Positions 1 to 64,000 of a stretch of 64,000 bases of DNA are shown here, piece by piece. The position numbers and the translations under genes are program-made. Source of the stretch: Rhodobiaceae bacterium (GTDB lineage: Bacteria > Pseudomonadota > Alphaproteobacteria > Rhizobiales > JANQQB01); NCBI GenBank assembly GCA_028285165.1, contig JANQQB010000331.1, forward strand, positions 4,942-68,941, read 5' to 3'. The stretch's first letter is position 1; the number at the start of each line of letters is the position of its first letter. The notes below the pieces were generated by a model that saw nothing but the letters and a program-made list of their open reading frames with translations, had not been told where the DNA came from and did not search any database.

Positions 1-294
1 GTCGTCGCCCGGCGCCAGGCCCGACGTCGCATAGGTCTCCAGCGTATCGAAGCCGGTCAGATCCGGTTCCTGTTCCAGATAGCGGATGGTTGCGCCCGGA
101 TGCACAAAGCGCTCGCCGGCGTCGGCTTCGACGAAGCCGGCGGCAACCTTGAGCAGCGTCGATTTGCCGGATCCGTTGCGGCCCACGAGGCAGACGCGGT
201 CCCGGTCGTGCACGGCAAGGTCGGCACCGGTCAGGAGAGGCGTGCCGCCGAATCCGAGATGGATTGCCTGTAAGGTCAGAAGGGGAGGAGCCAT
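1..294 (-). CDS. ABC-F family ATPase (Uup/EttA-like), N-terminal part; gene continues past the window start
   Basis: Reverse translation from the ATG at 294 gives MAPPLLTLQAIHLGFGGTPLLTGADLAVHDRDRVCLVGRNGSGKSTLLKV..., with Walker A GRNGSGKST. The frame is open to position 1, so it is absent from the ORF track. Confidence 0.8.
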   Translation of the reverse strand, partial: MAPPLLTLQAIHLGFGGTPLLTGADLAVHDRDRVCLVGRNGSGKSTLLKVAAGFVEADAGERFVHPGATIRYLEQEPDLTGFDTLETYATSGLAPGDD

Positions 295-342
295 GGCGTC
301 GCCATATCCGCGCCCGTGGCGGGATGCAAGCAAAAGCGCCGT

Positions 343-1407
343 TTAAATAGCCGGTTCGACAGTCGTGCCCGCAGGCGCGCGAGATTGGGTTTCGCCGACG
401 CTTTCGTCGAGCGCGTGCAAAACGAACTTGCGGGCGGCGAATGGCGCCAGCGCCCTCAATTCGGGCAGAAGATGCAGATCGATCAGCTTGCAGCACACGG
501 CGGCGAGGCGTTTGGGCAGGTCGGCGAATTCGCCGCGGCGCGCCACGAGGCTGGCGGTGCGGGTGAACCCGCTGAATGGCAATTCGTGTAGGTCCAGACT
601 GTCGCGGAAGCGGATCGAATCCATCATGCAGAGCGGCGTAACGAGCGCCCAGCCGCCGATGTCGCGCGTGACCGCAAGCAGCGAGCGCGTGGCATCGAAT
701 GTGTACCGGGTCTTTGTCGTGATCTTCAGCCGCCTGAGATGCATGTTGACCAGGCGTCCGAGCGGCAATTCGGGATCGAAATGCACGAAGGGAATACCGG
801 TCAATTGTTCCACGATGTCGTGCGTCGGGTCCACCACGCCCTTGGCACAAACCAGCATGAAGGGTTCGGTGAAGACCGGAATGACCTCGTAGGTCTCCTG
901 ATCGGAGGGCGGATCGGCCGTGATGGCGATGTCCGTCTTGCGCTGGATCAGCATTTCCGTCATCGCGTCGGACCGCCCGGAAAACGCGGAAAACACGCAG
1001 CCGGGAAAGCGCGCCGTGACATGGCCTGCGAGCGCCGGCGTGACAGTGGCGTCCAGATCGTCGATGACGCCCATACGCAGCCGGTTGGGCTTCAGGAGTT
1101 CCATGGCCATCAGTTCGGATCGGGCCGTGCTGACAGCATCGAGGATCCGGCTGGCGTGCTTTTTCAGGAGCGTGCCCGTCGGCGTCAGCACCATCGGCCG
1201 CACGGTCCGGTCGAACAGCGGGCCGCCGACACTCTTTTCCAGCGCCGAGATCTGCTGCGAGACGCCGGACGAGGAAGACCGCAACCGGGCGGCGGCCGCG
1301 GCCATGGCGCCGCATTCCTCGACCGTCAGAAAGACCCGCAATGCCTTGAGGCTGAAATCGGTCGTGAGCTCGAGCGGTTCACGATTGTCGGCAAAGGTCT
1401 TTTTCAT
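343..1407 (-). CDS. LysR family transcriptional regulator
   Basis: The N-terminal HTH (LKALRVFLTVEECGAMAAAAARLRSSSSGVSQQISALE) is typical of LysR, followed by a substrate-binding-like C-terminal domain. The track ORF is 343..1470; I moved the start to the ATG at 1407 (MKKTF...). Confidence 0.85.
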   Translation of the reverse strand: MKKTFADNREPLELTTDFSLKALRVFLTVEECGAMAAAAARLRSSSSGVSQQISALEKSVGGPLFDRTVRPMVLTPTGTLLKKHASRILDAVSTARSELMAMELLKPNRLRMGVIDDLDATVTPALAGHVTARFPGCVFSAFSGRSDAMTEMLIQRKTDIAITADPPSDQETYEVIPVFTEPFMLVCAKGVVDPTHDIVEQLTGIPFVHFDPELPLGRLVNMHLRRLKITTKTRYTFDATRSLLAVTRDIGGWALVTPLCMMDSIRFRDSLDLHELPFSGFTRTASLVARRGEFADLPKRLAAVCCKLIDLHLLPELRALAPFAARKFVLHALDESVGETQSRAPAGTTVEPAI

Positions 1408-1527
1408 CGTCTTTTGGTGTGTCTGTTCGGATAGGATCGAACAGTAAAGCATGGCCCGCGTGCGGACCATGCTTCGTTTTGTCGGATGGTAAAGGCGTCA
1501 ATGTATGTCTGAACGACACTTCGGCCT

Positions 1528-3057
1528 TTACTTGCCTTCCATCTGCCGCCGATAGCTGCCCTGGACGATCCGGTCGATGACCATGGCGCAGAACAGGATG
1601 GCGAGACCGGCGAGCAGGCCCGGGCCCTTCGCCGCGTATTGCAGCGCTTCCAGGATGTCCGCGCCGAGGCCCTCCGCGCCGATCAGCGACGCGATCACCA
1701 CCATGGACAGGCTCATCAGGATCGTCTGGTTGATACCCGTCATGATCGACGGCATTGCCAGCGGAATTTCCACGTTGCGCAACAATTGCCATTTGGTACA
1801 GCCGAAGGCGACCGCCGCTTCCTTAGTGTTTTCCGGAACCCCGCGCATGCCGAGCGCCGTCAGCCGGATGACCGGCGGCATGGCGAAGATGATCGTGGCC
1901 AGAACGCCGGGCGGTTTGCCGGTCCCGAAAAACGCGATGATCGGGATCAGATATACGAAGGCCGGCATGGTCTGCATGAAGTCGAGCACCGGTTCGGCCG
2001 CCGCATAGGCGCGTTTGCTCTTGCCGAACCAGATCCCGAGCGGAATGCCGAACAGGACGCACAGGAAAGCGCCGGCGCCGATCAGGGCGACGGTGATCAT
2101 CGAGGTTTCCCACAACCCGAACAGCGCCAGATAGCCCAGTGCGGCGGCCGTGAAGATGGCTACCCGTGGCCCGGCGAGCCTGAGGGCCATAACGACGATG
2201 ACGACCATGACAACCGGCCACGGCGTTTCGATCAAAACGATTTCCAACCCGTCAAGAACCCAGTCGATGGCGGTGGTGACACCTCGAAAGACATGGCCGA
2301 AGTCAGTCGCCAGCCAGTCGAAGCCGCCTTCCAGCCAATTGGCGACTGGGGCGAAATACTCCTTGTTGATCGGTACTTTGACGACTTCCGGGACCGGCTC
2401 CGAAACCGTAAACCGGTAAAGTGTCAATGGCCAGATCGCCAGAAGCAGGAAAGCGCCAAAGGCCGCGTTGTTTTGGCTTGTACCCGAGGGCGTGCTCGGA
2501 TTGGCGCGCCAGCGCAGATACTGGGATTCGTAGGCATAGTTCGCGTAGAAGCCTTCGAACAGTTTTATCGCGACAATAAGGGCGAGGCCGGTGAGCAGGA
2601 TCGGGATTGCCTCCGCCGCCGCCGCATCGGCCTGTTCTTTGATGCCTTCGGCTGCCCTCCTGAGGTTGCCCGCGATCTTCAGGGCCGCGTCGGCGGCGGC
2701 CTGATCGCCGGCTGCCGCGGCTTCCGCGGCTTGCTCTTCACGTCTGGCGACGTTGGCGAGCAGGCGTTCGTAGCGTGCCGTCAGTTCGGCGCCGAGATCG
2801 CCCCATAGTCCGCGGCCGATCTGAACGAGGGCGAAAAGCTCCAGCACGAGAAACGTCCAGAAGAAGCCCCAGGCACCGCGCCAGGCGCCCCAGATCGGAC
2901 CCAAGAGGGCGGCCGACATGTTCCATGACCAGGTAAAGCCGGTCTGGCCCTGGATCCTGGAGAATTCGGCGGAATAGTAGTCGGAGTTTTCCTTGGTGAA
3001 TTCGCCGACCGAAGCATCCAGGGATTTCGGTCCGAGTTCGAGACCCGTATCGGTCAT
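1528..3057 (-). CDS. proW: Glycine betaine/proline-type ABC transporter permease with an N-terminal DUF2628-like extension
   Basis: The C-terminal half is a ProW/OpuAB-like permease core (MPAFVYLIPIIAFFGTGKPPGVLATIIFAMPPVIRLT). About 230 extra N-terminal residues carry YYSAEF...WSWNMSAALLGPIW and an Ala-rich linker. There is an ATGA overlap with the upstream ATPase gene. Confidence 0.85.
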   Translation of the reverse strand: MTDTGLELGPKSLDASVGEFTKENSDYYSAEFSRIQGQTGFTWSWNMSAALLGPIWGAWRGAWGFFWTFLVLELFALVQIGRGLWGDLGAELTARYERLLANVARREEQAAEAAAAGDQAAADAALKIAGNLRRAAEGIKEQADAAAAEAIPILLTGLALIVAIKLFEGFYANYAYESQYLRWRANPSTPSGTSQNNAAFGAFLLLAIWPLTLYRFTVSEPVPEVVKVPINKEYFAPVANWLEGGFDWLATDFGHVFRGVTTAIDWVLDGLEIVLIETPWPVVMVVIVVMALRLAGPRVAIFTAAALGYLALFGLWETSMITVALIGAGAFLCVLFGIPLGIWFGKSKRAYAAAEPVLDFMQTMPAFVYLIPIIAFFGTGKPPGVLATIIFAMPPVIRLTALGMRGVPENTKEAAVAFGCTKWQLLRNVEIPLAMPSIMTGINQTILMSLSMVVIASLIGAEGLGADILEALQYAAKGPGLLAGLAILFCAMVIDRIVQGSYRRQMEGK

Positions 3058-4115
3058 GCCTTGCCTCCCTGAATGCCCTTGAGCAACGTCGTCTTGTTGA
3101 CGACACCGACGTCCTCACCATCGTCGTTCTGGATGACGATCGGCTGGTCCGTGGTGGTGGTAATGTCGATGAGCTGGTCGAGATCGGTACCGTGCGAGGC
3201 GCGCGGTGCCTGCTGCAGATCTTCGCCGTTGGCAGGCTGGTAGGAGCCGATGTCTTCCATGATGGAATGGGCAAAGACCAGTTTCAGCTTGGAGATGCCT
3301 TCCACGAAGTCCTTCACGTAGTCGTCCGCCGGTTTCGTGACGATTTCCTCCGGCGTGCCGATCTGGACGATCCGGCCGTCCTTCATAATGGCGATGCGAT
3401 TGCCGATACGGATCGCTTCGTCGAGGTCGTGGGTGATGAACACGGTCGTCTTGTGCAGTTCCGACGACAGCGCCATGAACTGGTCCTGCAATTGCCGGCG
3501 AATCAAGGGATCGAGCGCCGAGAACGGTTCATCCATCAGGAGCACTTCCGGATCCGACGCCAACGCGCGGGCCAACCCGACGCGTTGTTGCATGCCGCCC
3601 GAAAGCTCGCGGGGAAACCGGTCCTCGTAGCCGTCGAGATTGACCAATCCCAGACAGTGTTGCGAGACTTCCCACCGCTTCGACTTCGGCTCGCCGCGCA
3701 CTTGCAGCGGAAAACCGACATTGTCGCGCACGGTCCGGTGCGGCAGGAGCGCCATGTGCTGGAACACCATGCCGATCTTCATGGCGCGCATTTCGCGCAG
3801 CTCATTGCCGTTCAGCGCCAGCATGTCCCGTCCGAGCATGTGAATACTGCCGGATGTCGGTTCGATCAGGCGGTTCAAGTGGCGCACCATGGTCGACTTG
3901 CCCGACCCCGACAGCCCCATGACACAGAAGATCTCGCCACGTTTCACAGTGAACGAGCAGTCGGCAATGCCGACCACGCAGCCGAATTCCTGCAGGACCT
4001 CCGGCTTGGTGAGTCCGCGTTCCTTGATGGCCTGCATGGCCTCGTCGGAGCGGTCGCCGAAAATCTTCCAGACATTTTCTAGAATGATGACATCGTCGTC
4101 AGAGTTTTCAGACAC
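3054..4115 (-). CDS. proV: Glycine betaine/proline ABC transporter ATP-binding protein
   Basis: Walker A GLSGSGKST, signature LSGGMQQRV, Walker B LLMDEPFSALD, and a C-terminal CBS-like regulatory tail as in ProV/OpuAA. Confidence 0.9.
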   Translation of the reverse strand: MSENSDDDVIILENVWKIFGDRSDEAMQAIKERGLTKPEVLQEFGCVVGIADCSFTVKRGEIFCVMGLSGSGKSTMVRHLNRLIEPTSGSIHMLGRDMLALNGNELREMRAMKIGMVFQHMALLPHRTVRDNVGFPLQVRGEPKSKRWEVSQHCLGLVNLDGYEDRFPRELSGGMQQRVGLARALASDPEVLLMDEPFSALDPLIRRQLQDQFMALSSELHKTTVFITHDLDEAIRIGNRIAIMKDGRIVQIGTPEEIVTKPADDYVKDFVEGISKLKLVFAHSIMEDIGSYQPANGEDLQQAPRASHGTDLDQLIDITTTTDQPIVIQNDDGEDVGVVNKTTLLKGIQGGKA

Positions 4116-4285
4116 CCGGATTCTCCCCCTGGAAATTGGCGCGCGGCTTCAATCCCGTCAGACAGGGGCCGGCGCGGTCGGGTGATCGTGGCAGGGCCGA
4201 GGCGGGCGCTGGCGCGTTCCCGGACGCCAGGGAACCGCTGCGGGTCGAACAACCCGCTAAGTGGCCCGGTTTTTTCTGTAGTTGG

Positions 4286-4317
4286 TTGAGGCGCCGTCTT
4301 CGGGCGCGGCGCCTCAA
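4286..4317 (-). terminator. GC-rich stem-loop immediately 3' of the substrate-binding gene (intercistronic attenuator/stabiliser)
   Basis: TTGAGGCGCCG-N10-CGGCGCCTCAA forms an 11-bp perfect stem, 10 nt past the proX stop and about 170 nt before proV. There is no clear U-tract. Confidence 0.5.
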
Positions 4318-4326
4318 CATTTCGGT

Positions 4327-5283
4327 TTACTGCAGCCAGGAATCGACAAGTGAGCCGTTATCGGCGACCCATTTCTTGGCGAATTCTTCCGGATCCTGCT
4401 TTTCAACGACAAGCGCGTAGGTCATCGAAGAAACAGTGTCGGTGTCCAGCTTGATGTTGGCCAACAGGCTGGCAGCTGCCGGATTGGATTCTTCAAGCGC
4501 TGCTGCATAGTGGATGTGAAGGTAGGCCAGATCCCAGGCCACGCCGGCCTCGGATTTTTCCAGCCATTCCGGATCGTCGGTCGGCTGAATCACATTCCAT
4601 TTTGCGGCATCATAGTCCGGCTCTTCGAGCACGACCAGTTTGTGCAGAGCGAACATGTGGTGCGGCGTGTAGCAGAAGAAGACAATCGGCTTGTTCTGCG
4701 CCACGGCGTTGTCGACCTCGGCAAGCGCAAGCGTTTCGTCCATTTCCTTCAGGTTCATGGTTTCCGCATAACCGTAGGACTTGGCGCGGACTTTTTCGAC
4801 ATTGGTGGAGGCCCAGCCGGCGGCACCGATCCAGATTTCGCCCTTGCCGTCACCGTCCGTGTCGAACTTCGCGGCCATTTCCGGATCCGTCAGATCCGAA
4901 AGCGACTTGATACCCGTCGAAGCGGCGGTTCCTTCCGTAACGCACATGCCCTGAAAGGCGGCGACGCCGTTCGGGTTCATTTTGACGGTCTTTCTGTCCT
5001 TCACGAACTTTTCGTTCAGGTTGACCTGGTTCGGCAGCCAGACTTCCGGATGCACATGCATGGCGCCCGAATCCATGGCTTCGAACACGATCGGGTTGGT
5101 GCCGTTCTGCAGTTCGACTTCAAGACCGAGATTGTCTTCCATGACCACTTTGATGACGTGGGCTGTCACGCGGACAGACGGCCAGTTCGGCACGCCGATC
5201 ACCACATCTGCCGCTTGCGCAACACCGCCAAAGGCCATGACCGACGCCAATCCCGCTCCCAGGAATGCCGTTTTCGCTGTCAT
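4327..5283 (-). CDS. proX: Glycine betaine-type ABC transporter substrate-binding protein
   Basis: Signal peptide MTAKTAFLGAGLASVMAFGGVAQA, an OpuAC/ProX-like fold by sequence feel, and position as first gene of the proX-proV-proW arrangement. Confidence 0.8.
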   Translation of the reverse strand: MTAKTAFLGAGLASVMAFGGVAQAADVVIGVPNWPSVRVTAHVIKVVMEDNLGLEVELQNGTNPIVFEAMDSGAMHVHPEVWLPNQVNLNEKFVKDRKTVKMNPNGVAAFQGMCVTEGTAASTGIKSLSDLTDPEMAAKFDTDGDGKGEIWIGAAGWASTNVEKVRAKSYGYAETMNLKEMDETLALAEVDNAVAQNKPIVFFCYTPHHMFALHKLVVLEEPDYDAAKWNVIQPTDDPEWLEKSEAGVAWDLAYLHIHYAAALEESNPAAASLLANIKLDTDTVSSMTYALVVEKQDPEEFAKKWVADNGSLVDSWLQ

Positions 5284-5391
5284 TTCTGTTCCTTCCGTTT
5301 TTCTTCATTGAGAGAACCGACGGCAAATAGTCATCATACCGACACAGATCTGTCGACCGCTAGATGCGACTTCATTTTTTTTAAACTGATT

Positions 5392-5408
5392 ATTCAGCAA
5401 ATCTGAAT
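5392..5408. promoter_or_regulatory. Perfect 6-5-6 palindrome upstream of the proX operon (candidate operator)
   Basis: ATTCAG-CAAAT-CTGAAT sits in an AT-rich patch about 110 bp upstream of the proX start. Confidence 0.3.
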
Positions 5409-5780
5409 GTTAGGGGGCGTCGTCAAGGGATATCGCGGGCAGGATTTTATTAGCCCTGTTCGGCACTTGTCGGTCGAAGTCAAGAATCTGCGAGAAGCGC
5501 GGACAACATTCCGCTTGCATTTTCACCGACGATGGGCCATTTGACGTTTGTTGCGCTGCAAAAGAGGTGGTCGACGAAAGTCCTGCCCCGGCAGCCGAAC
5601 ATCCTTCTCCTTTTCCCGACATACGGCAATCGGCGAAGTGGGTCGGGCTTGCAGCCCGAACGCGACAGCGTGGATTTGCCGTAATTCCGGCATGGCGTCG
5701 CCTTAGAAAAAAGTTCTTCCAGCACGCTTGGCAGGACATATGGCTGGTGCAAGGCGCCGGCCCTGAAAGATATTGTTTGA

Positions 5781-7103
5781 ATGAATGACATGACGTTTTT
5801 GGACCTTGGCCTGCCGGCAGGCCTGGTTTCTGTAATCAACAAAGCCGGCTTCACAACCCCCAAACCGATTCAAGAGCAGGCGATCCCCGTCCAGTTGGAG
5901 GGCCGCGACGTGCTCGGCATTGCCCAGACCGGCTCCGGCAAGACCGCAGCGTTCGGTCTGCCGCTGATCACCGGCCTGATCGCCGAGGGCGGGCGGTCGC
6001 TGCCGAAAGCCCCGCGCGGACTGGTGCTCGCCCCGACCCGGGAACTTGCCGTCCAGATCGAAGAGACCTTGCGGACCTTCCTGCGGGGCTCCGGCCTGAC
6101 GACTGTTCTGGTCTTCGGCGGCGTGCCGCGCCGGCCGCAGGTCAACAAACTGGCGCGCGGCGCCGACATCGTGGTGGCAACGCCCGGCCGCCTGAAGGAA
6201 TTGCTCGACACAAAATGCCTGACACTCGCGGAAACCCGCTGGCTGGTGCTCGATGAAGCCGACCGCATGCTCGACATGGGCTTCATACGCGACGTGCGCC
6301 GGATCGTGAAAGCGACGGCATCCAATCGCCGCACGGCTCTGTTTTCCGCCACGATGGACCCGGACGTCGCCGAACTGGCGAACGGATTGCTGCGCGATCC
6401 TGTTCGGATCGACGTCGCCCCGCAGGGCACGACCATCGAGGCCATCCGCCAGGAATTGCTGCCGACGCCCGGTGGCTCGAAACGCGGCCGGCTCGCCAAC
6501 GTGCTGAAGGGCGATGACGTGACCCGGGCCATCGTCTTTACGCGAACGAAACGCTCCGCCGATCGGGTCGCAAAGAATCTCACGACGGACGGCTTTGCAG
6601 TAGCGGCGATCCACGGCAACAAGTCCCAGAATGCACGCCAATCCGCCTTGCGCGGTTTTCGTGACGGCAAGATCAGTGTCCTGGTCGCCACGGACATCGC
6701 CGCGCGCGGCAACGACATCCCGATGATAAGCCACGTCATCAATTACGAACTGCCGGACGAGCCGGATTCCTATGTTCACCGCATCGGCCGAACCGGCCGC
6801 AACGGTGCGACCGGCGCAGCGCTGACGCTGTTCGATCCGGGCGAGCGGGCGAAGTTGAAGGCGATCGAAAAGCTGATCCGTAAGGCCATTCCGCTTGCCG
6901 AAGGTGAAATCGAACTGCCGCAGGAAGACACCAAGAAAAGCCCGGACGAGGGCGGCCGGACAAAGTCCCGCAACCGCAATCGAAAGCCGCGCCGCCCATC
7001 CGCGCGGTCCGGCCGAGGCCGGCCGGCGCGCGGCCAGAAGCGGGCGGAAAAGGGGCGGGCAGGGGCCGGTTCGGCACCCGCTTCGATGACCCCGTCCGTA
7101 TAA
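5781..7103 (+). CDS. rhlE: DEAD-box ATP-dependent RNA helicase
   Basis: Motifs AQTGSGKT, DEAD (VLDEADRMLDMGF), SAT and HRIGRTGR, with a basic Arg/Lys/Gly-rich C-terminal tail. An alternative start lies at 5790 (MTFLDLGL). Confidence 0.9.
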   Translation: MNDMTFLDLGLPAGLVSVINKAGFTTPKPIQEQAIPVQLEGRDVLGIAQTGSGKTAAFGLPLITGLIAEGGRSLPKAPRGLVLAPTRELAVQIEETLRTFLRGSGLTTVLVFGGVPRRPQVNKLARGADIVVATPGRLKELLDTKCLTLAETRWLVLDEADRMLDMGFIRDVRRIVKATASNRRTALFSATMDPDVAELANGLLRDPVRIDVAPQGTTIEAIRQELLPTPGGSKRGRLANVLKGDDVTRAIVFTRTKRSADRVAKNLTTDGFAVAAIHGNKSQNARQSALRGFRDGKISVLVATDIAARGNDIPMISHVINYELPDEPDSYVHRIGRTGRNGATGAALTLFDPGERAKLKAIEKLIRKAIPLAEGEIELPQEDTKKSPDEGGRTKSRNRNRKPRRPSARSGRGRPARGQKRAEKGRAGAGSAPASMTPSV

Positions 7104-7152
7104 ATGCCGCACCACACGTCCCTGGATGGGGCGTGATCGGTTCGACGATTGG

Positions 7153-7186
7153 CGCCTGTGTCCACTTTCGATGGTGGACACAGGCG
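7153..7186. terminator. 13-bp perfect-stem hairpin between convergent genes
   Basis: CGCCTGTGTCCAC-N8-GTGGACACAGGCG lies 50 nt after the rhlE stop. No strong U-tract. Confidence 0.45.
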
Positions 7187-7296
7187 ATGCAAATCTTTGA
7201 CGAGGAGCCGGGACCGTGGTTTCCGGCCTTTCGACGAGAAGCGGCGGAACGCACCGCAGGCGGTGTGTTTCGGACAGAAGGGACGGGGCTGTCGGC

Positions 7297-7728
7297 CTAT
7301 CCCCGCTCGACCTTCTCCACCACGATCTCCACCTCTTCCACGAGGGTTTCGTTGCCTTCGCCGATCAGCGGGCCGAACGTCCATTTGCAGGGCCAGGCTT
7401 CGTAAAAGTTGAACCGGCCGACTTCTCCTCCCGCATCGTCGAGGATGATCACCGATCCGGCCTTGCGCTCGATCTTGCCGTCGACCACGGCCTTGCGCCA
7501 GTTCCACAATTCGTCGGAATGGGTGTAGCCGCGCTTCAACGTGATATTGGCGTATTTTGTGCGGCCCGGGCGTTTGCGAAGCACGAGGTCCGCGCCGTCC
7601 TGATATTCCACGACCTCGGTTTCGGAATTGAGGCCGGAGACTTCGGCAAAGGCGCCGACAGTCACGCCTTCGATCTCAACGTTGAAGTTGTAATTGCCGA
7701 GATGATCGAATTGCCTGCGGTTGGGCAT
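7297..7728 (-). CDS. Phage tail tube-like protein (T4 gp19 / 'conserved hypothetical phage tail region protein' type)
   Basis: MPNRRQFDHLGNYNFNVEIEGVTVGAFAEVSGLNSETEVVEYQDG...RKRPGRTKYANITLKRGYTHSDELWNWR matches the tail-tube family signature seen in contractile injection systems. The ATG at 7728 is preceded by GGGGGGAA. The upstream part of track ORF 7297..8184 was discarded. Confidence 0.7.
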   Translation of the reverse strand: MPNRRQFDHLGNYNFNVEIEGVTVGAFAEVSGLNSETEVVEYQDGADLVLRKRPGRTKYANITLKRGYTHSDELWNWRKAVVDGKIERKAGSVIILDDAGGEVGRFNFYEAWPCKWTFGPLIGEGNETLVEEVEIVVEKVERG

Positions 7729-7842
7729 GGTTCCCCCCTGGCGCGGTAACGATGTTGCGCAAGCATAGCGAAAATCAGACAAAAATGCTAAACCCAAAAG
7801 GCCTTTAAACCTGCGGCGTCGGCATCCGCATGCGAGACCGCC

Positions 7843-8244
7843 ATGGCCCGAAACCCGGTCCGGAAAACCAGCAATCCTGCGTTGTTTCTCGACGTCCTCT
7901 TCGAGGACGGCCAGTTTTTCTTTGTGATCCAGAACACCAGCGACGCACCGATCTATCAGGCGTCGATCGAATTCGACAAAAAGATCATCGGGCGGGACGG
8001 AGAAACGAACCTCGCCGCGCTGAAGATTTTCCGCAAGATCGAAACCCTGGCGCCGCACAAGGCGATCCGCATCTTCATCGACCGCCGCGGCCCCTATTTC
8101 GCAAGGCGCCAGCCGGCGTCGATTTCGGCGAAAATCGCATACACGGACGCGGAAGGGACGCGTTTTGCGAGCGTCCTGAAGCACGATCTGTCGATCTATA
8201 AGGATCTGGATTGCGACGGAGTCGGGGGAGGTGCCCGCCGCTAA
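7843..8244 (+). CDS. Hypothetical protein (133 aa), divergent from the tail-tube-like gene
   Basis: The ORF has strongly GC-biased third positions, consistent with coding in this genome. I recognise no family. Confidence 0.55.
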   Translation: MARNPVRKTSNPALFLDVLFEDGQFFFVIQNTSDAPIYQASIEFDKKIIGRDGETNLAALKIFRKIETLAPHKAIRIFIDRRGPYFARRQPASISAKIAYTDAEGTRFASVLKHDLSIYKDLDCDGVGGGARR

Positions 8245-8304
8245 TGCGACGGGCGTGTTCCATCTGATCGACCCGGTATCACCGCGTCAAAGACCTGCCC
8301 CTGA

Positions 8305-10956
8305 TCAGAAATTCAGCGAAATATCGCGGTGATGGGCGCCGCAGGCTGCCGCGTAGAGCGACTGCTCGCGCGTCATGTCGGGCTGGCTGCGCAGGCCGAT
8401 CGTGTCGCGGATTGCGACCTGATAGGCCGACAGGTCCTCAGACAGGTCGGCTGCCGCCCGTTCCCGCCAGGCGATGTCCGCCTGATAGGCTTCGACGGCT
8501 GCAGCGAGTTCCTTGTCGGCTTCTTCGGGTTCCGGCGTGCGTTTGCGCAGGGCCCGGCGTGCGCGCGACAAGAGCCGCTTGATATCGCGGGTCCCGGCCA
8601 CGCTGTCGATGAGGCGTTCCTTTTCCTCGATATACTCGACGGCCTGTTCAGGCGTCATCGCCGCAACGTCTTCGCGCACCGTCACGATCCGGTCGTTGAG
8701 GGCCTTCAGGGTCGCCGCATCGGCCAGCATCTTGTTCATCTCGTCAACGGGTTCGTACGCATCGTCGGCGTTGCGGCGATAGGTCAGGCGCGCGGTGCGT
8801 TCCGCCTTGACCAATTCGGAGAACGTGCCGTTTTCCGCTTCCCAGGTTTCGGGGATGGACGCCAGCAGTGCGTCGCGTTCGGCCGTCAGAGCGGTGATGC
8901 GTTCCTCGGCGCGGATTTGTGCCCGGCTGCCGTCTTCTGCGCGGCGGGCCGTGGTTTCCAGATCCTCGATGCGCCCGGCAAGGCGCCGTGCTGCCGCTTC
9001 GAGGTCGCGCACGCGGCGATGCAGCGGCCGATAGGCATCCGCCGCGGCCGCGATCGCCGCCTCGGCGGTCTTGATGTCCGCCATGCGGTCGAAACTGCCC
9101 GCCGCCTTTTCAAAGCTTTCCTCGAGTTCTTCCCTGAGGTCTTCCGGCAGATAGGAGATGTCGAGCGCCTGCGCTCTGCTGATTGCGCTGCGAATTGCCG
9201 TACCGCGCTCGGCAAACTGCTCGTTGACATATTCTTCGAGGCAGTACTGAAGGCGCGGATTAAGCGGCGGCGGCGCGGTTTCCGATGTCAGCGCGACGCG
9301 GTTCGGCAGGTAATTCACCAGCGACGGATAGACCCCAACAATCACCAGCGCCAGCAATTGCAGGCCGATAAAGGCGATGACGCCCTTGTACATCTGGATC
9401 GTCTTGACGACGGCGGGCGCCACGCCGCGTAAATAGAACAGCGCAAATCCGAAGGGTGGTGTCAGGAACGAGGTCTGGATGTTCAGACCGATCATCACAC
9501 CGAGCCAGACGGCGGTGACGTTCGCCGACGGATCAGCAAGCAGGATCGGCGCGACGATGGGCACCACGACCACGGCGATTTCGATGAAGTCGAGGAAGAA
9601 GCCGAGCACGAAGATCACCGCCATGACGATGATGAACTTGCTCCAGAACCCGCCCGGCAGGCCGTTCAGGAAGTCGCGCACCAATTCCTCGCCGCCGAAC
9701 GCGCGAAACGCGGCGGTCAGCATCGCCGCGCCAAGCAGGATGATGAAGACGAGCGAGGTTGTCTTTGCCGTTTCGATCATCACGCCGGTGAGCGTGTCGT
9801 CCGTGCGAAACGCTCGGTACCCGCTCCAGGCGATCGCGGTCACAAGGCCGAGCACGGAGATCACGGCCAGCGTCACCCCGATCTGGTCGGAGGTCGTATT
9901 GATGCTCTTCACATTGGTGTCGAAGAACGACAGGACAAGGCCGATCGAACAGAGCGAGACGAGCGCAAGGATCGCCGGATAGAATGCCCGGGGCCGCCCT
10001 TCGTAGAGCCGGTAGCCGGCCATCACCATGGCGCCGACGGCGCCGATCGCGCCGGCCTGGTTCACGGTCGCAATGCCGCCGATGATCGAGCCGAGCACCA
10101 GGAAGATCAGCGTCAGCGGCGGGATCAGCGTCAACGCCACCTTGCCGGCAAAGCGCTTGTCGTATTTGCCTTCATAGTGCACGGCCGGAGCCAATTTCGG
10201 GCGCAGCAGCGCGATCCCGAGGATGAAGGCGATGTAAAGCCCAACCAGAACGAGGCCGGGCACCATGGCGCCGAGGAACATGTCGCCGGCGCTCGTCGAG
10301 ACGACGCCGAATTCCGACGGCATAGAGACTTCGCCGGTGGTTTCCCGGAACAGGGTCTTGCGCGCCGTATCGGCCTGGTCGACGGCACTTGCCAATTGGT
10401 CGGCCAGGATAATCAGCACGATGGATGGCGGGATGATCTGTCCGAGTGTGCCGGACGCCGCGATCGTGCCGGTGGCGAGCGCCTTTGAATAATTATGCTT
10501 CAGCATGGCCGGCAGCGAGATCAGGCCCATGGCGACGACCGTTGCGCCGACGATGCCGGTGGTCGCGGCCAGGAGGGCGCCCACCACGACGACGGAAATG
10601 CCGAGGCCGCCGGGTACCGGACCGAAGAGCTGCGCCATCGTGACCAGCAGATCCTCTGCGATCTTGGAGCGCTGCAGCATGATGCCCATGAAGATGAACA
10701 GCGGAATCGCGATGAGTGTGTCGCGTTCCGGTTCCCAATAGACGCCACGCAGGTTGGTGACCCCCGCGCTCAGCCATTGGGCCGGGCCGCCATGCGCGAA
10801 ATAGGCGTCGGTGTCGCCGGCAAACAGGTAGCCGAACAGGGCGGCCAGCACGATGGAGATGATCGCCGAGCCGGGCAGGGCGAACGCCACCGGATAGCCG
10901 GAGCCGAGCGCGAAGGCCATCAGGACGATGAGCAGAGCGAGAAAGACGAGTTCCAT
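8305..10956 (-). CDS. TRAP transporter large permease (DctM family) with ~330-aa C-terminal coiled-coil extension
   Basis: The N-terminal ~550 aa are polytopic DctM-like (GIMLQRSKIAEDL, GTLGQIIPPSIVLI, FLTPPFGFALFYLRG). The last ~329 aa (8308-9294) are hydrophilic and rich in Ala/Glu/Arg heptad-like sequence. Confidence 0.85.
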   Translation of the reverse strand: MELVFLALLIVLMAFALGSGYPVAFALPGSAIISIVLAALFGYLFAGDTDAYFAHGGPAQWLSAGVTNLRGVYWEPERDTLIAIPLFIFMGIMLQRSKIAEDLLVTMAQLFGPVPGGLGISVVVVGALLAATTGIVGATVVAMGLISLPAMLKHNYSKALATGTIAASGTLGQIIPPSIVLIILADQLASAVDQADTARKTLFRETTGEVSMPSEFGVVSTSAGDMFLGAMVPGLVLVGLYIAFILGIALLRPKLAPAVHYEGKYDKRFAGKVALTLIPPLTLIFLVLGSIIGGIATVNQAGAIGAVGAMVMAGYRLYEGRPRAFYPAILALVSLCSIGLVLSFFDTNVKSINTTSDQIGVTLAVISVLGLVTAIAWSGYRAFRTDDTLTGVMIETAKTTSLVFIILLGAAMLTAAFRAFGGEELVRDFLNGLPGGFWSKFIIVMAVIFVLGFFLDFIEIAVVVVPIVAPILLADPSANVTAVWLGVMIGLNIQTSFLTPPFGFALFYLRGVAPAVVKTIQMYKGVIAFIGLQLLALVIVGVYPSLVNYLPNRVALTSETAPPPLNPRLQYCLEEYVNEQFAERGTAIRSAISRAQALDISYLPEDLREELEESFEKAAGSFDRMADIKTAEAAIAAAADAYRPLHRRVRDLEAAARRLAGRIEDLETTARRAEDGSRAQIRAEERITALTAERDALLASIPETWEAENGTFSELVKAERTARLTYRRNADDAYEPVDEMNKMLADAATLKALNDRIVTVREDVAAMTPEQAVEYIEEKERLIDSVAGTRDIKRLLSRARRALRKRTPEPEEADKELAAAVEAYQADIAWRERAAADLSEDLSAYQVAIRDTIGLRSQPDMTREQSLYAAACGAHHRDISLNF

Positions 10957-10977
10957 TTCAGCCGCGCCTTGAGTTGC

Positions 10978-12024
10978 TTAGTGGGTGGGGACGCCGTCGG
11001 TGGGCACCTTGCCCCCCGGATCGCCCCGCGCATCGGCGGCGGCATCGAACATCTGGCTGACGAATTGGACCATCATGGAGACCGCGAACACGCCCAGGAA
11101 CCCGGCCATGAAGTATTTGACATACATGCCGAAGCCGGCCTGCGTGACCTCAAAGACCAGAAGCGGGCTGATGATGACGCTGGATTTGGTCCACATCCCG
11201 AAAATCAGGATGGTCCAGCATAGGGACATGCCCAGCAATACCGCCCCCCAGGCGTTGACCAGCCCCTTGGTGCGGCGTTTGAAACCCGAATAGAACACGT
11301 CCACCCGGACATGCCCATCCTCCAGGAGCGTGAAGGCACTCGCGAACAGGAACAGCGCCCCGTACCAGAAGCGCACAAGGTCGGCCATGAAGGCCTGTTC
11401 GTAGGAAAACACAAAGCGGGTAAAGACGATCAGGAGTTCGGCGACCACCACAAGCAGCGTCAGCCAGATCACCCCGAGCGAACGGGTGAGGGCACCGATG
11501 ATGATCCCGAGCACGATCACCGGCGTGTGCACATAAAGCCCGCGATAGGCCGACCGCCCCAGATCGCGTGTCATCTGTTCGCCGACAATGGCCTCCAGCA
11601 AGCCTTCCACTCTGAGGAACGACAGCGCGGCGTCGGTCAGCCCGACCAGGAACACGACCCAGAAAGCGGCGCGGATCAGGAAGCGGTTTGCATCGGAAAC
11701 CCGTTTGGCGTCCGTACGCAGGGCGGTGTCACGGGTGCGCAGGACATAAAAGGCCGCAAGGGCGGCAAGCGCGACATAGATGCCGGCCTGGATCGTCATC
11801 AGGACGGTCGATCCGTCGCCATTGGCACCTGCGCCGATGCCCGTCAGCGCGCCGGCACCGGGCCAGTCGCCCCAGAATGTCAGGATTGCATCGATCAGGA
11901 AGGCGGTCATCACTGCCAGGATGAGCCAGCCCGACAGGCGGACGGCAATGGCCGGTGTCGCCGGGCCGTCTCCCTCATGAACAGCGTCTCGGGAAACGGC
12001 TACGTCCCGGCTCGCATCTGCCAT
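10978..12024 (-). CDS. TRAP transporter small permease (DctQ family), long form
   Basis: Located between the dctP-like and dctM-like genes. It has multiple hydrophobic helices, the DctQ-like core lies in the C-terminal two thirds, and there is an extra N-terminal ~100 aa. Confidence 0.7.
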   Translation of the reverse strand: MADASRDVAVSRDAVHEGDGPATPAIAVRLSGWLILAVMTAFLIDAILTFWGDWPGAGALTGIGAGANGDGSTVLMTIQAGIYVALAALAAFYVLRTRDTALRTDAKRVSDANRFLIRAAFWVVFLVGLTDAALSFLRVEGLLEAIVGEQMTRDLGRSAYRGLYVHTPVIVLGIIIGALTRSLGVIWLTLLVVVAELLIVFTRFVFSYEQAFMADLVRFWYGALFLFASAFTLLEDGHVRVDVFYSGFKRRTKGLVNAWGAVLLGMSLCWTILIFGMWTKSSVIISPLLVFEVTQAGFGMYVKYFMAGFLGVFAVSMMVQFVSQMFDAAADARGDPGGKVPTDGVPTH

Positions 12025-12088
12025 ACACTCGTTCCCCCGGAGAAATGCTCGTTGCGAGTCATTATTGAGAAGGTGGTCAGATTATGAA

Positions 12089-12110
12089 GAACGAGGCCGA
12101 AGCCTCGCTC
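12089..12110 (-). terminator. Stem-loop after the TRAP substrate-binding gene (UUCG loop on the minus strand)
   Basis: On the minus strand GAGCGAGGC-TTCG-GCCTCGTTC, about 30 nt after the dctP-like stop and before the dctQ-like gene. Confidence 0.4.
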
Positions 12111-12140
12111 TGATTTTTCACCCTTTTTAGCCGTCGGCGA

Positions 12141-13232
12141 CTAAATGTCCAGCACGGCATTGCGCCGCACACTGAAGCCGACTTCGGCGAGTTTCGTCCA
12201 GCCGCCGATTTCGGCCCGGTTGGCCATGAAGTCGTCCTGGATCTTTGCCGCGAGCCGGCTGTGTTCGCGGGTTTCGGCGAAGACTTCCGCCGAGGCTTCC
12301 CCAAAGCTCTCGTAGATCTCTTCGGAAAACGACCGCAATTCGACGCCGTGCTCGTTGATAAGCCTGGAAAGGTAGAGCCCGTTATTGGCCGTGTTTTCTT
12401 CATAGGCGGCGGCATGCTCTTCGTAGCAGCAGACCTTGATCAGTTCCTGATGGCGTTTGCTGAGGCCGTTCCACCAGGAGGCATTCATGCCGAACGACAG
12501 TCCGCCGCCGGGCTCGTGCATGCCGGGATAGTAATAATACTTGGCTGCTTCATGGAATTTCATGAAATAGTCGTTGTACGGACCGACCCATTCGGTGGCG
12601 TCGACGGCACCTGAAACCAGGTTTTCGTAGATCTGACCGCCCGGCAGGGAAACCGGCGAAGCGCCAAGCTTGGCCATGACATCGCCGCCAAGGCCCGGGA
12701 TCCGCATTTTCAGACCTTTCAGGTCGTCGGCGGATTCAATGTCCTTGTTGAACCAGCCGCCCATCTGCGTACCGGTCGATCCGCAGGGCAGGGCCTTCAA
12801 TCCGAATTCCGACGACAATTCATCCCACAGGACCTGGCCGTTCTTGAACTTGATCCAGGCGTTCCACTCGATCGTCGTCATGCCGAACGGCACGGCGGTG
12901 AAGAACGCGAAGCCGGGATGTTTGCCCTTCCAGTAATAGTCGGCGGCGATATAGGCCTGGGCGTTGCCGGAGGCGACTTCGTCGAAGGAATCGAACGCAC
13001 CGACCCGTTCGCCGGCGGCAAAATACTGGACGGCGATCTCCCCATCGCTCAATTCGCCGATCCGGCCGGCGAGCCGCTGCGCGCTGATGCCGAGGCCGGG
13101 AAAGTCGCGCGGCCAGGTGGACACGATCACGAGATCGACCTTGGTCTGGGCGATGGCCGGTGTCGCAAGCGAGGTCGCGGCGGCCCCTCCCGCCGCCAGC
13201 GCTGCCCCTTGAAGGAATTTACGGCGTTGCAT
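12141..13232 (-). CDS. TRAP transporter substrate-binding protein (DctP family, COG4663-like), Tat signal
   Basis: MQRRKFLQGAALAAGGAAATSLATPAIAQ is a twin-arginine signal. The start was set at the ATG at 13232 within track ORF 12141..13298. It is the first gene of the dctP-Q-M order. Confidence 0.85.
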   Translation of the reverse strand: MQRRKFLQGAALAAGGAAATSLATPAIAQTKVDLVIVSTWPRDFPGLGISAQRLAGRIGELSDGEIAVQYFAAGERVGAFDSFDEVASGNAQAYIAADYYWKGKHPGFAFFTAVPFGMTTIEWNAWIKFKNGQVLWDELSSEFGLKALPCGSTGTQMGGWFNKDIESADDLKGLKMRIPGLGGDVMAKLGASPVSLPGGQIYENLVSGAVDATEWVGPYNDYFMKFHEAAKYYYYPGMHEPGGGLSFGMNASWWNGLSKRHQELIKVCCYEEHAAAYEENTANNGLYLSRLINEHGVELRSFSEEIYESFGEASAEVFAETREHSRLAAKIQDDFMANRAEIGGWTKLAEVGFSVRRNAVLDI

Positions 13233-13509
13233 GGTGTTTCCTCTGTTTGTTGTCGTTGAGGCCGGTTTTCTGCGCGGTCTGCGCACGCGCACCGGCAACC
13301 CGACTACCTTACACCAAAGGCAGCGGTTTTTCAGGCTTTCGGCGTCTCCGGACGGGCGTCATTCGCTTGCGGGTTTCAGCGACGACGGCGCTAATCGGGG
13401 GCCCTTCTTGGCTTGCGGTCCGGCGGTCGCGCGCTCGCCGGAAAGGAGGAGGCGCGGGGTGCGCCTTTCGAGGCTATGCCTACCGTGACCGCCTCAGGGG
13501 GCCGAACAC

Positions 13510-14235
13510 CTAGCGGCCGTTCGCCTTGCGCCACGCATCGAAGTCTTTGAGACTTTGGTCGTCCGTTGCCGGATAAAGCCCGAAAATGGACCGGCCCTTC
13601 CGCACTTCTTCGGTGACGAAGTCCTCGTACGCGGTCATCTCCACCGCTTCGGCCGCGACCTCTTCCGCCAGATGGGACGGCACCACGATGACGCCCTCGT
13701 CATCGCCAAGAATGAGATCGCCGGGGAAAACCGGCGCATCGCCGCAGCCGATCGGCACATTGATGTCGATCGCCTGATGCCGCGTCAGGTTTGTCGGCGA
13801 TGAGGGGCGGTTGTGATAGGCGGGAATGTCGAGCCCGGCGATCTCCGGCGCGTCGCGAAAACCGCCATCGGTGACGATACCGGCGGCGCCGCGAACCATG
13901 AGGCGCGCCACCAAGATGCTCCCGGCCGAGGCTGCGCGCGGATCTTTGCGGCTGTCGATCACCAGCACATGACCTTCCGGACACTGCTCGACGGCCGCGC
14001 GTTGCGGGTGTGTCCGATCGCGAAACACGTCCAGCCCGTTCAAATCTTCCCGGGCCGGCATGTAGCGCAGCGTGAACGCAAGTCCGACCATGCTTCGCCC
14101 GCGCGTCGCCAACGGCCGGACATCCTGAATGCACTGATTGCGCAACCCGCGCTTGAAGAGCGCTGTCGAGACAGTCGCCACCGAGACGTTGGAAAGCTCC
14201 GTCCGCAAGCGCGCCAGGGTGTCCTTGTTGATCAT
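13510..14235 (-). CDS. RraA family protein (HMG/CHA aldolase / oxaloacetate decarboxylase-like)
   Basis: GSILVARLMVRGAAGIVTDGGFRD and GDLILGDDEGVIVVP are typical of the RraA/dimethylmenaquinone methyltransferase-like family. Confidence 0.8.
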   Translation of the reverse strand: MINKDTLARLRTELSNVSVATVSTALFKRGLRNQCIQDVRPLATRGRSMVGLAFTLRYMPAREDLNGLDVFRDRTHPQRAAVEQCPEGHVLVIDSRKDPRAASAGSILVARLMVRGAAGIVTDGGFRDAPEIAGLDIPAYHNRPSSPTNLTRHQAIDINVPIGCGDAPVFPGDLILGDDEGVIVVPSHLAEEVAAEAVEMTAYEDFVTEEVRKGRSIFGLYPATDDQSLKDFDAWRKANGR

Positions 14236-14468
14236 TGCCGTTGTGCCTTATCTTTGGTTGGTCGTTGCGAGTTGACGGTGTTTCTCTGCAAGTCGCTTCC
14301 GATGTCGGGGCGGTGTTGCGGCTCGCGACACCACAAGCATCGCGGCGCCTGCCGGCTGTGTGTCATCGGGTGAAAATTTGTAAAGTATTTGTTAAGTTGT
14401 CAAAAATGAGCTGTCAAGAACGCGCGTTCAGGCCCAGACGCACAAAGGCAAACGATTGGAGTTAGGCA

Positions 14469-15191
14469 ATGGCGGTGAGTGACGACACCGAAGACAGGGG
14501 CACTTTCAAGGGCGCGCTCAACGATCGCGTCTACGATTACATTGTGAGCCAGATCGTTGTCGGCGCGTTCGCCCTCAATGCGCGGCTGCCGACCGAAATG
14601 CAACTGGCCGAGAAGCTGTCGGTTTCAAGACCCGTCGTGCGGCAGGCGTTGGGTCGCTTGAAGGATGACGGGCTCGTCGTGTCGAGACAGGGCGCCGGAA
14701 CTTTTGTCGTGCGGCGTCCGGCGCATCAGGTTTTCAGTTTTGCCGATGTCGGCAGCATCGCCGACATTCAAAAGTGCTTTGTGTTTCGCATGGCTGTCGA
14801 GAGCGAAGCGGCTGCGCTTGCGGCAACCGAACACGACGCTGCATCTCTGCAACATCTCGAACAGGCGCTCGGCGACCTTGAGCGCGTTCTGAAAGGCGGC
14901 ACAGGCGGGATCGATGAGGATATTGCCTTCCATCAGGCCGTTGCCGCGGCGGCCGACAATCGGTTTTTTCTGTCTACCATGGCCGCGGTCGCCAGCCAGA
15001 TCCGTGTCGGCATCAGCTTGAACCGCAGCCTGACGCTGCAACAGCCGGCATCGCGGCGCAGTGCCGTCTTGACGGAGCATCGGGCGATCTACGAAGCGAT
15101 CGCATCGCGTGATACCGCAGGCGCAAGAAGCGCCATGCACCAGCATCTGGAAAATGCGCGGCTCAGGATCTTTGAGGGAGGTGAGTTTTAG
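14469..15191 (+). CDS. GntR family transcriptional regulator (FadR subfamily)
   Basis: N-terminal winged HTH (LPTEMQLAEKLSVSRPVVRQALGRLKDDGLVVSRQGAGTFV) and a helical FCD-type C-terminal domain. Confidence 0.85.
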   Translation: MAVSDDTEDRGTFKGALNDRVYDYIVSQIVVGAFALNARLPTEMQLAEKLSVSRPVVRQALGRLKDDGLVVSRQGAGTFVVRRPAHQVFSFADVGSIADIQKCFVFRMAVESEAAALAATEHDAASLQHLEQALGDLERVLKGGTGGIDEDIAFHQAVAAAADNRFFLSTMAAVASQIRVGISLNRSLTLQQPASRRSAVLTEHRAIYEAIASRDTAGARSAMHQHLENARLRIFEGGEF

Positions 15192-15246
15192 AGGTCTTTT
15201 GCCAAACCACCCAAAGCCGTCCTCTCGGATAGCGGCGCCAATCGCC

Positions 15247-15960
15247 CTAATGGCTTTCGCCCTTGAAGACCCGGTTTTTCGAGCGGGTGATATGATGGCG
15301 CATGGCGCGACGCGCCTTCGTGCTGTCGCCGGCGACGATCGAATCCAGAATTGCGCGATGCTCGGACATGAGTGTGCGACGCCGTATTCCCAAGGGCGTG
15401 GCCGTCAATTTGCGGGAGATGTCGATTGCCATGTGGACCCGAGAGTTGATCGATTCAAAGGCGTTCAGGAAGAAAGCATTCTGGGTCGCACTGGCAATTG
15501 CCAGATGAAACCTGAAGTCGTCGCTGATACCGCCGTGTTTGTTGTCCTTAAGCGCATTCGAGAAGCCGTCGAATGCTGACCGCATGGCGTCGATGTCGCT
15601 TTCGGTGCGGTTGAGGGCAGCAAAGAAGGCACATTCACCTTCCAAAGCGATCCGGAAATCGTAGCAATCTGCGATTTCGGCCATGCTGGCAATGTCGTCC
15701 GACATCCGCACCGGTGCGCCCGCCCGGCGCAAGACATAGCTGCCGGATCCTTTTCGCGATTCAACGATGCCCTGGGCACGCAGGCGAGCCAGGACTTCGC
15801 GAATGATTGGCCTCGACGCGCCGTGGTCTTCACACAGGGCCGCCTCTGAGGGAAGACGGGTTCCGATTGCATAATCGCCCTCCACCACCCGGGTCAGGAT
15901 GGCGTCATAAACCGCGTCAGTCAGCGTTTCGCGCTTTGGCATTGCCGATAATCCAGTCAT
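15247..15960 (-). CDS. GntR family transcriptional regulator (FadR subfamily)
   Basis: LPSEAALCEDHGASRPIIREVLARLRAQGIVESRKGSGSYV HTH plus an FCD-like C-terminal domain. Confidence 0.85.
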   Translation of the reverse strand: MTGLSAMPKRETLTDAVYDAILTRVVEGDYAIGTRLPSEAALCEDHGASRPIIREVLARLRAQGIVESRKGSGSYVLRRAGAPVRMSDDIASMAEIADCYDFRIALEGECAFFAALNRTESDIDAMRSAFDGFSNALKDNKHGGISDDFRFHLAIASATQNAFFLNAFESINSRVHMAIDISRKLTATPLGIRRRTLMSEHRAILDSIVAGDSTKARRAMRHHITRSKNRVFKGESH

Positions 15961-15985
15961 GTCTTTGCAAGACCCTACACGTAAA

Positions 15986-15998
15986 TCTGTATGACAGA
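15986..15998. promoter_or_regulatory. GntR-type palindrome (candidate operator) in the divergent AT-rich intergenic region
   Basis: TCTGT-ATG-ACAGA is a perfect palindrome containing the GT-N-AC core usual for GntR operators. Related TTGTCAGA and TTGACAGA copies lie at about 16009 and 16119. Confidence 0.35.
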
Positions 15999-16389
15999 AA
16001 TAGAAAATTTGTCAGAAATTAGATCTCAAAAAATCAAATAACTAATTGAATAAATGAGAGGAAAATATAGACGCGGTAAAATATGTCTTTTCCAAAGAGA
16101 AAAAATACGCGTTTTTGATTGACAGATTGAGAGGCCGTGCCTAGCGTCCGTTGCCGAGCCGCGTCAGACAAAGCCGGTTCACCGAACGTGCGATTTTGCA
16201 CCGGTAAATTGTGGGTGTCGGTCCGGTGACATGGGCCGGAAGACCTCTCCTTGTCGGCGACCGCACCAAGCCGGTGGCGCGTTTCAAATTGGCATCTGAT
16301 TGAAAGGGCGTGGTCCCCCGACAGAAGCGAGCCAGGGGCCCAAAATCCAAAAAGTCGCAGACGAAAAACGGACGTTAAGGGAGGAACCG

Positions 16390-17343
16390 ATGTCCAGCCT
16401 GAAAGGAAAGATCAAAGCCGGATTCCTGGCGACGACGATGGCAGCGGTCATGGCAATGCCTGCGCATGCCGAACAATTTGTTCTCGCATCGGGGTCGCAG
16501 GGAGGGTCGTGGTATCCGCTTGCCGGTGCCATTAAAGCCATTGCCGAGCGCATGGATTCCGATCTGTCGATTACGGTCATGCCGGGCGCAGGCGTCGCCA
16601 ATGTGGTTGGCGTGTCAGCCGGCAAGTTCCCGATCGCCTTCGCGAACACGATTTCCACCGTCGATGCGCTGGCCGGCAAGCCGCCCTTCCGCGGCAAGGT
16701 CGAGAACGTCTGCAATTTGGGAACGCTCTATCCGCAATGGTTTCAGATCGTTGCCCGCGACGATGCCGAAGTGACATCGATTGCAGACTTCAAGGGAAAA
16801 CGGCTGACGACGCAGCAGAACGGCAATACCGGCGAGTTTCTGACCCGCAGCCTGCTCGACGCGGTCGGGCTCAGTTACGACGACCTGGCGAATGTCTCGC
16901 ATGTTTCCTATTCGGATTCCGTCAATCAGATGAAGGACGGTCATGCCGACATCTTCACGCTCGGAACCGCATTGCCCGCCGGCGCAGTCATGGATGTCGC
17001 GACCAGCCGCGATATCGAAATGGTTTCGATCACTGACGAGATTTTCGCCCACTTCAAGTCTCAGAACGCGGCCTTCATTCGTCGGAAAATTCCAGCTGAC
17101 AGCTACCCGAATCTGAGTGGCGAGGCGTACGCCATCACCTACGGTACGCACATGATCGCGGCCTGCGACTACAGCGGTGACGTCGTGAAGACGATTTTGA
17201 CCGCGGTCGCTGACAACCTGGAATCGTTGTCCGCGGTGAACAAGAGCATGGCGACGCTCTCGCTTGCCGACATGTCCGCGGATATCGGCGTGCCGCTTCA
17301 TCCCGCTGCCGCCGAATTCTACAAGGAACGCGGCGTGAACTGA
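16390..17343 (+). CDS. TAXI family TRAP transporter solute-binding subunit
   Basis: Signal peptide MSSLKGKIKAGFLATTMAAVMAMPAHA, GSQGGSWYPLAGAI is characteristic of TAXI receptors, and a GGGAGG RBS precedes the ATG at 16390. Confidence 0.85.
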   Translation: MSSLKGKIKAGFLATTMAAVMAMPAHAEQFVLASGSQGGSWYPLAGAIKAIAERMDSDLSITVMPGAGVANVVGVSAGKFPIAFANTISTVDALAGKPPFRGKVENVCNLGTLYPQWFQIVARDDAEVTSIADFKGKRLTTQQNGNTGEFLTRSLLDAVGLSYDDLANVSHVSYSDSVNQMKDGHADIFTLGTALPAGAVMDVATSRDIEMVSITDEIFAHFKSQNAAFIRRKIPADSYPNLSGEAYAITYGTHMIAACDYSGDVVKTILTAVADNLESLSAVNKSMATLSLADMSADIGVPLHPAAAEFYKERGVN

Positions 17344-17362
17344 TCACGGCATTTGCAACAAT

Positions 17363-17392
17363 CCGGCCTTCCGCCCCGCATCGGAAGGCCGG
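17363..17392 (+). terminator. Stem-loop after the TAXI substrate-binding gene
   Basis: CCGGCCTTCC-N10-GGAAGGCCGG forms a 10-bp perfect stem, 20 nt after the stop and before the permease gene. Confidence 0.5.
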
Positions 17393-17483
17393 GCCTGCGC
17401 TGACCGCGTTCTGCTGTCCGCTTCTTATGTGATGGGCCCGTGGGTTGGCCGGCTCCGGCCGGCAAGCGCCCGGAGAGGCAAAT

Positions 17484-19337
17484 ATGGATTACAGCCCCGC
17501 CAGTCTCGCTCGGATGATCATCAAGGTGCTCTTGCTGATCCTCGCGGTAAGCCACCTGTATTTTGCGTTCGCGGGGTATCCGGGGCCGTATTACCTGCGC
17601 GGCTACCATGTGGGGATCGGCCTGGGGCTGATCTACCTCGTCACCAATTGGCGCGGTCAACGGGTTGAAAAGCCTTCCCTTCTGAACCTGGTGCTCGCGC
17701 TCACCGTTTTGTTTGCCGCGCTCTATCCGGCAATCCACATCGACTATGTGCAGCAGCGTTTCATGTATGTCGACGACCTCACGCGCTGGGATCTGGTCGT
17801 CGGAACCGGTCTCGTCGTTCTGGTGCTCGAGGGGACGCGACGCGTTCTGGGCCCGGCTCTGCCCCTGACGGCGATCGGGTTCATTCTCTTTGCTCTCACG
17901 ACGACGAATACGAGCTACCCGCTCCTGATCGAGCAGATGTTCCTGACCACCGACGGCATATTCGGAATCCCCGTCGCCGTCTCGGCGACGTTCATGGTCT
18001 TGTTCATCCTGTTCGGCGCCATGGTGGAGCGCATGGGCGTCGGCAAGCTCTTCATGGATTTTGCCGTTGCACTCACGGGGCGCCAGGCGGGCGGACCCGC
18101 CAAGGTCGCGTGCATAACCAGCGGTCTGTTCGGCTCCGTCTCGGGTTCGGCTGTAGCAAACGTGATGACAACCGGCGCCTTCTCCATCCCGTTGATGAAG
18201 CGCATCGGTTTCAAACCGTCATTCGCTGCCTCGGTCGAGGCGGTCAGCTCAACCGGCGGTCAGATCATGCCGCCGGTCATGGGGGCTGCGGCCTTCGTCA
18301 TGGCGGAATATCTCGGCGTCAGCTATCTGACGGTGGCCGCGCTCGCGCTCGTGCCGGCCGTGCTCTACTACATCGCCGTGTTCGCCTCCATCCACTTCGA
18401 GGCCAAGCGGCTCGATGTGGGATCGGTGCCGGAAGACCAATTGGTCCCGCTCCGCCAGGTGATCGTCGAGAGCGGCCATATGTTCCTGCCGTTGGCGCTC
18501 ATTGTCGCCGTTCTTTTCATGGGCTATTCCGCGCCGCTTGCCGCGCTGTCCGGAATTGTCGCCGTCCTGCCGACCGCGTTCCTGCGCAAGACGACCCGAC
18601 ACTATGTCACGATCGAAAACACGCTGAATGCCCTGGAAGCAGGCGCGCGCAATGCGCTGACCATCGCTGCGGCGACGGCGTGTGCCGGCATCGTTGTCGG
18701 GGTGATCAATTTGTCCGGCATCGGTCTGACGTTTTCCAACTTCGTCATTTCAGCCGCGAACGACACGCTTCTGATTGCCCTGGTGTTGAGCATGATCGCC
18801 GGCATCATTCTCGGCATGGGGATGCCGACCACGCCGGCCTACATCGTCCAGGTGGCGCTCATGGTGCCGGCCTTGGTGACACTCGGCGTGCAGGTCGAGG
18901 CGGCTCATCTCTTTGTCTTTTATTTTGCGATCCTGTCAGCGATCACTCCGCCGGTGGCGATGGCCGTCTATGCCGCGAATGCACTGGCCGGCGCGAGCAT
19001 CTGGGAGGCGAGCATCAAGGCGGTGAAGCTCGGCGTCACAGGTTTCATCATTCCTTTTCTCTTCGTCTACGAGCCGGCAATCCTTTTGCAGGGCGATCCG
19101 TTTTATGTCGCCTTGGTCATCTTGCAGGCAGTCGTCGGTGTGATCGTTCTGTCAGCGGCGATGCATGGCTACCTGCTGACGGTTCTGACGTACTGGCAGC
19201 AGGCGGCGCTTCTCGTGGCGACCATAGGATTGATCTATCCGGACTGGCGCGCGTCGCTTCCCGCACTCGCGCTGGTCGGGCTGGTCATCGTGCGCCAGCG
19301 GTTGTCCGGGCAGGCATCGCCAGGAGCCGCCCGATGA
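17484..19337 (+). CDS. TRAP transporter fused permease (TAXI-associated DctQM fusion)
   Basis: About 617 aa, polytopic, with motifs such as GQIMPPVMGAAAFVMAEY. The ATG at 17484 has a GGAGAGG RBS. Confidence 0.85.
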   Translation: MDYSPASLARMIIKVLLLILAVSHLYFAFAGYPGPYYLRGYHVGIGLGLIYLVTNWRGQRVEKPSLLNLVLALTVLFAALYPAIHIDYVQQRFMYVDDLTRWDLVVGTGLVVLVLEGTRRVLGPALPLTAIGFILFALTTTNTSYPLLIEQMFLTTDGIFGIPVAVSATFMVLFILFGAMVERMGVGKLFMDFAVALTGRQAGGPAKVACITSGLFGSVSGSAVANVMTTGAFSIPLMKRIGFKPSFAASVEAVSSTGGQIMPPVMGAAAFVMAEYLGVSYLTVAALALVPAVLYYIAVFASIHFEAKRLDVGSVPEDQLVPLRQVIVESGHMFLPLALIVAVLFMGYSAPLAALSGIVAVLPTAFLRKTTRHYVTIENTLNALEAGARNALTIAAATACAGIVVGVINLSGIGLTFSNFVISAANDTLLIALVLSMIAGIILGMGMPTTPAYIVQVALMVPALVTLGVQVEAAHLFVFYFAILSAITPPVAMAVYAANALAGASIWEASIKAVKLGVTGFIIPFLFVYEPAILLQGDPFYVALVILQAVVGVIVLSAAMHGYLLTVLTYWQQAALLVATIGLIYPDWRASLPALALVGLVIVRQRLSGQASPGAAR

Positions 19338-19445
19338 CCATGGCTCTTCTTTCGGCGGATCAAGGCCGGACCTTTTTTGATCCCGAAGATCCGGATGTCA
19401 GCGAATGAAGTGCGCGGCCATTCCAGGCAGGTCAGGAACCGGATC

Positions 19446-20483
19446 GTGAAACTGAGCGCGGAACAGATCCAAACCGTTGTTCAACGCATTCTCTTTGCCG
19501 CCGGCGCAACCGAAGCCGAAGCGAGAGGTGTCGGGTTCCGACTGGCCAATGCCAACCTGGTCGGTCACGATTCCCATGGCCTGATCCGCGTCTGCCAATA
19601 TGCCGACCAATTGCGTGACGGCACGATCCGGTCGGGCGCGGAACTCACCCGGGTCGCGCAGTCCGACACCCTGGAAATCTACGACGCCAATCTCGGTTTC
19701 GGTCAGCTTGCCGCGGAGACAACGACCGGGATCGGAATTGAGAAGGCTCGCGCGTCCGGCGTCTCTGCCATCGGCCTTAGAAACGTGTCACATGTCGGCC
19801 GGCTCGGAGACTGGGCCGAGCTCGCGGCCGAGCATGACGTCATCTCGTTTCATTTTGTCAATTCGCCGGCAAAACCCGGCGTTTCGCCCTTCGGCGGCAT
19901 TGAGCGCCGCATGGCGACCAATCCGATTTGCATCGGCTATCCGGTGGCCGGGCGCGACCCCTTGGTGGTCGACATGACGACGTCTTCGGTGGCTGAAGGC
20001 AAGCTGCGGGTTGCCCATGCCGCCGGAACGCCGATACCCGAAGGCTGGATTCTCGACAAACACGGCAATCCGACCACCGATCCCGGCGACTATTACGACG
20101 GCGGCGCGCTGCAGACCATGGGGGCACACAAGGGTTACGGCCTCAGCCTGGCAATCGATCTGCTGGCCGGCGCGCTGACAGGCGGCAGGACCGCCGGACC
20201 CGACGAGACGGTCAATCGCAACAATATGTTCTCGATCTTCATCGACGCCGGTGCGACCGCCATGGCCGGTGAGGCAAGTGCGATCGCCGCAGGCTATCTG
20301 GATTGGATCAAAGACTGCGCTGCGCGGGACGCCGAGGCGCCCGTGCTCATCCCGGGTGAGCCGGAGGCCAGCCAGAAGAGGCATCGCACGGTCGAAGGCG
20401 TTGATGTGCCCGATGGCATTTGGGCCCAGGTGGTTGCCACCGGCGAGCGTTTCGGTGTCAGCGCGAACGATCTCGCCGCGTAA
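19446..20483 (+). CDS. Ldh_2 family oxidoreductase (malate/L-lactate/sulfolactate dehydrogenase-like)
   Basis: LVGHDSHGLIRVCQY and GAHKGYGLSLAIDLLAG are typical of Ldh_2. The start is uncertain: I prefer the GTG at 19446 with an AGGAA RBS, and the track ORF begins at 19377. Confidence 0.75.
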   Translation: MKLSAEQIQTVVQRILFAAGATEAEARGVGFRLANANLVGHDSHGLIRVCQYADQLRDGTIRSGAELTRVAQSDTLEIYDANLGFGQLAAETTTGIGIEKARASGVSAIGLRNVSHVGRLGDWAELAAEHDVISFHFVNSPAKPGVSPFGGIERRMATNPICIGYPVAGRDPLVVDMTTSSVAEGKLRVAHAAGTPIPEGWILDKHGNPTTDPGDYYDGGALQTMGAHKGYGLSLAIDLLAGALTGGRTAGPDETVNRNNMFSIFIDAGATAMAGEASAIAAGYLDWIKDCAARDAEAPVLIPGEPEASQKRHRTVEGVDVPDGIWAQVVATGERFGVSANDLAA

Positions 20484-20563
20484 GGATCGGCGACAATTTC
20501 GACAAGGCTGCCCGCATCGGCCCTCGGGCGCGCCCGGCCGTCGATCCGGATCGGCCGAGTTTC

Positions 20564-20595
20564 AAAAGAAAAACCCCGCCGGGCAGGCGGGGTTT
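20564..20595. terminator. Bidirectional rho-independent terminator between convergent genes
   Basis: AAAAGAAAAA-CCCCGCC-GGGCA-GGCGGGG-TTT. A second hairpin, GAGCGGGGC-AGG-GCCCCGCTC, lies at 20607-20627. Confidence 0.65.
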
Positions 20596-20650
20596 GGCAG
20601 AAGTCCGAGCGGGGCAGGGCCCCGCTCGTCCGGTTGTGTGAAACCGGTTC

Positions 20651-21745
20651 CTAGAGATCCAGCACGCGGTTGCGCTTCTGGACGTAGGCCATGTCGGACA
20701 GGGCCATCCACTTACCGATATCGGAGCGGGCAGCGGCGAAGCTGTCGTAGATCTTTTTCGACAGTTCGCTGTGGTCGCGGGCTTCTTCGAAGACTTCCTG
20801 AGCGGCTTCGCCGAAGCTGTCGTAAACGTCGTCGTTGAACTCACGCAGTTCGACGCCGTTTTCCTCGATCAGCCGGGTAAGGTAGACACCGTTATTGGCG
20901 TTGGTTTCCGCCATTTGACGGGCATTTTCCTCGTTGCACGCGGCTTCCAGGATCGCCTGATGGGTCTTCGACAGGCCGCTCCACCAGGACGCGTTCATGC
21001 CGAAGGCGAGCTGCGAGCCCGGCTCGTGCATGCCCGGCCAGTAATAGTATTTGGCGGCTTCGTAGAACTTCATGAAGTAGTCGTTGTACGGGCCGACCCA
21101 CTCGGTGGCGTCGACGGCACCGGACACGAGGTTTTCATAGATCTGACCGCCCGGCAGGGAAACCGGCGAAGCGCCGAGCTTGGCCATGACGTCGCCGCCG
21201 AGGCCAGGAATCCGCATTTTCAGACCCTTGAGGTCGTCAGCCGATTCGATTTCCTTGTTGAACCAGCCGCCCATCTGCACGCCGGTATTGCCGCAGGCAA
21301 AGTTCTTCAGGCCGAATTCGCCGGCCAGTTCGTCCCACAGAGCCTGACCGCCGGCATATTTGATCCAGGCGTCGATTTCCGTGTAGGTCAGGCCGAACGG
21401 AACGGCCGTGAACGGCGCCCAGCCCGGGTGCTTGCCCTTCCAGTAATAGTCGGCGGCGATATAGGCCTGCGCGTTGCCGGAGGCGACTTCGTCGAACGAA
21501 TCGAACGCGCCGACGCGTTCGCCGGCAGCAAAGTATTGCACTGCGATCTCGCCGTCGGTCAGTTCGCCGATGCGGGCGGCCAGACGCTGGGCGCTGATGC
21601 CGAGGCCCGGGAAGTCCCGCGGCCAGGTGGAGACGATCACAAGATCGACTTTGGATTGGGCGATCGCGGGAGCAGCCAGTGCGGTGGTGGCGGCAGCGCC
21701 CCCGGCTGCAAGGGCCGCGCCCTTGAGGAATTTACGGCGTTCCAT
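20651..21745 (-). CDS. Orphan TRAP substrate-binding protein (DctP family), paralog of 12141..13232
   Basis: Tat signal MERRKFLKGAALAAGGAAATTALAAPAIAQ, with long identical peptide blocks shared with the other DctP (VDLVIVSTWPRDFPGLGISAQRLA, GASPVSLPGGQIYENLVSGAVDATEWVGPYNDYFMKF). No adjacent permease genes. Confidence 0.85.
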   Translation of the reverse strand: MERRKFLKGAALAAGGAAATTALAAPAIAQSKVDLVIVSTWPRDFPGLGISAQRLAARIGELTDGEIAVQYFAAGERVGAFDSFDEVASGNAQAYIAADYYWKGKHPGWAPFTAVPFGLTYTEIDAWIKYAGGQALWDELAGEFGLKNFACGNTGVQMGGWFNKEIESADDLKGLKMRIPGLGGDVMAKLGASPVSLPGGQIYENLVSGAVDATEWVGPYNDYFMKFYEAAKYYYWPGMHEPGSQLAFGMNASWWSGLSKTHQAILEAACNEENARQMAETNANNGVYLTRLIEENGVELREFNDDVYDSFGEAAQEVFEEARDHSELSKKIYDSFAAARSDIGKWMALSDMAYVQKRNRVLDL

Positions 21746-22078
21746 TTTTCTGTCCTCCAGATGGTTACTCGTCCGCAGGGCGGGATCGGATCACGTTCCG
21801 GACCGGAAACAGCCCTGATTTCATGGCGGTGCACCATATCAGGGGATTTCCGTATCGCAAGCGCGAGATTCTGGCAGTTGGCGGTGAGGTGAACGGACGG
21901 CATAAAAGGACGCAACGACACCTGATCGGGCGGGTATCGGCAGGCTTTGCGTCCGCGCGCCAGCGCCGTGAATGCCGGCATCGGGTCTTGCGGCTCGGGA
22001 GCTGGCGCGATTGTGATCGCGCGGCGGAGGGCGCCGGTACGACAGGCCGGGCCCCGCGCAGCGGATTCCGTCGACCGC

Positions 22079-23092
22079 TCAGTCGTAACGCAGGTCCGTC
22101 GCCTTGCCGCGGAACACCGTATAGGCAAACGCGGAATAGCCGAGGATCACCGGAAGCACCACGAGTGTTCCCGCGAGGATGATCATGAGGCTTTCCGGTG
22201 CCGCCGCCGCCTCATAGATGGTCATCTTTTCCGGCACGACATAAGGATAAAAGGAATAGGCCAGGCCGGAATAGCCGAGCAGGAACACGCCGGCCGTGAT
22301 CGCGAACGGTGCCCACGCGAACCGATCTCCGGTAAACGGCATGGCCTTGAGCACAAAATAGAGCAGCGTGAAGAGGAGCGCTGAAAACAGCGGTAACGGA
22401 GCCAGAAGCAGGATTTCCGGCACCTGAAACCATTTATCGAAGATCCTCGGGCTGACGGCCGGCGTCGCCAGCGAAACTGCGGCCATGCCGACCAGCGCGA
22501 AGACGAGGGCAGTGCGCGCCCAGCCGATCGCCTTCTTCTGCAGGTCGTCCGACGTCTTATAGATCAGCCAGCAGGCGCCGATCAGCGCATAGGATGCGGA
22601 CAGGCAGATAGCGATCAACGCGGCGAACAGGACATGCGGTCCCGTCCATTCCAGCCCCATGATGTAGAGCCCGAGCATGAAACCCTGCGACAATGAGGCG
22701 ATCAGCGACCCGGTAAAGAACAGCGCGTTCCAAAGCGCCTTGCGCGGCGGGGCGACCTTGGCGCGGAACTCGAATGCAACGCCGCGCAGAACAAGCGCGA
22801 TCAGCAGTGCCGCAACCGGCAGATATAGCGCCGTCAGGATCGTGCCGTGCGCCACGGGAAAGGCGACCAGCAAGAGGCCGACCGCAAGCACCAGCCAGGT
22901 TTCGTTGGCGTCCCAGAACGGGCCGATCGCGGAGATCATGCGGTCCTTTTCCGCATCGTCGGCGCGCACGACCAGAAGGCCGACGCCCAGGTCGAAGCCG
23001 TCGAGGATCACATAGATCAGGATCGACAGGCCCATCAGACCCGCGAACACCACGGGCAGCCAGACGGTCGGATCGCCGAGTGAGGTCATCAT
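22079..23092 (-). CDS. cydB: Cytochrome bd-type ubiquinol oxidase subunit II
   Basis: Polytopic 337-aa protein with a CydB/CioB-like N-terminus (VWLPVVFAGLMGLSILIYVILDGFDLGVG), immediately downstream of subunit I. Confidence 0.9.
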   Translation of the reverse strand: MMTSLGDPTVWLPVVFAGLMGLSILIYVILDGFDLGVGLLVVRADDAEKDRMISAIGPFWDANETWLVLAVGLLLVAFPVAHGTILTALYLPVAALLIALVLRGVAFEFRAKVAPPRKALWNALFFTGSLIASLSQGFMLGLYIMGLEWTGPHVLFAALIAICLSASYALIGACWLIYKTSDDLQKKAIGWARTALVFALVGMAAVSLATPAVSPRIFDKWFQVPEILLLAPLPLFSALLFTLLYFVLKAMPFTGDRFAWAPFAITAGVFLLGYSGLAYSFYPYVVPEKMTIYEAAAAPESLMIILAGTLVVLPVILGYSAFAYTVFRGKATDLRYD

Positions 23093-23096
23093 GATC

Positions 23097-24464
23097 TTAT
23101 TCCGCGGGTGAGATTCGAGGTTGCGGTTCGAGCAGAGGCCTCGGCACCGGATCCGACGAGGCCGCCTTGCCGGCGAGGAAAAACAACGTCGAGACGTAGG
23201 TGATGGTCAGTGCCACATAGAGGGCCAGGTAGGCAGCGAGTGTCGTGCCGATCATGCCGGCAGCGACGTCCGACGCGGCCTCGGCGGTCGTCATCACGCC
23301 ATGCACGAGCCAGGGCTGACGGCCGATTTCCGTTGTGTACCAGCCGGCGAGCGTCGCCACCCATCCGGAAAAGGCCATCGGCACCAGTCCGTAGGCGAGC
23401 CAGGTCGGCAAGACATCGCGTCGCAGGAGGTACCAGGCACCGATCCAGGACGTCACAAGCATCAGCATGCCGATCCCCACCATGATGCGGAAGGAGAAAA
23501 ACACCGGTTTGACGGGCGGATGCATCACGGTGCCGTCCTCAGCGACGTAGTCGTTAAGGCCCGGTACCACGCCGTCGCTGCTGTGCTTCAGGATGAGACT
23601 GGCGCCGTTCGGAATCTCAACGGCAAACCGGTTTTCTCGCGCGGCCTCGTCCGGCCAGGCGAACAATACCAGCGGCACATTCGGCCCGGTTTCCCAATTG
23701 GCCTCCATGGCCGCGACCTTTTGCGGCTGGTGCTCGAGCGTGTTGAGGCCGTGCATGTCGCCGACGAGGATCTGCACCGGGATCAAAAGTGCGCCAAGCA
23801 GGACGCCGGTTCTGAGCGCCGCCATCAGCCCGTCCGACCGGTCGCCGCGCAGATAGCGGTACGCCGAAAGGCCGGCGATCAGGAACGCGACCGTCAGCCC
23901 GGACGCGATCAGCATATGCACCAGGCGATAGGGCATCGACGGATTGAAGATGATAGCCATCCAGTCGGTCGCATGGGCGACGCCGTCGCGCATCTCGAAG
24001 CCGACCGGTGTGTGCATCCAGGAATTCAGCACAAGGATCCAGAAGGCGGACAGTGTGGTGCCGAATGCAACAAGGAAGGTTGCCAGCGTATGCATCCGGT
24101 TGGAAACGCGCCGGAAGCCGAACAGCATGATGCCGAGGAACACTGCTTCGAGGAAGAAGGCGGTCAGGATTTCGTAGGCCAGGAGCGGTCCGGCAATGTT
24201 GCCGACGCGTTCCATGAAGCCCGGCCAGTTGGTGCCGAACTGGAAGCTCATTGTGATGCCGGAGACGACGCCGAGCGCAAACGACAGCGCAAACACCTTC
24301 ACCCAGAAGAAATAGGCGTCCATCCACTTCATGTCGCCGGAACGGGCGAAGCGGATCTTGAAATAGAAAAGTACCCAGCCGAGCGCGATCGTGATCGTCG
24401 GAAACAGGATGTGGAACGAGATGTTGGCGCCGAACTGGATTCGCGCCAGAAGCAGGGCATCCAT
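23097..24464 (-). CDS. cydA: Cytochrome bd-type ubiquinol oxidase subunit I (short Q-loop, CioA-like)
   Basis: MDALLLARIQFGANISFHILFPTITIALGW is the canonical CydA N-terminus. At about 455 aa it implies a short Q-loop. The start was set at the ATG at 24464. Confidence 0.9.
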   Translation of the reverse strand: MDALLLARIQFGANISFHILFPTITIALGWVLFYFKIRFARSGDMKWMDAYFFWVKVFALSFALGVVSGITMSFQFGTNWPGFMERVGNIAGPLLAYEILTAFFLEAVFLGIMLFGFRRVSNRMHTLATFLVAFGTTLSAFWILVLNSWMHTPVGFEMRDGVAHATDWMAIIFNPSMPYRLVHMLIASGLTVAFLIAGLSAYRYLRGDRSDGLMAALRTGVLLGALLIPVQILVGDMHGLNTLEHQPQKVAAMEANWETGPNVPLVLFAWPDEAARENRFAVEIPNGASLILKHSSDGVVPGLNDYVAEDGTVMHPPVKPVFFSFRIMVGIGMLMLVTSWIGAWYLLRRDVLPTWLAYGLVPMAFSGWVATLAGWYTTEIGRQPWLVHGVMTTAEAASDVAAGMIGTTLAAYLALYVALTITYVSTLFFLAGKAASSDPVPRPLLEPQPRISPAE

Positions 24465-24468
24465 GGGA

Positions 24469-25071
24469 TCAGGCCTTCCTGTCTGCCGGTGCCGCGTCGC
24501 TCTCGGCACTGCCCGGGTTTGGGCGGCCGGGGAACACGGTCAACCGGTCTTTCATTTCGAGGATCTTTTGAACCTTGGCGCCGAGCGAGAGCAATTGTGC
24601 CAGGCGGTCGGTTTCCAGGCGTTTCACATCCTCATACCAGCCGGTCAGCATTTCGATCATTTCCGCCATTTCCGTCATGCGGCTTTGGGCATGGATTTCT
24701 TCGGGACTGGCGGGTTGCTGCATCGACAGTTCGCGCAGCACGGTCAGCGTCGGATCGATTTCGCGCTTCTTGCGCTCCTCCGCCAGGATACGCACGATTT
24801 CCCAGACGTCGTCCGGGGTTTCAAAATAGTCCCGTCGATCGTCAGGAAGATGGCGGAGCCGGACGAGGTTCCAGGCCTGCAATTCCTTCAGGCCCATGGA
24901 CACATTCGAGCGAGAGAACCCGAGCTGCTCGCAGATCTGGTCCGCGTTCAGCGGCCGCGGTGCGACGAACAGAACCGCATAGATCTGCCCCACGGTCCGG
25001 CTGATACCCCAGCGCGACCCCATTTCGCCGAAATGCAGCACGAAGGTCTGGATCATCGGGGGAAGGTTCAT
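24469..25071 (-). CDS. GbsR/MarR-like transcriptional regulator, co-oriented with and abutting cydA
   Basis: FGEMGSRWGISRTVGQIYAVLFVAPRPLNADQICEQLGFSRSNVSMGLKELQAWNLVR resembles the GbsR-type winged HTH. Its stop is 5 nt from the cydA start. Alternative starts are at 25098 and 25056. Confidence 0.7.
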   Translation of the reverse strand: MNLPPMIQTFVLHFGEMGSRWGISRTVGQIYAVLFVAPRPLNADQICEQLGFSRSNVSMGLKELQAWNLVRLRHLPDDRRDYFETPDDVWEIVRILAEERKKREIDPTLTVLRELSMQQPASPEEIHAQSRMTEMAEMIEMLTGWYEDVKRLETDRLAQLLSLGAKVQKILEMKDRLTVFPGRPNPGSAESDAAPADRKA

Positions 25072-25206
25072 GATTTTTGACCATTCCGGTAATTTCAAGA
25101 ATTTCTGAAAGTCAAATAGAGCGTGAACCGGCCGGCCGGGATGCGACAGCCCGTCACGGTCGTCGGACGCTGGGCGAGGGGAGCGGGCAGGGGATCACCG
25201 CGCCAA

Positions 25207-25242
25207 CTTTACAAAACTTTACGCAGCGCAAGGCTTCTTTAC
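25207..25242. promoter_or_regulatory. CpxR-type direct repeats (GTAAA-N5-GTAAA plus a third half-site)
   Basis: The plus strand reads CTTTAC at 25207, 25217 and 25237. The reverse complement of 25207-25222 is GTAAAGTTTTGTAAAG. The site is about 100 bp upstream of the cpxP-like start. Confidence 0.55.
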
Positions 25243-25343
25243 ACACCGGAGAAAGGCGAGACACGCGACATCCCTACCTTGGGCCTGCAAGCGGAAAGTC
25301 GTTCCGTTTGTGCTTCCGAATTGATGAAACACAAGGATTCTCC

Positions 25344-25928
25344 ATGACCGACCAAGATCAAAGGCCAAAAAGAGGATTGCCTCGCTCCAACGGTGCACGT
25401 CTGACCGCCCTGGTGGCCGGGACCGCCCTGCTGCTTGGCGGCGTGTTCGGCGTACAGGCCTTCACGGGAACCAATGCCTATGCCCATATGAAACTGATCG
25501 GGCACGGTCACGGGCACGGCGGATGGCATCGCGACGGCAAGCGGTTCGCTGACCTGAGCGACGCCGAGGTCGAGCAGCGGATCGAACGGGTCGTGAAACA
25601 TGTCGCCATCGAGATCGACGCGACCGACGACCAGACGCGCCGGATCACGGCCTTGCTGACCGCCGTCGCCCGTGATCTGAGAGCATCGCGCGATCAATGG
25701 CACAATGCGGGACGGATGTTCCGACAGGCACTGGTAAAGGAGAACGTGGATCGCAGCGAACTGGAGCGCCTGCGCTCGGAACGTCTTGCCGAGGCGGACC
25801 GCGTCAGCCAGTCTCTGGTAACCGCAATCGCGGATGTCGCCGAGGTGCTGACGGCGGACCAAAGACAGGTTCTGGAGGAACGGGTCGAGCAGTTCCGGTC
25901 CATGCGCAAACGCTGGCATCGCGGATGA
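25344..25928 (+). CDS. Periplasmic Spy/CpxP/ZraP-family protein with His-Gly repeat
   Basis: N-terminal signal/anchor (LTALVAGTALLLGGVFGVQA), HGHGHGHGGWH, an LTADQ (LTxxQ) motif, and a helical charged body. The start was set at the ATG at 25344 inside track ORF 25077..25928. Confidence 0.7.
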   Translation: MTDQDQRPKRGLPRSNGARLTALVAGTALLLGGVFGVQAFTGTNAYAHMKLIGHGHGHGGWHRDGKRFADLSDAEVEQRIERVVKHVAIEIDATDDQTRRITALLTAVARDLRASRDQWHNAGRMFRQALVKENVDRSELERLRSERLAEADRVSQSLVTAIADVAEVLTADQRQVLEERVEQFRSMRKRWHRG

Positions 25929-25951
25929 AGATGATGGGGGCGGAACGGGCC

Positions 25952-26638
25952 ATGCCGAGATATGTCCTGTTGATCGAGGATGACGAACGGCTTGCCGGGA
26001 TGGTTACGGACTATCTCGGCGAGTCCGGTTTTCATGTGACCCATGCCGGTTCCGGCCAGGCCGGACTGGAGGCGCTCGGCGAATATTCCTTCGATGCGAT
26101 CGTGCTCGATCTGATGCTGCCCGACATGGATGGCCTGGAAATCTGCCGCATCGTGCGGTCGTCCTGGGCAACGCCGATCCTCATGCTCACCGCCAAGGGC
26201 GACCCCATGGATCGGGTGCTCGGTCTCGAACTCGGCGCCGACGATTATTTGCCCAAGCCCTTCGAGCCGCGCGAATTGCTGGCCCGCCTCAAAGCGATCC
26301 TGCGACGCGGACGCAATGGACCGGAAGAAGACGTGCTGCGTTTCGGCCGGCTCGAAGTCGACCGCAACGCCATGCAGGCGCGGCTTGACGGCGCGCCCTG
26401 TGCCCTGACCGTGCATCAGTACAAGCTGCTTGAGATTCTGGCGCGCGGCGCCGGCAGGGTATTGTCGCGCGACTACCTGATGGATCAATTGAAGGGGTCT
26501 GATCTGGAGGCATTCGACCGGTCGATCGATGTCCACATCTCGCGCATTCGTGCCGAGATCGAGGACGACCCGAAACACCCGCAGCGGGTGATCACCGTGC
26601 GCGGCGCCGGATATGTGTTCGCCCGAGCCCAGGACTGA
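25952..26638 (+). CDS. OmpR-family response regulator (CpxR-like)
   Basis: Receiver domain (VLLIEDDERL..., DAIVLDLMLPDMDG) and winged-helix output (LTVHQYKLLEILA...VITVRGAGYVF). An alternative start at 25925 would give an ATGA overlap with the upstream gene. Confidence 0.9.
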   Translation: MPRYVLLIEDDERLAGMVTDYLGESGFHVTHAGSGQAGLEALGEYSFDAIVLDLMLPDMDGLEICRIVRSSWATPILMLTAKGDPMDRVLGLELGADDYLPKPFEPRELLARLKAILRRGRNGPEEDVLRFGRLEVDRNAMQARLDGAPCALTVHQYKLLEILARGAGRVLSRDYLMDQLKGSDLEAFDRSIDVHISRIRAEIEDDPKHPQRVITVRGAGYVFARAQD

Positions 26639-26647
26639 TCGCATGCC

Positions 26648-27940
26648 ATGATCAAACGCCGGCTCTATCTGCAGATCTATGTAACGATCCTGTCCAGCCT
26701 GTTTCTGGTTGCCGTCTCCGCAATCTTTGCCTGGCATTTGTTCGGCAGGGACCGCTCCGACAACTGGACCTACGAAAACGCCACACGCATGGCCATGGCC
26801 ATGCTGCCGCCGGCGGACGCGCCGCGCGCCGAACAGAATGAGGCCATCCAGCGTCTGGCAACCGATCTCGACATCGGCCTCAGTCTGTTTGCGGCCGACC
26901 GGACGCCGATTGCGCGCCACGGCAATGCGCTGGAATTACCTGAAAATCCAGGCCGCCGTTGGCAGCGGTATCGCGACGAGGATGGGCCGTATTGGGTGAT
27001 GGGACTGCCCGACGGCCGCTGGCTGGCGCTCGACCTCAATGGCGCAAAGAATCCCGTTCACGGAGTGCTGCTTTTCATTTCCTGCATGGCCTTCGGCATC
27101 GGCCTGGCGTCTTATCCGTTCGTGCGCAAGCTGACGGGCCGCCTGGAACGATTGCAAAGCGGCGTCGAACTGGTCGGATCGGGCGACCTGTCGGCGCGCG
27201 TTGCGGTCGAGGGACGGGACGAGGTGGCTGGACTGGCCCGAAGTTTCAACAGCACAGCGGAACGCCTGGAAGCCCTGGTCACGTCCCAGCGCCTGCTGTT
27301 GGCCAACACGTCCCATGAATTGCGCACACCGCTCGCGCGGATCCGCATGGGCATCGAGATGCTCGACCGGGAGAATGCCGAAGAGCGGCGCGAGGCCCTG
27401 AAGCGCGATATTGCCGAACTGGATATCCTCATCGAGGAATTGCTGGTTATGACGCGCCTGGAATCGGATCGGCGCTCCGAAGCGTTCCGCAAGCTGGATT
27501 TTCTCGCCCTTGTGGCCGAAGAATGCGCACGGTATCGCGACTGCACCTTGTGCGGCATATCCTTCGAAGTGAATGGCGATCCGAGCCTGTTGCAGCGCAT
27601 GGTTCGAAACCTTCTGGACAATGCCCAGAAACACGGTCGGCCGCCGTTGGCATTTCGCATGGTCGCCGAAGGCGACGATGTTCTCCTGACAGTGGATGAT
27701 GCGGGTCCGGGCATTCCCGAGGACATGAAAGACCGGCTCTTCGAACCCTTCGCCCGGGGCCGGGACAGGCAGAACGTGCCAGGGTCAGGCCTCGGACTGG
27801 CCCTCGTTCGCCAGATCGCAGAAACCCATGGCGGTCATGTCGACTTGCGTCCCCGCCCTGCCGGCAATTGGCAGGTTGCCGTCACGCTTCCCGGGTTGCC
27901 GCCTGACAATGTCGACGGTACGTCGGCGCCTGATCGGTGA
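26648..27940 (+). CDS. Sensor histidine kinase (CpxA-like: 2 TM, HAMP, HisKA, HATPase)
   Basis: H-box NTSHELRTPLARI and G-boxes DDAGPGIP and GSGLGLALV. Confidence 0.9.
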   Translation: MIKRRLYLQIYVTILSSLFLVAVSAIFAWHLFGRDRSDNWTYENATRMAMAMLPPADAPRAEQNEAIQRLATDLDIGLSLFAADRTPIARHGNALELPENPGRRWQRYRDEDGPYWVMGLPDGRWLALDLNGAKNPVHGVLLFISCMAFGIGLASYPFVRKLTGRLERLQSGVELVGSGDLSARVAVEGRDEVAGLARSFNSTAERLEALVTSQRLLLANTSHELRTPLARIRMGIEMLDRENAEERREALKRDIAELDILIEELLVMTRLESDRRSEAFRKLDFLALVAEECARYRDCTLCGISFEVNGDPSLLQRMVRNLLDNAQKHGRPPLAFRMVAEGDDVLLTVDDAGPGIPEDMKDRLFEPFARGRDRQNVPGSGLGLALVRQIAETHGGHVDLRPRPAGNWQVAVTLPGLPPDNVDGTSAPDR

Positions 27941-28107
27941 TCCGCTACCGCAAGACAAAACCGGAAGTGACGCAAGACGTCGCAGGGCGAGGCCGTTGTT
28001 GGCAAGATCGCACACAGGCTCCGCGCGAGCCGAGTGTATTGTAATTTCAGCAGAATTCAGGCAGGAAAACGGGATCGGACAGGCATCCGGGGACAGGGAC
28101 AACATCG

Positions 28108-29433
28108 ATGGCGAAGGCATCCGCGGAAAAACTGTGCCGGGAGCTGGCTGACGCACTTGAAAATGAAAACGAGGACGCAATCGCCAAGGCGCTGGCTGCG
28201 CTTGAAACACTGGACGACAAAGTCAGGCGCGTGGCCGTCCGCGAGACGCTGATCGATGAGGACGAACGGCTCATCAACATTGCCGCCGCGGCCCTGCATC
28301 TTGGCGCCGTGCGCAGCCTGATTGCCTGGGGAGCGGACGTTGACGCCTGCGACGTCAACGGACAGTCGCCGCTGACAGGTGCGCTCAGAGAACTTCGGTG
28401 GAAGGACGGGGAGGCGGTGATCCTGGCGTTGATCGAGGCTGGCGCCGATTGCCGGCAGAAGCGCATGTTCGACATGACACCCTTGCACTATGCGGCGGGA
28501 ACCGGATCTGCGACCATTATCCGGGCCCTTCTCGATGCCGGCGCGGATGTGAATGCACGGTCGGCCAACCGCGGTGATTTGGCACCCATTCACGACGCGG
28601 CCGATGACGGCAACACAGCCGCCGTCGACCTGCTGATCGAAGCCGGTGCCGAGCCTGACGCCATAGACGGCGACGGCCGGACCGGTCTGCACCTGGCCTG
28701 TGAATACGGCCATGTCGAAACCGTAAAGGCGTTCGTTCGGGCCGGTTGCAACCCGGACCACGCGGATCCCAAGGGGCGAACGCCGCTGCATTTTGCGGCA
28801 CGCAACGGCGAACACGATATGATCCGTATCCTCATGATTGCCGGGGCCGACCCGCTTGCGGAGGATTTCCTCGGCCAGACACCGATGCAAATCCTTACGG
28901 CGTTCGACGACCTGGCCGTGCTGAAGACGCTCGACGAGACCGTGCGCCCCTGGATGGACGATCCCCTGGACGACCGTGCGCGCCTCGCGGTGTACATGGC
29001 CGTGGTCATGCAGAACTGGACCAGCAGCGATGTCTATGTGCCGACATCCTTTCTCGGCCACCTGCACGAGCGCCATACCTGGTTGCCGGCCCGCTACCGC
29101 CGCCTATGCGATGCACTGGAAGGTTTGGCTGAGCCGCCGGTGCCGGGCCGCCGACACCCGATCGATCCGGTGATGGCGCGGTGCTGTTACGACATTGGGG
29201 AGGCGATCCAGCGCATGCTGCTCTGTCACATGAGCGCGAATGACGGTTTCACCATCGACAACGTCGATGTCGAAGACGCAAGCGATGTCTTGGCGGAAGC
29301 CGAGATCGCGCTATCCCGGTTTTATGCCAGGGGGGATGATTTTGCCGATGGAACGGCGATATCCGACCTGGTCGACCGGGAGCTTGCGTTGCGCCGCAAC
29401 GCCGATCTGTTGCGCCGAAGCGACCCAGAATAG
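28108..29433 (+). CDS. Ankyrin repeat protein with unknown ~150-aa C-terminal domain
   Basis: About six ANK repeats (TPLHYAAGTGSATIIRALLDAGADVNA, TGLHLACEYGHVETVKAFVRAGCNPD, TPLHFAARNGEHDMIRILMIAGADP). No signal peptide seen. Confidence 0.85.
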   Translation: MAKASAEKLCRELADALENENEDAIAKALAALETLDDKVRRVAVRETLIDEDERLINIAAAALHLGAVRSLIAWGADVDACDVNGQSPLTGALRELRWKDGEAVILALIEAGADCRQKRMFDMTPLHYAAGTGSATIIRALLDAGADVNARSANRGDLAPIHDAADDGNTAAVDLLIEAGAEPDAIDGDGRTGLHLACEYGHVETVKAFVRAGCNPDHADPKGRTPLHFAARNGEHDMIRILMIAGADPLAEDFLGQTPMQILTAFDDLAVLKTLDETVRPWMDDPLDDRARLAVYMAVVMQNWTSSDVYVPTSFLGHLHERHTWLPARYRRLCDALEGLAEPPVPGRRHPIDPVMARCCYDIGEAIQRMLLCHMSANDGFTIDNVDVEDASDVLAEAEIALSRFYARGDDFADGTAISDLVDRELALRRNADLLRRSDPE

Positions 29434-29495
29434 TATCGCGCGAAAGACACTGACGGCGGTCCTCGCCGCGGGCAATACTGAAGGAAACGGGCTGC

Positions 29496-30380
29496 GTGCA
29501 ACGAAAGGATCGCATCGACCTTTTCGGCGGGACCATTCTGGTCGTCTTCTCCGTACTGCTCGGTCTCAACCAGGCCCTGATCAAGATCGTCAACGGCGGC
29601 TTCCAACCGGTGTTCCAGGCGGGCCTCCGGTCGGCATGCGCCTTCGTCCCGGTTCTCCTGTTCGCTCTTTTGACCCGCAAGCGCCTGAGCCTGACCGACG
29701 GGAGTTTCTGGCCGGGCCTTGTTTGCGGCGGCTTCTTTGCCGCCGAGTTCCTGCTCCTGTTTCTGGCGCTCGACTACACGACCGTCGCCCGGGCCTCGGT
29801 GTTCATGTATTCCATGCCGTTCTGGGTGGCGATCGGTGCCCATGTGCTGATCCCCGGCGAACGGCTGACACCGGTACGCCTGGCCGGCCTGGCCCTTGCC
29901 ATGGTCGGCATTGTCTGGGCGCTGCTCGACGATGCGGCGCCAGCAACGTCGAATGCGATCTGGGGCGATTTGGCCAGTCTGGTGGCGGCGATGTTCTGGG
30001 CCGGCATTGCCCTCATGGTGCGCACGACCAAGCTGTCACGCGCGACGCCGGTCATGCAATTGCTCTATCAGCTCTGCGTTTCCGGCATTGTGCTGATCGC
30101 GATCGCGCCGATTTTCGGCGATCTGATCCGCGAGCCGACGCCGTTGATCTTCGGCATCTTCGCGTTTCAGGTGCTGGTGATCATCAGCATCGGCTTCACG
30201 GTCTGGCTGTGGGTCCTGTCCGTCTATCCGGCCTCCGACATGGCCTCGTTCGGTTTCCTGGCCCCGCTTTTCGGCGTGCTGTTCGGTTGGGTTCTGCTTG
30301 ACGAACCGATCACTTCGGCGATTGTCGGCGGTCTTGCGCTTGTCAGCGTCGGCATTGTCCTGATCAACCGGCGCACTTGA
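29496..30380 (+). CDS. DMT superfamily (EamA-like) transporter
   Basis: Ten-helix hydrophobic pattern with two EamA-like halves. Confidence 0.8.
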   Translation: MQRKDRIDLFGGTILVVFSVLLGLNQALIKIVNGGFQPVFQAGLRSACAFVPVLLFALLTRKRLSLTDGSFWPGLVCGGFFAAEFLLLFLALDYTTVARASVFMYSMPFWVAIGAHVLIPGERLTPVRLAGLALAMVGIVWALLDDAAPATSNAIWGDLASLVAAMFWAGIALMVRTTKLSRATPVMQLLYQLCVSGIVLIAIAPIFGDLIREPTPLIFGIFAFQVLVIISIGFTVWLWVLSVYPASDMASFGFLAPLFGVLFGWVLLDEPITSAIVGGLALVSVGIVLINRRT

Positions 30381-30444
30381 GTTTTTGACACGTCTGAAGC
30401 CCCGATCCGTCGCCTCCAAGCGGTCCAGGAAGCAGATACGCAAC

Positions 30445-30467
30445 AGCACTCGTTGGAAATGAGTGCT
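30445..30467 (+). terminator. Candidate rho-independent terminator after the DMT gene
   Basis: AGCACTC-N9-GAGTGCT followed by a T-rich tract (CTCTGTTTTCATTGGGTTTTT). Confidence 0.4.
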
Positions 30468-30564
30468 ACTACTCTGTTTTCATTGGGTTTTTCAAAAAAG
30501 AGGGCTTGCGCATCGAATTTTTCGACGGAAAGATGGTGGTGTTGAGAACAGCAGGGGACAAGCA

Positions 30565-30834
30565 ATGCGTTCATCGGAAATGGAGCTTTTGCTGACCGGC
30601 CACGGTCTGACAACCGCGCAGATATTCTATCGTATACCGGACTTTGAATCGCTCATCCAGACCTATGTCTGGCAGGATTACGACACCGCGCCCGACTTTC
30701 CGAAACTCTTCGGGTTTCTGGATTTCTGGCGCGAGACGCTCGATGGTCCGCTCCATTCCGTGCAATACACCCACCGCCATCTGATCCGGGCCGGAGAGTG
30801 GAAGACCGTCGATGGCGAGTTCCGTCTGAACTGA
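30565..30834 (+). CDS. Usg family protein
   Basis: LTTAQIFYRIPDFESLIQTYVWQDYDTAPDFPKLFGFLDFWRETLDGPLHSV matches my memory of the alphaproteobacterial Usg protein family. The start was set at the ATG at 30565. Confidence 0.65.
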   Translation: MRSSEMELLLTGHGLTTAQIFYRIPDFESLIQTYVWQDYDTAPDFPKLFGFLDFWRETLDGPLHSVQYTHRHLIRAGEWKTVDGEFRLN

Positions 30835-30968
30835 TTGCCGCCCACGAGCGCCATCCGGCGGCAGATCCGAGTCAAACGCCTGCGCTCGGTGCCTGTTAGG
30901 CAACGACCATTTCTGCTGGAAATGGCGCGTCGAAACGACGGCAGAGCGCTATGCCGCTGTAAGACCGA

Positions 30969-31271
30969 TCATTGAAGACCGAATGTTCGGTCTTCGGTCG
31001 GGCTTTCAATGAGCCGGCACCATTCCATAAAGCGCGTTCTGATCGACCGAATTGTCTCTCGCGCGACTTCGGCGGATTCGCCGGCGTTGGATGTGGCCAA
31101 GGCGGCAGCCATTTCTTCGAGTTCTTTGAGAACATCCTCCGCCATGCGACGGAAATCAGACAGTATTTCGGGATGAGACGCGCGTAGTTTGATAAGGAGG
31201 CGTTTCAAGAGCAATTCGATCGCGTGACGCCAGAGCGTCAGAACGATCAAGTTCCGAGTTTCCAGATCCAT
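30969..31271 (-). CDS. Hypothetical 100-aa helical protein (weak call)
   Basis: The ORF has only moderate third-position GC (about 59% by my count). No family recognised. Confidence 0.3.
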   Translation of the reverse strand: MDLETRNLIVLTLWRHAIELLLKRLLIKLRASHPEILSDFRRMAEDVLKELEEMAAALATSNAGESAEVARETIRSIRTRFMEWCRLIESPTEDRTFGLQ

Positions 31272-31512
31272 CTTCGGGGTCTCCCGACAGGAACACGGAG
31301 TGCGGTTGAGGCTCGTTTGTCCGGCGTTTGCCGGGCGGCATGTGATTGCAGAGTAATCCAGGATGCCGGTGTTCCTGTCACTAATACGGAGCGCATTTGG
31401 ATTTGGATCGGCAGACAGAGACTTTTAGAAAGAAAAGTCTGTCGCGAGGCACCCGCAAAACCGCATCTCGGCGCCGACATGACCTCTTGGTCACCGGGCT
31501 GCCGACACCCAG

Positions 31513-31541
31513 GCACAAAAGAGGCCGGGCATCTCGCCGGC
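31513..31541 (-). terminator. Rho-independent terminator of the SDR gene
   Basis: On the minus strand GGCCGG-N8-CCGGCC followed by TCTTTTGTG, 40 nt after the stop at 31582. Confidence 0.6.
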
Positions 31542-31581
31542 CCCTTTCGGGCATTCTCGTGCGATGGGCTGCGTCCGAACC

Positions 31582-32319
31582 CTATTGCCGCACCATATGA
31601 CCGCCGTCGACATCCAGGATCTGGCCGGTGAGATAGGCGTTGCCGGCTGCAAACAGGACGGCCTCCGCAATCTCCGATGCCGCCCCGACCCGACCGACTG
31701 GCAGCGAGGCGCCGGTTTCCCGGTACATTGTATCGCGGGCCTCTTCCGGCATGCCGGCATAGGCCTCGGTCCGCACCATGCCCGGCGAAACGCCGTTGAC
31801 CCTGAGCCGCGGTCCGAGTTCGAGCGCCAGAGCGCGGACCAGGGCCTCAACGGCACCGTTCACGGCGCCGAGCGCCGAACAATTCACGCCGGGGCGACGA
31901 CTGAGAACGCCGGAAAACAACGTGATCGATCCGCCGTCTCGCATGCGGGGGAGCGCCGCCCGGGCAACGCGATACGGTCCCCAGAACTTGGAATCGAACA
32001 GACCCATTGCATCCTCGATGGCAAGGTCGGCGAACCGGCCGTGCACGCCCTGTGACGCGGTGATCACAAGGTGATCGAGGCCGCTTTCCGGCAGTCCGGC
32101 CATTGCGTCCTCAACCGATCTGGCATCCGTCGTATCAAGCCGCAGCGTGTTCACGGAACCAAAAGCCGAAAGGTGTGCCGACGCCTTGTCCAGGCGATCT
32201 GTCGAGCGCCCGGCGATATGGACCGAGGCACCGGATTGCAGGAACCGTTCTGCGCTTGCCAGTCCGATGCCGGAACTGCCGCCGACGATCAGGACGGTTT
32301 TGTCTTTCATGGACATCAT
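31582..32319 (-). CDS. SDR family oxidoreductase
   Basis: N-terminal Rossmann motif TVLIVGGSSGIGLA, at classical SDR length. Confidence 0.85.
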   Translation of the reverse strand: MMSMKDKTVLIVGGSSGIGLASAERFLQSGASVHIAGRSTDRLDKASAHLSAFGSVNTLRLDTTDARSVEDAMAGLPESGLDHLVITASQGVHGRFADLAIEDAMGLFDSKFWGPYRVARAALPRMRDGGSITLFSGVLSRRPGVNCSALGAVNGAVEALVRALALELGPRLRVNGVSPGMVRTEAYAGMPEEARDTMYRETGASLPVGRVGAASEIAEAVLFAAGNAYLTGQILDVDGGHMVRQ

Positions 32320-32328
32320 CGAATGCTC

Positions 32329-32973
32329 CTAAATTCGGTTGGTCACGGCAAAGGCCCAATCACGACCCTGATCCGTGTTGAGGGCAAGGTGGATCCAGGT
32401 CATGGCAAGGGGTTCGAGCAGGCGCGCGACCTGAAGGCTCCCGGCATCACGCGCGTCGAAGCCCAGATCGGCGACCAGGGCTTGCGCGACGGCACGCGCT
32501 TCAGCGTCGTCGCCGGCAACGAACATGACCGGTTTGTGGGAGAAGGCCTCCGGATTGGCCATGGCTTCCGCGCCGACCTGATTGAGGGATTTGACGACCC
32601 GAGCGTTGTCCGCCCATTCGGCGATCTTTTCCGCACCGGAGGTGAGATGGCCGATCTCGAGTGACAATCCGTTCGGTCCCATTGCCAGCGGGTTGGTCGC
32701 GTCGATCAGGACCTTCCCGCCAAGATCTCCTAGGCTGCGAACGGCGTCTTCCGCCGCGTTCCAGGGAACCGCCAGCACGACCACGTCGGCGGCGGCGACC
32801 GCTTCGCGCGGGGGCACCGCGGATGCATTCGGTCCCGTTCGCTCAAGCGCGGCCCGGCTTCGTTCCGACGCCGGATCGCGCACGCCGAAAAGGATCGTGT
32901 GTCCCTCGCGGGCCCAGTTCGAACCCACAGCGCTGCCGACGGCGCCGGCCCCGATGATTGCGATTGTCGTCAT
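32329..32973 (-). CDS. NADP oxidoreductase, coenzyme F420-dependent-like (NAD(P)-binding)
   Basis: IAIIGAGAVGSAVGSNWAREGHTILFGVRDP Rossmann N-terminus, about 214 aa, as in the NADPH-dependent F420 reductase family. Confidence 0.7.
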   Translation of the reverse strand: MTTIAIIGAGAVGSAVGSNWAREGHTILFGVRDPASERSRAALERTGPNASAVPPREAVAAADVVVLAVPWNAAEDAVRSLGDLGGKVLIDATNPLAMGPNGLSLEIGHLTSGAEKIAEWADNARVVKSLNQVGAEAMANPEAFSHKPVMFVAGDDAEARAVAQALVADLGFDARDAGSLQVARLLEPLAMTWIHLALNTDQGRDWAFAVTNRI

Positions 32974-33050
32974 TGTCGTTTGTCCCGTTCGACTGTGTTG
33001 CCGAACATAAGGGAATTGACAGTGCTTGAATCAAATCGATAGTTTTCAGA

Positions 33051-33992
33051 ATGAGTATCGATCACATTAATTTACGGAAATACGATCTCAACCTTCTTCT
33101 CGCCTTCGATGCGCTGATGGAGGATCGCAGCGTCTCGAAGGCGGCGCTTCGTCTCAGCCTCGGCCAATCGGCCATGAGCCATGCCCTGAAGCGGCTTAGG
33201 GACCTGTTCGGCGACGACATCCTGGTGCGCGGTCCCGGCGGCCTGGTGCCGACGGATCGGGCACTGGCGCTCTGGCAGCCGCTTCGACGTGCGCTCTCCG
33301 ACCTTGAGGAGGGGCTGGCGGGTGCGGCGACGTTCGATCCGCGGCGCCAACATCGTGTCTTCAGGCTCTCGGTACCGGATTACGTTGCCGCTCTTTTGGC
33401 GCCGCATCTAGTGAGCGATGCGCGCGTCCGCGCGCCACAGGTGGTCTATCGGATCGAAAGCGCGTCCCGGGCGGATGCGCTTGCGACACTGGAGGACGGA
33501 CAGATCGATGCCTTGATCGCCGTGGCGCGCGCGCCTGACTGGGCGGTGAGCGAAATCCTGTTTACCGACGGGTTTTCAACACTCTACGACCCTGCGGTCT
33601 GGACGGCGCCGCCTTCGGATCTGGACACCTTTTGCGACGCGCCGCACGCGCTGGCATCTCAGCCGAACAGTTTCGAGGGCTGGGTGGACGAGGCCCTTGC
33701 CGAAACCGGGCGCCGGCGCAGCGTCGTCCTGTCCGCCGCGCGGTTTGCCGATGCGGCCGCCTGCGTCGCGGGCGGTCCCGTCCTCTTGACCCTGCCGAGC
33801 CGGGCGGCCCGATTTTTTGCCTCCAGGACCGGGCTGGCCGTCGTGTCGCCGCCCTTGCCGGACCGGCGCGTCGCAATCCGGCTGTTGCGCCGCAAGCGTG
33901 CGCTCGGCGCGCCGGAGTCGGAATGGCTGGCTGAGACCTTGAGAACCGTTTCCAATGTCCTGTCGATCGAGGATCGAGGCGAGGAGACTTGA
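33051..33992 (+). CDS. LysR family transcriptional regulator
   Basis: LNLLLAFDALMEDRSVSKAALRLSLGQSAMSHALKRLR HTH. It is divergent from the two oxidoreductase genes. Confidence 0.9.
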   Translation: MSIDHINLRKYDLNLLLAFDALMEDRSVSKAALRLSLGQSAMSHALKRLRDLFGDDILVRGPGGLVPTDRALALWQPLRRALSDLEEGLAGAATFDPRRQHRVFRLSVPDYVAALLAPHLVSDARVRAPQVVYRIESASRADALATLEDGQIDALIAVARAPDWAVSEILFTDGFSTLYDPAVWTAPPSDLDTFCDAPHALASQPNSFEGWVDEALAETGRRRSVVLSAARFADAAACVAGGPVLLTLPSRAARFFASRTGLAVVSPPLPDRRVAIRLLRRKRALGAPESEWLAETLRTVSNVLSIEDRGEET

Positions 33993-34010
33993 GCTGAAAG
34001 CGCTCTGTTG

Positions 34011-35081
34011 TCAGACCGCCCGCAGATGATTGTCCCACATCAGGTCCGCATGGCGCGCCAGCGGCTCGGCACCGATAATCAGGTCAGGACCGCCGGATTG
34101 CATGAAGTCGTCACCTGAGGGCGCGACACCGCAGGCATCGGCCAGCGGCCGGTCTGCGACAACCTTTGCCGTACGGGCATCGAAGACAAGAATGCGCCCG
34201 CCGCGCGGGCTCGCGACCGCAACCTGCGTGCCGTCACGGTTTGATGCGACCGATCCGACATAATGGTTGAGCGTATCGAACAGCCGGGCAGGGGCGTCGA
34301 CCAGGATCGGGTCCTGTCCACGCCGGTGAGTTCCCACCAGACCGACGGAATCGCTGCGCGACCCCTCATATTGTCCGCCGAACCAGATCCGATCGGACGC
34401 TTCGGTCAGATGGCGGATCGACAGTTGAAACAGGGCGGAAGGCAAGGCGGCCCGGTCGATCAGGTCGCCGGTCCGAGCGTCGAGATAGCTAAGCGACGGC
34501 GCCATGGTCGCCAGGTTGAGTTTCTGGCGCGGATAGTCGGGATGGGTAGCAATGCCGCCATTGGCGACACAGATCGTCCGACCGTCGGCCATCAGGATGG
34601 CCTCATGCGGCCCGATTCCATGCGTGTCCCATTCGCCGATCCGGCGGAAGCCGTCGGTCGCATCGTAGATGCCAAGCACGCCGCGTTCGCCTTCGTAATC
34701 GTTTTCTGTGGCAAACAGCAGCTTTCCGTCGGCCGAGAACAGGCCGTGTCCGTAGAACAGGCGTCCCGGCGGCGGCGCGAAAAGAATTGTGCGGTGCAGG
34801 CGTGCGAGGTCGAAGGCGACGGCAAAGTGCCCCGGACGCCGGGCAAATACCACGGCACACGAGCGATCGGCGGAAACCGCCGCACCGTGGCCGCGATCTT
34901 TTAGGATTTCGATTGCCAGGATGGCGCCGTCGCGCGACAGGAGCACGGCGGCATACCGACCGTCTGTGGTCCGGCAGCAGGTGACAAAAGCCGCGCCGTG
35001 CGTGGGGCCGGCCCATCCGCCAACCGGAAGAGCCAGGCCGGCGGCGCCTGCGGCAAGCAGCGTTCGCCGGTTGAGCCGCAT
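34011..35081 (-). CDS. DUF1513 domain protein (Tat-exported, beta-propeller-like)
   Basis: MRLNRRTLLAAGAAGLALP Tat-like signal. It sits in the last position of the imelysin / DUF1111 / imelysin / DUF1513 gene order known for this family. Confidence 0.7.
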   Translation of the reverse strand: MRLNRRTLLAAGAAGLALPVGGWAGPTHGAAFVTCCRTTDGRYAAVLLSRDGAILAIEILKDRGHGAAVSADRSCAVVFARRPGHFAVAFDLARLHRTILFAPPPGRLFYGHGLFSADGKLLFATENDYEGERGVLGIYDATDGFRRIGEWDTHGIGPHEAILMADGRTICVANGGIATHPDYPRQKLNLATMAPSLSYLDARTGDLIDRAALPSALFQLSIRHLTEASDRIWFGGQYEGSRSDSVGLVGTHRRGQDPILVDAPARLFDTLNHYVGSVASNRDGTQVAVASPRGGRILVFDARTAKVVADRPLADACGVAPSGDDFMQSGGPDLIIGAEPLARHADLMWDNHLRAV

Positions 35082-35085
35082 TCTA

Positions 35086-36168
35086 TCAGTCTCCGTCGAG
35101 CGAATTGAAGCCGAGTGTCAGGCCAAGCGCTCTCGGAAGCCCCTCCGACAGGAGGCCGGCACCACCGCCCAAAGGGATCCGGGCGTAAGCGAGCTTTTGG
35201 TGTCCTTCGATATCGCCGGCGGTCGCGATCCAGCCTCTTTTGCGGGCGTTGAGCGTTTCGATGACGCCGATCGCCTGGTTGATCTCGAACCGGAACGAGC
35301 CGATCACCCATTTGTCGTCAGGCGCTAGAAGCGCGCTGAAATTGCGATTGGCAATCAGATCTCGCATGGCTTCCAGATTGGCCTGCATGGACCGGAACGT
35401 CAGATCCGAGCGCCAGAACGGCGCGCGTTTCGGTTTCGCCGCCTCGGGCGCCTTGCCGAGCGATGCCCCGATCTTCAGATCGCGCACGATCGTCACCTGT
35501 TCATTCGCTGACCGGACAAAATCCTGAAGCACTTCCGCGGCGGAGCGGTAGACCGAATTGTCGGGTCCTGGATTGCGGGCGAGCTTTCCATAAGGGCCGG
35601 TCCAGCCGTCGAGCAGTTCGCCGGCGGTCAACGCAACGTTTCCGGCGATCGCCTGGGCATAGCGGCACCGGAACACGTCGCCCTCGCTCAGCGTATCGGA
35701 CCCCGTGCCAAAGAGCGCGAACTCAAGCGCCAGGAGACCCTGAACGGCAACGCTTTTCCTGCGCAGCGTGGTCGCGGCAATCGCGCTCGGGCTTTGTCCC
35801 GCGATCAGGGCCTGGACCTGCTTGAGCCCGCGTCCGCGCCGGTCCGGCCAGAAGAACAGGCGCTCGAACCGGTTGTCGGCTCGCGCCGGCCCGAAACGAA
35901 TGAACTCGATCCTCGACCAGGCGTTTACGAGACGACCGAAATCCTCACGTGCCGTTGCGAGCGCCGGTGCCCCCGGCGTCTCGCACAAGGCGGTGAGGCT
36001 GGAAGACTGGCGGTCCGATGCCGCCTTCAACGCGCGATAGCCGGGTTCGACCACATTATCCAGAATATGGGCGACGACCGATGCCCGCGCGTCCTCATCG
36101 GCCGCAACAGGAGCAGCCGGAAGCAGGCAAAGGACAGCAACGAGGACAGGCAGACGGCGTTTCATCAC
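35086..36168 (-). CDS. Imelysin family protein (peptidase M75-like), copy 2
   Basis: Signal peptide MMKRRLPVLVAVLCLLPAAPVAA, a helical imelysin-like sequence, and a 4-nt overlap with the DUF1111 gene. Confidence 0.65.
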   Translation of the reverse strand: MMKRRLPVLVAVLCLLPAAPVAADEDARASVVAHILDNVVEPGYRALKAASDRQSSSLTALCETPGAPALATAREDFGRLVNAWSRIEFIRFGPARADNRFERLFFWPDRRGRGLKQVQALIAGQSPSAIAATTLRRKSVAVQGLLALEFALFGTGSDTLSEGDVFRCRYAQAIAGNVALTAGELLDGWTGPYGKLARNPGPDNSVYRSAAEVLQDFVRSANEQVTIVRDLKIGASLGKAPEAAKPKRAPFWRSDLTFRSMQANLEAMRDLIANRNFSALLAPDDKWVIGSFRFEINQAIGVIETLNARKRGWIATAGDIEGHQKLAYARIPLGGGAGLLSEGLPRALGLTLGFNSLDGD

Positions 36169-37754
36169 AACGACTCAAGGAACCGGATCAGGTCGGCGCG
36201 CTCGGCGGATGTCAGGTCGACAACACGATCGCGCGCGGCCTGCGCTTCGCCACCATGCCACAAAATCGCTTCAAGCAGCGAGCGGGCGCGCCCGTCGTGC
36301 AAGAAATAGGTATGCCCGTTTACGGTTTCGGTAAGGCCGATGCCCCAGAGCGGCGCCGTGCGCCATTCCTGGCCGGAGGCATCGCCGACGGGCCGGCCGT
36401 CGGCCAGACCAGGGCCCATATCGTGCAACAACATGTCGGTATAGGGCCAGATCAGCTGGAACCGGTGTTCTTTCTGGAGCGCATCGCGCGAGGTCACGAA
36501 TTTCGGCACGTGGCAGGCGACACAACCGGTTTCGTAAAACACCCGCTTGCCCCGCAGCACGTCCGGCGCATCAACATCCCGGCGCGCCGGCACCGCCAGA
36601 TTGCGTGAATAAAAGACCACCAGATCGAGGATCGGGTCGGGGGCTTCGGTATCGCCGAGCCGCTCCTGGACGCCGTGCGGGGCGGCCACACAAGCCGCCT
36701 GGTTTTCGGTGCAATCCCCCCAGGCTGCGGGCGCATGCGGATTGGAGATGCCGATATCTCCGGCAAAGGCGCCGGCGCTCTGCGCGTGCACAGTCGGGTT
36801 GGAGGCTTTCCAGCCGAAGCGGCCGAGCGTCAGAGCCTCGGTCGCCGGATCACGCACGATGCTCACTTTTCCCGAAATGCCGTCACCATCCAGATCATCG
36901 GGATCGGCGAGCGCTTCGATGTCGACGCGGTGGATCGCTTCCAACAATCCAAGTCCGATCATCGGCGGCGCGATGCGCGGCGACAGCATGGTTTCCGGGT
37001 CGAGCGGTCCGTAGCCCAACCGGTCGACGGAATAGGTCGGCTTGCGCAGGCTGACGGTCTCGCCGCCGTTCAATTCGACTTCGATTTCCTCATAGGTGAT
37101 ACGCATGCGGCCTTCACCGGGCAGGCCGGGAACCGCAAAATCCTGCAATTGTCCGCCATAAGTCGGCTCGGGAATGCGCAGCAGCGTCTTGCGGGCGAGT
37201 GCGTCGTGTTCCGCCTCGGTCCGCGGCGGTACCGAGAGCCTCAGGAACATCGAGGTCGCCAGGTCGTCGGGACCTTCTGGAGGATGGCCGCGGCCGTCCT
37301 TCAAATGGCAGCGCTGGCAGGACCGCGCGTTAAACAGCGGTCCCAATCCGTCGGACGCCTGTGTCGACGATGGCGACGACACCCAGACTTTTTTGAAAAG
37401 CCCGTTTCCGAGCTTGAAATCCTGTTCGCCTTCGAAGCTGAGATTGCCCAGCGGATCGGAAAACGCGTTGCGGTTGGCGCGAGCCCGGGACGTTGCGGCA
37501 CCGGCCGACATGCGCTCGAAACGCTCTGGCGCGGAGAAATCCGAGGTTGGCCGCGTCACAGTTTCGACGCGTGCCCGATCCTTGTCGCTAAGGTCCTGGC
37601 GGACCGTCAACCCGGTTGCAGCGGCGTCCAACGCTACAACGCCTAGACCAAACAAACAAAAGGGGACAAACAGAACAGGGGCGGCTCCTGAGAAACCACC
37701 CCTGCATGCCGACCTCACCAATCGGTTTCGGTCGGAATCGGACGATGCGGTCAT
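36165..37754 (-). CDS. Di-heme cytochrome c 'oxidoreductase/peroxidase' (DUF1111 family)
   Basis: Two CxxCH motifs (CQRCH, CVACH). The ATG at 37754 overlaps the stop of the Bfd-like gene (ATGA). The longer track ORF to 38075 was rejected. Confidence 0.85.
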   Translation of the reverse strand: MTASSDSDRNRLVRSACRGGFSGAAPVLFVPFCLFGLGVVALDAAATGLTVRQDLSDKDRARVETVTRPTSDFSAPERFERMSAGAATSRARANRNAFSDPLGNLSFEGEQDFKLGNGLFKKVWVSSPSSTQASDGLGPLFNARSCQRCHLKDGRGHPPEGPDDLATSMFLRLSVPPRTEAEHDALARKTLLRIPEPTYGGQLQDFAVPGLPGEGRMRITYEEIEVELNGGETVSLRKPTYSVDRLGYGPLDPETMLSPRIAPPMIGLGLLEAIHRVDIEALADPDDLDGDGISGKVSIVRDPATEALTLGRFGWKASNPTVHAQSAGAFAGDIGISNPHAPAAWGDCTENQAACVAAPHGVQERLGDTEAPDPILDLVVFYSRNLAVPARRDVDAPDVLRGKRVFYETGCVACHVPKFVTSRDALQKEHRFQLIWPYTDMLLHDMGPGLADGRPVGDASGQEWRTAPLWGIGLTETVNGHTYFLHDGRARSLLEAILWHGGEAQAARDRVVDLTSAERADLIRFLESL

Positions 37755-38206
37755 TGGGCCTCGGCTTGTTCCTTCACGGGCGCGTTCGCGAGATCGCCAT
37801 GGCGGATCCGGTCGGGAGACGAGGACACATGAAGCGCCTCCCGACCGGTTGCACCACGGGTAATACCCGTCGCGGTCTGGGGAACCATGCGGGCTCGCTG
37901 GTCGCGGCGGTCCTTGAGGGCGCGCAGACGGGTCAGCGTGCGTTCCGCCCAGCGGCGTCGTTCCGCATGCCGTGCCTGGTCGGCGAAGATCGGGACATGC
38001 GGGCTGTCGCCGTTGCGGATTTCGTCGACCGTGGCGATCATCACGTCGATCAGGGTCGGGAAACATCCGCAGCATTTGCCGCGTTTGTTCAGCCCGTGCA
38101 GGACGGCGCCGGGGGTCAGGTGGATCCAGGGGTCGTCGGCCAGAAGGCTCGCAATGACTCCATCGATATCCGCCTTAGAGATGATGTTGCAATGGCAAAT
38201 GATCAT
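37751..38206 (-). CDS. Bfd-like (2Fe-2S)-binding protein with ~90-aa basic C-terminal extension
   Basis: MIICHCNIISKADIDG...GKCCGCFPTL shows the C-x-C ... C-x2-C pattern of bacterioferritin-associated ferredoxin. Confidence 0.75.
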   Translation of the reverse strand: MIICHCNIISKADIDGVIASLLADDPWIHLTPGAVLHGLNKRGKCCGCFPTLIDVMIATVDEIRNGDSPHVPIFADQARHAERRRWAERTLTRLRALKDRRDQRARMVPQTATGITRGATGREALHVSSSPDRIRHGDLANAPVKEQAEAQ

Positions 38207-38232
38207 GTCACTGGTTCCCGGCGCTTTAAGGC

Positions 38233-39465
38233 CTATTCGAACACGGCACTTGGATTGTCGAGACTGTCGGAGCCTTCGAAGTCGATGGATCCGAGATCGA
38301 GCGCGGCGACCACCCGTTCGATCGAGCGGGTCTGATCGACGAGGCCGTCGATGGCGGCTTGCACCACACCATTCCCGACCGCGTTGCCTTCGCCGATCAT
38401 CTGATCATAGGCTTCGATGCTCTCCGCGCGGGCTTTCATGGCCGCCATGGCGCCAACTGTCGCGTCGAGTTTGTCCGTCAGTTCGGCATCGAGAGCCGCA
38501 TCCGATTGCGCGACGAGGTCCGACACGGACGGTCCGGAAACCACCGACCCATCAACCCGGCGATAATGACCCGAATAGACGTTGCGAATGCCGATCTGAT
38601 TGAAATAGTGGGAATTGTGCGTGTTGTCGGCGAAACAATCATGCTCTTCTTCCGGGTCGTGCAGGAGCAAGCCGAGCTTCATGCGCTCGCCGGCCAGTTC
38701 GCCGTAGGACAGAGACCCCATCCCGGTCATGAGAGCCGTCAGGCCGGCCTTCGGATCTGACGTGACGCCGGTACGCGCGGCACCGCCGTCGGCCCAATTC
38801 CCGACCATTTCTTCCAGATCTGCGATCAAAAGCGTTGATGCGGATTTCAGATAGGCTGCGCGCCGGTCGCAATTGCCGTTGGTGCAGGCGGCTGTATCAA
38901 AGTCGGTTGCCGGGCGGTTGCCAGCGCCGGCTCCCGTGCCGTTGAGATCCTGGCCCCAGAGCAGAAACTCGATTGCGTGATATCCGGTCGCGACATTGGC
39001 CTCGACATCTTCCGCCTCGTGCAGCACGTCAGACAGGAGGGTCGGCGAGATCGTACTGGCATCGACGCTTGCGCCGTTCACGGTCAAGCTGGCATTGGCG
39101 ATGACGTTGACGGTGTAGAGCGCGTTTTCGTCCGCCTCGGTGCCGTATGAGGAATCGACATAGTCGATCAGCCCTTCGTCGAGCGGCCAGGCATTCACCC
39201 GTCCTTCCCAATCGTCGACGATGGCATTGCCGAACCGAAAGACTTCGGTCTGCTGATAGGGAACCCGCGCGGCGACCCAGGCGGCGCGCGCGGCCAGCAG
39301 CGTTGCCTCCGACGGCGCAGCGATCAGGGCATCGATAGCCGCGTCGAGCGCACGCGCGGTTGTCAGACTGTCTTCGAAACCGGCCAGTGCGATATCCGCG
39401 TAGGTCGACACGATCTCCTCAGGCGTTGCTGCACTTGCGGGAGCAGACCACAGGCCGAGACCCAA
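38233..39465 (-). CDS. Imelysin family protein (peptidase M75-like), copy 1; true start probably upstream of 39465
   Basis: GYHAIEFLLWGQDL (imelysin GxHxxE motif). The track start is the TTG at 39465. A signal-peptide-like sequence continues in frame upstream to 39534 without a canonical start (see findings). Confidence 0.8.
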   Translation of the reverse strand: MGLGLWSAPASAATPEEIVSTYADIALAGFEDSLTTARALDAAIDALIAAPSEATLLAARAAWVAARVPYQQTEVFRFGNAIVDDWEGRVNAWPLDEGLIDYVDSSYGTEADENALYTVNVIANASLTVNGASVDASTISPTLLSDVLHEAEDVEANVATGYHAIEFLLWGQDLNGTGAGAGNRPATDFDTAACTNGNCDRRAAYLKSASTLLIADLEEMVGNWADGGAARTGVTSDPKAGLTALMTGMGSLSYGELAGERMKLGLLLHDPEEEHDCFADNTHNSHYFNQIGIRNVYSGHYRRVDGSVVSGPSVSDLVAQSDAALDAELTDKLDATVGAMAAMKARAESIEAYDQMIGEGNAVGNGVVQAAIDGLVDQTRSIERVVAALDLGSIDFEGSDSLDNPSAVFE

Positions 39466-39552
39466 TGCCGTTGCGGCTGCGAACGCAGGAAGCCTTCCTG
39501 CCCGAAGCTCGTTCCTGAAGGTTTGATACGTGATGGAGTTTACCTTTTGCCT

Positions 39553-40053
39553 CTAGTGAAAATGTTCGCGGGGGGGCCGTGCGGCGATATCCTCGATCAC
39601 GGCGTAGGGCACGGGCATCAAGGTCTGTCCCATGTCGTTCAGGCTTCCGGCTAGGCCGTCTGCCGTTTTTTCGGTTTCGGACCGGCCATTGGGCTCGACC
39701 AGGTGGTCGAGGCAAAAGCCGGCGGATGCGGCATCGTTGTGCTGCAGGGCGGCGATGAGCGACACGGCGAGGCACTCGTCACGGCACAGGCGTTGGCATT
39801 GAAACGGAAAGAACCGGCGCGGTTCGTGCGACCACGTCCGGAACGTGCGCACCCAGCAGGTCAGCGCAGAAAGCGCAACGCGCCCGTCCGTCGGGCCCAA
39901 TTCCTTGGCAAAGAGCGACCAGGCCAGTTCCCAAGGTGTGATGGATCCGGTTTCGTAACCGGCCATCCAATACCGATAGCCGTCGATCACAAGCCGTTCC
40001 GGAAGGCGGTCCAACAGGCAGGTCCGGTTGCCGCACGGGAGTTTTATCGCCAT
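39553..40053 (-). CDS. Hypothetical 166-aa Cys-containing cytoplasmic protein, first gene of the imelysin operon
   Basis: MAIKLPCGNRTCLLDRLPERL...FPFQCQRLCRDECLAV. The ATG at 40053 has GGAG 8-11 nt upstream. No family recognised. Confidence 0.5.
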   Translation of the reverse strand: MAIKLPCGNRTCLLDRLPERLVIDGYRYWMAGYETGSITPWELAWSLFAKELGPTDGRVALSALTCWVRTFRTWSHEPRRFFPFQCQRLCRDECLAVSLIAALQHNDAASAGFCLDHLVEPNGRSETEKTADGLAGSLNDMGQTLMPVPYAVIEDIAARPPREHFH

Positions 40054-40221
40054 CGCATCACTCCGTCTCGGTGAGGCGATCGCGGAAACCGGCGTGCGAA
40101 GAGGAGGCCAGTACTGGAAGAACATGGGCGTCCGGTCGTGCGAAAATCGGGCAAATCGGCAGCCCTTCCGGCTCCGACAGTCCGCCTTTCCAACCGACAA
40201 TCCGTCGGTGCGCAAAGCGAA

Positions 40222-40391
40222 GGTTTCATCTCATCGATCCAATCAACAGGGTTAAAGGCCCAGCCATCAGACTTGTCGCGAATGCAACGCAGAACCATAA
40301 GCACATAGAATCTGACGTGACAACAAAAAAGATAACAAAAACAGTAGTTTAGAATGATTATAGATTGGAATTATTCCAATTCTAAACTAGC
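40222..40391 (-). promoter_or_regulatory. Promoter/operator plus conserved leader module, copy A
   Basis: On the minus strand: TTAGAA-17 nt-TATAAT (-10 at 40362-40357). Nested palindromes are TAGTTTAGAAT-N23-ATTCTAAACTA (40345-40389) and TTGGAAT-T-ATTCCAA (40365-40379). Homologous to 42043-42206. Confidence 0.6.
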
Positions 40392-40395
40392 GCTT

Positions 40396-40599
40396 TCAGG
40401 ACCGTGGCTCCGCCGGCAGGCCGAGGCGTTTCAAGAGGCCGACAAGCGTCACCGGCTCAGACGTGCCGTCCTCGGGGTGGTCGCAGCCTTGCAGCCGGTC
40501 GATTTCAAAGCCGATCGCGCCGCAATTCTCGCAATCGCCGCAGCAGGTCTTGGCGACCGAGAGCAGATCCGAGCGGGATACGGAGGATTTGTCTGACAT
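40396..40599 (-). CDS. Hypothetical 67-aa Cys-rich protein (CCGDCENCG...C), coupled to the DUF2325 gene
   Basis: Its ATG directly follows the TGA of the upstream gene (TGAATG). Third-position GC is about 80% by my count, supporting coding. Five Cys residues. Confidence 0.5.
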   Translation of the reverse strand: MSDKSSVSRSDLLSVAKTCCGDCENCGAIGFEIDRLQGCDHPEDGTSEPVTLVGLLKRLGLPAEPRS

Positions 40600-41862
40600 T
40601 CATTGCTCCCCTGTGCGTGGGGTGTCCAAGGTCGAGGCGAGCCGTTCGAGCGCTGTGCGAAACGAGGACTGGCTGGCGCTGCGCAGCGGCAGAAACGGCT
40701 TTTCCAGACGTTGACAGGCCCGCTTCGCCCGGATGCACGCATCATGGCTCACGCAATCGACCGGACACAGAACGCAATCCACCGACGGCAGGAGCCGGTC
40801 CAGCCGTTGCGGTGTCTGCTCCAGACCTCCGTCATGGTGACGCAGGTCCACGTCGAACTCAGCGGCCACTGTGCGCAGGCGATCGACGACGCTGTTGAGC
40901 CCCCCGATATAAAGAACGACCTTGCCGGAGAGGGCGTCGCTGCGATCAAGCGATTCAGGCTCCGGCGTGTCCCGATCCGCAGACCGATTGGTTTCGACAA
41001 GCCCTGTCCCGTCGCCGACCGGAGTGCCGAAGAGCCGCAGGCGCTCTTCAAGGGCCTTCTCGCTGCGTTCCGCCTGCCGTGCCCGTTCGCGGGCCGATAC
41101 CAGGGCCCGTTCGAGTTTTTCCATGCGCAGATTCGTCTTGCGGCGACGTGTTCCGTGTCGGGCAAAAGTAGTTTTTTCGGCTGCCGCAACCTGACCCTTG
41201 AGCCGGGCCATCTCCTCGCGCAGGCCGGCAATCTCCTCGTCGCGAGCCCGGATGGCGTCATGCAGGCCCGCTTCGTTGCGGCGGGCGCGGTCGAGCGCGT
41301 CCTGCAGTTGATCGCGCAGCGCGACGGTCTCAACGGCTTGCTTGCGGAAGGTCGCGCCGGCAAGATGCGACAGCATGTGCACCTCGCCGAAGATCCGGTT
41401 GCGCATTGGGGCAGGGATATGGCCATGCGTCATGAATGCCCAATAGGCGGCGGCGATCTGGCCCTTGTCGCGCATGTCGTCCCACAGGTCGGCAAGGTCC
41501 GTGTCGTCGCGTGTGCGGCCGACACGCCGAACGGCGCCGGTATATCGCTCGTCCATCATCTTCTGGAACAGGCGTGTGAACGGGCCGTTCTTTGTCGATT
41601 CCGCGACGAAATAACCGTGGATCTCATAGTCCGCCGCGTCGGCGTCGATGACGACGGACAATCGGTTTGCAAGCCGCCGAAGATCCGTCACCGAGGCACA
41701 GGTGCCGACAATGGAGCAGTGCACGTTTTCGGGAATTTCATGCAGCTTGATACGTCGCTTCTGCCCGTTCGTGCGGCTTTGGGGGCGGTTGAGACTCGAA
41801 CCAAGGTCTGCAAGCCTGCCTGAAAGCGAAAATTTCGGCAGATTGTCTCGCGCATCACACAT
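40600..41862 (-). CDS. DUF2325 domain protein with N-terminal unknown domain and central coiled coil
   Basis: C-terminus VVLYIGGLNS...RHHDGG...VDCVLCPVDCVSHDACIRAKRACQRLEKPFLPLRSAS fits my recollection of DUF2325. The middle ~100 aa are heptad-like and Arg/Glu/Ala-rich. Confidence 0.65.
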   Translation of the reverse strand: MCDARDNLPKFSLSGRLADLGSSLNRPQSRTNGQKRRIKLHEIPENVHCSIVGTCASVTDLRRLANRLSVVIDADAADYEIHGYFVAESTKNGPFTRLFQKMMDERYTGAVRRVGRTRDDTDLADLWDDMRDKGQIAAAYWAFMTHGHIPAPMRNRIFGEVHMLSHLAGATFRKQAVETVALRDQLQDALDRARRNEAGLHDAIRARDEEIAGLREEMARLKGQVAAAEKTTFARHGTRRRKTNLRMEKLERALVSARERARQAERSEKALEERLRLFGTPVGDGTGLVETNRSADRDTPEPESLDRSDALSGKVVLYIGGLNSVVDRLRTVAAEFDVDLRHHDGGLEQTPQRLDRLLPSVDCVLCPVDCVSHDACIRAKRACQRLEKPFLPLRSASQSSFRTALERLASTLDTPRTGEQ

Positions 41863-42042
41863 CAGCCGGTTCCGGCTCCAAAATGTGTCTCGCAGCCTTG
41901 TCTGTCGTCAGCATGACATGCCGGCAGGCAGGCAATGCCACAACTGCAATTGATCGATAATGGAAAGAAATGGTCTTTCGGAATCGATGAGCGAATGGCG
42001 TGTGTGACCTGTCCGGATCGAGCCGGTTCCGCAAGGCGCATG

Positions 42043-42206
42043 GCTTTCATCTCCAATCAACGGGGGGCAAGGCCCTGTCATCAGATGGGTCACGAGGCAA
42101 CCGTGACCGGAGGGTATAGAATTGCGACGCAATCGCAAGTGTTTTTGTCGAAAAATCAATAGTTTAGAATGATTATACTTTGGAATTATTTCAATTAAAA
42201 AGTAGC
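42043..42206 (-). promoter_or_regulatory. Promoter/operator plus conserved leader module, copy B
   Basis: TAGTTTAGAATGATTATA (42160-42177, with minus-strand TATAAT at 42177-42172) and TTGGAATTATTTCAA (42180-42194). Downstream blocks are shared with copy A. Confidence 0.55.
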
Positions 42207-42372
42207 CTGCCGCATGTCGTCGGCGGCGTCGGAGGAAGTCGGCGGCCAGCCGGGATCGGTCGGATCGATTCCATAGATGGCCGATGGGCGACGGCTTTCG
42301 GAAGGCTTGCCAAGTCGAAGCGATTGATTGTCTACTGACATCTGGATCGGGCAAGAGCGAAGGCGGGGTATC

Positions 42373-43473
42373 GTGTCAGACAGCGTAACCGGAAGTGCCA
42401 TCTCCGTTTCTGGAATCACCAAACGGTTCGGCGACGGTCCGGACGGTGTCACGGCGCTCGACGCGGTTTCCGTCGACATCCGCGAAAACGAGTTTTTCAC
42501 GCTGCTCGGACCCTCCGGCTGCGGCAAGACCACGTTGCTGCGTCTGATCGCCGGGTTCGATCACCCCGACGCCGGGCGCATCCTTTTGCATGGCGAGGAC
42601 ATTTCCGGCCTGCCGCCGTTTCGCCGCTCGGTCAATACGGTCTTCCAGTCCTACGCCCTGTTTCCGCACATGACGGTTGCGGACAATATCGGCTTCGGCC
42701 TTGAAATGCAGGGCCGGCCGAAGGCCGAAATCGGCCGTACCGTCGATGACATGCTGGCGCTGGTGCAGATGGAGGCGCTGAAAAACCGGCGCACCGACCA
42801 GATCTCCGGCGGCCAGCAGCAGCGCGTCGCACTGGCCCGCGCGCTCGCACCGCATCCAAAAGTCCTGCTCCTTGATGAGCCGCTGTCCGCGCTCGACTAC
42901 AAACTGCGCAAGGAAATGCAGATCGAATTGAAACGGCTGCAGCACGAAACCGGCATCACGTTCATCTTCGTGACCCACGACCAGGAAGAGGCGTTGACCA
43001 TGTCGGACCGCATCGCGGTGATGCAGTCCGGCCGCATCCTGCAGATCGGTGCGCCGGAGGAGATCTACGACCGGCCGGCGGACCGGTTCGTCGCCGACTT
43101 TATCGGCGACAGCAATTTCCTTTCCGGCGAGATCCTGGCGCGCGGCGAGGCCGGTCACGCCATTCGGCTGGGATCCGGGTGCGAAGTGCCGGCACGGCTT
43201 CCCGACGGCATGGCAAGCGGCGGCCGCGCCACCATTGTCGTGCGGCCGGAACATGTCGATCTGGTTGCCGGCGGGACTGAGGACACGCTGGCCGGGGTCC
43301 TGGAGAACATCGTCTATTTCGGCACCGACACGCATTTCCATATCCTGCTCGACAGCGGCGAGCCGTTTATTGCCCGCTTGCAGAATACGCGTGGTGCCCG
43401 GCGGGCTTTTGAGACCGGTCAGGCGGTCGGGATCCGCATCGAGCCCGAGGCGATCCAGGTGTTGCGCGACTGA
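42373..43473 (+). CDS. potA: Spermidine/putrescine-type ABC transporter ATP-binding protein
   Basis: [35 protein letters not shown], and a TOBE-like C-terminus. The start is either the GTG at 42373 (RBS AGGCGGGG) or the track start at 42328. Confidence 0.9.
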
Positions 43474-44420
43474 TGGAGGGCTCGCGCGCCGGCCACCAGG
43501 ACCTGAAGGCGGTGCAACCCGCCGTGCTTGAAGAACGCCGTGCCACGCGCGGCAAGTTTCTGCTGACCGTGCCGGCGCTCGTGGTGCTGTTCTTCTGCGC
43601 CCTCGGGCCGCTTGGCATCATGCTGTTCTATTCGTTCCTGACCGCCGGCGATTTCGGGGGGGTGGTGTGGCGGTTTTCGCTTGACGGCTGGTTCAACGTC
43701 TTCTTCGCGCGTGACATCTTCGACGATACAGTTTCGATCGCCGACGCCCACGTTTCGATATTCTGGCGCTCGCTGCGCCTGTCCGTCCTGACCACGCTTT
43801 TGGCGCTGGTGCTCGGGTTTCCGACCGCCTATTTCATCGCCACCCGGCCGGCCGGCTCGCGGAACTTCTGGCTGTTCCTCGTCACCATCCCGTTCTGGAC
43901 CAATCTCCTGATCCGGACCTTCGCCATCATGGAGTTGATCCGTGCGCAGGGCGTTCTGAACACCGCGCTGATGGCACTCGGCCTGATCGACGAACCGCTG
44001 CGCCTCATCTTCACCGACTTCGCGATCATGCTCGGCATGACCTATGTTTACCTGCCGCTGATGGTGCTGCCGCTCTATGCGTCGATGGAAAAGCTCGATT
44101 TCCGGCTGGTCGAGGCCGGGTATGACCTCTACGCCAACCGCCTCCGTGTGCTGTGGCGCATCATCATTCCGCTGGTCAAACCCGGCATTGTCGCCGGTTC
44201 GATCCTGGTCTTCATCCCCTCGCTCGGCGCCTATGTGACGCCACGGGTGCTTGGCGGCGGCAAGAACCTGATGCTCGGCAATCTGATCGAATTGCAGTTC
44301 GGCCAGGGGCGAAACTGGCCGCTCGGCGCGGCCCTGTCGATCACCTTGCTGGCGATCGTCATGGTCGCGCTGATCATCTATGTGCGCAGCGTCCAGAAAT
44401 CGGATCTGCGCCATGGCTAG
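43473..44420 (+). CDS. potB: Polyamine-type ABC transporter permease
   Basis: TGATG overlap with potA and a six-helix permease with an EAA-type loop. Confidence 0.85.
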   Translation: MEGSRAGHQDLKAVQPAVLEERRATRGKFLLTVPALVVLFFCALGPLGIMLFYSFLTAGDFGGVVWRFSLDGWFNVFFARDIFDDTVSIADAHVSIFWRSLRLSVLTTLLALVLGFPTAYFIATRPAGSRNFWLFLVTIPFWTNLLIRTFAIMELIRAQGVLNTALMALGLIDEPLRLIFTDFAIMLGMTYVYLPLMVLPLYASMEKLDFRLVEAGYDLYANRLRVLWRIIIPLVKPGIVAGSILVFIPSLGAYVTPRVLGGGKNLMLGNLIELQFGQGRNWPLGAALSITLLAIVMVALIIYVRSVQKSDLRHG

Positions 44421-45216
44421 TCGCGCCTTTGCCGTCAAACGCCTGCCGGGTTTCGCGACCATCGCCATGGTCTGCTTTTTCCTGCTCTACGCGCCGATTA
44501 TCGCGCTCGTCGTCTACTCCTTCAACGCCGGCTCCTCGATCGCGCTCTGGGAAGGCTTTTCCTGGCGCTGGTACGAGGCCGCCTGGCAGAATGAAAAGGT
44601 GCAAGAGGCGACAATCCGCTCGCTGGTGATCGCGGTCTGTGCCTCCGGCTTTGCGACGACGCTCGCCACCATGGCCGCGCTCGGCACCACGCGCACCAAG
44701 CCCTATCGCGGATTGACGGCGATCTATGCGGCGATCAACCAGCCTCTGATGGTGCCGGAGATCGTTACCGGCGTCGCGCTCCTCATCTTCTTTGCAATCA
44801 TCAAGCAGGCGACCGGCTATCACGGCCTGTCCTATCTGATCGCCGCCCATACCGCGTTCTGCATTCCGTTTGCCTATCTGCCGATCCGGGCCCGACTGGA
44901 AGGCATGGACCTGACCTTGGAAACCGCGGCGGCCGACCTTTACGCAACGCCCTGGATGACGTTCCGGAAGGTGACCCTGCCGCTGCTTTGGCCAGGCATC
45001 CTTGCCGGCGCCATGCTCGCTTTCGTGATTTCCCTGGACGATGTCGTCATCACCGAACTCGTGAAGTCGGCCGGGCAGGACACGCTTCCGACCTACATGC
45101 TCGGCCAGTTGCGCCGGGTCCTGACGCCGGAAATGAACGCCATTTCGACCGTGCTTCTCGGGATCTCCATCCTCATCGTCACGATTTTCTTCTTTCTCAC
45201 GCGAAAACGCGCTTAA
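44413..45216 (+). CDS. potC: Polyamine-type ABC transporter permease
   Basis: The ATG at 44413 overlaps the potB stop. The sequence is PotC-like (LETAAADLYATPWMTFRKVTLPLLWPGI). Confidence 0.85.
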   Translation: MASRAFAVKRLPGFATIAMVCFFLLYAPIIALVVYSFNAGSSIALWEGFSWRWYEAAWQNEKVQEATIRSLVIAVCASGFATTLATMAALGTTRTKPYRGLTAIYAAINQPLMVPEIVTGVALLIFFAIIKQATGYHGLSYLIAAHTAFCIPFAYLPIRARLEGMDLTLETAAADLYATPWMTFRKVTLPLLWPGILAGAMLAFVISLDDVVITELVKSAGQDTLPTYMLGQLRRVLTPEMNAISTVLLGISILIVTIFFFLTRKRA

Positions 45217-45247
45217 CTGACGACAACCTAAAACTGGGAGACATGTC

Positions 45248-46282
45248 ATGCACCGTAAGCTGATTTTCGGAGCCGCCTTACTCGCCATGGCCGGCGGCCT
45301 CGGACCGGCCCACGCAACCGGCGAACTGAACATCTACAATTGGGGCAATTACACCAATCCCGAACTCATCAAGAAGTTCGAGGAAAAGTACGATATCAAG
45401 GTCACCGTCACCGACTATGATTCCAACGATACCGCGCTTGCCAAGGTGAAGGCCGGCGGCCATGGCTTCGACATCGTCGTGCCGTCGGCAAGCTACGTGC
45501 CGATCTGGGTGGGCGAGGGGCTGTTGCTGAACACCCGCGTCGACCAGATGGAGAACTTCAAGCACGTTGCCGCCGAATGGCGCGATGTGGATTGGGATCC
45601 GGGTCGGCAATATACCGCGCCCTGGCAATGGGGCAGCGTCGGCATGGTCGTCGACACCTCGGTCTATGAGGGTGACATCAATACATCCGCCATTTTCCTC
45701 GATCCGCCGGAAGAACTGGTCGGCAAGATCAACGTTGCGCCGGAAATGGGCGACGTGATGGGCATGGCCATCATGTATATGGGCGGCGAGCCCTGCACGG
45801 ATGACCGGGAATTGCTCAAGAAGGTCCGCGACAAGCTCTTGGAAGCCAAGCCGAAATGGCTGTCGATGGATTACGGCGTCATCGAAAAGTTCGCCGGCCG
45901 TGACCTTGCGGCCTCCGCCTACTGGAACGGCGCGGCCTTCCGGGCGCGCGAGAAAAACCCGGACGTGCGCTACGGCTATCCGCGTGAAGGCTATGTATTG
46001 TGGATGGACAGCGTCGCCGTGCTTGCCGATGCCAAGAACGTCGACAACGCCAAGCTGTTTCAGAACTTCATCATGGAACCGGAAAACGCCGCGCTGATTT
46101 CCGCCTTCGCCCGCTATGCCAACGGCATTGCCGGTTCGGAAGAATTCATGCCGGCCGACATGCGCGAAGCGCCGGAAGTGCTCATTCCGGAAGAGTTTGC
46201 CGAGGCCGGTACCTTCATTCCGACCTGCTCGCCGGAAGTCCAGAAGCTTTACACGGCGATCTGGACCGAACTGCAGAAGTAA
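45248..46282 (+). CDS. Polyamine-type (PotD/PotF family) periplasmic binding protein
   Basis: Signal peptide [23 protein letters not shown], then [26 protein letters not shown], typical of PotD/PotF. Confidence 0.85.
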
Positions 46283-46291
46283 CCGGACCGT

Positions 46292-46322
46292 CGGGACAGG
46301 CCGCCATTGTCGGCCTGTCCCG
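46292..46322 (+). terminator. 12-bp perfect stem-loop after the binding-protein gene
   Basis: CGGGACAGGCCG-N7-CGGCCTGTCCCG lies between the potD-like stop and the amidase start. Confidence 0.5.
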
Positions 46323-46343
46323 TCGAACGGTCTACGACGCGGT

Positions 46344-47789
46344 ATGAGCGACACCGATCTGGTCTATCTCCCGGCAACGGAAGCGCTGGCGCGTTTCCGG
46401 GCCCGTACGCTGTCGCCGGTCGAACTGATGCAGGCCGTGATCGATCGGGCACAAAGCCAGGAACCGACGATCAACGCCTTCACGTTCACCCACTACGAAC
46501 GCTCGCTCGACCAGGCTCGGGCGGCCGAGGCCCGCTATGCCGCCGGGCGGCCGGTCGGCCCGCTGGACGGTCTGCCCGTCGCGATCAAGGACGAGAGCTA
46601 TATCGCCGGCGAACCGACGAGCAGCGGCTCGCTTCTTATGCGGGATTTTGTTCCCGAGGTGACGTCGCCGGTCAATCAGCGCGTTCTGGATGCCGGCGGC
46701 ATCGTGCACGCTCGTACCGCCACGCCGGAATTCTCCTGCGCCGCCTTCACCTGGTCCCGTTTGTGGGGCGTGACCCGCAATCCCTGGAACCCGGACTACA
46801 CGCCGGGTGGATCCTCCGGCGGTTCGGCAGCGTCGCTGGCCGCCGGCACATCGATGCTCGCGACCGGATCCGACATCGGCGGCTCGATCCGGATTCCGGC
46901 ATCGGCCTGCGGCCTCGTCGGCTACAAGCCGCCTTATGGCCGCAATCCGGAAGACGCGCCCTTCAACCTCGATTTCTATTGCCACGCGGGTCCGCTCGCG
47001 CGCACCGTGGCCGATACGATCCTCTTTCAGAATGTCATGTGTGGGCCGCACCCGCAGGATATCGCGACGCTGCGCCCGAAACTGGAACTGCCGTTCGACT
47101 ATGCTCCGATTGCCGGCATGAAGCTCGCCTATTCCCCGGATCTCGGATTCTACGAAGTCGATGCCGAAGTTCGGGCCAACACGGAAAAGGCACTCGATGT
47201 GTTCCGTGGTCTGGGTGTCACCGTGGATCAGGTGGACCTCGGCTGGGAACCGGCCGCCTTCCAGGTCGGGGTCGATTACCTGGCACACCTGTTCGGCGGC
47301 TATCTGGCGGCGGAAGCCGAAGGCCGGTTCGAGGATCTGGCGCCCTACACACGCCGCTTTCTGAAATCCGCAGGCACGTCGACCTCGATCGACTTCGTAC
47401 GCAGCCTGTCGGGAGCGGGCGAAATGTATGCAACCCTCGGCCCGATCCTGGAAACCTATGACGCGCTGATCTGTCCGACCACGGCGCTGCCGGCCGTCGC
47501 GGCGGATTTCGACGAGACCCGGACCGACCTGACGATCAACGGCAAGACGGTGAATCCGATGCTCGGCTGGGTCATGACGTCACCGTTCAATACATTGAGC
47601 CGTTGTCCGGTTCTATCCGTGCCGTCGGGTCGGTCGAGCGCCGGTGTCCCGACCGGGATTCAGATCGTCGGACGCACCTATTGCGATGAAGATGTCTTCC
47701 GGCTGGCGACCGCTTACGAAGCCGCGAACGGACCCTGGTATGGAGCGGGCGCGGCGCGGCCGGCAAACGGCGCCGCGGCGCCTGCATGA
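46344..47789 (+). CDS. Amidase (amidase-signature family)
   Basis: The GGSSGGSAA signature is present (YTPGGSSGGSAASLAAG). The start was set at the ATG at 46344 (MSDTDLVYLPATEAL). Confidence 0.9.
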   Translation: MSDTDLVYLPATEALARFRARTLSPVELMQAVIDRAQSQEPTINAFTFTHYERSLDQARAAEARYAAGRPVGPLDGLPVAIKDESYIAGEPTSSGSLLMRDFVPEVTSPVNQRVLDAGGIVHARTATPEFSCAAFTWSRLWGVTRNPWNPDYTPGGSSGGSAASLAAGTSMLATGSDIGGSIRIPASACGLVGYKPPYGRNPEDAPFNLDFYCHAGPLARTVADTILFQNVMCGPHPQDIATLRPKLELPFDYAPIAGMKLAYSPDLGFYEVDAEVRANTEKALDVFRGLGVTVDQVDLGWEPAAFQVGVDYLAHLFGGYLAAEAEGRFEDLAPYTRRFLKSAGTSTSIDFVRSLSGAGEMYATLGPILETYDALICPTTALPAVAADFDETRTDLTINGKTVNPMLGWVMTSPFNTLSRCPVLSVPSGRSSAGVPTGIQIVGRTYCDEDVFRLATAYEAANGPWYGAGAARPANGAAAPA

Positions 47790-48952
47790 GTATCGCGCAC
47801 CAGCGGCCGAAGGGCGTTACCCTGGAGAACTGGCGCCTCCCGCCCCACAACGCCTGGGCCTTTCATCACGTACGCGAACTCATTCCAACGGCTGCGATTG
47901 CGGTTCGCCCGACCGCGCCCCAACCGCCTCCGGGACCGGTGCTCGACCTGTCGGATATCGGTTTCAATGATCGTCAGGGCCACTCCTGGACGTTTGCGGG
48001 ACTCCTGGAGCAGACAGCGACGCACGCCTTCCTGGTGCTGAAACAGGGCCGCATCGTCCACGAGGCCTATGCGCCGGCCTACGATCCCCGCTCTCCGCAC
48101 CTTCTGTTTTCAGTGTCGAAGTCGATTACCGGGGCGCTCGCCGGGTGCCTCGTCGCGGACGGCGCTATCCGGCCGGAGGACCCGGTGGTCGACCATGTTC
48201 CCGAAATGGCGGGCTCGGTCTATGAGACCTGCACGCTGCGCCATCTGCTCGACATGACGGTGAGCATGGATCTGGAGGAGAATTACACAGATCCGGACAG
48301 CGACTACATGCGCTATCGCGAAGCGACCGGTTGGAATCCGCCTCGGGCGCCGAGCGACCTGGTTTCCTTTCTGTCGACGATTCGCGCCGGTAGCGAGGCC
48401 CATGGCGCGTTGTTTCGCTATCGCTCGCCGAATTCGGATCTTCTGGGCATCGTTCTGGAACGCGCGTCCGGCCAGCCCTTCGCCGACCTTCTGTCGGAAC
48501 GCATCTGGCAGAAACTCGGCTGCTGCGGACCCGCCGACATCACTGTGGACCGCCTCGGCGCGCCGCGCGCTGCAGGCGGCATTTCGACGACCGCCCGCGA
48601 CCTCGCGCTTTTGGGCGACATGATGCGGTGTGACGGGGCATATGGCGGCACTGAGATCGTGCCGTCGCCCTGGATCGCTGACATCCGGTGCGCCGGCGAT
48701 CCGCAGGCCTGGGCAAACGGCGATTACAGCTATCTCATTCCCGGTGGCCGGTACCGCTCGCAATGGTATGCGACCGCAGGCGCCGAACCGGCGCTTTGTG
48801 CGATCGGTATCCACGGACAATGGCTCTACATCGATCCGGCAAGCGAGTCCGTGATGGTCAAGCTGTCAGCACAGGCCGAACCGATCGACGATCCGCTCGA
48901 CATGGCCATGCTCGACGGCTTCGCGCATCTGGCGCGGCAGCTCAGAGCCTGA
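47786..48952 (+). CDS. Serine hydrolase (beta-lactamase/transpeptidase-like, class C fold)
   Basis: S-x-x-K motif SVSKS and an ATGA overlap with the amidase gene. Confidence 0.8.
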   Translation: MSIAHQRPKGVTLENWRLPPHNAWAFHHVRELIPTAAIAVRPTAPQPPPGPVLDLSDIGFNDRQGHSWTFAGLLEQTATHAFLVLKQGRIVHEAYAPAYDPRSPHLLFSVSKSITGALAGCLVADGAIRPEDPVVDHVPEMAGSVYETCTLRHLLDMTVSMDLEENYTDPDSDYMRYREATGWNPPRAPSDLVSFLSTIRAGSEAHGALFRYRSPNSDLLGIVLERASGQPFADLLSERIWQKLGCCGPADITVDRLGAPRAAGGISTTARDLALLGDMMRCDGAYGGTEIVPSPWIADIRCAGDPQAWANGDYSYLIPGGRYRSQWYATAGAEPALCAIGIHGQWLYIDPASESVMVKLSAQAEPIDDPLDMAMLDGFAHLARQLRA

Positions 48953-49046
48953 AGGCGGGGCCTGACCGCATGCCGCGAGACGGAGCGGCGGGTTCGACGC
49001 AGTGGACGCTCCTGCCGAACCCGCCGCCGGTCCCGGCTGATAATTG

Positions 49047-50543
49047 TCAGCGGGGACAGAGCAAGGCTTTGTTCTGATGGGCCTCGTCACGGTTTTCCTC
49101 AACGCACTTGATCATGTGGCCAAGTGTGAAGGGACCGCCGCCGAAGAATTCGGGAAGCGGTTCGAAACCGGGATTGTTGAGGATGGATTCCGGATCGAGC
49201 AGCAGCATCCGGATCAGCACGCCGGCGACGATGGTGCCGCCGACCGGGCCGAGCTTGCCGCCGAATTGCTCGGCTTCTTGCAGACAATAATACCAAAGCG
49301 GTGTCTTGGTGATGCCTTTGGCCTGCAGTTCGGGCGGTGCCGCCAGCTCTTCCACACCCATGCGCCGGGCCATCTGCTGGCCTGAGGCGACCAGTAGGGA
49401 GAACCGGTCGCGGAACACGTTCCGGTGCGGCAGTTTCTGGGCGTCTTCCAGTGGCACGACGGCATTGTCGAAGCGGATCGCTTCCGACACGAACGGCAAG
49501 TGAAAGATCGAGCCGGCCATCTTGCGGCCGATCGGACGGGCAGTGTCGAAGGCGGTGCCGTCGCCAAAATCGAAAAGATGTTTGAAGTCGATATTGTGCA
49601 CCGGATCGCGCTTGCCGGAACCGAGAAAGCCCGCATCGAACAGCCCGAGCCGTCGGCCCTCCTGGAAGGTGTAGACATTCTGGACCGTGGCGTGGCCGAA
49701 CCGGAACGCGGCCACCGAAAACTCGACCGGTACGAGCGGCGAGGTGTGTGTGAACGGTTTCGGCGGCAAGCCATGCAGAAAGCCGTGCAGCACGTCCTTC
49801 AGCACATGCGCATCGACGAATGCCGGCAGGAAGTCGTGCAGCACCAGCCATTGGTAGTGCAGCCGCACCAGCCGCCGCGCGGCTTCGAAGGGCTTTTCCT
49901 TTTCCGGCATTTCCGATTCCGACACATCGGAGCGCACGCCCTCGAAGGCGCATTGCATGAGATGCGACGTCTGCGCGTTTTCGATCCGGCTGACGACAAT
50001 GTTGTGCAGTGCGATGAAAGCGCCGTGCACCTGGGAAACGATCTGGTTTTCGTCGTTGCGCGGGTCGCCGATCAGCGCGGTTTCATCGCAATTGCGCGGT
50101 AGGTCGAGCGGGTTGTGAGCGGAGCCGAACAGCAGATAGCCTGCGTGGTTCTGAGAATACAGGTGCGGCGATGCTTCCGGCCCGTCGCCGTAGACATTGT
50201 CGAGCTCCAGTGCCGGGGTCCGGATGTTGCGGATGGAGCGCGGATCGATCCGCGTGCCGATGGCGCTTGTCGCATCCAGCGTGATGTCGTGGTCGATGAA
50301 TTGACCGAAAAACGTCTGTCCGGCTTCGACCGAGGACGTCCGGTCCTGATCGTCCTGCATGCTGTCCAAGGCCTCTGAGAAAGCGTCGATGACCCGCTGG
50401 CTGTTGAATCCGGAGCCCGTGATCGGGTTCTTGGGTCCCAACCGCCCGAAATTCTGCGGCAATTCAACAAATTGATCTGTAGCGTCCGCAGAGGCATATA
50501 TGTATCGATCGAATTTGGAGAGGCCGTGTTTTGTATTCGTCAC
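49047..50543 (-). CDS. Haem peroxidase of the peroxidase-cyclooxygenase ('animal haem peroxidase') superfamily
   Basis: Distal-site motif FGQFIDHDIT and proximal-site motif AAFRFGHATV. No signal peptide seen. Confidence 0.8.
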   Translation of the reverse strand: MTNTKHGLSKFDRYIYASADATDQFVELPQNFGRLGPKNPITGSGFNSQRVIDAFSEALDSMQDDQDRTSSVEAGQTFFGQFIDHDITLDATSAIGTRIDPRSIRNIRTPALELDNVYGDGPEASPHLYSQNHAGYLLFGSAHNPLDLPRNCDETALIGDPRNDENQIVSQVHGAFIALHNIVVSRIENAQTSHLMQCAFEGVRSDVSESEMPEKEKPFEAARRLVRLHYQWLVLHDFLPAFVDAHVLKDVLHGFLHGLPPKPFTHTSPLVPVEFSVAAFRFGHATVQNVYTFQEGRRLGLFDAGFLGSGKRDPVHNIDFKHLFDFGDGTAFDTARPIGRKMAGSIFHLPFVSEAIRFDNAVVPLEDAQKLPHRNVFRDRFSLLVASGQQMARRMGVEELAAPPELQAKGITKTPLWYYCLQEAEQFGGKLGPVGGTIVAGVLIRMLLLDPESILNNPGFEPLPEFFGGGPFTLGHMIKCVEENRDEAHQNKALLCPR

Positions 50544-50910
50544 AATAAGACTCCATAAATACGCATCTAAAATGTCATCCTCTGGATGGTGTAGCTTCTA
50601 AGTATGTTTTTACGTCGCAAATCAACAAAAAATTTTTCGAATTTATTTCATCAATATCTGACTCTTAAATAAATAAAGAAAAAACAACAGCTTATTTGAA
50701 ACATAATCAATCTGCAAATTTGAGAAACTATATTTCAAAAAATAGGAAAATTTATTCAGAAGAGATCTATTGATCTGAATATAAAGGGATAATGGCGTTC
50801 GATTTATAAAATAACTCTGTGAGAGTTAAGAGTATAAATGATTCGAAAAAATATGAACAACGTTCGTTACTTTATATATTTGGCAGCGCCGGGATTGTTC
50901 GAAAAGACCG

Positions 50911-51073
50911 TCAACCGGGCTTCGCCGATCCCTGATCCCGCATCATGCGCATGATCTGCTGCTCAAGGGCGGCATAGCCGTCCATGGCGATGACGGTCTC
51001 CTTGTCGGCGATGCGCGCGCCGTTCTTGAAGGCCGGGACGATCACATCGTGCACCTTGCCGGGACAGCGTGAC
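50911..51073 (-). pseudogene. 3'-terminal remnant of a NitT/TauT-type ABC ATPase gene (copy of 57784-57955)
   Basis: The translated tail VHDVIVPAFKNGARIADKETVIAMDGYAALEQQIMRMMR parallels the C-terminus of the intact ATPase. Segments 50939-51073 and 57821-57955 are identical at 125/135 nt by hand count. Upstream ATPase motifs are absent. Confidence 0.75.
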
Positions 51074-51275
51074 GCGAAAGGATTTTTGCGAGAACAAAAA
51101 ATCGAGTCCTCGACATTTTGGGGGTAAGAAGAAACTTTTAGTGCTCGAGGCAGCGATGATTTCGATCGCTGTATATCGTAAAAGTCCGGTCGATGCGCTT
51201 GATCGATGAAACGTCGAAAGTTTCCCCTGACCCTGCTTTTCGGAGCAGATAGTCGATTGAAAGTCGATGTCAGTA

Positions 51276-52151
51276 TCAGTTCCTGAGACTTCGCCAAATT
51301 CTAGGAGATGCGCCGAAGCGGCGCCGAAAGGCCTTCGCGAACTGTGCCGGATTGTCGTAGCCGAAGCTGTTCGACACATGGGTCACTGATACGTTTCTGT
51401 CTTCTGCCAAGACAGAGGCCGCCCGGTCGAGTTTTGTAGCGACGACAAACTGATAGGGTGTGTGGCCGGTGGCCGCCTTGAACCGTCTCGAGAAATGGTG
51501 CCGGCTCACTCCGGCGATCCGGGCCAGGTCGTCAACCGGAATGCGCCGCTCGAGATTTTCCGCGACATATCCTGCGATGCGTTCAAGCGATGTCATGGAC
51601 AGAGGCGTCACACTTGACGCTATTTCGCCGTTTTCCTCGCCGACTTCATCAAGCAGGTGATGCGCAACCATGTAGGCGGCATGCAGGAGCACCTTGTCCG
51701 ACACGCGGCCGGCCAGCGTATAGCCAACATGCGTCATCAACGTTTCGACCATCGTGTCCCTGATCGGCCCCGAAATCACGTCGCTCCTAATCAGTCTTGG
51801 CCAATTGTCGCCAAAGCTCTCAGAGAGCTCGTCGACCAGGATGCCCATCGTGACCGTGCGCAATTCAGGCCATTCCCCCATGCCTGGAGCCGAAGGCGCA
51901 ACGATGCCGATATCGCCTGGTTCGATGTGGGAATCGAAATTCTGCATCGTGGTTTTCTGAACCACGCGACCGCCGCCGGAGATGCACAGGATCACGAACA
52001 ATGCGGGAATGCTACGGATCGGACCGGCATGCGCGCCATATGACGCGTCGTAGACCAAAACCGTTCGCTGGGCATTTACTTTGAGACTGTGAATCTCGGC
52101 GTTCTGCTCAGCAAGCCGCTCAGAGATTACAGCGTCCGGGGGAATTACCAC
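51276..52151 (-). CDS. AraC family transcriptional regulator
   Basis: C-terminal double HTH (VDDLARIAGVSRHHFSRRFKAATGHTPYQFV ... NPAQFAKAFRRRFG). Confidence 0.85.
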   Translation of the reverse strand: MVIPPDAVISERLAEQNAEIHSLKVNAQRTVLVYDASYGAHAGPIRSIPALFVILCISGGGRVVQKTTMQNFDSHIEPGDIGIVAPSAPGMGEWPELRTVTMGILVDELSESFGDNWPRLIRSDVISGPIRDTMVETLMTHVGYTLAGRVSDKVLLHAAYMVAHHLLDEVGEENGEIASSVTPLSMTSLERIAGYVAENLERRIPVDDLARIAGVSRHHFSRRFKAATGHTPYQFVVATKLDRAASVLAEDRNVSVTHVSNSFGYDNPAQFAKAFRRRFGASPRIWRSLRN

Positions 52152-53159
52152 TGTTGCGTTCCCGTCTGCACGACATGTCGACCGCTATCTTCTTCGAAAA
52201 ACGTCAAAAGAGATCAGTTCTTGGGGCAACCGGATTAGAAATCCGTTGCACATCTGTTTTCTGCACCGCAAGCACCAAGGGCGTCAAGAAGCCGGAAGCC
52301 ATCGGCAATGCCGGCGAGGGCAGTCGCGATCAGCCGGCAAAGAGCAACGGGTGCCTGTTGTCCATCCAAACAATTAGCTGCCTTTAACGTGCTTCCGTAT
52401 CGTGCCGTTTCGGTTCGAAATTGGGAAAACAAAGGCGAAAATCGACCCGCTATCGAGGCAGTTGCGAAAGGCAAGACGATGTCTATCAGCGCATGGCGGC
52501 GGCGGCCCATCATTGAGGCAGATACATCGCTGCCGATTGATGCTGTCCGGCTCACAGCACACAATGTGCAGTCACATCGGTTTGCGTCCGAGCCGATACA
52601 TTGCGATCTTGGGGCCCCGTTTCGCCCGGTTGAGAAATGACGAACCTGAAAATCAGGACCGTGCGAGTACGGTGCTCGCACATGCCGAAAACCGCCTGGT
52701 GTTGTGCAACAAGGCGCGCATTTGCCGGCGAAGCTAAGGACAGCGTCAAGCGATGCGAGGCGCTGACCCGCTAACCGTGCTGGAATGCAAGTCCTCTGCA
52801 GATGTGCAGCGTCGCCTTCACAGGCTGGCGGATCACCAGATGCCGGCCACACGCTGCGCGATCTGCCGGAGCCGATCCTTGTTTGTGAATGACGGTTTTC
52901 CGATACGCGCGCCCTACATTCTCAAGCTAATCCAACCAAGACGGTGCGGTTGTAGTCACCGACAATGCTAGGATGTCCCCGGCGCACATCCAGGTATGCC
53001 GGAATTATGTGCGTGGCCCCGTAATTGGGTTTTCATCCAAGCTCGTTCCATTCAAGTCCGGTGCGGAATTGTCGGTCCACCTTCGACAACCGGATTGAGG
53101 GAAACCGGCGACCGCCTATCCGGGCGGTGTGTTTGAGCGTTCGCTTCATCTGATAATGC

Positions 53160-53174
53160 TGACTTTTTTTGTCA
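53160..53174. promoter_or_regulatory. TGA-N9-TCA motif (RirA IRO-box-like) upstream of the TonB-dependent receptor
   Basis: TGACTTTTTTTGTCA lies 100 bp upstream of the ATG at 53274, in a locally AT-rich patch that also contains GATAATG. Confidence 0.35.
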
Positions 53175-53273
53175 AGAAAAGCGCGAATATGCTATGTCGC
53201 CGCACGATCGGGTTAGAAGTCACCCGGCCCCGCGTCCAAGTTTGGCCGCACGGATTGCAAGACGGGGGTTCGG

Positions 53274-55391
53274 ATGAAGTTGAAGAGTATGGCAATGGCG
53301 GTGTCCGCCGCTTTTTTTATGGGCACATCGTCATCCAGTTTGGCGCAGGAGGCGCAAAACGCACAGGACGCCATTTTGCTCGGACCAATCGTCGTGCGCG
53401 GTGACAAGGTGAATCGTGATATCGGCAGCGCGACGGCCGGAACGACGGTGATCGATGGAGAAGTGGCCGGCGCGCCGAAGAACACCGACATAGATGACGT
53501 ACTACATGGCGAGGCGAACGTGCTTGCCAGTGAGGGTTTTTCGCTGCCCTCCATCCGCGGAATCGACTCCACAAGTGGCGGCCGCCCCAGTATTTCGGCA
53601 GGGTCTCAACCCAGGACGCCGATACTCGTCGACGACGTAGCTCTTCCGTCCAATGAATCCTCGGGTATTTCGCAGATCTCCATCTGGGATCTGGACTCCG
53701 CGGAGGTCGCCCGCGGACCGCAACCGACCAGTACGGGTCGTAACGCCATCGGTGGTGCCATCCGGGTCTATACCAAGGATCCGGTCTTCGAGCTGCAGAG
53801 TGCGGCCCGGCTTCGCTATCACAACAAGGACGACACCGGCTACGGCGCATTCATGATCAATGTCCCGATTGCACCAGACGAACTCGCCGTTCGGGTGACC
53901 GGCGAAGGCAGTGTCGGGGAGAGTTTCATCGAGATTCTGCCAACAGTTCCGGCGGGTTTTGATCCCGAAGACGAAAAATTCGGCCGTGTCCGCGGAAAGC
54001 TCCTGTACGAGCCAAAACGTATGCCTGATCTGAGCGTTCTTTTGAGCGTTGATCACGTCGTCAACGAGCAGCCTTCAGAGGGTCTTGTGAACGACGTGGA
54101 AAACATCCGCATCGATAACACCAATCCCTTTGCGCTGGTTTCCTCTTACGAAGACGTCAAGCAAACCGTTTATCAGATGCGGACAAGTTATCAGTTCAAC
54201 GACAGTTTCCGTCTGGTGGGCAGGGTCGCTTATCTAGACAACGATCTGGTGTTTCGGAACACCGGAGACGTCATAAACCTCGGCTTTCCCTTTATTCTGG
54301 GCGAAACCGGATTCGACAAAAATCAGATAGAAGGAGAGACCTATCTGCAGTTCGACGATATCGGTTTTATCCGGCGCGGCGTTCTCGGTGTCATTCACAA
54401 CACCGAAAACGAAGACGGTTACAACGACGGAACCGTTGAATTCTCTGCCGACGGCCGCATTCGAAACACCGGCATTTACGGAGAGTTGGAGCTCTCTGCA
54501 GACAGTGTCATCGATGGGCTGACCTTCATTGCAGGCGGTCGCCTAGAACTGGATGACCGGTTCCGCCGAACCCAGGCACCGCTCGGAAACCCGGTCGGAA
54601 ATGCGGATTTCCAGGAAACAGAGTTCCTGCCCAAACTTGGCGTTCGTTACGAACTGAACGACGACGTGTCGTTTGGCTACACCTACACGCGAGGCTTCCG
54701 CGCCGGCGGATTGGATGTGGACCTGACGGCCCCGATATTCGGCCTGCCCCTGTCTACCAGCGTGTTCGGTCCGGAATTCATCGATCAGCACGAGGTGTAC
54801 GCGCGTGGCAGTTTTATGGGCGGTAAGCTCGATGTATCGGCGACAGCATTTCATTACATCTGGGAGAACGCGCAGGTCGATGGGGCGGCTTCGTTTTTCG
54901 GGGGCGTTGTCTCGTTGATCGGAAATGTTCCCGAAGCGGTTGGCTATGGGGCAGAGTTCAACGCGTCCTATGAGATCATGCCGGCGGTCAGCATCCGGGC
55001 CGCCCTCGGATTATTGGACACAGAGATTACCGATGCCGGGGCAAACTTGGCGATATTCGATGGAGCGGCGCTCCCTCGGGCCCCGGACGTTACGGCCTCT
55101 TTCGGCCTGTCATGGTCTCCGATCAATAACCTGACCACGAATTTCGATGTCCGCCATGTCAGCAGCACCGTGACCGGTCTGGGCCAGCCCGAAATGTCCG
55201 GGTACACGGTCGCGGACATCTCGGCCGGTTATCGGGTGGCTTCGCAATTCGGCGAGTTCGAGGTCGAGGGCTTCGTGACCAACATCTTCGATGAGCGCTA
55301 TGAAACCTTCAAGGAGGTCTCGGGCATTGGGGTACTGAGCGCCGTCGGACGTCCAAGGACTTTCGGCGTGTCCCTCACAACCAAATGGTAG
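53274..55391 (+). CDS. TonB-dependent (siderophore-type) outer-membrane receptor
   Basis: Signal peptide, plug region (ILLGPIVVRGDK, SIRGIDS), a long beta-barrel, and a C-terminal aromatic residue (FGVSLTTKW). Confidence 0.9.
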   Translation: MKLKSMAMAVSAAFFMGTSSSSLAQEAQNAQDAILLGPIVVRGDKVNRDIGSATAGTTVIDGEVAGAPKNTDIDDVLHGEANVLASEGFSLPSIRGIDSTSGGRPSISAGSQPRTPILVDDVALPSNESSGISQISIWDLDSAEVARGPQPTSTGRNAIGGAIRVYTKDPVFELQSAARLRYHNKDDTGYGAFMINVPIAPDELAVRVTGEGSVGESFIEILPTVPAGFDPEDEKFGRVRGKLLYEPKRMPDLSVLLSVDHVVNEQPSEGLVNDVENIRIDNTNPFALVSSYEDVKQTVYQMRTSYQFNDSFRLVGRVAYLDNDLVFRNTGDVINLGFPFILGETGFDKNQIEGETYLQFDDIGFIRRGVLGVIHNTENEDGYNDGTVEFSADGRIRNTGIYGELELSADSVIDGLTFIAGGRLELDDRFRRTQAPLGNPVGNADFQETEFLPKLGVRYELNDDVSFGYTYTRGFRAGGLDVDLTAPIFGLPLSTSVFGPEFIDQHEVYARGSFMGGKLDVSATAFHYIWENAQVDGAASFFGGVVSLIGNVPEAVGYGAEFNASYEIMPAVSIRAALGLLDTEITDAGANLAIFDGAALPRAPDVTASFGLSWSPINNLTTNFDVRHVSSTVTGLGQPEMSGYTVADISAGYRVASQFGEFEVEGFVTNIFDERYETFKEVSGIGVLSAVGRPRTFGVSLTTKW

Positions 55392-55497
55392 CGGCTTTGA
55401 AGCATCAAACCCGACGATTCCAACAGACTTGTGTGCTGAAAGGCGCAACCTTTCTTTTCGCGAGAACTCACTCGACCTGTGAGAGGGGAGCTGTTGC

Positions 55498-57753
55498 ATG
55501 AGGTGGCGTGTTCTGTCCGTCGTTGCCGTCCTTTACGCTGTTCAGTTCATCCCGCTGTTCTTTGTTGTGATGGCCCTTCCGATCATCATGCGGCAGGAGG
55601 GGCATTCCGCGACGACGATCGGCCTCGTGCAACTCGCCAGTCTTCCGTACATCTTCAAGTTCTTATGGGCGCCGCTCATCGATCGCTACAAGCTTGGCCG
55701 GGACCGGTACAAATCCTGGATCCTGGCCCTGTCCGGAATTCACATTGCCGGGGTTGTCGTGCTTGCGATGTTCGATCCCTCCGGTCCGCTCGTTCCCCTG
55801 TTCGCCGCGCTTCTGATTGCCTGCATCGCTGTAAGCACCCAGGATGTGGCAGTAGATGCCCTGGTCATCTCGTTGCTGCGCCCCTCGGAACGCACGATGG
55901 GCGCAACGTTTCAGAATGCGGGCGCCTATGCCGGGGCAATCGTCGGCGGGTTCGGTTTTCTCTATCTTTTTGATCACATCGGCTGGACCGCGGCGCTGCT
56001 TATCCAAGCGGCTATGTTCGCCACGCCGCTGGTCTGCTTGATCTTCGTAAAGGAACCGCCACGGCTGCGTGGCATGCCCCCGGTCAATCTGCGCAATGCC
56101 TTGCGCTTCTTCACCCAGCCGCGCATGGGCAGATGGTTGGCGATCCTGGGAACGATCCGGCTTCCGCTCATTCTGACCATGCTGCCGTTGCGGCTTATGA
56201 TGGTCGACCAGGGCATGAGCATCGAGGAGATAGCCGTTTGGTTCGGCCTGTTCGCCATGTCGGCGGGCGGCGGGGCAACCGTGCTTTTGGGGCCGTTGTT
56301 GCGTAACCTACCGCGGGTCCGGGCGATCTATATCGTCGGCCTGTTGAACATTCCCGTCCTGATGGCCGTTGCCTTTGTCGCCGCTGCCCTGCCGGACCTG
56401 ATCCGGTACGCCATCATCCTTGCCTGGGTTGCGATCGCTCTTACGGATATCGTCATGTTCCGCGGTGCGATGGACAAGGTACGCCCTGAAATTCCGGGCT
56501 TCGACTTCTCGGTTCAGATCGCAATCTACATGGTGCTGCCGGGACTCACCGATCCCATCGTCGGGTATGTGATCGACACTTCCGGCTATCTGCCGACATT
56601 CCTGGCCGCAATCCCGCTTGCGCTTGTCCCGCTTGCCATCCTGTATTTTTCCGTGGCGCGCATTCGCGACTCTTCGAGAGGACTCGACGGGGACCGTTCG
56701 GTATCCACCGGTACCATGGCCACCAAAAGGCCTAAGGAAATCCTTGCTTTTTGCGACGGGGAATTCACCGAACACGGCATAAGCTGCACCTGGCCGGAGC
56801 CAAATCTGCTGCGGATGGAAGAGATGAATTGTCTCGTCGAAATGAAGGCGCTGGAGGGAGCCGTCGATATTCGGGTGGATACGCCCTCAGAGAACTTCAC
56901 GATCTTCATCCGCGACGAGATCATTGAGCATCTCGAGGAATTCGATCCGGAGGGTGTCAGGGATCTGCGATGGACCGGCGGGATCAAGGTCGGCGAATTG
57001 CCGTCGAATTTCCGTATCCTGCGCGCGAAGGAACGGCGCCAGATATTCCCCGGCCTGATGCGGGTTACGCTCGAAGGCATCGATGTCGAAGCGTTGACCA
57101 GGGACGGCATTCATATTCGTCTGATGATGCCGGAAGAACGCGGGCGAACGCCGGTATGGCCGGTGGTTGCTGAAAACGGGAGCACCGCCTGGCCAACGGG
57201 TGAGGACAGACTGCACACCCGCTTTGTGACGATCAGGGAAATCCGGATCGACGCTCGCGAAATCGACGTCGATGTTGCGCACCATGACGGCGGCCTGATC
57301 TCGGATTGGGCCGCGCTGCACGGCGACAAGCAGGAGGTCGGTGTTATGGGGCCTGCCGGAGACCACTCTCTCGCACATACCAAGAACATCGTCCTAGCCG
57401 CGGACTATACGGGTTTGCCGGCGCTTGCCCGATTGATCGAGAGTGCGGGCGGCGAAGCAACCGGACAGGTTTTCGCCGCCGCGCCGTCACAGGAGATGCT
57501 GGAATCCTATCTGCCACCGTCGAGGATGACGGTGACCGCGCTGGAACCGGACCGCTTTTCGGAAAAAGTCGCGGACCTTGTCCGAACCTGTGCCAGCGAA
57601 CCGGTTTCCTTCGGCTGGTTTGCGGGCGAGTTCAATGCTGCTCTGCGGGTCAGGACCATTTTCAAGAATGAAATGGGTCTGGACAAGAAGACGCAGCTCA
57701 GCGTCGCTTATTGGAAACAAGGCGCTCCGGGGCACAGCTCGCGCGCTATGTAG
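55498..57753 (+). CDS. Fusion protein: AmpG/RhtX-FptX-like MFS permease (N) plus siderophore-interacting protein/ferric reductase (C)
   Basis: Residues 1 to ~400 are 12-TM MFS (LPYIFKFLWAPLIDRY). The C-terminal ~300 aa have SIP features (RFVTIR FAD-binding-like, VLAADYTGLPALARL, WFAGEFNAALRVRTIF...VAYWKQG). Confidence 0.8.
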   Translation: MRWRVLSVVAVLYAVQFIPLFFVVMALPIIMRQEGHSATTIGLVQLASLPYIFKFLWAPLIDRYKLGRDRYKSWILALSGIHIAGVVVLAMFDPSGPLVPLFAALLIACIAVSTQDVAVDALVISLLRPSERTMGATFQNAGAYAGAIVGGFGFLYLFDHIGWTAALLIQAAMFATPLVCLIFVKEPPRLRGMPPVNLRNALRFFTQPRMGRWLAILGTIRLPLILTMLPLRLMMVDQGMSIEEIAVWFGLFAMSAGGGATVLLGPLLRNLPRVRAIYIVGLLNIPVLMAVAFVAAALPDLIRYAIILAWVAIALTDIVMFRGAMDKVRPEIPGFDFSVQIAIYMVLPGLTDPIVGYVIDTSGYLPTFLAAIPLALVPLAILYFSVARIRDSSRGLDGDRSVSTGTMATKRPKEILAFCDGEFTEHGISCTWPEPNLLRMEEMNCLVEMKALEGAVDIRVDTPSENFTIFIRDEIIEHLEEFDPEGVRDLRWTGGIKVGELPSNFRILRAKERRQIFPGLMRVTLEGIDVEALTRDGIHIRLMMPEERGRTPVWPVVAENGSTAWPTGEDRLHTRFVTIREIRIDAREIDVDVAHHDGGLISDWAALHGDKQEVGVMGPAGDHSLAHTKNIVLAADYTGLPALARLIESAGGEATGQVFAAAPSQEMLESYLPPSRMTVTALEPDRFSEKVADLVRTCASEPVSFGWFAGEFNAALRVRTIFKNEMGLDKKTQLSVAYWKQGAPGHSSRAM

Positions 57754-57783
57754 GTTTGACGAGGCGAGTGCGGCGCATGCCTT

Positions 57784-58587
57784 TCATTCGTTCGCTTTAT
57801 TGCCCGACGCCCCTTCGGCACGCATCATGCGCATGATCTGCTGCTCAAGGGCGGCATAGCCGTCGATGGCGATGACGGTCTCCTTGTCGGTGATGCGTTT
57901 GCCGTTCTTGAAGGCGGGGACGATCACATCGTGCACCTGGCCCGGATTGCGTGACATGAAGATGATCTTGTCGGCGAGAAAGATCGCTTCTTCGATATCG
58001 TGGGTCACCATCACGATTGTGGTGTCCTGGGCGCGGGCGATCTCGATCAGCAATTCCTGCATGTGCCAGCGCGTTTCCGCGTCGAGCGCGCCGAACGGTT
58101 CGTCCATCAGGAGCAATGACGGGTCGTTGGCAAGCGTCCGGGCGATCGCCACGCGCTGCTTCATGCCGCCGGACAATTGCGAGGGATAGGCGTCGGCAAA
58201 ATCCGAAAGATGCACGAGGTCGATGAAATGCCGTGCCCGCTCGCGACGTTCTCCCGCGGGCACGCCGTTGATGCGCATACCGTATTCCACATTGCCGCGC
58301 ACATTCAGCCAGTCGAACGACGTATAGGCCTGGAACACCATGCCGCGTTCCCGGTCCGGTCCTTCGATCGGATGGCCGTCCAGCACGAGCGAGCCCTCGC
58401 TCGGCTCCTCGAGACCGGCGATCATGCGCAGGACGGTCGACTTTCCGCATCCGGACGGACCCAGGATGACGCAGATCTCGTTGGCGGCAACCTCGAACGA
58501 GATGTCCCGCAACGCCTCGAAGCTGGCGCCGCGGCCGACTGGAAACCGCTTTGAGACGCCGCTCAGGTGCAGTTTTGCCTCGGGCAT
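57784..58587 (-). CDS. NitT/TauT-family ABC transporter ATP-binding protein
   Basis: GPSGCGKST, LSGGMKQRVAIARTL, LLMDEPFGALD. The start was set at the ATG at 58587 (MPEAKLHLSGVSKRF). Confidence 0.9.
   Translation of the reverse strand: MPEAKLHLSGVSKRFPVGRGASFEALRDISFEVAANEICVILGPSGCGKSTVLRMIAGLEEPSEGSLVLDGHPIEGPDRERGMVFQAYTSFDWLNVRGNVEYGMRINGVPAGERRERARHFIDLVHLSDFADAYPSQLSGGMKQRVAIARTLANDPSLLLMDEPFGALDAETRWHMQELLIEIARAQDTTIVMVTHDIEEAIFLADKIIFMSRNPGQVHDVIVPAFKNGKRITDKETVIAIDGYAALEQQIMRMMRAEGASGNKANE
57821..57955 (-). repeat. Direct repeat partner of 50939-51073 (3' end of the intact ATPase gene)
   Basis: Hand alignment gives 125/135 identical nucleotides in the same orientation. Confidence 0.8.
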
Positions 58588-58588
58588 G

Positions 58589-59404
58589 TCAGCGACCGCT
58601 GTTGTAAAGATAGGGGAACATGATCCGGTGAAGCCCCCGGAACAGCGCGTCGAAGAACAGGCCCAGCGCACCGATGACGAGGATGCCGCAGAGGATTTCA
58701 TCGGTATGCAGGAACCGCCGGGCGCGCATCATCATGGCGCCGACGCCGTTGGTTGAGGCAACGATTTCGGCGATCACCAGATAGGTCCAACTGACGGCCA
58801 GCATCTGGCGCATAGCGACGACGATGTTCGGCAGAACGGCGGGCAGGATGACCGTGCGCAGCGTCGTCCAGCGCCCGGCACCCAACGTCAAGGCGGTTTC
58901 CACCAGTTCAGAGCGCACCTCCCGCGTGTGGTCCATGATCAGCGTGATCAGGAAGAAGATCACGCCGATGAACAGGAGCGCGAGTTTCGGCCCTTCGCCG
59001 GTACCGAACCACATCAGAAGGATCGGGATGAAGGATGGCGCGGGAAGGTAACGCCATGCCGACACGAACGGATTGACGACCGCCTCGATCGCCGGGAACG
59101 ATCCCATGGCGACGCCCAGCGGGATGGCCACAAGGCATACAGCGGCAAAGCTCACTGCGACCCGCCCGACGCTGACCAGCACATCGCTTGCAAAGCCGCG
59201 CTCGACAAACAATTCCTCGAGGGTGACCAGAACCTTGCTGGGCGCCGGTACGAGCAGGTCATTGACGAGGCCGGCGACCGATACGCTTTCCCAGACGGTG
59301 AAGAAAAGTGCCCAGATTGCCAGCCCGGACAGCACCGCCTGGGTGCGCGAGACGGGAACCCGCAGGCCGAGCCAACGCCCGGTCCTGCGCGCTCCGCTAC
59401 TCAT
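58589..59404 (-). CDS. NitT/TauT-family ABC transporter permease
   Basis: Six-helix BPD-type permease. The ATG at 59404 overlaps the binding-protein stop by 8 nt. The track start is 59440. Confidence 0.85.
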   Translation of the reverse strand: MSSGARRTGRWLGLRVPVSRTQAVLSGLAIWALFFTVWESVSVAGLVNDLLVPAPSKVLVTLEELFVERGFASDVLVSVGRVAVSFAAVCLVAIPLGVAMGSFPAIEAVVNPFVSAWRYLPAPSFIPILLMWFGTGEGPKLALLFIGVIFFLITLIMDHTREVRSELVETALTLGAGRWTTLRTVILPAVLPNIVVAMRQMLAVSWTYLVIAEIVASTNGVGAMMMRARRFLHTDEILCGILVIGALGLFFDALFRGLHRIMFPYLYNSGR

Positions 59405-60470
59405 TGGGAGAAAGGGCCTGACGGTATCCTGCGGTGACAAGATCCTGCATCAGCGAACAATCGATGCCGGCATCCGGTTCATGCACCGTCTTCATCAGGT
59501 CGAGGCGGACCCACCAATCGTTGACGGTCTTGACCACGGTGCCCATGCCGCCATTGGCCAGCCCGAAGGGCGGGTCGCCGTCGAGCACGCCGCAGACCCG
59601 GGCGGCTTCGTCGAAATCGTACATGTAGATGCCGCCGTCCAGGAACTTGCCGTTGGTGCCGATGACCGATTGCACGTCCTCGACCGGCCATTTCAGAAAC
59701 TCCGCGAGGATCTTGTTCCCCGCCTCGGTGTTGTCATGCCACCAGGCGAGCGCATCGAACCGCGCCTTGAGCACGGCGGTCGCGACAGCCCGCCTTTCGG
59801 CAACGAACGTGCCGTTCATGTAGACAACGTCCATGAAGATCCCGGTCTTCAGCATGGCCGGATCGCCGGTGTTGACGGCGCTCGACGAGCCGGGAAGGTT
59901 GTCCATCACCTTGCTGATCCAGGGCTCGTAGAGATAGGCGGCGGCAAGATCCTTCGACATCATCGGACCGACCGCTTCGTCGGCGTTCAGGTTGACCCAG
60001 TCGACGTCTTTCAGCGATACGCCCTTGCTGTCGAGCCAGACGCCCATCAGCAATTGCCCGATATAGGCCTGCGGCGCCGCGATGCGCTTGCCGGCGATGT
60101 TGGACGGATCGACGTCGGGGGCGAGAATGATGTGGTCGACGCCATAGGACGGATTGGTGAAGGCGACATTGACCACGCCGGTGCCGCGGTCGATGGCAAG
60201 CGGCGTGTAGTCGCCGGTGCATTCATAGGCATCGATCTGGCCGGCGGCGAGCGCGGCATGTCCGCCGAGCGGATCGTCGAAGATTACCAGTTCAATGTCG
60301 AGATCCGGCGCCAGATCCTGCTGTTTCGCGATTTCGTGCAGCGCATATCCCGGCCATGAGACGCAGAGCCCGATCTTCACGCTCTCCTTGGCAAATCCGG
60401 TCGCGGTCGCCGCGAGCAGACCGGCAGTGACAAGCACCCCTTTAGTCAATGTCGAATGAAGTCCCCACAT
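59397..60470 (-). CDS. NitT/TauT-family (NMT1/THI5-like) ABC substrate-binding protein
   Basis: Signal peptide MWGLHSTLTKGVLVTAGLLAATATGFA. It is the first gene of the binding protein-permease-ATPase order. Confidence 0.8.
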   Translation of the reverse strand: MWGLHSTLTKGVLVTAGLLAATATGFAKESVKIGLCVSWPGYALHEIAKQQDLAPDLDIELVIFDDPLGGHAALAAGQIDAYECTGDYTPLAIDRGTGVVNVAFTNPSYGVDHIILAPDVDPSNIAGKRIAAPQAYIGQLLMGVWLDSKGVSLKDVDWVNLNADEAVGPMMSKDLAAAYLYEPWISKVMDNLPGSSSAVNTGDPAMLKTGIFMDVVYMNGTFVAERRAVATAVLKARFDALAWWHDNTEAGNKILAEFLKWPVEDVQSVIGTNGKFLDGGIYMYDFDEAARVCGVLDGDPPFGLANGGMGTVVKTVNDWWVRLDLMKTVHEPDAGIDCSLMQDLVTAGYRQALSPNE

Positions 60471-60621
60471 TCCGGTGTACCTTTCTTAAAGGTTTATTGA
60501 CTGGATAAATTTAGGCACTTAAAAATTATTGTGTCTACAAAAAAATCAATGATTGCGAGGCGACGCGAACGGGCTTTAAAGACCACCGGCGCACCGTCTT
60601 GGGGACCTTGGAAACGCATCG

Positions 60622-61254
60622 ATGGCTGGACTTCGGGAAAGACAGAAGGCACGGCGCCTGCAACGCATCCTGGAAGTGGCGCGCGCCCGGTTTCGCCGGG
60701 ACGGCTATGAAAAGGTGACGATCGACAGCATTGCCGAAGAGGCGGAAGTTTCGGCCGTAACCGTCTATAATTATTACGGCACCAAGGCCGGCCTGCTGTT
60801 GGCGCTGGTCAAGGAAAGCGACGATCTCCTGATTGCGCAATTGCGCCGCCTGATCGACGCCTTGCCGCCGGATCCGCGCGAGGCGATTGCCCGGTTCGGG
60901 CAGATCATGCGCCACCACGCGCTGACCTACCTGACCAAGCCCACATGGCGGGAAGTGCTTGCGGCCAGCATCATCGAGGGCGGATCCGAATTCGGCCGCA
61001 CCTATGCCGCGCTCGACCGGGTCCTGATCGACCTGATGGCTGATCTGGTCGCCGCCTATCAGGCAAGGGACGTGCTTCCGGACGACCTCGACAACATGGC
61101 CTTAGGCGATACGCTGTTCGGGATCCAGAACATTCGCTTCTTCCAATTCATTGCCGACGACGATCTCGACGATACCGAGGTCGACCGCCTGTTCCGCGCC
61201 GACATCGCCGGCATCTTTGCAGCCTCGATACAGAAGGAGACAGATCCGGCATGA
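60622..61254 (+). CDS. TetR/AcrR family transcriptional regulator
   Basis: HTH VTIDSIAEEAEVSAVTVYNYYGTKAGL. It is divergent from the ABC operon. Confidence 0.9.
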   Translation: MAGLRERQKARRLQRILEVARARFRRDGYEKVTIDSIAEEAEVSAVTVYNYYGTKAGLLLALVKESDDLLIAQLRRLIDALPPDPREAIARFGQIMRHHALTYLTKPTWREVLAASIIEGGSEFGRTYAALDRVLIDLMADLVAAYQARDVLPDDLDNMALGDTLFGIQNIRFFQFIADDDLDDTEVDRLFRADIAGIFAASIQKETDPA

Positions 61255-62222
61255 GCGGCCACGGATACGAGGGCGGGCGGCTTAATCTGCCGTTTGTCGG
61301 AATTTCCACCTTCGGCAAGAACCGCTATGTCGAGGACTGGGATGCCATTGACGCCGATGTCGCGGTTTTGGGCGCGCCGTTCGATTTCGGAACGCAATGG
61401 CGGTCCGGCGCCCGGTTCGGTCCGCGCGCCATCCGGGAAGCCTCGACCCTGTTCTCCTTCGGCCATGGCGGCGCCTACGACCACGAGGACGACGTCACCT
61501 ATCTGCCGGCCGACAAGGTCCGCATCGTCGATCTGGGCGACGCCGACATCGTGCATACGGACACGCTGAAGAGCCATGCCAATATCGAGCTCGGTGTTCG
61601 CAAGATCCTGACGGCCGGTGCGCTGCCGGTCGTGCTGGGCGGCGACCATTCCGTCAACATTCCCTGTATTGCCGCATTCGACGAAGACTGCCGGCGGTCC
61701 GGTCCGATCCACATCGTGCAGATCGACGCGCATCTCGACTTTGTCGACGAACGGCACGGCGTGCGCTACGGCCACGGCAACCCCATGCGCCGGGCAGCCG
61801 AGCGCGACTATGTGTCCGGTCTCAGCCAGATCGGCATTCGCAACGTCTCCTCGACCGCAAAGGAGGGCTATGAGGCGGCGCGCGCCATGGGATCCGACAT
61901 CCTGTCGGTCCGCCAGGCCCGCAAGCTCGGGACCGAGGCGGTGCTTGCCCGCATTCCTGAAGGCGCCCGCTACTACCTGACGATAGACATCGACGGTTTC
62001 GATCCCTCGATCGCGCCGGGCACGGGCACGCCGAGCCATGGCGGGTTTCTCTATTACGAAGTGCTGGAAGTGCTGGCCGGTCTGGCGCGCCGGGGCTCGA
62101 TCGTCGGCATCGACCTCGTCGAGGTGGCCCCCGATTACGATCACACCGGCACAACGGCGATCCTGGCTGCCCAGATACTTATGAACCTGATCGGCCGCAT
62201 CATGCACGCCCGGACAGGTTAG
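61251..62222 (+). CDS. Agmatinase/ureohydrolase family protein (guanidino-compound hydrolase)
   Basis: Mn-binding motifs LGGDHSV, VQIDAHLDF and YLTIDIDGFDPSIAPGTGTP. ATGA overlap with the TetR gene. Confidence 0.9.
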   Translation: MSGHGYEGGRLNLPFVGISTFGKNRYVEDWDAIDADVAVLGAPFDFGTQWRSGARFGPRAIREASTLFSFGHGGAYDHEDDVTYLPADKVRIVDLGDADIVHTDTLKSHANIELGVRKILTAGALPVVLGGDHSVNIPCIAAFDEDCRRSGPIHIVQIDAHLDFVDERHGVRYGHGNPMRRAAERDYVSGLSQIGIRNVSSTAKEGYEAARAMGSDILSVRQARKLGTEAVLARIPEGARYYLTIDIDGFDPSIAPGTGTPSHGGFLYYEVLEVLAGLARRGSIVGIDLVEVAPDYDHTGTTAILAAQILMNLIGRIMHARTG

Positions 62223-62490
62223 GGCCTGTTGGGGGTCATGGTTACGGTGTCGGTTTGGTCAGATTGGCTCGGGTTTGTGTTGTGAGGAGGAAGGACATGC
62301 CAAGCATATTCGACGACGAACGGCGCAAAGCCGAGCCAATCTGGCCAAATCCCTTCGGGACGGGCCCCATTTGGCCAATGGACGTCGTTGCGTCGCTTGC
62401 CCGATGTGCCGCATCGCGCTGCGCAACGCGCCTAGCCATTGGTCAAATGGGTCACGCCGACACCATAACCATGACCCCCAACAGGCCCTA
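62220..62490. mobile_element. MITE-like non-autonomous element (267 bp between TA dinucleotides)
   Basis: 32-nt terminal inverted repeats GGGCCTGTTGGGGGTCATGGTTACGGTGTCGG (62222-62253) and its complement (62457-62488), matching at 31/32. TA flanks both ends. An internal inverted repeat is CAGATTGGCTCGG / CCGAGCCAATCTG. Confidence 0.6.
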
Positions 62491-62491
62491 G

Positions 62492-63274
62492 ATGCCAAAC
62501 ATCCGGTACGACTTTTCCGGACGCAAAGTACTGGTCACCGGCGGCAGCCGCGGCATCGGCTATGGCGTGGCCGAGGGCTTTGCCCGGGCCGGCGCGGATT
62601 TGACGGTGCTTGCAAGCGGCAAGGGCGTTCACGACGCGGCCCGTTCTCTTCAGGAGAGCACGGGCCAAACGGTGACCGGCCGGCAATGCGACATCACCGA
62701 CAGTGCGGCGGTGCAAAACGTCCTGCAGGACATCGGCGCCCTCGACGTTCTGGTCAACAATGCCGGTCTGGAACGCATCACGCCGCTCTGCGATCCCGAT
62801 CCGGCAATCGAGGAGACATTCCGGCGCATCATCGACATCAACGTGACGGGCACATTTCTGGTCACCCGCCATGCCGTGCCACACATGCGCGACGGCGGCC
62901 GCATCCTGCTGACGGCGTCGATCTGGAGCCGGACGGCCGTGCCTGAATTCTCCGCCTACGTGGCGAGCAAACACGCCAATCTCGGCTTCATGCGCGCGAT
63001 CGCCCATGAATTGGGTCCGCGTGGCATTACGGTCAATGCCATCTGCCCCGGTTGGGTGCGCACCGATGCGGCCCTTCGCTCGCTTGCCGCCATGGCTGAC
63101 CGCTCGGGCCGGCCGGAGGCGGACCTATTGGAAGAGATCGCCGGTGCCCAGGTGCTCGATGGCCTCATGGAACCGGCAGACATGGCCGCGCTTTACCTGT
63201 TCCTGGCATCCGACGAAGCGCGCGACATCACCGGTCAGGCCTATATGCTGGATCGCGGTGAGGTTATGGCGTGA
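62492..63274 (+). CDS. SDR family oxidoreductase
   Basis: VLVTGGSRGIGYG and the YVASKHA (YxxxK) motif. Confidence 0.9.
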   Translation: MPNIRYDFSGRKVLVTGGSRGIGYGVAEGFARAGADLTVLASGKGVHDAARSLQESTGQTVTGRQCDITDSAAVQNVLQDIGALDVLVNNAGLERITPLCDPDPAIEETFRRIIDINVTGTFLVTRHAVPHMRDGGRILLTASIWSRTAVPEFSAYVASKHANLGFMRAIAHELGPRGITVNAICPGWVRTDAALRSLAAMADRSGRPEADLLEEIAGAQVLDGLMEPADMAALYLFLASDEARDITGQAYMLDRGEVMA

Positions 63275-64000
63275 GTACCGGCGCGGGCGGACAGGACCTG
63301 GGAACGGTGCTGGTAACCGGTGCGGCCCGGGGGATCGGCGCGGCCTGCGTGGCGGCCTTTGCCGAGGCCGGGGCAAACGTGATCTGTGCCGATATCCGAC
63401 CGCCGGATGCCATCGCCGCGACCCTTTCCGATAGTGCCGGCAGCATCCGGACCTTGGCATGCGACGTCGCCGACGAGGCGTCGGTCCTCGCGTTGTTTTC
63501 TTCCATCGATCGGTTGGACTGCTTGGTGCATTGCGCCGGCATCATCCAGGAAATGCCGTTGCTGGAGACCAGCGCGGATGATTTCGACCGGGTGATCGCC
63601 GTCAATTTGCGCGGCACGTTCCTGGTTGGCCGCGAAGCAATCCGCAAAATGGCCGGGCAGGGCGGGCGCGTCATCCTGATCGCCTCCGATCTTGCCTATA
63701 GCGGGCGGGAAACCTTTTCCGCCTATGTCGCCTCCAAGCATGGCGTTCTCGGGCTTGCCCGGTCATGGGCGCGGGAATGCGCGCCCGAGATCCTGGTCAA
63801 TGCTTTGTGTCCGGGGCCGATCGATACGGCTATGCTGGCGGCTGAGTCCATGTCGCCCGAATGGCGTGCCCGGGAACTGGACATCCCGCTCGGGCGCTTC
63901 GGCCAGCCTAACGAGATCGCCCAGATGGCGCTGTTTCTGGCCGGTCCCGGCGCCCGCTACATCACCGGGCAGGGGATCGGTGTCAACGGAGGGAGTGTGA
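63271..64000 (+). CDS. SDR family oxidoreductase, partial (runs off the window end)
   Basis: The GTG at 63271 overlaps the upstream stop (GTGA). My translation gives VSTGAGGQDLGTVLVTGAARGIGAA...YVASKHGVLGL...ITGQGIGVNGGSV. It is not in the ORF track because no stop is reached. Confidence 0.85.
   Translation, partial: MSTGAGGQDLGTVLVTGAARGIGAACVAAFAEAGANVICADIRPPDAIAATLSDSAGSIRTLACDVADEASVLALFSSIDRLDCLVHCAGIIQEMPLLETSADDFDRVIAVNLRGTFLVGREAIRKMAGQGGRVILIASDLAYSGRETFSAYVASKHGVLGLARSWARECAPEILVNALCPGPIDTAMLAAESMSPEWRARELDIPLGRFGQPNEIAQMALFLAGPGARYITGQGIGVNGGSV

Follow-up and report, generated by a model that had tools for sequence, protein, structure and literature searches.

To our knowledge, two transcription factors, Irr and RirA, provide nearly the whole explanation of iron control in the Rhizobiales and their relatives. 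The Irr box (ICE), known from the Rhizobiales and Rhodobacterales, has the consensus TTTAGAA-N3-TTCTAAA, and the sign of Irr control depends on its position (Rodionov et al. 2006, PMC1698941). Both irpA (imelysin) and bfd-bfr were already predicted in alphaproteobacterial iron regulons, of which the Irr regulon is one, and Rhizobiales iron operons can stand under dual Irr/RirA control, in some cases from an ICE followed downstream by a RirA box (PMC1698941). No RNA leader at these loci is reported in the literature searched. Here, we describe two copies of a regulatory module, each of which combines a predicted Irr-type operator with a 42-nt stem-loop that is probably a new cis-regulatory RNA coupled to this known operator.

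The window, that is, the whole 64-kb stretch of DNA analysed, carries both copies on its minus strand. Copy A (40222-40391) and copy B (42043-42206) align with a mean column identity of 77% over ~250 columns, and 40337-40391 and 42152-42206 form a 55-nt direct repeat with 85% identity (repeat family D9). Both the 18-mer TATAATCATTCTAAACTA and the leader block TCTGATGNCNGGGCCTT are present in just two exact copies across the window, where shuffles predict 0 of the former and 0.17 are expected of the latter; a structure/sequence covariance model returns exactly two matches in the 64 kb, copies A and B. The initial annotation had proposed two homologous segments with shared blocks and an AT-rich distal part in GC-rich surroundings, and all three points are borne out, the last by a G+C of 0.31-0.34 at the copies as against ~0.6-0.7 in the flanks. 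Its notion of a duplicated regulatory module holds as well, and four other related genomes (L001, L280, L281/L282, and L283) have both copies in the corresponding locations. An exact search of species-representative genomes with the operator 24-mer gave no match.

The copies are neighbours within one gene cluster, 1.8 kb from each other, as would be expected if their similarity were the mere trace of a recent local duplication without function. We find this neutral reading scarcely credible: both copies persist in five genomes while the flanking short reading frames (uORFs) have diverged beyond recognition, conservation across the modules runs in blocks (operator, -35, TGTG, and stem-loop) separated by unalignable spacers, and a Tepidamorphaceae genome has the DUF2325 copy together with a Cys-protein copy of a different sequence type.

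Each copy precedes an operon, as had been claimed from the sequence, with copy A upstream of the genes for a 166-aa protein and an imelysin and copy B upstream of the DUF2325 gene:

39553..40053, minus strand: first gene of operon A, encoding a 166-aa Cys-containing, all-helical protein without a Pfam match (ATG at 40053)
38233-39465, minus strand: imelysin gene of operon A
40396..41862, minus strand: operon B, encoding the DUF2325 protein and a Cys-rich protein, a pair kept in L280-L283
40600-41862, minus strand: gene for the DUF2325 protein, 420 aa
40396-40599, minus strand: gene for the 67-aa Cys-rich protein

Beyond the imelysin gene, operon A continues with a bfd-like ORF, a di-haem oxidoreductase, a second imelysin, and DUF1513. 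Copy B lies in a divergent intergenic region, opposite a plus-strand ABC-transporter operon. The two operons, initially taken to be different, belong side by side to a single, conserved cluster of iron genes. The 166-aa protein has no name or family in NCBIfam or Pfam and is hypothetical in every source; its structure model is confident and all-helical (pLDDT 88), with no significant PDB neighbour (best E 1.1). As a lead to function, the module ties both it and the DUF2325 protein, two families without an assigned role, to iron homeostasis.

Across species representatives, the leader pattern was recovered in at least 119, where ~26 are estimated by chance, and ~115 show the upstream GAUG context. 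The matches listed cover well over 100 Hyphomicrobiales species, including Brucella/Ochrobactrum and Mesorhizobium; Phyllobacterium and Stappia are carriers too. About 112 of the 118 listed matches head the Cys-protein / imelysin / bfd / bfr / di-haem oxidoreductase (DHOR) cluster, and among the others two stand before fbpA-like genes and three before DUF2325. In a sample of 80 loci chosen by protein rather than by leader sequence, the full element lies upstream in 63. Exact-pattern copies typically number one per genome, and the element always includes the Shine-Dalgarno sequence, with the start codon next.

The AT-rich distal part of each copy is made up of ICE-like boxes:

40345..40389, minus strand: operator block of copy A, a tandem pair of ICE-like boxes and an outer half-site, kept in 10/10 modules from five genomes
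40348-40364, minus strand: box III of copy A, TCTATAA-TCA-TTCTAAA, 12/14 to the ICE consensus
40364-40380, minus strand: box II of copy A, ATTGGAA-TAA-TTCCAAT, a perfect palindrome, 10/14
40380-40389, minus strand: outer half-site of copy A, TAGTTTAGAA
42160..42206, minus strand: operator block of copy B, an ICE-like box plus the degenerate palindrome TTGAAAT-A-ATTCCAA
42163-42179, minus strand: ICE-like box of copy B, 11/14

Only two ICE sites with three or fewer mismatches occur in the window, those of copies A (12/14) and B (11/14), and the match is degenerate, with a left half-site of 5/7 in copy A and 4/7 in copy B. The nested palindromes first noticed in copy A are confirmed, with outer arms at 40338-40355 and 40379-40396 (23 nt apart) and the inner perfect palindrome ATTGGAAT / ATTCCAAT at 40364-40380. 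The Irr-like site proposed at 40348-40364, which reads TTTAGAATGATTATAGA, stands likewise: it matches the consensus at 12/14 positions, and orthologous loci have canonical or perfect ICEs there, L009 and L010 carrying a perfect or near-canonical (12/14) ICE ahead of the same gene. Of 115 related loci that share the leader, 113 have an ICE scoring 11/14 or better (50 of them perfect), against a maximum of 9/14 in the coding background. Its position relative to the leader is fixed across these loci, and the best ICE of copy A, at -103 from the hairpin, falls in the position class of the canonical ICEs (113/115 loci). Given these equivalent ICEs, canonical or perfect, in orthologous loci, the AT-rich part is a predicted Irr/ICE-type operator. 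It resembles the known Irr ICE in its 17-bp layout, its place upstream of iron genes, and its positional equivalence to the perfect ICEs of relatives. It differs in that the site is doubled and degenerate in the window's clade, one box being of the GGAA-TAA-TTCC type, as in Brucella, and the proximal one having a degenerate left half that reads TATAAT by chance; in addition, it stands clear of the promoter, well ahead of the conserved -35.

That promoter was located between the operator and the leader in both copies:

40294..40323, minus strand: proximal promoter of copy A, with -35 TTGTCA at 40318-40323, a TGTG extended -10 at 40302-40305, and a weak -10 at ~40294-40301
42111..42138, minus strand: putative proximal promoter of copy B, a weak match, with -35 TTGCGA at 42133-42138, a 16-nt spacer, and -10 TACCCT at 42111-42116

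The copy A promoter, TTGTCA-N18-TATGGT, scores 9/12 and would start transcription near 40290. Its -35 lies at -62 from the hairpin, and TTGAC is found at -63 +/- 3 in ~100 loci; the copy B -35, at -63, is placed like those of other loci. Across the modules of the window's clade, TTG and TGTG are kept, as is TACCYT in L001. The initial annotation had instead looked for the promoter in the distal part. Its TATAAT is indeed present there, as TTTAGA-N18-TATAAT (10/12; its TTAGAA-N17-TATAAT), but the promoter conserved in ~100 species and ten clade modules lies downstream. The TATAAT inside the ICE block is probably operator sequence rather than a promoter, although the distal TTTAGA-N18-TATAAT may also act as one, in which case Irr would repress. 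By score alone, the distal promoter exceeds the proximal one (10/12 versus 9/12). Measured from the conserved promoter, the operator is centred ~68 nt upstream of the start and, contrary to what had been supposed, does not overlap the -10, which changes the sign of control to be expected of Irr. The operator centre precedes the inferred start by ~68 nt here and by ~79 nt in most relatives, two spacings that are one helical turn apart.

Downstream of the promoter, two elements are predicted in the fold of each leader, a small 5' hairpin and, next to it, a 42-nt stem-loop:

40275..40288, minus strand: 5' hairpin of copy A, UGCG...CGCG type, a fold prediction whose sequence differs between species
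40234..40275, minus strand: 42-nt stem-loop of copy A (covariance model 51.2 bits, E 2.6e-14; fold; pair counts)
42088..42108, minus strand: 5' hairpin of copy B, GGUCACG / CGUGACC, 7 bp (fold and palindrome)
42048..42089, minus strand: 42-nt stem-loop of copy B (covariance model 42.2 bits, E 2.3e-11)

At the place of the 5' hairpin, relatives have GUCGC/GCGGC, GUCGC/GCGAC, or GCCGC/GCGGC, and its fold support is modest (mean z = -1.3 over 60 loci). In the stem-loop, a pyrimidine-rich strand pairs with the Shine-Dalgarno sequence to form the outer helix, and the inner hairpin carries a near-invariant loop of the CCUUGAA type. Copy A has the outer helix GUCUGAU / AUUGGAU over the ribosome-binding site and the inner helix GGG / CCC with loop CCUUUAA; in copy B these are UCUGAU / AUUGGA, over the Shine-Dalgarno GGAG, and GGG / CCC with loop CCUUGCC.

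Both helices were predicted independently by RNAalifold. Paired cells amount to 93.8% as against 30-63% in slid controls, and the covariation score was reached by 0/500 shuffles, compensatory changes being found in both helices. The inner helix shows double changes at 5/5 pairs and six pair types at the fourth, in a set whose selection for at least three closing pairs biases the first three; we regard this helix as well supported by covariation. Support for the Shine-Dalgarno-sequestering outer helix is moderate, since in the large set its 3' strand is fixed by the search pattern and variation there consists mostly of one-sided transitions, so that the two-sided evidence comes from a handful of divergent lineages. 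In divergent lineages, the architecture is kept with other sequences, namely GGA/UCC, GAAG/CUUC, and CUGGG/CCCAG in the inner helix and CUUCUCAAC/GUUGGAGGG, AACCU/AGGUU, and GAACC/GGUUC in the outer one. Pairing of the upstream strand with the Shine-Dalgarno region reaches -6.93 kcal/mol versus -5.72 in shuffles and is better in 90% of loci. Whole-leader folds of four leaders are no more stable than shuffled sequence (z +0.43, -0.51, +0.71, and +1.09), and in longer context the outer helix is not always the minimum-energy fold of the canonical sequences. Together, the RNAalifold helices, the covariation, and the divergent-lineage variants support the earlier suggestion that a cis-regulatory RNA element, and not just part of a promoter, underlies the conservation of the leader.

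Several other readings of the leader were set aside. A third helix between the Shine-Dalgarno sequence and the first codons past the start is striking in Mesorhizobium and Brucella, yet overall it is indistinguishable from shuffles (-7.51 versus -7.53 kcal/mol). A mini-ORF within the element, AUG-UCU-GGG-CCU-UGA, and a coding reading of the core are likewise rejected: no Shine-Dalgarno sequence lies upstream, the variable positions covary as RNA pairs, and the frame relative to the start codon is inconsistent within the clade. A hairpin ~15-35 nt into the uORF is seen in many loci and looks terminator-like in L103; overall it is not significant (mean z -0.55).

The same comparisons bear on whether the leader could be a DNA operator for a second factor (RirA, a Fur/Mur-type regulator, or another), acting as a roadblock downstream of the promoter, with the AT-rich part a Fur box and not an Irr box. 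The dual Irr/RirA control of Rhizobiales iron operons, sometimes with an ICE upstream of a RirA box (PMC1698941), offers a precedent for such an arrangement. Pairing changes in the stems are nevertheless compensatory, with G-U intermediates, and the asymmetric loop is fixed, which fits pairing within one RNA strand rather than base-specific protein-DNA contacts. The constant company of the Shine-Dalgarno sequence and the start codon also speaks against a DNA operator, as does the distribution of the RirA box TGA-N9-TCA, which is absent from both copies (0/20 window matches within 40200-40400 or 42030-42210) and present at only 12/115 related loci, near the estimated chance level. The AT-rich block does contain ATAATCATT, identical to the core of the classical Fur box; the site is, however, positionally equivalent to perfect ICEs in 50 loci. 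We consider a second DNA operator very improbable.

Translation of the leader would begin immediately 3' of the hairpin, where a uORF opens and runs to the main gene:

40044..40229, minus strand: uORF A, 61 codons, ATG at 40229, stop TAA at 40044-40046, 7 nt inside the 166-aa gene
41862..42050, minus strand: uORF B, first ATG at 42050, the ATG kept in L001 at 42041, stop TGA at 41862-41864, sharing its A with the DUF2325 ATG at 41862

What had been taken for a ~300-nt leader therefore has an untranslated part of only ~60 nt, the remainder being this bridging uORF. In the window's clade (ten leaders, five related genomes), the uORF measures 39-64 codons, and its stop falls at -7 to +3 nt from the main ATG in 10/10 leaders, which indicates translational coupling. 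Selection on the peptide was not detected: the peptides of the five genomes are unrelated, and relative to L001 substitutions are spread evenly over codon positions (14/16/13 in uORF A and 27/25/25 in uORF B, against 5/4/52 in the adjacent gene). Length is nevertheless equal in L001 for both, without indels over 180-186 nt at 23-43% divergence (43% for uORF B). Elsewhere, 76/113 loci have a uORF up to the main start, mostly ending within ~25 nt of it, with ATGA, TGATG, or a stop just ahead of GGAGA, and its length is free to vary from 9 to 93 codons. Classical operon coupling offers the same picture of a stop overlapping or abutting the next ATG (ATGA, TGATG, or a stop within or before the Shine-Dalgarno sequence), here with an unconserved peptide; the difference is that the uORF would serve as an adaptor from a portable regulated start codon to any gene, be it that of the Cys protein, imelysin, bfd, DUF2325, or fbpA.

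On the observed anatomy, conservation, base-pair covariation, operator phasing, and start-stop geometry of the uORF, we build the proposal, which we hold to be reasonably probable, that each copy is a portable cassette of operator, promoter, leader hairpin, and bridging uORF in series. The Irr-type operator, doubled and degenerate here, would stand at a fixed distance upstream of the promoter, from where Irr would most likely modulate transcription in response to iron/haem status; as to the sign, our guess is activation when iron is limiting. Transcription from a presumably weak sigma-70-type promoter (TTGnnn -35, TGTG, and a poor -10) would yield a ~60-nt leader that folds into the 5' hairpin and then the 42-nt stem-loop, whose outer helix, by pairing with the Shine-Dalgarno sequence, would limit translation initiation, while the inner hairpin would display its nearly invariant CCUU(G/U)AA-type loop. 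Because unpaired bases of the stem-loop are conserved, a trans-acting factor, whether protein or small RNA, probably reads it and shifts the balance between the closed and open states. Initiation right after the hairpin would then open the 39-64 codon uORF, whose peptide is presumably irrelevant, and since its stop overlaps the start of the main gene, ribosomes would be handed over there by translational coupling. The parts of this scheme that we infer are Irr binding and the sign of its control, the point at which transcription starts, and the loop reader, both that it exists and what it is. No single gene is common to all element-bearing operons among the matches listed; autoregulation by an operon-encoded protein is therefore unlikely, and no reader candidate is obvious.

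The near-invariance of the unpaired nucleotides across families would also suit a small riboswitch, in which direct binding of an iron-linked ligand (Fe2+, haem, or an Fe-S-related compound) to the internal loop and hairpin gates the ribosome-binding site without protein or small RNA. The conserved helix does take in the ribosome-binding site, the gene association is tight and functionally coherent, and 42 nt is in the size range of the smallest known riboswitch aptamers. Nonetheless, we rate a riboswitch as unlikely. The architecture is a simple succession of two stems separated by an internal loop and capped by an apical one, in which no junction or pseudoknot was detected; copies A and B differ in the apical loop (CCUUUAA versus CCUUGCC) and in the internal loop, which is much for a ligand pocket; and one exact-pattern copy per genome is unlike most riboswitch classes. 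No known class was matched: Rfam 15 (4227 families) gave no gathering-level match in the window, and permissive scans of the window and the canonical copies returned only noise (E above 4). The literature searched on imelysin riboswitches, on the motif sequence, and on post-transcriptional control of Irr or bacterioferritin yielded nothing on the element.

A further alternative dispenses with a sensor altogether: the hairpin could tune expression constitutively or by physical means, as a damper of translation, a determinant of mRNA stability, or a fourU/ROSE-type RNA thermometer, with iron regulation left wholly to Irr on the DNA. The outer helix is weak and G-U-rich (CCUUU versus GGAGG), like fourU thermometers, fold energies are modest, and the ICE alone could account for an iron response. 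Thermometers and dampers, however, have no need of a conserved loop, and here the apical-loop CUU is invariant in 49 distinct variants, including lineages in which every stem base has changed. ROSE and the other thermometer models in Rfam are unmatched, and the genes downstream serve iron storage and uptake rather than heat shock. A sensorless tuner thus appears decidedly unlikely to us.

Returning to a stem-loop read in trans, we tentatively raise the possibility that bacteria have in the 42-nt hairpin their own equivalent of the ferritin IRE, a dedicated translational operator heading the bacterioferritin/imelysin cluster, read via its CCUU loop by an iron-, haem-, or Fe-S-sensing RNA-binding protein (apo-aconitase being one candidate) or by an iron-responsive small RNA. 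If true, the Hyphomicrobiales, including Brucella and Mesorhizobium, would possess a so far undescribed post-transcriptional iron control, in a cassette portable to new genes via adaptor uORFs. The finding that a Shine-Dalgarno-covering motif stands before the bfd / bfr / imelysin cluster, in strict coupling and fixed phase with an Irr box, points to a possible second, RNA-level layer of iron control in the Rhizobiales and their relatives, among them Brucella/Ochrobactrum pathogens and Mesorhizobium symbionts. A defined 42-nt RNA is a usable bait for finding the reader, and a cassette of promoter, operator, leader, and start codon reused before unrelated genes, with disposable uORFs as adaptor, would be an instructive case of regulatory evolution.

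Among known systems, the 42-nt hairpin invites comparison with two. Small translational riboswitches and fourU/ROSE thermometers, like the hairpin, have a pyrimidine strand that base-pairs, in part through U-G pairs, with a Shine-Dalgarno sequence lying shortly before the start codon; the hairpin differs from these sequestering leaders in its lack of an Rfam 15 match, its conserved apical loop, and its iron context in place of heat shock. With the IRE in the 5' UTR of eukaryotic ferritin mRNA, whose reader is IRP1/apo-aconitase, the likeness is one of functional analogy only. Each has a short stem, an internal loop, a second stem, and a sequence-conserved apical loop, and each lies in the 5' leader of an iron-storage mRNA or operon, placed to block translation initiation. 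The bacterial hairpin is without the CAGUGN loop, the C bulge, and any match to the Rfam IRE model, and its helix contains the Shine-Dalgarno sequence itself; the resemblance implies no common descent.

Aligned on the minus strand, the segments 40222-40391 (copy A) and 42043-42206 (copy B) share 77% column identity, with 85% over one 55-nt stretch common to both. The 64 kb contains exactly two occurrences of the 18-mer TATAATCATTCTAAACTA and exactly two of the block TCTGATGNCNGGGCCTT, against expectations of 0 and 0.17, respectively, bearing out the homology proposed in the initial annotation. G+C falls to ~0.31-0.34 in the distal part of the copies. The two palindromes and the 12/14 site resembling the Irr iron-control element (ICE) reported there were located as described, and the downstream genes agreed with the earlier account; the coordinates of these and of further features are:

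41862-40600, minus strand: DUF2325 protein, after copy B
after the DUF2325 gene, downstream of copy B: 67-aa Cys-rich protein
40053-39553, minus strand: 166-aa protein without family assignment, after copy A
37990-38206, minus strand: bfd-like [2Fe-2S] ferredoxin ORF (MIICHCNIISKADIDG...CCGCFP), between imelysin and di-haem oxidoreductase
40229-40044, minus strand: upstream ORF (uORF) A, ending 7 nt inside the 166-aa gene

The 166-aa gene is followed by imelysin, the bfd-like ORF, di-haem oxidoreductase, a second imelysin and DUF1513; the cluster differs from that of most relatives in having bfd without bfr. The bfd-like ORF overlaps the mechanical ORF 36165-38075, and the 636-aa di-haem oxidoreductase ORF probably has a later true start, as the Pfam match covers it only from residue 190. 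Copy B occupies a divergent intergenic region, as an ABC-transporter operon starts upstream of it on the plus strand. Elsewhere in the window, three long direct repeats (12446-13232 vs 20956-21745, 84-85% identity; 50939-51078 vs 57821-57960, 91%; 3484-3602 vs 58055-58173, 71%) are probably paralogous genes.

Species-wide searches covered GTDB species representatives, a set that excludes the source genome. Conservation of the module at orthologous loci, initially set as a check, was found in L001, a metagenome-assembled genome (DUF2325 83% identical) with both copies at the same two places, and in L280, L281/L282 and L283, recovered via the 166-aa protein (74-78% identity), where gene order and both copies are kept. 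The degenerate leader-block pattern GGGCYTTNNNCYCNKTBGATTGGA, run against all species representatives, retrieved at least 119 loci, with ~26 estimated by chance. The matches listed are nearly all from Hyphomicrobiales (Mesorhizobium, Brucella/Ochrobactrum, Phyllobacterium, Aminobacter, Aquamicrobium, Tianweitania, Filomicrobium, Stappia and Afifella), and the upstream context C(C/U)UU(U/C)GAUG is common to ~115 of them. The motif consensus is CCUUUGAUGUCUGGGCCUUGAACCCUUUCGAUUGGAGG, with AUG or GUG 5-9 nt further on. Downstream, among the matches listed, ~112 of 118 loci carry varying subsets of an iron cluster (166-aa protein, imelysin (irpA), bfd, bfr, di-haem oxidoreductase, imelysin and DUF1513), three carry DUF2325 (the window, L001 and a Tepidamorphaceae genome), and two carry Fe3+-binding-protein-like genes. 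Almost every genome among these matches has a single exact-pattern match, making the doubled state of the window's clade unusual. When loci were picked by the 166-aa protein only, 63 of 80 had the full element upstream and five a diverged form; it was missing upstream in Pseudovibrio, Amorphus and a small number of others in this sample. In the Tepidamorphaceae MAG IP29b_bin.167, the element before DUF2325 (L005/L090) is of the canonical, window type (GAUGGCGGGGCCUUGAACUCC...GAUUGGAG) and that before the 166-aa gene (L202) is of a diverged type (CUUCUCAACUGGGCCUUGAACCCAG...GUUGGAGGG); the copies thus have separate histories, and the differing types within one genome rule out a recent local duplication as their origin.

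RNAalifold on 60 diverse 120-nt segments predicted UUUGAU/AUUGGA enclosing GGG/CCC. In a gapless 42-column alignment, 93.8% of cells in the resulting 13-pair structure were paired, versus 30-63% with partners slid; four pairs showed double changes, and 0 of 500 shuffles scored as high in covariation, the check initially proposed. Helix prediction and covariation together uphold the earlier view of the conserved leader as a cis-regulatory RNA element. Because the search pattern fixed the 3' strand of the hairpin in this set, the protein-selected sample provides the better test, and its diverged lineages keep the architecture with other sequences:

L203: inner helix GGA/UCC
L215: inner helix GAAG/CUUC
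L202: inner helix CUGGG/CCCAG
L201: inner helix CCGGG/CCCGG
L259: inner helix CCAGGG/CCCUGG
outer helices: CUUCUCAAC/GUUGGAGGG, AACCU/AGGUU and GAACC/GGUUC, with GGAGG engaged in all

Double changes affect all pairs of the inner helix across 49 distinct variants; the fourth pair, free of selection bias, takes six pair types, and the apical loop is CCUUGAA-like throughout, with CUU invariant. The upstream strand pairs with the Shine-Dalgarno region better than shuffled controls in 90% of loci. A DNA operator would leave the compensatory and G-U changes unexplained, as a plain thermometer or damper would the invariant loop; a riboswitch for a small ligand is a less likely possibility, the architecture being simple and the loops differing between the window's two copies. 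Searched with a covariance model of the two-helix hairpin, the window gave exactly two hits (51.2 and 42.2 bits; next best, 10 bits). Counting against the structure, folding energies were ordinary (z -0.5 to +1.1); the modelled helix would be marginal alone, which fits a switchable element and proves nothing. The hairpin matched 0 of 4227 families in Rfam 15 and nothing in the searchable literature.

The AT-rich part is, judged by its sequence and position, an Irr operator of the ICE type (consensus from Rodionov et al. 2006, PMC1698941); the same study predicted irpA and bfd-bfr as members of alphaproteobacterial iron regulons and reported that the sign of control varies with ICE position. 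Of 115 leader-bearing loci among the matches listed, 113 have an ICE scoring 11/14 or better in the 260 nt upstream of the leader (50 perfect); coding controls never rose above 9/14. The ICE starts at -120 to -110 from the hairpin GGGCC in 100 listed loci; the window's ICE-like sites lie at -103 and -104. Those of L009 (TTTAGAA-TTC-TTCTAAA) and L010 (CTTAGAA-TTC-TTCTAAG), before the same gene, are followed by CTATTG...TTTTGTTGAC, as in copy A. By ten-module comparison across five genomes and direct reading, the operator of the window's clade is composite:

Box III: TCTATAA-TCA-TTCTAAA, 12/14 to the ICE
Box II: ATTGGAA-TAA-TTCCAAT, a perfect palindrome
extra half-site: TAGTTTAGAA, further out than Box II

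Box II is the GGAA...TTCC variant, the form taken by the single ICE in Brucella. RirA boxes (TGA-N9-TCA) are absent from both copies.

The initially proposed promoter, TTAGAA-N17-TATAAT, is present (10/12) but lies inside the operator block, and the evidence favours a promoter further downstream; the distal TATAAT promoter may also be active. TTGAC at -63 ± 3 from the hairpin, with TTTATG 17 nt later, occurs in ~100 species among the matches listed, and the predicted -35 elements are TTGTCA at -62 (copy A) and TTGCGA at -63 (copy B). In the ten-module alignment, the only conserved blocks between operator and hairpin are TTG and, at the extended -10, TGTG. ICE and -35 are 34-36 nt apart in 85 of 107 listed loci and 24 nt apart, one helical turn closer, in the window's clade. 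We infer that the operator, with its centre near -79 or -68, acts on a weak promoter from a constant helical face on its upstream side; such positions are usually linked to activation. The palindrome TTGCGA-TTGCG-TCGCAA (42122-42138) overlaps the -35 and spacer of the copy B promoter and is also listed as a plus-strand terminator-like hairpin; it is not kept in L001 and so may be fortuitous.

A start codon always follows the hairpin. Among the matches listed, it is the gene's own or in frame with the gene in 37 loci and opens a uORF of 9-93 codons in 76, the stop falling at the main start (ATGA, TGATG or +2) or just before a GGAGA Shine-Dalgarno. Of the ~300-nt leader originally described, the head is conserved RNA and the remainder a translated adaptor, a uORF with its stop at the main start. 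The stop of uORF B shares one base with the DUF2325 ATG. Relative to L001, uORFs A and B keep their exact length, with 0 indels, at 23% and 43% divergence, and substitutions by codon position are 14/16/13 and 27/25/25, versus 5/4/52 in a neighbouring gene. The ten uORFs of the five genomes encode unrelated peptides, and all stop -7 to +3 nt from the main ATG. Kept length, even codon-position changes, unrelated peptides and stop placement argue that translation itself, not its product, is selected, and the arrangement reads as translational coupling. The start codon shares its frame with imelysin in L083, L085, L086 and ~30 other Mesorhizobium loci, where it would put ~40 extra residues before the signal peptide; either these residues are translated and then cleaved off or tolerated, or initiation also takes place at an internal codon. 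At L103:155-274 (Afifella, fbpA-like gene), GCACGC-GCCA-GCGUGC then U7 directly follows the element's start codon, within the signal-peptide coding region, and resembles an intrinsic terminator; many Mesorhizobium and Phyllobacterium loci have weaker GC hairpins at this place, which were overall not significant (mean z -0.55).

The 166-aa protein, which stands first in the cluster in many species, is hypothetical in every source and belongs to no family of Pfam or NCBIfam; it has conserved W-x-AGY-E-TGSI and C-x3-C motifs. Its confident AlphaFold model (pLDDT 88, pTM 0.84) is all-helical, with seven helices, and resembles no PDB structure significantly (best E 1.1); the protein may represent an unclassified family. 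DUF2325, invariably accompanied by a small Cys-rich protein (58-69 aa; window 40396-41862, minus strand; L005:4001-5700; L019), adjoins the iron cluster in several lineages and in L005 precedes an IsdG/ABM-like monooxygenase; in Campylobacter jejuni it is PerR-regulated and adjoins katA (PMC9426514). These contexts suggest an iron, haem or redox role. Autoregulation of the leader by an operon-encoded protein is unlikely, since no gene is common to all carriers among the matches listed.

In the mechanism we propose, Irr would set transcription via the upstream operator, and the weak helix would hold the transcript's ribosome-binding site, with the conserved loop and internal loop most simply forming a recognition surface for a trans-acting reader; the uORF would then relay initiation at the hairpin to the real gene. 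The operator belongs to the ICE family but is degenerate and doubled in the window, while the hairpin would work like known Shine-Dalgarno-sequestering leaders and resembles the ferritin IRE in position and logic.

Follow-up and report, generated by a model that had tools for sequence, protein, structure and literature searches.

The gene pair described here lies on the minus strand of the window (the whole 64,000-nt stretch of DNA that was analysed) and encodes proteins of 420 and 67 aa. As judged from sequence, the large protein is a member of a widespread but unstudied family found among bacterial iron and haem genes, and its tiny partner, with a core of three cysteines, is found only in close relatives. 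We regard the pair as a promising though unproven candidate for a hitherto undescribed component of iron or haem handling. The control of iron in the α-proteobacteria by Irr, RirA and Fur/Mur, and the use of haem through Hmu, HmuQ/HmuD and HmuP, are well mapped; to our knowledge, the handover of cytoplasmic haem and iron between uptake, degradation and storage in bacterioferritin is not. The family of the large protein (DUF2325L) is a candidate for the missing component: its members, which form more than 1,000 sequence clusters, keep one architecture and the same invariant Cys and His sites and recur between genes of these processes. The locus also offers a first testable context for the function of DUF2325, which includes the top violet-blue-light-induced gene of Campylobacter jejuni.

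Organisation of the gene pair

The ORF list places three reading frames in a row, in the order leader ORF, 420-aa protein, 67-aa protein, with stop and start codons that overlap or abut:

41862..42041, minus strand: leader ORF (MRLAEPARSG..., about 59 aa); its TGA and the large-gene ATG overlap, as cTGATG
40600..41862, minus strand: large gene (DUF2325L), starting with ATG and encoding a 420-aa cytoplasmic protein with N-terminal domain, coiled coil and DUF2325 domain (ORF, homologues, AlphaFold2)
40396..40599, minus strand: small gene of 67 aa, whose ATG abuts the TGA of DUF2325L (ORF, homologues)

Reading the minus strand confirmed the direct succession of the large-gene TGA and the small-gene ATG that had been noted in the preliminary description, the gap between them being 0 nt (...GGGGAGCAA TGA ATG TCA...). 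An ORF occupies the leader position in six of seven related loci, with poor conservation of frame and sequence.

Family and architecture of the large protein

Three parts of the large protein were distinguished:

41335..41760, minus strand: all-helical N-terminal domain, residues about 35-176 (alignments, phmmer)
41029..41412, minus strand: Arg/Glu-rich coiled coil, helices 151-233 and 239-278 (AlphaFold2 secondary structure)
40642..40917, minus strand: DUF2325 domain, residues 316-407, with a four-strand Rossmann-like fold (Pfam PF10087, invariant columns)

The C-terminus had been described beforehand as DUF2325-like, and Pfam PF10087 (DUF2325) indeed matched residues 316-407 with E=1.8e-21 and 76.5 bits against a cut-off of 33.6, covering profile positions 2-93 of 94. 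The N-terminal domain, previously left unassigned, had no match in Pfam, NCBIfam or the PDB. The AlphaFold2 model (pLDDT 85.3) comprises an all-helical N-terminal domain (helices 48-145), the two long helices and a four-strand α/β C-terminal domain (315-413); the Arg/Glu-rich coiled coil, estimated earlier at ~100 aa, is thus present and extends over about 125 residues.

In all, 587 DUF2325L homologues aligned over their full length with 35-87% identity and 83-100% query coverage, species-representative genomes gave at least 585 hits, and a phmmer search with the N-terminal domain returned 1,294 representative clusters (50% identity), nearly all of about 400 aa and identical in architecture. 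The DUF2325 domain was present in all long family variants tested, and we found no extra fused domains in the longer members. The window protein is a member of an unnamed subfamily, to which it is collinear over the full length and with which it shares the invariant motifs HCSxxGTC and GEVHMLSH. These comparisons indicate that the succession of N-terminal domain, coiled coil and DUF2325 is fixed and widespread. The family is broad and usually has other genes downstream in place of the small partner.

Both globular domains carry invariant Cys and His residues, with the coiled coil between them. In our alignments the invariant residues of the N-terminal domain are C49, G53, T54, C55, H82, W127, H162, S165 and H166, and those conserved in DUF2325 are GG, HHDGG, C366-P367-x2-C370-x-S-H373-x2-C376 and C383. 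A PDB profile search with the large protein matched coiled-coil proteins only, and Foldseek against the PDB gave generic Rossmann 2x2, CheY-like and B12-binding-like folds (E≥0.009) and, among the 50 best matches listed, nothing for the N-terminal domain. Assignment as a CheY-like receiver, B12-binding or PTS-IIB domain was rejected: the best Foldseek E was 0.009, with TM scores of 0.5-0.6 (normalised by target length), 9-18% identity and no family-specific residues. With only generic Rossmann-like matches from Foldseek, a nucleotide or phosphate would be just as plausible a ligand for the DUF2325 pocket. The family had been put forward as one of no described function, and our full-text literature search likewise found none in the 5 papers in which DUF2325 appears; across that literature, Pfam and the PDB, no paper, family or structure gives a function for either protein.

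Promoter modules and leader

The preliminary description had proposed that a palindromic promoter module serves both the pair and the neighbouring imelysin/Bfd/di-haem cluster. This holds, since exact copies of TAGTTTAGAATGATTATA were found at 40345 and 42160, where 0 would be expected by chance, within a shared block of about 45 nt. A second, shorter element is also present twice:

42160..42204, minus strand: promoter/operator module copy B, an AT-rich nested palindrome with TTTAGAA, TTGGAA-N3-TT(C/T)CAA and TATAAT; it precedes the large gene by about 300 nt
40345..40389, minus strand: promoter/operator module copy A, directly after the small-gene stop and preceding orf166-imelysin-Bfd-DHOR-imelysin-DUF1513
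42052..42085, minus strand: conserved leader box of 34 nt, copy B (UCUGAUGACAGGGCCUUGCCCCCCGUUGAUUGGA), located 114-116 nt after TATAAT and ending in the Shine-Dalgarno of the leader ORF
40238..40271, minus strand: copy A of the leader box, likewise conserved, within the leader of orf166

Because TATAAT lies on the minus strand in both copies, copy B can drive the gene pair with its long leader, and copy A, which reads TTTAGA-N18-TATAAT (10/12 matches), can drive the cluster of orf166, imelysin, Bfd (37751-38206) and DHOR. The module of copy B is conserved in loci L001, L002, L082, L083 and L085.

The ICE consensus, and the membership of imelysin (irpA) and bfd-bfr in the iron regulon, are given by Rodionov et al. 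(2006; PMC1698941), in whose main text a keyword search found no mention of a DUF2325-type gene. The window modules resemble sites of the Irr/ICE regulon in having perfect ICE half-sites (TTTAGAA and TTCTAAA) together with a TTGGAA-N3-TTCCAA palindrome. They differ in forming a 45-nt composite instead of a single 17-nt ICE, and their best 17-mers depart from TTTAGAA-N3-TTCTAAA by 2 mismatches in copy A and 3 in copy B, a degree of match of which about 0.4 examples are expected by chance in the window. ICE-like boxes show an enrichment of about 9-fold in the 500 nt that precede family members, and the Stappia relatives have TTTGGAA-N3-TTCCAAA upstream.

The idea that the leader box folds into a stable RNA hairpin was rejected. 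RNAalifold predicted 12 pairs and 7/7 one-sided changes keep the pairing, but there were no compensatory changes, and stability was no better than that of shuffled sequences (z -0.56 and +0.07). A search of 39400-42500 against Rfam gave no match at E≤1.

The small Cys-rich protein

The small ORF contains the five cysteines counted previously (C19, C20, C23, C26 and C39), and its third-position GC, computed as 0.79 against 0.72 for the large gene, agrees with the earlier estimate of about 80%. Ten distinct homologues were identified, every one directly after a DUF2325L stop. They share the core DLLxVAxTC(C/T)GDCENCGAIG(F/Y)E(L/I)DRL with its C19-x3-C23-x2-C26 spacing, one of these three cysteines being replaced by Ser in L002. 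The earlier proposal of a two-gene module stands in that the small ORF shows conservation and purifying selection and accompanies DUF2325L; it fails as a general rule, the small partner being confined to one clade, in which the large protein has about 55% identity or more to that of the window (9 clusters among 5.8 billion proteins). Because it is absent from most members, the small partner is not essential to the core function of the family.

That the small gene codes for a protein is the conclusion we draw from several features of the alignments. Its start abuts the DUF2325L stop in all 7 loci compared, and a GGAG Shine-Dalgarno is visible in the window 6 nt 5' of the ATG. The 30-residue core hardly changes even where the large proteins have diverged to about 56% identity, and across seven loci dN/dS was 0.28-0.35 for the complete ORF and 0.06-0.5 for its core, with dS up to >2. 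These features, and the GC3 value, argue against a non-functional product, whether a chance ORF or one of which translation alone matters (for example by keeping the mRNA occupied by ribosomes as far as the next promoter). Such an explanation would draw on the tiny size of the family, on a C-terminal half that varies in sequence and length (58-69 aa overall) and on the lack of detectable homology with small ORFs at this position elsewhere, but we regard it as extremely improbable. Small conserved proteins are easily missed, and this one is named in a single NCBI record, as hypothetical.

With regard to the identity of the small protein, six members gave no Pfam match even at E≤10, and the small-protein profile had no match in the PDB. 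A Bfd-like ferredoxin (Fer2_BFD, PF04324) was rejected on the lack of a Pfam match and on a spacing of C-x3-C-x2-C, not C-x-C...C-x2-C. Radical SAM enzymes carry C-x3-C-x2-C inside the Radical_SAM (TIM-barrel) domain; the spacing is present here, but in a protein of 67 aa with no Radical_SAM match, and this candidate was also rejected. So was homology with the positional small ORFs of other clades (L003, L004 and L010; L017 and L020), for which HMM cross-searches were empty and hhalign probabilities were below 2%. A post-hoc regular expression was enriched among these ORFs but constitutes a circular test, and we treat them as positional analogues only. AlphaFold2 run on the concatenated 420+67 aa as a single sequence, with no alignment, gave pLDDT 49.2 and pTM 0.28 and is uninformative on interaction.

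Iron and haem genes around DUF2325L, and a proposed role

At least one iron or haem gene lies within 6 kb of DUF2325L in 44 of 82 loci. Imelysin was counted in 15 of these 82, hemP in 12, ABM in 12, orf166 in 11, Rrf2 in 10, DHOR in 9, TonB in 9, bacterioferritin in 7, Fe3+-binding protein in 7 and haem ABC in 6-7. Pfam and NCBIfam identified the neighbours as including hemP, HmuQ, a RirA-like Rrf2 regulator, ferritin and TonB (TonB-ExbBD), the ABM gene being the HmuQ haem oxygenase equivalog (170.7 bits). In 12 loci hemP is divergent from DUF2325L, and in several the gene that follows overlaps or abuts the DUF2325L stop, namely HmuQ in Stappia and bacterioferritin in Hyphomicrobiaceae. The metal or redox link that the preliminary description had suggested from the promoter is strengthened by these 82 neighbourhoods and by the ICE-like boxes upstream of relatives. 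Regulators adjoin some loci (Rrf2, AphA-like, LysR), an arrangement that would suit a co-sensor and a gene that is simply under their control equally well. The 166-aa Cys-rich gene just downstream of the pair, orf166, was rejected as an obligate partner because only 6 of 80 metagenomic orf166 loci have DUF2325L.

The reading that we prefer, though tentatively and at a little under an even chance, is that of an iron-starvation-induced cytoplasmic pair that binds metal, an Fe-S cluster or haem and senses or relays iron or haem status. Scarcity of iron would lift the repression of this operon and of the imelysin/di-haem uptake cluster beside it. The large protein would be a cytoplasmic dimer that binds its metal, cluster or haem at candidate sites in the N-terminal domain (C49, C55, H82, H162, H166) and in a putative DUF2325 pocket (H342, H343, D344, C366-P367, C370, H373, C376, C383), and the small peptide would be an accessory subunit that docks on it and carries a cofactor. 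The pair, itself probably neither a transporter nor a DNA-binding regulator, could then report or relay cytoplasmic iron or haem status, linking uptake (imelysin-DHOR, Hmu) with degradation or storage (HmuQ, Bfd/bacterioferritin).

The residues and neighbours just listed also bear on a narrower role, in which DUF2325 would be a cytoplasmic haem-binding or trafficking domain that, via Cys-Pro and His373, passes haem to HmuQ or loads or senses bacterioferritin or catalase, the small peptide being a clade-specific add-on. C366-P367 and H373 are invariant in a 108-sequence alignment, and Cys-Pro is like a haem-regulatory motif; in the AlphaFold2 model, however, it appears at the end of strand β3, buried in a folded domain, unlike typical flexible motifs of this kind, and four conserved Cys in 18 residues are more suggestive of a site for a metal or cluster. 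Neighbours with roles in the binding, import or breakdown of haem include HmuQ, hemP, HmuT/U, the TonB-dependent receptor, bacterioferritin and DHOR, the di-haem oxidoreductase. In L004 and L010 the small ORF in the corresponding place is in frame with HmuQ, and further associations are with katA and a haem-trafficking ankyrin protein in C. jejuni (PMC9426514) and with cytochrome-fused encapsulin loci in anammox bacteria. On the other hand, haem genes are missing from the vicinity of many family members, and no HmuQ adjoins the pair in the window's own locus. On balance this role seems unlikely to us.

Gene order in relatives raises a further alternative, that the coiled-coil protein is a storage-gating adaptor which binds bacterioferritin and/or Bfd and controls iron release by an Fe-S or metal signal, in a putative functional analogy to NCOA4, the ferritin receptor of eukaryotes. 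The order orf166, Bfd, DUF2325L, Bfr recurs in Hyphomicrobiaceae-type loci (L023, L047, L051, L144, L149, L153, L159), DUF2325L overlaps the bfr start in L028 and L029, and a coiled coil with Cys-rich domains would suit an adaptor. Nevertheless, most loci, the window included, have no bfr within 6 kb, and we think such an adaptor, with its conjectural binding to Bfr or Bfd, quite unlikely. The sensing and relaying pair that we prefer can also be extended, as a very unlikely speculation, to a new class of bacterial cytoplasmic iron/haem sensor-adaptor, in which a labile Fe-S cluster or haem bound in the invariant Cys-Pro...Cys...His...Cys pocket would act as a gate on both the breakdown of haem by HmuQ and the release of iron from bacterioferritin/Bfd. 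The C-x3-C-x2-C mini-protein would complete the cofactor in this clade, the family would be a functional analogue of NCOA4, and the 34-nt leader box could be a feedback target.

Comparison with known systems

FeoC is a small cytoplasmic Cys-cluster protein encoded by the last coupled gene of iron-regulated feoABC operons, lineage-restricted and dispensable in many relatives. The small protein is likewise small and lineage-restricted, with a short Cys cluster and a last coupled gene, but it has no sequence or Pfam match to FeoC, its cysteines are spaced C-x3-C-x2-C, and the protein it is paired with is not a transporter but a soluble coiled-coil protein. With Bfd, the bacterioferritin-associated [2Fe-2S] ferredoxin, it shares small size, cysteines, a probable iron regulon and the same cluster, and Bfd adjoins DUF2325L in other genomes; the two differ in Cys spacing and in the lack of a Fer2_BFD match noted above. 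The small haem-uptake regulators HemP/HmuP are similarly encoded in haem or iron loci but show no similarity to it, HemP having no Cys and a Pfam family of its own (PF10636).

For the large protein the comparison is with C. jejuni Cj1384c, the only studied DUF2325 protein, which is Cys-rich, is part of a metal/oxidative-stress regulon with reported control by PerR and RacRS, adjoins katA and has no function assigned (PMC9426514). Under ROS-generating violet-blue light its gene was the most strongly induced in that organism (352-fold; PMC9426514). The two proteins have the C-terminal domain in common and both are Cys-rich, but Cj1384c is only 104 aa long, with no N-terminal domain, coiled coil or coupled small partner, whereas the window protein has some 300 further residues in a fixed architecture.

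The DUF2325L gene pair and its downstream cluster

On the minus strand of the window the large gene DUF2325L is followed by the small gene and then, 3' of the pair, by orf166, an imelysin gene, a Bfd-like ORF, a di-haem oxidoreductase gene (DHOR), a second imelysin gene and DUF1513. Those with assigned coordinates are:

41862 to 40600, minus: DUF2325L, 420-aa ORF (ORF list)
40599 to 40396, minus: small gene, 67-aa ORF (ORF list)
39553-40053, minus: orf166, Cys-rich, 166 aa from the conserved start MAIKLPCGNRTC
37751-38206, minus: Bfd-like ORF (MIICHCNIIS...CCGCFP)
36165-38075, minus: DHOR, mechanical 636-aa ORF overlapping the Bfd-like ORF

Because the junction of the pair reads GGGGAGCAA-TGA-ATG (minus strand), the spacing between the DUF2325L stop and the small-gene start is zero, as the preliminary description had stated, and the Shine-Dalgarno of the small gene is embedded in the 3' end of DUF2325L. 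A 220-aa version of orf166 from the mechanical ORF list was rejected as over-extended relative to the conserved start. The true DHOR start is probably ~110-130 codons further in, since DHOR homologues are 505-525 aa long. The Bfd-like ORF had no Pfam or NCBIfam match, and its counterpart in the related locus L083 gave only a faint Fer2_BFD flag.

The large protein family

Residues 316-407 of DUF2325L match the Pfam DUF2325 domain over its full length (E=1.8e-21; 76.5 bits, cut-off 33.6), in agreement with the earlier C-terminal assignment; Pfam gave no match in residues 1-315, which include the N-terminal domain previously described as unassigned. NCBIfam returned a sub-threshold coiled-coil match and nothing else. 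A word-indexed search identified 587 full-length homologues, labelled “DUF2325 domain-containing protein” or “hypothetical” and nothing more, and at least 585 turned up in species-representative genomes, chiefly in Alphaproteobacteria (Stappia, Hyphomicrobiaceae, Azospirillum, Thalassobaculum, Geminicoccaceae) with others in Paraburkholderia, Thiodiazotropha and Desulfogranum. Exhaustive phmmer with the N-domain alone gave 1,294 clusters at 50% identity, almost throughout of ~400 aa, and no extra Pfam domains were found in longer members. These homologues form a large, homogeneous and unstudied family.

Across a 108-sequence alignment, C49, G53, T54, C55, H82, W127, H162, S165 and H166 are invariant in the N-domain, as are Y318, G320, G321, H343, D344, G345, G346, C366, P367, H373 and C383 in the DUF2325 domain, where H342, C370, S372 and C376 are conserved at ≥90%. 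The AlphaFold2 model built with this alignment (pLDDT 85.3) has an N-domain of seven helices, two long helices (151-233 and 239-278), a disordered linker and then a four-stranded alpha/beta domain, whose conserved residues are modelled at the C-terminal ends of strands. The 50 best PDB matches listed by Foldseek held nothing more specific than Rossmann 2x2, receiver-like and B12-binding-like folds (E≥0.009), all generic, and a PDB sequence search returned only coiled coils.

Distribution and conservation of the small partner

The 67-aa protein has no Pfam match. A profile searched against 5.8 billion protein clusters matched nine of them, and one additional copy was read directly in locus L082. 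In every contig read the small gene follows DUF2325L with zero spacing (TGA ATG or TAG ATG) and precedes orf166-imelysin-DHOR-imelysin-DUF1513. Three others of these small proteins come from contigs equal in length to those of the DUF2325L homologues P0008, P0009 and P0010, and presumably share them. The homologues share the core (D/E)L(L/M)x(V/I)Ax(T/I)C(C/T/A)GDCENCGA(I/V)G(F/Y)E(L/I)DR, in which C19 and C26 are invariant and C23 is present in 9/10 sequences; the C-terminal half is variable. Comparison of the three closest relatives gives the whole small ORF a dN/dS of 0.28-0.35, versus 0.15 for the large gene; the 36-codon core has values of 0.06-0.5 across all seven loci. The variable half is what a non-functional small ORF might display, yet with the core and junction so conserved we regard that explanation as very improbable. 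The small gene is thus genuine, conserved and co-occurring with the large one, though confined to one lineage. Of the two-gene module the gene pair itself stands and its generality does not, the small partner being clade-specific and the large protein a broad family. With this one correction, the preliminary interpretation is supported overall.

Small Cys-containing ORFs occupy a similar position in other clades, overlapping the DUF2325L stop (ATGA) in L003, L017 and L020, and also in L004 and L010, where they are in frame with HmuQ; homology of these ORFs to the window's small-protein family could not be shown. There is no stop between the small ORF and the HmuQ-like ABM protein at about 2068-2547 of L004 and about 9191-9685 of L010, where, as read, HmuQ would gain a Cys-rich N-terminal extension. 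Directly after DUF2325L in L054 (about 6284-6541) and L058 (about 9074-9379), from Azospirillum sp. and Arenibaculum, lies a small CxxxC...CxGCxR protein, presumably DUF1289-like to judge from its motif; NCBIfam gave no match to the L058 copy.

Genomic context of DUF2325L

For 82 family members, crude gene calls from the surrounding 6 kb on either side were clustered, and representatives were checked with Pfam and NCBIfam.

Genes near DUF2325L, with number of loci out of 82
Imelysin: 15
hemP: 12, mostly divergent
ABM protein: 12; HmuQ haem-degrading equivalog (170.7 bits), often overlapping the DUF2325L stop
orf166: 11
DUF1513: 11
Rrf2: 10; checked representative RirA-like by score
DHOR: 9
TonB with ExbB/D: 9
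AphA-like regulator: 9
Bacterioferritin: 7
Fe3+-binding protein: 7
Haem ABC components: 6-7
Bfd: 5

At least one of these neighbours occurs in 44/82 loci, a minimum figure since short contigs are common in the set. The context of DUF2325L points to iron and haem, and the linkage to imelysin and iron genes noted initially extends to the wider family. Haem genes in the list (hemP, HmuQ, haem ABC components) would suit a haem-specific chaperone or sensor, a reading that we consider unlikely. Hyphomicrobiaceae loci typically run Rrf2, Fe3+-binding protein, orf166, (Bfd), DUF2325L, Bfr, and those of Stappia have hemP divergent from DUF2325L-HmuQ. The former order sets DUF2325L beside Bfr, as might be expected of an adaptor gating bacterioferritin; we give such an adaptor little probability.

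In nine Rhodospirillales-type loci (L053, L055-L057, L063, L064, L069, L071, L076) DUF2325L and the gene of a PadR/AphA-like regulator (PF14557) apparently form an operon, which hints at a sensor-regulator pairing.

The Cys-rich product of orf166 is cytoplasmic, shows the conserved motifs G(F/Y)RxW...WE.AW...FCRDEC...QH and belongs to no Pfam or NCBIfam family. Only 6/80 metagenomic orf166 loci contain DUF2325L; the usual order is Rrf2, orf166, Bfd, Bfr, or orf166 directly after the Fe3+-binding protein gene, and in most of the 80 Bfd lies 29-125 nt downstream. It is an uncharacterised iron-regulon family independent of DUF2325L.

Promoter modules and leaders

Two copies of an AT-rich palindromic module, also conserved among related loci, precede the pair and the imelysin cluster, as previously described:

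40345-40389, minus: copy A, ~45 nt
42160-42204, minus: copy B, ~45 nt

The module carries TATAAT on the minus strand (copy A scores 10/12 as a sigma-70 promoter), together with two ICE half-sites, TTTAGAA and TTCTAAA, and encloses a TTGGAA-N3-TTCCAA palindrome. The ICE consensus is given as TTTAGAA-N3-TTCTAAA in one account, which names irpA (imelysin) and bfd-bfr among the regulon members (PMC1698941). Full 17-mer matches occur in the modules only with 2-3 mismatches. ICE-like boxes, for example TTTGGAA-N3-TTCCAAA in Stappia, are ~9-fold enriched over the 500 nt that precede family members. The half-sites, the published regulon and this enrichment together make Irr-type, iron-responsive control of the modules a reasonable inference from sequence.

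Each operon leader in the window contains one conserved element, UCUGAUG(G/A)CnGGGCCUUnnnCCCnGUUGAUUGGA (40238-40271 and 42052-42085, minus). It is confined to this clade's loci, with two copies each in L001, L002 and L082-L087 and one in L088, and lies 114-116 nt after TATAAT in 12/13 leaders (131 nt in one). RNAalifold predicts a 12-pair G·U-rich hairpin in which 7/7 one-sided changes keep pairing; its stability is no greater than that of shuffled sequence, and an Rfam search of 39400-42500 gave no match to the element, which might serve to bind a protein or an sRNA. Its 3' end is the Shine-Dalgarno of a leader ORF of ~60 aa, present in both operons (41862-42041 and about 40050-40230, minus). 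The leader ORF before DUF2325L (MRLAEPARSG...) has a stop overlapping the main start codon (cTGATG); that before orf166 (MKPSLCAPTDC...GVMRWR*) appears to overlap the orf166 start likewise in the window (ATGGCGATAA), an overlap absent from the output of the scripted check. The position recurs across related loci, with frame and sequence poorly conserved.

Divergent from copy B is a four-gene ABC transporter (42328-46282, plus) that comprises one ATPase gene, two permease genes and the gene of a PotD/PotF-like-looking binding protein. The divergent ATPase is retained in L002 and L083, with a TOBE_2 domain in the L083 homologue; L082 and L085 instead have arginase and CN-hydrolase there, with agmatine-deiminase too in L082.

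Proposed function

Our preferred reading, held tentatively, is that iron starvation would induce the DUF2325L/small-gene operon, whose product would be a cytoplasmic, dimeric Cys/His metalloprotein pair binding metal, haem or an Fe-S cluster. This pair might then sense iron/haem status or relay it between uptake and degradation or storage. We consider it a solid lead for research on bacterial iron homeostasis. The literature searched assigns no function to DUF2325. In Campylobacter jejuni, Cj1384c (104 aa, 7 Cys) adjoins katA, is reported to be under PerR and RacRS control, and was induced more strongly than any other gene by violet-blue light, a source of reactive oxygen species (PMC9426514).
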